NCBI GenBank assembly: GCA_041736305.1
Contig: JBGSTX010000089.1
Span: 1-12,259 of the forward strand
DNA length: 12,259 nt
DNA from: Oligoflexus sp.
GTDB lineage: Bacteria > Bdellovibrionota_B > Oligoflexia > Oligoflexales > Oligoflexaceae
Direction of reading: 5' to 3'
The number at the start of each line of letters is the position of its first letter. Within the stretch, counting starts at the first letter, position 1. Below, piece after piece: positions 1-12,259 of the stretch. The position numbers and the translations under genes are program-made. The notes under the pieces are model-generated. The model did not search any database. It was not told where the DNA came from and saw only the letters and a program-made list of their open reading frames with translations.

Positions 1-2
1 CG

Positions 3-1142
3 CCAGGGGCCTTGCAAGCTGCTGTCGATCTCTCGGCGCGTTATATCAACGATCGTAAATTACCCGACAAAGCGATCGACGTTATCGATGAAGCTGCAGC
101 TGCCATAGCCCTCCGGGGTCCGCAGCATAAGAGCCGGACGATTTCTGCCGAGATGATCCAAGCCGTGGTGGCCAAGATCGCGCGCATTCCCGTGGCGAAG
201 GTTTCGTCCTCGGATCGAGAGTCCCTGCGGGATCTTGAGTCCAGACTTAAAACCAAGGTTTTTGGCCAAGATAAGGCGATTGAAGCCCTGGCTTCCGCGA
301 TCAAGCTTTCGCGCTCCGGTCTCGGCGACGAGGAGCGGCCGATAGGATCTTTCCTCTTTGCGGGCCCGACGGGAGTTGGAAAAACCGAGGTCGCTAAGCA
401 ATTGGCTAAGCTTATGGCGATCGAGATGATCCGCTTCGATATGAGCGAATACATGGAACGACACTCGGTCTCGCGGCTGATCGGAGCGCCTCCCGGTTAC
501 GTAGGCTTCGATCAAGGCGGTATGTTGACCGATGCTATTACCAAGAATCCGCATTCGGTACTTTTGCTCGATGAGATAGAGAAGGCTCATCCGGATATGC
601 AGAATATACTGCTGCAGGTCATGGATCACGGCGCGCTTACCGATAACAACGGCCGCAAAGCTGACTTCCGGAATGTGATCATCATCATGACCACTAACGC
701 CGGGGCCAAAGAGCTGTCACAGCAGTCGATTGGTTTCGATAAGTCGACGCGAGCGAAGATGGAGGGCAATTCACTCTCGAAGGCGATTCGCGATCAGTTC
801 TCGCCAGAGTTTAGAAACCGTTTGAATGGAATCATCAACTTTGGTGCGCTGCCAATCGATGTTGTGAAAATGGTCGCCAAGAAGTTTATCGATGAGCTGA
901 ACGAAAAGCTGGCGAAAAAGAAGGTCAAGCTGGAGTTTAGCGACGAAGCGATTGCCTGGGTCGCCACTAAAGGTTACGATGAAGCCTACGGTGCCCGTCC
1001 TATTCGACGCTTAGTGGATGAAAAGGTTAAGCAGCCGCTTGCTGATGAGCTTCTCTTCGGCGAGATGTCCAAGGGCGGGACGATCATGGTTACCGTGAAA
1101 GAAGATGCTTTAGATTTTGCTTTTGAAAAGAAAGCGATCTGA
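3..1142 (+). CDS. clpA: ATP-dependent Clp protease ATP-binding subunit ClpA, 5'-truncated by the window (end of NBD1 plus NBD2)
   Basis: The frame is open from position 3. It has RYINDRKLPDKAIDVIDEA, Walker A GPTGVGKTE, FDMSEYMERHSVSRLIGAPPGYVG, Walker B LLLDEIEKAH and YGARPIRR. The linker between NBD1 and NBD2 is short, with no ClpB/ClpC coiled-coil middle domain, which points to ClpA. Confidence 0.93.
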   Translation, partial: PGALQAAVDLSARYINDRKLPDKAIDVIDEAAAAIALRGPQHKSRTISAEMIQAVVAKIARIPVAKVSSSDRESLRDLESRLKTKVFGQDKAIEALASAIKLSRSGLGDEERPIGSFLFAGPTGVGKTEVAKQLAKLMAIEMIRFDMSEYMERHSVSRLIGAPPGYVGFDQGGMLTDAITKNPHSVLLLDEIEKAHPDMQNILLQVMDHGALTDNNGRKADFRNVIIIMTTNAGAKELSQQSIGFDKSTRAKMEGNSLSKAIRDQFSPEFRNRLNGIINFGALPIDVVKMVAKKFIDELNEKLAKKKVKLEFSDEAIAWVATKGYDEAYGARPIRRLVDEKVKQPLADELLFGEMSKGGTIMVTVKEDALDFAFEKKAI

Positions 1143-1169
1143 AAGCTGTGATCAGGACTCGGGGCATTC

Positions 1170-1616
1170 ATGAGAAAAGCACGTCAACTTTTGGAAATGA
1201 TCCGCAGCCTGCAAGGCAAGAAGGTCGTTACGCTAAGTATCATGCTCGACGATGAGACTTCCGATTTTGTCTTCGATATAGCGGATGATGGCTATGTTGG
1301 TTATCACCGAGACCACCGCAAGCAACTTCTGACTCTCTTGGAATACGGGATTCAGAACAGCGGGGGTCTCATTATCCGCCAGTTCACTAAGCTCTCCTAC
1401 GAAGCCTCGGCCGCTGACGGCCAGACCATGCGCTTCCCCTACAAGCTAATCTACGCAATTTTTCTAGGCGAAAGCCAATATGTGCCGCTCAGTAAGGAAG
1501 AGACCGAAGAGGTCTGCTGTACCGATGCGCGGACCGGCCATCGGCTTAAAAAGGAAGAAGGCGTCATCTATAGGGGACTCCACCTCCCCCTTCCTGCCGA
1601 TGCTCGGATGTATTAA
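1170..1616 (+). CDS. Hypothetical protein, 148 aa, probably soluble and cytoplasmic
   Basis: ATG-started ORF 27 nt after the clpA stop on the same strand. It fills the gap with no competing long ORF and has ordinary globular composition. No family motif recognised. Confidence 0.75.
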   Translation: MRKARQLLEMIRSLQGKKVVTLSIMLDDETSDFVFDIADDGYVGYHRDHRKQLLTLLEYGIQNSGGLIIRQFTKLSYEASAADGQTMRFPYKLIYAIFLGESQYVPLSKEETEEVCCTDARTGHRLKKEEGVIYRGLHLPLPADARMY

Positions 1617-1623
1617 TCCTTCT

Positions 1624-1636
1624 TAAGTATTTGATT
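1624..1636. promoter_or_regulatory. Putative IHF-binding site in an AT-rich intergenic tract
   Basis: TAAGTATTTGATT matches YAANNNNTTGATW, the reverse complement of the IHF consensus WATCAANNNNTTR. It lies in a conspicuously AT-rich stretch (about 1611-1668) upstream of the exported-protein gene. Confidence 0.4.
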
Positions 1637-1723
1637 TAAATGAATTATTATCTTCTTTCCGAAAAGTAAGGAGCCGACCTTCCAGTCGCGTGCATTTCCG
1701 CCGATCTCATCTGAGCAGCATCA

Positions 1724-2668
1724 GTGAAAAGGCTTGAAATGGTTGTTTTAGTTTCTTACATCTTGGCTTTCTTTACTCTTGCTCTTGCCTGCATGGCCGG
1801 CAGCCCTTCATTAGCGCGGGCGCAGTCGCGTGAGCAGTTGATACAGAACTACATCGATCAGCAGCAGAAGAATCCGCCCTTGTACCAGGCTCCGCCCATC
1901 AACCATCTGGTTCCCAACTTCAACACCATTACCTATGCAGCCGCATTAGATTACCAGCAAGTCGAAATTCTGCCCTCAGACAGTGAGGGCAATGTTCAGA
2001 AATATCTCAACTCAGAAGCAAGCCTTAGTCTCAAAGGCTATACCGTCTCGCCTCATTTAGCGATGTCCCTCAAGCGCGTCGGGCTCGGACTATCTGTGGA
2101 AACGATGCATCGCGAAGCTATCTTCAACAGTAGTTATACAAGTTCAGGCGAGAGCACATATTACTCACAGCTGGCAAGTGTCGATGCGAGTGGCTATGGG
2201 TTCAATATCTCTTTTCTGCCGATTCCCAAGTTCAGTAAAAATATTAAAGTCGCGACCATCTTGGGTACCAAGACATTCAACGCTACTCATCGCAGTGGCT
2301 CTTTCCAGCCCGTGACAGGCAGTGGAAGCCCGAGTCGTCGCTATACTGTGCAAAAACATGAGATTGGCCTCAACGTCGGCCTGCAGCTCCTAAAAGCCTT
2401 TCGCCTTACCCCTTGGGCCAATTATGGGCTAACGGTGCTAAATACCGATAGCGAATCTAATGGCGCCTCCTATGAGAAAGAACTCGAGCTATTTTGGAAG
2501 GAACAACCTGATTTTCGCTATGGAATCAATGCCGGGATCACTCTCGATGGCTTCGAATTGAGCATAGGCGGTATACTCGGCATGCTTGGCAATCTGAATG
2601 GCACCCCGGACTTTATCAAAGACAAATCATTATCGCTGACTCTCTCCTGGGATCAGAAAGGAAGCTGA
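1724..2668 (+). CDS. Putative exported / outer-membrane beta-barrel-like hypothetical protein (start GTG 1724 or ATG 1739)
   Basis: N-terminal signal peptide (MKR, hydrophobic core, ARA|QS cleavage-like site). The mature region is rich in alternating hydrophobic/polar strands with Gly and aromatics: GYTVSPHLAMSL, VGLGLSVE, GYGFNISF, IGLNVGLQL, FRLTPWANYG, YGINAGITL, LSLTLSW. Confidence 0.7.
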   Translation: MKRLEMVVLVSYILAFFTLALACMAGSPSLARAQSREQLIQNYIDQQQKNPPLYQAPPINHLVPNFNTITYAAALDYQQVEILPSDSEGNVQKYLNSEASLSLKGYTVSPHLAMSLKRVGLGLSVETMHREAIFNSSYTSSGESTYYSQLASVDASGYGFNISFLPIPKFSKNIKVATILGTKTFNATHRSGSFQPVTGSGSPSRRYTVQKHEIGLNVGLQLLKAFRLTPWANYGLTVLNTDSESNGASYEKELELFWKEQPDFRYGINAGITLDGFELSIGGILGMLGNLNGTPDFIKDKSLSLTLSWDQKGS

Positions 2669-2711
2669 CGCGCAGCTCCTCTCGTCTCTTCTTCCCCCTG
2701 TCAGGCTCGCC

Positions 2712-3527
2712 TCAGTGACGATAACGAAACTTATGAGGAAAGAGCATATTCAAAGCGAGGGCTCCGACTAAGACCGAAAGCATGATCGGCATAAAAACTG
2801 CTTCTGGAATATGCATGCCCACTAACTTGATCTGCTGATCCCCGAAGGGCAGCGCCTCGATTTCCAGCACGACTTTCAATCCAGCAATGCCGACGAGTAT
2901 GAAAGCTGCAGGGACGAGAACAGGAAATTTAACGATCAGCTTGATGAAGAAGGATGCAGCTACCCGCATCATCAGGATGCCTAGAACTGCACCCGTAATG
3001 AGTACCCACCTTTGATCTGATACGGCGAGCGCGACGGCAATTGAATCGATGGAAAACATTATATCCATCAATTCGACCGCCAGAATGGTTTTCCAAAGGG
3101 TCTTCCAGTCAGCACGCGGGGCCTCTTGCGCTCGCTTTAGAGATTCAGCTCGCATCCGTGCCTCGTGCTCCTGCGCACTTTCACCCTCCTCTGCGGCCGC
3201 ATGCTCCACAGCTTCAGTCTCCTTCTTTTTGAAGAAAAGTTCGCTGGCTGCGATCCAGAGTAAATAGGCGCCCGCTAAAAATTTAATCCAGGCATTTGCC
3301 ATCAGCCAAACGCCAACAAACACGACGGCGATCCGGGAGACGTAGGCACCCCCAATACCCCAGAGGAGAGCTTTCTTTCTATCCTCAGGGTGCTTGAGTC
3401 GATCCGACACCAGAGCAGCTAGGGCTAGGGCATTATCGAAACTGAGGAGGCCCTCGAGAATCGCTAGCTGGAGGACTAAGCCAAAATTCGCTGGGGTCAG
3501 AGTTTCCACAAGAGGAGTAGGATCCAC
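2712..3527 (-). CDS. TerC family (YkoY/Alx-like) integral membrane protein, possibly Mn2+/metal homeostasis
   Basis: TerC motifs LEGLLSFDNAL, ALLWGIGGAYVSR, GAYLLW and VELMDIMFSIDSI, plus about 7 hydrophobic segments. I place the start at GTG 3527 because a GAGGA Shine-Dalgarno lies just upstream (cagcGAGGAaaccGTG). The ORF-track start is 3569. Confidence 0.9.
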   Translation of the reverse strand: MDPTPLVETLTPANFGLVLQLAILEGLLSFDNALALAALVSDRLKHPEDRKKALLWGIGGAYVSRIAVVFVGVWLMANAWIKFLAGAYLLWIAASELFFKKKETEAVEHAAAEEGESAQEHEARMRAESLKRAQEAPRADWKTLWKTILAVELMDIMFSIDSIAVALAVSDQRWVLITGAVLGILMMRVAASFFIKLIVKFPVLVPAAFILVGIAGLKVVLEIEALPFGDQQIKLVGMHIPEAVFMPIMLSVLVGALALNMLFPHKFRYRH

Positions 3528-3583
3528 GGTTTCCTCGCTGGGCTCGTGTAATGATGACGCGACAGGCACTTACATGGCCTTAT

Positions 3584-3612
3584 AATCTAGCGTCAAAACA
3601 TTGGGCGCGCAA
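3584..3612 (-). promoter_or_regulatory. Putative sigma70-type promoter for the TerC-family gene
   Basis: The minus strand reads TTGCGC (3612-3607), then 17 nt, then TAGATT (3589-3584). It sits in the divergent terC/trpS intergenic region. Confidence 0.45.
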
Positions 3613-3760
3613 ATGGCTTCCATGCAAGGCAAGATTTTTCCGCGCGAGCCGCAGCAAACGATCTCTGCACGCGAAGGCTGGCGCAAAATCGCCAGAATCA
3701 GTATACCAAGGTGAATGAGGCGATAACTCGAGGCCCCCAGAGAAAAAGGAAGCGGATTCC

Positions 3761-4771
3761 ATGGCGACTCTCACTCACAAGAACGTAATTCTTTCCGGCA
3801 TTCAACCTACGCACCGGCTTACGCTCGGAAACTATCTCGGGGCCATCAAGAACTGGGTGAAGATTCAAGACGCCTACAACTGCTACTTCATGGCTGTCGA
3901 CCAACACGCGATCACGTTGCGGCAAGATCCTGCCCTCTTACGTGAAAACACCTGGTTTGGGATCGCCAGCTACATTGCGGCCGGCATCGATCCTGAGCGC
4001 TGTTCGATCTTTGTGCAGTCACAAATCCCTGAGCACGCCCAGCTTGCCTGGATCCTCAATTGCTATGCCTATATGGGTGAGGTCAATCGGATGACCCAGT
4101 TTAAAGACAAAGGGACCAAAGCTGGAGCCAACATCCCTGTTGGCCTTTTTACCTACCCTCTGCTCATGGCCGCCGATATCTTGCTCTACGATGCTAAATT
4201 GGTTCCGGTTGGTGAAGATCAAAAGCAGCACGTCGAGCTCACCAGGGACATCGCGCAGCGCGTGAATGCCCTCTATGGTGACGATACCTTCGTCGTTCCT
4301 GAGGTTTTTATTCCTGAGGTGGGTGCTCGCGTTATGGATCTCCTGAACCCTACGGCAAAGATGAGCAAGAGCGCTAGCAATGAAAACGGATCGATTTTCC
4401 TCGGTGACTCGCCCGACGTGATCGAAAAGAAATTCAAACGAGCGGTCACCGATTCGGGGCAGGGCATTGAATTTGATCCCGATAACAAGCCTGGGGTCAG
4501 CAATCTCTTGAGCATCCAGGCAGCGATTACGGGTGAAACTCTGAGTCAGGTCGTGGCCCGCTATGAGGGCAAGCAGTACGGTCACCTGAAAGTCGAAACT
4601 GCGGCGCATGTCATTCAGGAGTTAGCACCGATACAAAAGCGAACGCAGGAACTCCTCGCCGATCGGGGTGAGCTGGCCCGCATCATTCGGACTTCGGCAG
4701 CCAAAGCTCGTGCCCATGCGGAGAAGACCCTCGAACGGGTCTATGAGCGCATCGGCTTCGTCAAAGTTTGA
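3761..4771 (+). CDS. trpS: Tryptophan--tRNA ligase
   Basis: SGIQPT..LTLGNYLG (HIGH-equivalent), RMTQFKDK, GLFTYPLLMAADILLY, VPVGEDQKQHVELTRD, KMSKS, KRAVTDS, KPGVSNL and YGHLK. AAGGAAG lies upstream of the ATG. Confidence 0.97.
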   Translation: MATLTHKNVILSGIQPTHRLTLGNYLGAIKNWVKIQDAYNCYFMAVDQHAITLRQDPALLRENTWFGIASYIAAGIDPERCSIFVQSQIPEHAQLAWILNCYAYMGEVNRMTQFKDKGTKAGANIPVGLFTYPLLMAADILLYDAKLVPVGEDQKQHVELTRDIAQRVNALYGDDTFVVPEVFIPEVGARVMDLLNPTAKMSKSASNENGSIFLGDSPDVIEKKFKRAVTDSGQGIEFDPDNKPGVSNLLSIQAAITGETLSQVVARYEGKQYGHLKVETAAHVIQELAPIQKRTQELLADRGELARIIRTSAAKARAHAEKTLERVYERIGFVKV

Positions 4772-4794
4772 AAAGCTAGTTTGGAGAGAGTCTC

Positions 4795-6930
4795 TTGCAT
4801 ATTCAGGACTATGCTCGTCAAATTCTCGAGGGTCGAGAGCTGAGCGATAAGCTCTTGCCTCCTCCTCGTGAGATCGATTGTTCGGAGAGGGCCGCATGGG
4901 AGGGATTCATTGCCGAGCCCGGACGTCCGTCTTCGCTTGCTTTTGGGAAGAAAGGCACCCGTCGCAGTTTTCCTACGGTAAAGGAGCTTGAGCAAGATGA
5001 GGCCCGCGGAATTGTTCTGCACTTCTTCGCTAACCACGAACTCCTTGCACTCGAGATCATGGCACTTGCTCTGCTGAAATTCCCTGCGGCTCCTCAAGGC
5101 TTCAGGCGCGGTCTGCTAGAGACCATGCGCGAAGAGCAGGAGCATTTGCTTGCTTACCAAACCCGCATGATGGAGCTCGGCGTTGCCCTGGGAGATGTGC
5201 CGGTGAATCGCTTCTTCTGGGATTGTCTCAAAGAAATGCGCAGTCCCTTGGACTATGTTCTTGGGATGAGTCTTACCTTTGAGCAAGCCAATCTCGATTT
5301 TTCGCGTCATTATCAGGAACTGTTTGCGAAGATCGGTGACAGCGTGACGGCCAATATCCTCGAAAAAGTTTATGAAGACGAAATCGGACATGTAAAGCAC
5401 GGGGTAGTCTGGTTTGATCGCTGGAAAGACCCCGCCGCATCTCAATGGCAAGCGTATGCGTCTCAGCTGACCCTACCCCTCAGCCCAGCTCGCGCTAAGG
5501 GGGTGGTCTTTGATCGCACAGCGCGTCGGAGGGCAAATTTGAGCGAAGAATTTTGTGATCAACTCGAGGTCTTTGCAGGAACCAAAGGTCGTCCACCGGC
5601 GGTATTCTATTACAACGCAGACTGCGAGATCGAACTCTCGCGCGAAGCCCCAGGTTATACTTTGCAGACCGGCACCAAGAAGGTCATGGCCGAGCTGATG
5701 AACTGCCTGATGTTTGCGGCCAAGGGTGGCGATGTAGTCCTGACAACGCGGATACCCTCAGCCAGCTATCTCAGTTCTATGCGAAAGCTAGGTTTTGAAC
5801 TGCCGGAATTTCAGGAGCTGCCGGCAGGAGCAGACGCTTGGAGCAAGTTGCGTGAAAGCCGCCGCTGGGATAGTTTTCATCCCTGGGGCTGGACCCCGCG
5901 CAGTCTCGAAATGGGGCGGAATTTTTCGCCGTTGCATGCACCTCCTCTTGATGTTGACGAGCACAACTTCTGGAAGAGCCCTTGGATGCAGCTCTTCCGC
6001 AAGTCAGCTCTGCCTGAACTAAGGCGGCGGCTTCGAGAGGACATAGCCACGGCTCCGACCGAGCTTTGGGGGCCCGTTGAGGCTGATGGAAACTTGGCGA
6101 GCGATCTTACCGATGTACTCGTCGGGATCAGTGATATTCATGCAACGTTCGGCACGCCCGCCGTGATCAAGAGTCCCTATGGATTTGCAGGATCTGGAAT
6201 GCTGCGCGCTTACCCAGGCCAAAATCTCAACGAAGCCCAAATCGGCTGGATTGAACGCCAGCTCGAACTCTACGGTGCGGTGTTGATCGAACCTTGGCTC
6301 CGACGCGTTGCTGATTTATCGGTCGTCTGGTCAGGTGATAGCCCTCTTCTGAGCAGCTTCGTCTTCTTTACCAACGCCAAAGGCCAATACAAAGGACACT
6401 CTTTACAGCAGGTGAGTCTCGCGCTCGAGCCCGAGCAGCGGGCTTTTATGTTTGGAACTAAAGATGGCCCTATCTCAGCTTACGAGCAGCTCCTGGCTGT
6501 TGCCGGACTCGTAAAAGACAAGTTGGCGGCTCTTTCCTATCGCTATGCGGCAGGCATCGATACCATGATTTATGAGTGGCAGGGCAAATGGCACCTCAGG
6601 ATCCTTGGTGAGGTAAATTGTCGTATGACTATGGGGCATGTTGCGCGCGGATTGCGAAAACGAATCAGTCCTGGCGTCCCAAGTCTCTGGCAGTCGATTA
6701 CAGTTCTGGAGGCGCAAGGTAAAGGCTGGCCCACTCTGCGGGATATGGCCCATGAGCTAAGTTCGGGCCATCCTCCCTTACTCAAGCATGGCACCATCGA
6801 TAGCGGCATCGTTTTTACAGGCGATCCGGCCCAGAATTCTTATGTGCTGGGGGTACTCGCTGTAGGTGAAGCGGCACTCAAGGCTTGCTCAGGACTCGGT
6901 GAGCTCGGCGCGACGACGAGGCCATGCTGA
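4795..6930 (+). CDS. DUF455-type ferritin-like (di-iron) domain fused to a C-terminal ATP-grasp-like domain, 711 aa
   Basis: The N-terminal ~260 aa have LHFFANHELLALE, REEQEH, TFEQANLD and EDEIGHVKHG, the E...ExxH...E...ExxH four-helix di-iron pattern typical of DUF455. The C-terminal part has PWGW, VIKSPYGFAGSG, VLIEPWL, AGIDTMIY and GEVNCRMTMG, which are ATP-grasp-type motifs in the canonical order. TTG start preceded by GGAGAG. Confidence 0.8.
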   Translation: MHIQDYARQILEGRELSDKLLPPPREIDCSERAAWEGFIAEPGRPSSLAFGKKGTRRSFPTVKELEQDEARGIVLHFFANHELLALEIMALALLKFPAAPQGFRRGLLETMREEQEHLLAYQTRMMELGVALGDVPVNRFFWDCLKEMRSPLDYVLGMSLTFEQANLDFSRHYQELFAKIGDSVTANILEKVYEDEIGHVKHGVVWFDRWKDPAASQWQAYASQLTLPLSPARAKGVVFDRTARRRANLSEEFCDQLEVFAGTKGRPPAVFYYNADCEIELSREAPGYTLQTGTKKVMAELMNCLMFAAKGGDVVLTTRIPSASYLSSMRKLGFELPEFQELPAGADAWSKLRESRRWDSFHPWGWTPRSLEMGRNFSPLHAPPLDVDEHNFWKSPWMQLFRKSALPELRRRLREDIATAPTELWGPVEADGNLASDLTDVLVGISDIHATFGTPAVIKSPYGFAGSGMLRAYPGQNLNEAQIGWIERQLELYGAVLIEPWLRRVADLSVVWSGDSPLLSSFVFFTNAKGQYKGHSLQQVSLALEPEQRAFMFGTKDGPISAYEQLLAVAGLVKDKLAALSYRYAAGIDTMIYEWQGKWHLRILGEVNCRMTMGHVARGLRKRISPGVPSLWQSITVLEAQGKGWPTLRDMAHELSSGHPPLLKHGTIDSGIVFTGDPAQNSYVLGVLAVGEAALKACSGLGELGATTRPC

Positions 6931-7005
6931 GAGGATTTTTCTTGCCTCGACCTACCTTCAGCTGCAGACTGAGTCCTACGATCAACGTTTGAAGGAGAGA
7001 TCCCA

Positions 7006-8448
7006 GTGGTGCGTCGCCGCCAAGTCGCTGATGAGTATCCAAGCACTGAGCATGCGGAAGACTGTTTGCTCCTCGTTTGCCAGGAGGCGCAAAGCAAAGC
7101 CAGCCCCTGGGTAGAGCAGCTGCGACGGGACTCGATCCCGACTCTAGGACGGGATATTCACTATGCCCGTCTTTCATTTGGATTCAAAGATCCTCGCCGG
7201 CCTTATGCCTTGCTCGAGTGGCAAAGCAGCGGCCGCCACAGTCTCGAGCGGCGCTGGGTGATCTCGCATTTCTTTCGCTCGCTGCGACAGCAGTTCCGAG
7301 TCAAGCGCTTCTGCGCCTTCGTCTATGGAACGGCTGCAGACCTCGTACTGGCGGAAGATGCCTACCTTTCGCAGATGAAGCCCAACGATGATGGTAACGA
7401 CTGGGACAGCTTTGAAATCTTGCAGGTGGCCGCGGCTTATGATCCCTACGCCGCGATTCGTTGGGAAGGCATGCTCGGCTATCGGCGATGGATCAATGAA
7501 AATCCGGACGAACTCACCTCACTTGAGATCGGCCGGCGCCTCAAGGAATTCGCAGAGCAGCATCAGTGCAGCTTTGAAGAAATGGGCATCGATGCCTTGA
7601 AGAAAGAGGGCATGAACCTGCTCCTAGCCGTCGGGCAAGCGTCTGAGCGATCGCCCTCCCGCTGCTACATTCTAGGCTCCCACCTCGATCGCGGCGGAGC
7701 TCCTCTCATGCTGCTCGGTAAAGGTATCACCTTCGATACGGGTGGCATCAATCTCAAAGCCTTTGAAAGCTTTGTCAACGCGATGAAAAACGATATGGGT
7801 GGCGCTGCCCTGATGAGCCAACTCTTTATGGCCTTGGTCAAAAGCGGTTTTGATAAGCCTTTGCTGCTCGTGATTCCCTGCTGTGAAAATCTGATTGACG
7901 CCAAGGCCATGAAACCTGGGACCGTAGTGCAGAGCCATAAGGGGCTGAAGGTATTTATCGAGCATACGGATGCCGAAGGGCGCCTGATTCTTGCTGATGC
8001 CCTCAGCTATGCTTCAAAGCGCTTCAAACCCGCTGCTACGCTGAGCGCTGCTACGCTGACGACCGCTTCTTTACGGCAGTTCTCAGGGTATTTCACGGCT
8101 GTTCACTTCGCTTCGCCAGCCGTCCAAACGGCTTTGCACGAGGCTGGCATGAAGTGGGGCGAACGTTTCAGTTGCTGGGAAGATTTCCTGCCTTTCAAGG
8201 CAGCCAACTCCACCAAGGCAGCTGACCTCACAAATATGGGCCGCCTCCCCTCGCATGCCAGTATCGGGACGGGATCTAACGTCGCTGCGCACTTTCTCAA
8301 AGAATTTTCCACAGGCCCTCTTATTCACTTCGATATCTTTGCCACTTGCTGGAATTGGAGCGGGGACTATCCGGGTTCGGCTTTCGGTGCAACCGGAGCA
8401 CCTTTTAATTCGCTCTTTGAGCTCTTGCGTAACACTCAGATCACTTGA
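7006..8448 (+). CDS. M17 family metallopeptidase (leucyl aminopeptidase-like) with a divergent N-terminal region
   Basis: Catalytic-domain motifs LGKGITFDTGGINLK, MKNDMGGAA, CENLI, KPG, EHTDAEGRLILADAL, ATLT and HFDI. AAGGAG Shine-Dalgarno just upstream of GTG 7006. Confidence 0.9.
   Translation: MVRRRQVADEYPSTEHAEDCLLLVCQEAQSKASPWVEQLRRDSIPTLGRDIHYARLSFGFKDPRRPYALLEWQSSGRHSLERRWVISHFFRSLRQQFRVKRFCAFVYGTAADLVLAEDAYLSQMKPNDDGNDWDSFEILQVAAAYDPYAAIRWEGMLGYRRWINENPDELTSLEIGRRLKEFAEQHQCSFEEMGIDALKKEGMNLLLAVGQASERSPSRCYILGSHLDRGGAPLMLLGKGITFDTGGINLKAFESFVNAMKNDMGGAALMSQLFMALVKSGFDKPLLLVIPCCENLIDAKAMKPGTVVQSHKGLKVFIEHTDAEGRLILADALSYASKRFKPAATLSAATLTTASLRQFSGYFTAVHFASPAVQTALHEAGMKWGERFSCWEDFLPFKAANSTKAADLTNMGRLPSHASIGTGSNVAAHFLKEFSTGPLIHFDIFATCWNWSGDYPGSAFGATGAPFNSLFELLRNTQIT
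8031..8059 (+). repeat. In-frame 15-nt-period tandem repeat, CGCTGCTACGCTGA x2, within the M17 gene
   Basis: Identical 14-mers at 8031-8044 and 8046-8059, encoding AATL-S-AATL-T. Confidence 0.8.
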
Positions 8449-8479
8449 ACTCGATAGGGATGATGCTCGAACGAGGTCA

Positions 8480-9502
8480 ATGATGGTGCAGGACGAGACT
8501 ATGTTTTCGCGTTTCAGGCGGCTGCATGAACGTCGGTTTGGCCAGCTGTGGCTGAAAGCGATCGCTCTGGGATTGGGACTGTTGATCTGCTTCGAACTTA
8601 TGTTCTTCATTTGGATCTGGCCTGACTGGGATGCTTTGCGCCAAGGTAAGGTCCCTCCATCGGCGCTCATAGAAGAATACGAAAAAGCCAGGCGAGATAA
8701 TTCAGAGCTAGCTCCTCTTAAGTGGTCGCCTATCGTGAAAGCCTTTCCCAAATCGATCAAGAAAGTCTTTGTTCTGGCCGAGGATTCGCGCTTCTATGAG
8801 CATGATGGAATCGATTTGCCAGCGATTCTGGAGGCTGTCGCATACAACTATCGGCACGGGAAAGTCTTGCGTGGAGCCAGTACGATATCCCAACAAACCG
8901 CTAAAAATATGTTTCTGAGTCTCTCGAGAAACCCTCTTAGAAAGTGGCATGAACTCCTGATGACTTTTTTCCTAGAAACCCATCTGACTAAAGAGCAGAT
9001 CCTGCACATCTATCTTAACGTTGCTGAGTTTGGGCCAGGGGTTTTCGGGCTTGAAGCGGCCGCCAAGCACTATTATAAGAGCAGTGCGCAGGGGCTCAGC
9101 GTTTCACAGGCAGTCGAGTTGGCAGCAGCTTTGCCCAGCCCGAAAAAACATAACCCGAAGCAGCGTACTACCGCCTATCAGAAGCGAGTTCAACGTATTG
9201 GACAGACCATGCAAGTGGTCGAACGAGTGGCGGCTGAACCTTTGCAGAGCAGCGCTGTACGCCAGGAGCTTGAGAAGAATCTCGACGAACTGCGACGGGA
9301 ACTCAAAGAAAATCCGATCGAGCAGCTGCCTGCTGGAGGCGAATCTCCAACTCTGAAGGAACCGACTGCCCAGGAATTGCCTCCCGATCCAGGTAATAGC
9401 CAGGGCGAGGTCGAAGGTGCAGCAGAGTCGCGCGATGCAGAAGACCTACCAGCTGCAGAGCCAGGAGTGCCTCCAGCAGAAGAAGCGGAAGTGCCCGACT
9501 AA
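8480..9502 (+). CDS. mtgA: Monofunctional biosynthetic peptidoglycan transglycosylase (GT51, MtgA-like) with an acidic C-terminal tail
   Basis: A single N-terminal TM helix, then GT51 motifs EDSRFYEHDGID, GASTISQQTAKN, RKWHE, KEQILHIYLN and GLEAAAKHYY, with no transpeptidase domain. The ORF-track start at 8255 overlaps the M17 gene. ATG 8480/8483 (after GAGG) or ATG 8501 is more plausible. Confidence 0.88.
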   Translation: MMVQDETMFSRFRRLHERRFGQLWLKAIALGLGLLICFELMFFIWIWPDWDALRQGKVPPSALIEEYEKARRDNSELAPLKWSPIVKAFPKSIKKVFVLAEDSRFYEHDGIDLPAILEAVAYNYRHGKVLRGASTISQQTAKNMFLSLSRNPLRKWHELLMTFFLETHLTKEQILHIYLNVAEFGPGVFGLEAAAKHYYKSSAQGLSVSQAVELAAALPSPKKHNPKQRTTAYQKRVQRIGQTMQVVERVAAEPLQSSAVRQELEKNLDELRRELKENPIEQLPAGGESPTLKEPTAQELPPDPGNSQGEVEGAAESRDAEDLPAAEPGVPPAEEAEVPD

Positions 9503-9520
9503 TTTGCAAAGAGGAAGCTC

Positions 9521-10723
9521 ATGACAAATACCTCGCATCCCTACTGGCTCGACGAGAAACTGGAGCTAGGCAAGCTGGGAAAACCCCCGGAGGGGCAGAT
9601 ATGCATCATCGGTTCTGGCCTTTCTGGAGTCAGTGCTGCTTACTGGCTTCTAGAAAAAGGTTACGATGATCTGGTCATCGTCGATTATGAGCCTGAGCAA
9701 GCGGCGACCTTTCGCAATTGCGGTCATATACTCTATGGAACCGTAGAATCTATGCTGGCTCTGGTTGCTCTCCACGGTGAAGAAACAGCTCGCCGCCTTT
9801 GGGCGCTCTCGATCGATATCTGCCACGAGGTGCGGGATACCATCGCTCGCCTTGACCTGGCCGCGGACTATAAGCAGGACGGCTACCTCGTCATTGCTAT
9901 CGATGAGTCGGAGGATAGAGAAATTCGACAGTCGATCGACTATCTGCAGCGCTTCGGTTTTTCGAGCGAGTATGTGGCGCGCGAGAAACTCGAAGCGCTC
10001 GGCTTCCGCCATACCTTCGGCGGGCGTTTCGAGCCGGGATCGGGGCAAGCTCATCCCGTAAAGTTCCGCAATGGCCTTCTAAGGCACTGTCTGCAAAGAG
10101 GCGTCACATACGTAGGAGGCGTCAGGGTGAAGGCTCTGTCGGAAGTTCAGGATAAAGTGCAAATCGAGACGGAGGCCTTTGGCAGCATAGCTTATGATGC
10201 AGCTATCATCGCCACCAATGCCTATTCGCCTTTGCTATCTGATTTCTTTAGAAAACATCGCCTGATTGAACCCTTCCGTGGCCAGATCATTACTTCGAAA
10301 CCTTTGCGGCATCCTCCACCGATCACCTATCCCCACAGTTTTGATCACGGCTACGAATACGCTCTCATGACCAGCGACCAGAGATTGATGATAGGCGGCT
10401 GGCGACAGCATACACCCCAGGGAGAAAAAGGGACCTACGATCTGCAGCCGAATCCCATGGTCGAGCGAGGCCTCGAAGAGTTTGTGAGCAGGCATTATGC
10501 TTTGCAAGAAAAAATCGAATGGGAATACTCATGGGCGGGTATCATGGCAGCTTCGAAAACTGGTTTTCCTTTTATCGGGCCGACTGATAGCCCTCGCATA
10601 TTCACGGTCGCAGGGTATACGGGCCATGGATTTTCCTGGGCCCACGGCAGTGCGAAGATACTGGCTGACATCATCAACGGCGACCCTATTCCATCGATAG
10701 TTGCCGAACGCTGTCGCCCTTAA
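9521..10723 (+). CDS. FAD-dependent oxidoreductase, DAO/DadA/PuuB-like family
   Basis: N-terminal PYW, Rossmann IIGSGLSG, AATFRNCG (variant of GASGRNGG), HPVK, IIATNAY, YSWAGIM, PFIG and AGYTGHG. GAGGAAG RBS. Confidence 0.88.
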   Translation: MTNTSHPYWLDEKLELGKLGKPPEGQICIIGSGLSGVSAAYWLLEKGYDDLVIVDYEPEQAATFRNCGHILYGTVESMLALVALHGEETARRLWALSIDICHEVRDTIARLDLAADYKQDGYLVIAIDESEDREIRQSIDYLQRFGFSSEYVAREKLEALGFRHTFGGRFEPGSGQAHPVKFRNGLLRHCLQRGVTYVGGVRVKALSEVQDKVQIETEAFGSIAYDAAIIATNAYSPLLSDFFRKHRLIEPFRGQIITSKPLRHPPPITYPHSFDHGYEYALMTSDQRLMIGGWRQHTPQGEKGTYDLQPNPMVERGLEEFVSRHYALQEKIEWEYSWAGIMAASKTGFPFIGPTDSPRIFTVAGYTGHGFSWAHGSAKILADIINGDPIPSIVAERCRP

Positions 10724-10729
10724 AATTTT

Positions 10730-12259
10730 TTATGATGCGGTTTTCATTCCTTCGAGAATGATACCCTTTTGCTGGAGCGCAGCTAAGATTCCGTCCTTAT
10801 CTACTGCTTTGATGTAAGCGTCTTTGGCTTCGATCAGGCCCTTATTTACGAGGTTCATCAGTGCGTCGTTCAGCATGATGTTGCCCTTGGCCTTTTGGGT
10901 CTGCATTTGATTCTGTATCATGTGGGTATTACCTTCGCGAATAAGGCTCGCGACGGCCCGATCGACGATCAGAACTTCCTGGGCTGCGACTCGGCCTCCG
11001 CCTTTTTTCTTGATCAAGGTTTGCGCAACGACTCCCCGCAGAGATTCCGCCAGCATAACCCGAACCTGCTCCTGCTGTTCAGCTGAAAATTGGTCGATGA
11101 TCCTATCGATCGTTGAAATCGCTGTATTGGTGTGAAGAGTTCCGAATACCAAGTGACCTGTCTCTGCAGTTTCGATCGCAATTTCTACGGTCTCGAGATC
11201 GCGAAGCTCACCGATTAAGATGATGTCGGGATCCTCACGAAGGGCGGCACGGAGCGCGCGGGAAAATGATTGGGTATGGCGATGTACTTCGCGCTGATTA
11301 ATAAGGCAGCGCTTCTGCTTGTGAACGAATTCGATTGGGTCTTCGATGGTAATGTTATGGTCGCTGCGAGTGTCGTTGACCAGATCGATCATGGAAGCAA
11401 GGGTGGTCGACTTTCCCGATCCAGTTGGACCGGTGACAATGACAAGCCCTTTGGATAATTCGCAGAGCTTGCGGATAGCGGGGCTGAGACCAAGGTCATC
11501 TGCCGAGAGGATTTTCTCGGGAATCTGCCGCAGTACAGCGCCGACACCGAGACGATCTCTAAACATGTTGACACGAAAGCGCGCTACACCGCTGAGTTCG
11601 TAGGCAAAATCTGTATCACTGCTCGCGGCGAACTCTTGGCGATTCCGTGGCGGCATGATGGGCAGGAGGTAGGAGCGCATTTCGTCTTCTGTCACTCTCT
11701 CTTCGCTCAAGCGGATGATCTCGCCGTCGATGCGCAAACTGGGAGGCTCTCTCATGGTGAGATGAAGATCAGACGCCCCACGCTTGACCATCTTTTCGAG
11801 TAGAGAATCAATAGGCCGAGGGCCGCTCATATCGAGAACATCGCCGGCTTGATTAGGTCCAAAAGCGATGATGCTTTCCTCTTTAGGGGAAGTAATCACC
11901 GTTTCCATATTAAGAGAACTTTCGGTCACCGAAGGCATGGCGTGGGTGCCGAGACCTGTTGCTGTCAGGGTGGTTTGTTGAAAGTGATAGTTGTCTGTCT
12001 CAGTATACTCCTCAACCGCGGCCGTAAAGGGAAGCTGTTCTACGGTTTGAGTTTCCACTTTTACTTCTGCCTCTGCTTCTGCCTCTGCTTCTTTTGCTCC
12101 ATCTACTTGTGCTGCTAAATCGGGAAGCGTCGAAGATTTCCCTGGGGTATAAAGGACAGTCGGTATATCGATCGATTCTGATGAAGGCTTTGCAAGCGGG
12201 ATTTCGGCTCTGTTAGGAAGGTGCGACGGCTTAAATTGCGTGTCATCTTCCACTTCAAG
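10730..12259 (-). CDS. pilT: Type IV pilus retraction ATPase, PilT family, with a long N-terminal extension; probably 5'-truncated by the window
   Basis: ASDLHL, RIDGEI, RFRVNMFR, Walker A GPTGSGKSTT, Asp box TIEDPIE, ALREDPDIILIGELRD, His box ETGHLVFGTLHT, and VASLIRE (AIRNLIRE-like). The frame stays open to the right edge of the window. Confidence 0.9.
   Translation of the reverse strand, partial: LEVEDDTQFKPSHLPNRAEIPLAKPSSESIDIPTVLYTPGKSSTLPDLAAQVDGAKEAEAEAEAEVKVETQTVEQLPFTAAVEEYTETDNYHFQQTTLTATGLGTHAMPSVTESSLNMETVITSPKEESIIAFGPNQAGDVLDMSGPRPIDSLLEKMVKRGASDLHLTMREPPSLRIDGEIIRLSEERVTEDEMRSYLLPIMPPRNRQEFAASSDTDFAYELSGVARFRVNMFRDRLGVGAVLRQIPEKILSADDLGLSPAIRKLCELSKGLVIVTGPTGSGKSTTLASMIDLVNDTRSDHNITIEDPIEFVHKQKRCLINQREVHRHTQSFSRALRAALREDPDIILIGELRDLETVEIAIETAETGHLVFGTLHTNTAISTIDRIIDQFSAEQQEQVRVMLAESLRGVVAQTLIKKKGGGRVAAQEVLIVDRAVASLIREGNTHMIQNQMQTQKAKGNIMLNDALMNLVNKGLIEAKDAYIKAVDKDGILAALQQKGIILEGMKTAS
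12064..12092. repeat. 12-nt tandem repeat (CTTCTGCCTCTG x2 plus a partial unit; hexamer subunits YTCTGC) encoding an (EA)n tract in the PilT extension
   Basis: Read directly: cttctgcctctg cttctgcctctg cttct. On the minus strand this region translates as KEAEAEAEAEVK. Confidence 0.85.

Follow-up and report, generated by a model that had tools for sequence, protein, structure and literature searches.

The window, that is, the whole 12,259-nt stretch of Oligoflexus sp. DNA analysed here, carries on its forward strand a gene for a 711-aa fusion protein (4795..6930), which is delimited by its open reading frame and translation and by its homologues. This gene begins with TTG, 8 nt downstream of a GGAG that was read from the sequence as a probable ribosome-binding site (4783..4786, forward strand), and the start residue is common to the homologues in the alignment. 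The protein consists of two parts encoded in the same direction; a DUF455 ferritin-like domain (aa 1-262; 4795..5580), defined by Pfam, alignment, an AlphaFold2 model and a fold search, and, at aa 266-705 (5590..6909), a predicted ATP-grasp ligase from the PGM1/LdmS/BesA clade, defined by alignment, fold search and a profile. All the motifs quoted by the first-pass annotation, which had been made from the sequence alone, were found in the 711-aa translation. The gene is single-copy in its own genome and is flanked upstream by trpS (3761..4771; PF00579) and downstream by an M17 aminopeptidase gene (7006..8448; PF00883), both also on the forward strand. These neighbours reflect local synteny only, and neither is part of the fusion's system; trpS adjoins the fusion in 7/81 loci, all of them Oligoflexus-like, and a homologue of the M17 aminopeptidase is present in 5/81 fusion loci. 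Scans for promoters and terminators gave only chance-level results.

The N-terminal half had been called a ferritin-like di-iron DUF455 domain, and Pfam, ligand conservation, the AlphaFold2 model and the fold search agree with this call. DUF455 (PF04305) matches aa 40-254 with an E-value of 5e-44 and 151 bits against a cut-off of 34.3, and is matched by 50/50 members of alignment A9; the query also matches Ferritin weakly, and no Pfam match to MiaE (PF06175) was obtained. In an alignment of 114 full-length sequences, made up of the query and 113 of the 120 homologues listed, the predicted iron ligands E82, E114, H117, E163, E196 and H199 are each found in 114/114, and E87 and D168 are invariant as well. 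E82, not E87, is inferred to be the first ligand, because its spacing to E114 is 32 residues (31 in MiaE). The AlphaFold2 model of the whole protein (pLDDT 94.1, pTM 0.90) places helices 68-95, 101-127, 151-179 and 183-210 in a four-helix bundle. In the fold search with the whole model, aa 62-224 resemble ferritin-like bundles with Z 12-15, and the best ferritin-like match among those listed is 8W1D (Z 14.8, rmsd 1.8, 140 aligned). With this bundle and its E/ExxH/E/ExxH ligands, the DUF455 half is of the ferritin-like di-iron type and is predicted to bind metal. The basic residues K19, R44, R71, R124, R233, K235 and R244 are also conserved, several of which are unneeded for iron and are such as an RNA-binding enzyme might keep. 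No phage match was found for the DUF455 domain.

The C-terminal half (aa 265-711) matches no Pfam or NCBIfam family, just as the first-pass annotation had supposed in stating that automated annotation would probably miss a domain of about 450 aa there, and a PDB search with the single sequence found nothing. In the fold search, aa 266-705 align with PGM1 (3WVQ; Z 25.7, rmsd 3.4, 375 aligned), the Streptomyces peptide ligase 8YND (Z 24.2), BesA (8YI6; Z 23.3) and LdmS (7R8P; Z 21.7), so that the PGM1/LdmS/BesA clade covers Z 21.7-25.7 over 332-375 residues, and the next clade, PurK, reaches 17.4. PGM1, BesA and 8YND, the best whole-domain structural matches (Z 23-26), have 14-15% identity to the query. 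A broad ligase profile matches members of the clade with E 2e-9 to 2e-4, LdmS among them at E 2.2e-9. The lysines for ATP, the ligands for Mg and the Arg for the carboxylate are intact; K403, K459, E499, D589, E606, N608 and R610 are each present in 114/114 sequences, and the K, D, N and R are also invariant in a 44-row broad alignment (A6). The earlier ATP-grasp call, which had been staked on the modelled fold and on conservation of the Lys, Asp and Glu-x-Asn residues, holds on both counts; a pre-ATP-grasp plus ATP-grasp fold was modelled and these residues are conserved. The C-terminal half is thus an ATP-grasp domain of the PGM1/LdmS/BesA type with intact catalytic residues, and ligase activity is predicted for it.

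Among the known members of this clade, LdmS, the L-Asp-L-Met ligase of Staphylococcus aureus, allows comparison of individual residues in spite of an identity of about 12%. Its Asp288, Asp301, Asn303, Arg305 and Tyr252 correspond to D589, E606, N608, R610 and Y532 of the fusion, the last being the counterpart of Tyr252 in the ligase domain. The residue filter of LdmS consists of Arg47, Tyr252, Asn255, Arg305, Asn307 and Ser309 (excerpts of PMC9486568); the fusion keeps the Tyr and Arg305 but has H535, T612 and G614 in place of the Asp-pocket residues Asn255, Asn307 and Ser309, and Arg47 is not aligned. The partners also differ, being the amidohydrolase HmrA for LdmS (excerpts of PMC9486568) and the di-iron domain for the fusion ligase. 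M20-adjacent ATP-grasps of two genomes (G298 and G320) were treated as a sister family, since they score only 42-55 bits and lie outside the family on a branch with a support of 100, and were chosen as the outgroup of the ligase tree. The ligase family is abundant in gut Bacteroidales, with 4127 clusters, and no conserved neighbourhood was found at 80 Prevotella-type ligase loci, where the commonest neighbour is an AAA_14 ATPase (39/80).

Of 8000 candidates scored in a search for homologues, 1709 proteins were retrieved. Of the 120 that were listed, most have 35-72% identity over 91-100% of the query length and are annotated as DUF455 only, and the closest named ones among the matches listed are from Oligoflexus. 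The fusion is found in 94/131 genomes of its own phylum (61/83 of the high-quality ones), nearly always as a single copy, and is near-core in several families. A genome scan gave at least 553 relatives among 600 pattern matches; 80 were retained, with labels that include Verrucomicrobiota, Latescibacterota, Planctomycetota, SAR324 and Leptonemataceae, and at least five phyla besides its own possess the fusion. The fusion is real and conserved, and this distribution disposes of the earlier concern that the homologues might always be two unlinked genes, as expected of an assembly artefact. In the phylum sampled around G131, all five strong matches among 201 genomes are fused and offer no test case. 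At 81 fusion loci, no neighbour is conserved across lineages, the commonest neighbour family occurring at 14/81 and being lineage-bound, and no conserved cluster, exporter or precursor gene, nor a conserved multi-gene cluster of the Bes/Mbo type, was found around the fusion. PGM1 and BesA work in natural-product clusters, whereas the fusion gene stands alone. The lack of conserved neighbours, one copy per genome and wide spread over phyla together form a housekeeping pattern, not that of a biosynthetic cluster.

The fusion had also been read as a Rosetta-stone clue to be followed by a survey of fused and split homologues, and the halves were indeed seen fused, adjacent, and unlinked yet co-occurring. 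Among 161 Planctomycetota genomes, 47 have the ligase, 53 have DUF455, 45 have both and 106 have neither; in the 45 genomes with both, the two are fused in 7, adjacent (within 1 kb) in 29 and apart in 9. No p-value weight was given to these counts, since kin are not independent. Six strong matches and two weak ones account for the DUF455-only Planctomycetota. In spirochaetes, the ligase profile matches 22/141, and DUF455 is present in three of the five non-fused ligase genomes examined (of 21), adjacent in one and unlinked in two. DUF455 records also occur in rhizobia, Neisseria and Ralstonia, which were searched for DUF455 only. The two halves are coupled.

The two Planctomycetota genomes that have the ligase without DUF455 (G485 and G498) are the only 2/161 with two distinct MiaA genes, the second of which is here called MiaA2. 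Two matches to isopentenyltransferase (IPPT) were obtained in 3/161 genomes, and those of the third (G419) are one gene split over two contigs. None of the 20 lowest-scoring single-copy MiaA listed for Planctomycetota is a MiaA2 (96-175 vs 350-470 bits), 8 further low-scoring single copies lying outside this comparison, and none of the 106 genomes with neither half has a second MiaA. A MiaA2 profile was then built and, with the outcome predicted beforehand, run on 121 Latescibacterota genomes. These contain 45 strong ligase matches, two weak ones (E about 5e-6) being left out, and 40 of the strong matches lie in frames of at least 706 aa, a length taken to mean fusion. Two of the other five (G713 and G733) are fusions in broken form, with DUF455, an ordinary MiaA and no MiaA2, and G693, G714 and G750 are without DUF455 and with MiaA2 (351-380 bits vs 168-199 for ordinary MiaA). 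MiaA2 occurs in 3/121 Latescibacterota, exactly the three ligase-only genomes, and in none of the 74 without a ligase match. The ligase and MiaA2 are also combined, with no DUF455 match, in a spirochaete (G618) and in a Prevotella record consisting of one replicon only (W01).

In a ligase tree of 63 rows made by a quick method, rows with the ligase alone are found at several points within DUF455-linked clades, from which about four independent swaps between DUF455 and MiaA2 are deduced. In a MiaA tree of 28 rows, MiaA2 forms one clade (100/100), where the copies of G485 and G498 are sisters and represent one lineage and the three Latescibacterota copies fall together. MiaA2 keeps the full length of MiaA and its residues for catalysis and tRNA binding, and in the spirochaete genomes G588 and G600 no other IPPT match was obtained. 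MiaA2 therefore probably works on tRNA. MiaA2 was confirmed in 12 spirochaetes, and a ligase match was obtained in just one of them, G618. MiaA2 and the ligase are on different contigs in G485, G498, G618, G693, G714 and G750 and adjoin each other in no genome examined, and miaA lies within 5 kb of the Prevotella-type ligase at 0/80 loci. IspG was considered as a discriminator for MiaA2 genomes and rejected as near-universal; it is present in all 21 genomes with two MiaA or MiaA2 checked first and in 134/141 of the background. What alternates in genomes with the ligase is DUF455 or MiaA2 as genes, and the chemistry proposed below is deduced from it. The swaps are few and most of the genomes are incomplete assemblies. 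An anaerobic life might underlie both the loss of the O2-dependent enzyme and the acquisition of MiaA2, and this confounding effect of oxygen lifestyle is reduced, not removed.

MiaE, the di-iron monooxygenase that acts on ms2i6A37 of tRNA, is the known enzyme closest to what is proposed here for DUF455. The two share a ferritin-like bundle, E/ExxH/E/ExxH ligands (E38, E69, H72, E122, E151 and H154 in MiaE; excerpts of PMC7515727) and, under the proposal, the substrate. On the other hand, MiaE belongs to another Pfam family, is distributed independently of the fusion and has no ligase partner described in excerpts of PMC7515727, whereas DUF455 has one. By hhalign, four motifs of DUF455 and MiaE are in register over 126 columns, but the alignment is non-significant (probability 0.1%, E 0.47); MiaE is not among the best 50 matches of the whole-model fold search, an absence that does not exclude MiaE likeness. 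Across 131 genomes, 45 (the own genome included) have both the fusion and MiaE, 49 the fusion only, 17 MiaE only and 20 neither. Given this independence, the idea that DUF455 simply substitutes for MiaE was rejected, and action of DUF455 after MiaE was rejected on family f19, where the fusion is present in 31/33 and MiaE in 0/33. Since MiaE coexists with the fusion, the product of the DUF455 pathway must differ from that of MiaE or be redundant. The literature disagrees as to whether the MiaE product is cis or trans (excerpts of PMC8234997), so a different geometry for the DUF455 product is possible.

As substrate, the first-pass annotation had listed a peptide, an amino acid, a protein tail or a tRNA. 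Replacement of DUF455 by a second MiaA-type prenyltransferase favours tRNA A37 over the other candidates, and the list is narrowed in that direction. That the pathway involves an adenosine prenylated by a MiaA-type enzyme, as assumed both in the preferred reading and in the first alternative to it, is considered probable. The preferred reading itself, in which DUF455 or MiaA2 provides a hydroxylated isopentenyl group on A37 that the ligase then acylates, is put forward tentatively, at somewhat less than an even chance. MiaA places an isopentenyl group on tRNA A37, which adjoins the anticodon, and the fusion would be a housekeeping enzyme that modifies this position further, in two steps, in tRNAs reading UNN codons. 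First, the DUF455 di-iron site would use O2 to hydroxylate a terminal methyl of the isopentenyl group, like MiaE though as a separate family. Second, the ATP-grasp domain would activate a free carboxylate (probably that of an amino acid) as an acyl-phosphate, with R610 and D589/E606/N608 acting as in LdmS, and the acyl group would then be joined to the new allylic hydroxyl, giving an ester or some other adduct in place of the amide supposed in the first-pass annotation. Lineages that make no use of O2, or are unable to, would have dropped DUF455 and kept the ligase with MiaA2, which would transfer the ready-hydroxylated donor HMBPP with no need for O2. The own genome, which has one ordinary MiaA, MiaE and 8 tRNA genes with A36-A37-A38, and in which one tblastn query of the 93% complete assembly gave no match to IspG, would need the O2 route.

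We infer the substrate, donor, product and order of steps from the observed folds, active sites, coupling and swap pattern. Genomes may have DUF455 or MiaA2 and no ligase, but hardly ever the ligase and neither of the two, which fits DUF455 and MiaA2 as makers of an intermediate. The conserved R610 argues for carboxylate activation, as Arg305Ala kills LdmS (excerpts of PMC9486568). The ligase step is the weakest part of the scheme. VanA and the graspetide ligases are ATP-grasp enzymes known to form esters; running against the scheme, every structural neighbour that has been characterised produces amides of amino acids or peptides. Other observations that go against it are that MiaA2 is often without the ligase and in the genomes examined never adjacent to it, that MiaE coexists with the fusion, that DUF455 occurs without the ligase and that one genome (G616), whose weak ligase match (102 bits, long branch) lies in a radical-SAM cluster, has neither DUF455 nor MiaA2.

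For the O2-free route, a precedent is given by the adenylate isopentenyltransferases Tzs and Tmr, in which HMBPP transfer skips the O2-dependent hydroxylation; in Tzs, the hydroxyl is recognised by Asp173, which is crucial for HMBPP use, and by His214, and HMBPP transfer by a Nostoc tRNA enzyme is weak (excerpts of PMC8234997). Both Tzs and MiaA2 have an acidic residue near the donor-hydroxyl position, which in 11/11 aligned MiaA2 is a Glu (GLEY in place of AIGY), displaced by one residue from Asp173 as matched by motif, not by structure. Tzs and Tmr act on AMP, whereas MiaA2 keeps a tRNA-binding architecture and is without an equivalent of His214, having Phe or Leu at this position. Neither for DUF455 nor for the fusion nor for MiaA2 was a function found in the literature covered, which includes excerpts of PMC4520260, PMC2938197, PMC7680852, PMC13602947, PMC5699536 and bioRxiv 10.1101/2022.08.25.505314, with subscription journals, supplements and Iyer et al. 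2009 (amidoligases) outside the scope. In excerpts of a 2026 compendium of bacterial RNA modifications, DUF455, ATP-grasp and HMBPP have 0 occurrences.

The same three players could instead carry out other chemistry; DUF455 might oxidise the prenyl methyl to a carboxylate, which the ligase would couple to an amine as an amide, or the allylic hydroxyl might be activated by the ligase and then substituted, or a free adenine nucleotide might take the place of tRNA as acceptor, giving a cytokinin-like metabolite. This possibility uses all the co-occurrence evidence, and it gains from the match of R610 to the carboxylate-binding Arg305 of LdmS, from the known products of the clade, which are amides, and from the coexistence with MiaE, which a product unlike that of MiaE would explain. 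It is nevertheless judged unlikely, since MiaA2 would then need a carboxylated donor or an O2-free oxidase, and neither next to MiaA2 nor next to the ligase was one found, and since MiaA2 retains the full MiaA length and tRNA-binding residues. Also rather improbable, and placed after it, is an enzyme that oxidises and ligates a small molecule (an amino acid, dipeptide or protein tail) like the pairs of di-iron oxidase and ATP-grasp enzyme in the Bes and mangotoxin pathways, with the MiaA2 link as a side effect of anaerobic life. PGM1, BesA and LdmS are indeed the nearest folds, miaA is not adjacent at the Prevotella-type ligase loci, and 1447 heme-oxygenase-like di-iron oxidases are described near an ATP-grasp ligase (excerpts of PMC13185094). 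However, the fusion has no conserved cluster, exporter or precursor gene around it, the LdmS pocket residues Asn255, Asn307 and Ser309 are replaced, and MiaA2 is confined to ligase-only genomes in two phyla (2/161 and 3/121), with no second MiaA in the 106 Planctomycetota with neither half and no MiaA2 in the 74 Latescibacterota without a ligase match. An assembly artefact or chance joining of two unrelated or dead domains, to which the split and unlinked forms might be thought to point, is hardly credible and already refuted by the conservation data; the fusion occurs in 94/131 genomes of its own phylum and in five or more phyla besides, neither active site varies, and the halves co-occur when unlinked as well.

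The fusion is an unstudied two-domain enzyme. In its widest form, the hydroxylate-then-acylate reading would make DUF455 a second family of tRNA isopentenyl hydroxylases and MiaA2 its O2-free HMBPP bypass, and the ATP-grasp family would add an acyl group to yield a new A37 nucleoside in bacteria that include Oligoflexia, Leptospira-like spirochaetes and gut Prevotella; this whole is possible, if more doubtful than the core scheme. If it is true, stand-alone DUF455 would be a candidate for the enzyme that makes tRNA-borne zeatin in bacteria lacking MiaE, where the origin of tRNA zeatins is a stated gap (excerpts of PMC8234997). Likewise, it would be a candidate for the plant tRNA hydroxylase behind cis-zeatin; the plant cis-hydroxylase is called unidentified in excerpts of PMC12066119, and a potato DUF455 gene is listed in excerpts of PMC10582711. 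This plant link is the most speculative part, because HMBPP would give the trans isomer. A testable function is thereby offered for three orphan families, namely DUF455, the Pfam-less ligase family and the second MiaA of anaerobes. The parts are of known kinds; what would be new is their combined action on tRNA, the prediction being a new tRNA modification and a pair of routes, one aerobic and one anaerobic, to the same intermediate.

The M17 aminopeptidase gene downstream of the fusion gene (window positions 7006-8448, + strand) encodes a protein that scores far under all 13 NCBIfam cut-offs, and the N-terminal 150-residue part of this protein has no match. Elsewhere in the window, two ORFs behind clpA (1170-1616 and 1724-2668) are without a family match, and the product of the latter looks like a secreted protein rich in beta-strand. 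The PilT-like ATPase (10730-12253) carries an acidic, low-complexity N-terminal extension of 145 residues.

In one planctomycete, the stand-alone ligase is flanked by a ferrochelatase gene and a HemN/HemW-like gene (locus L163:4153-7519), and the ferrochelatase-like neighbor is seen again at locus L113. A divergent PGM1-like ligase of the spirochaete G616 lies with radical-SAM and unannotated genes in a cluster (L208:2640-11858) that is probably biosynthetic. At two further loci (L364:4967-6787 and L233:2255-3400), an M20 amidohydrolase gene is directly preceded by an ATP-grasp of a separate family, which has no Pfam match; this gene order resembles that of hmrA-ldmS.

In three spirochaete genomes (loci L202:5075-7374, L203:5242-7447, and L205:5336-7589), MiaA2, the second MiaA-type prenyltransferase, is directly preceded by a PUA plus SAM methyltransferase gene, RlmI-like as judged from its domain content, and its other flank is occupied by a TatD-like gene, assigned by eye; the arrangement is possibly an RNA-modification operon. 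In two spirochaete genomes, G600 (L405) and G588 (L408), one of which is 1.1 Mb in size, MiaA2 is the sole IPPT match, and therefore it may replace ordinary MiaA outright.
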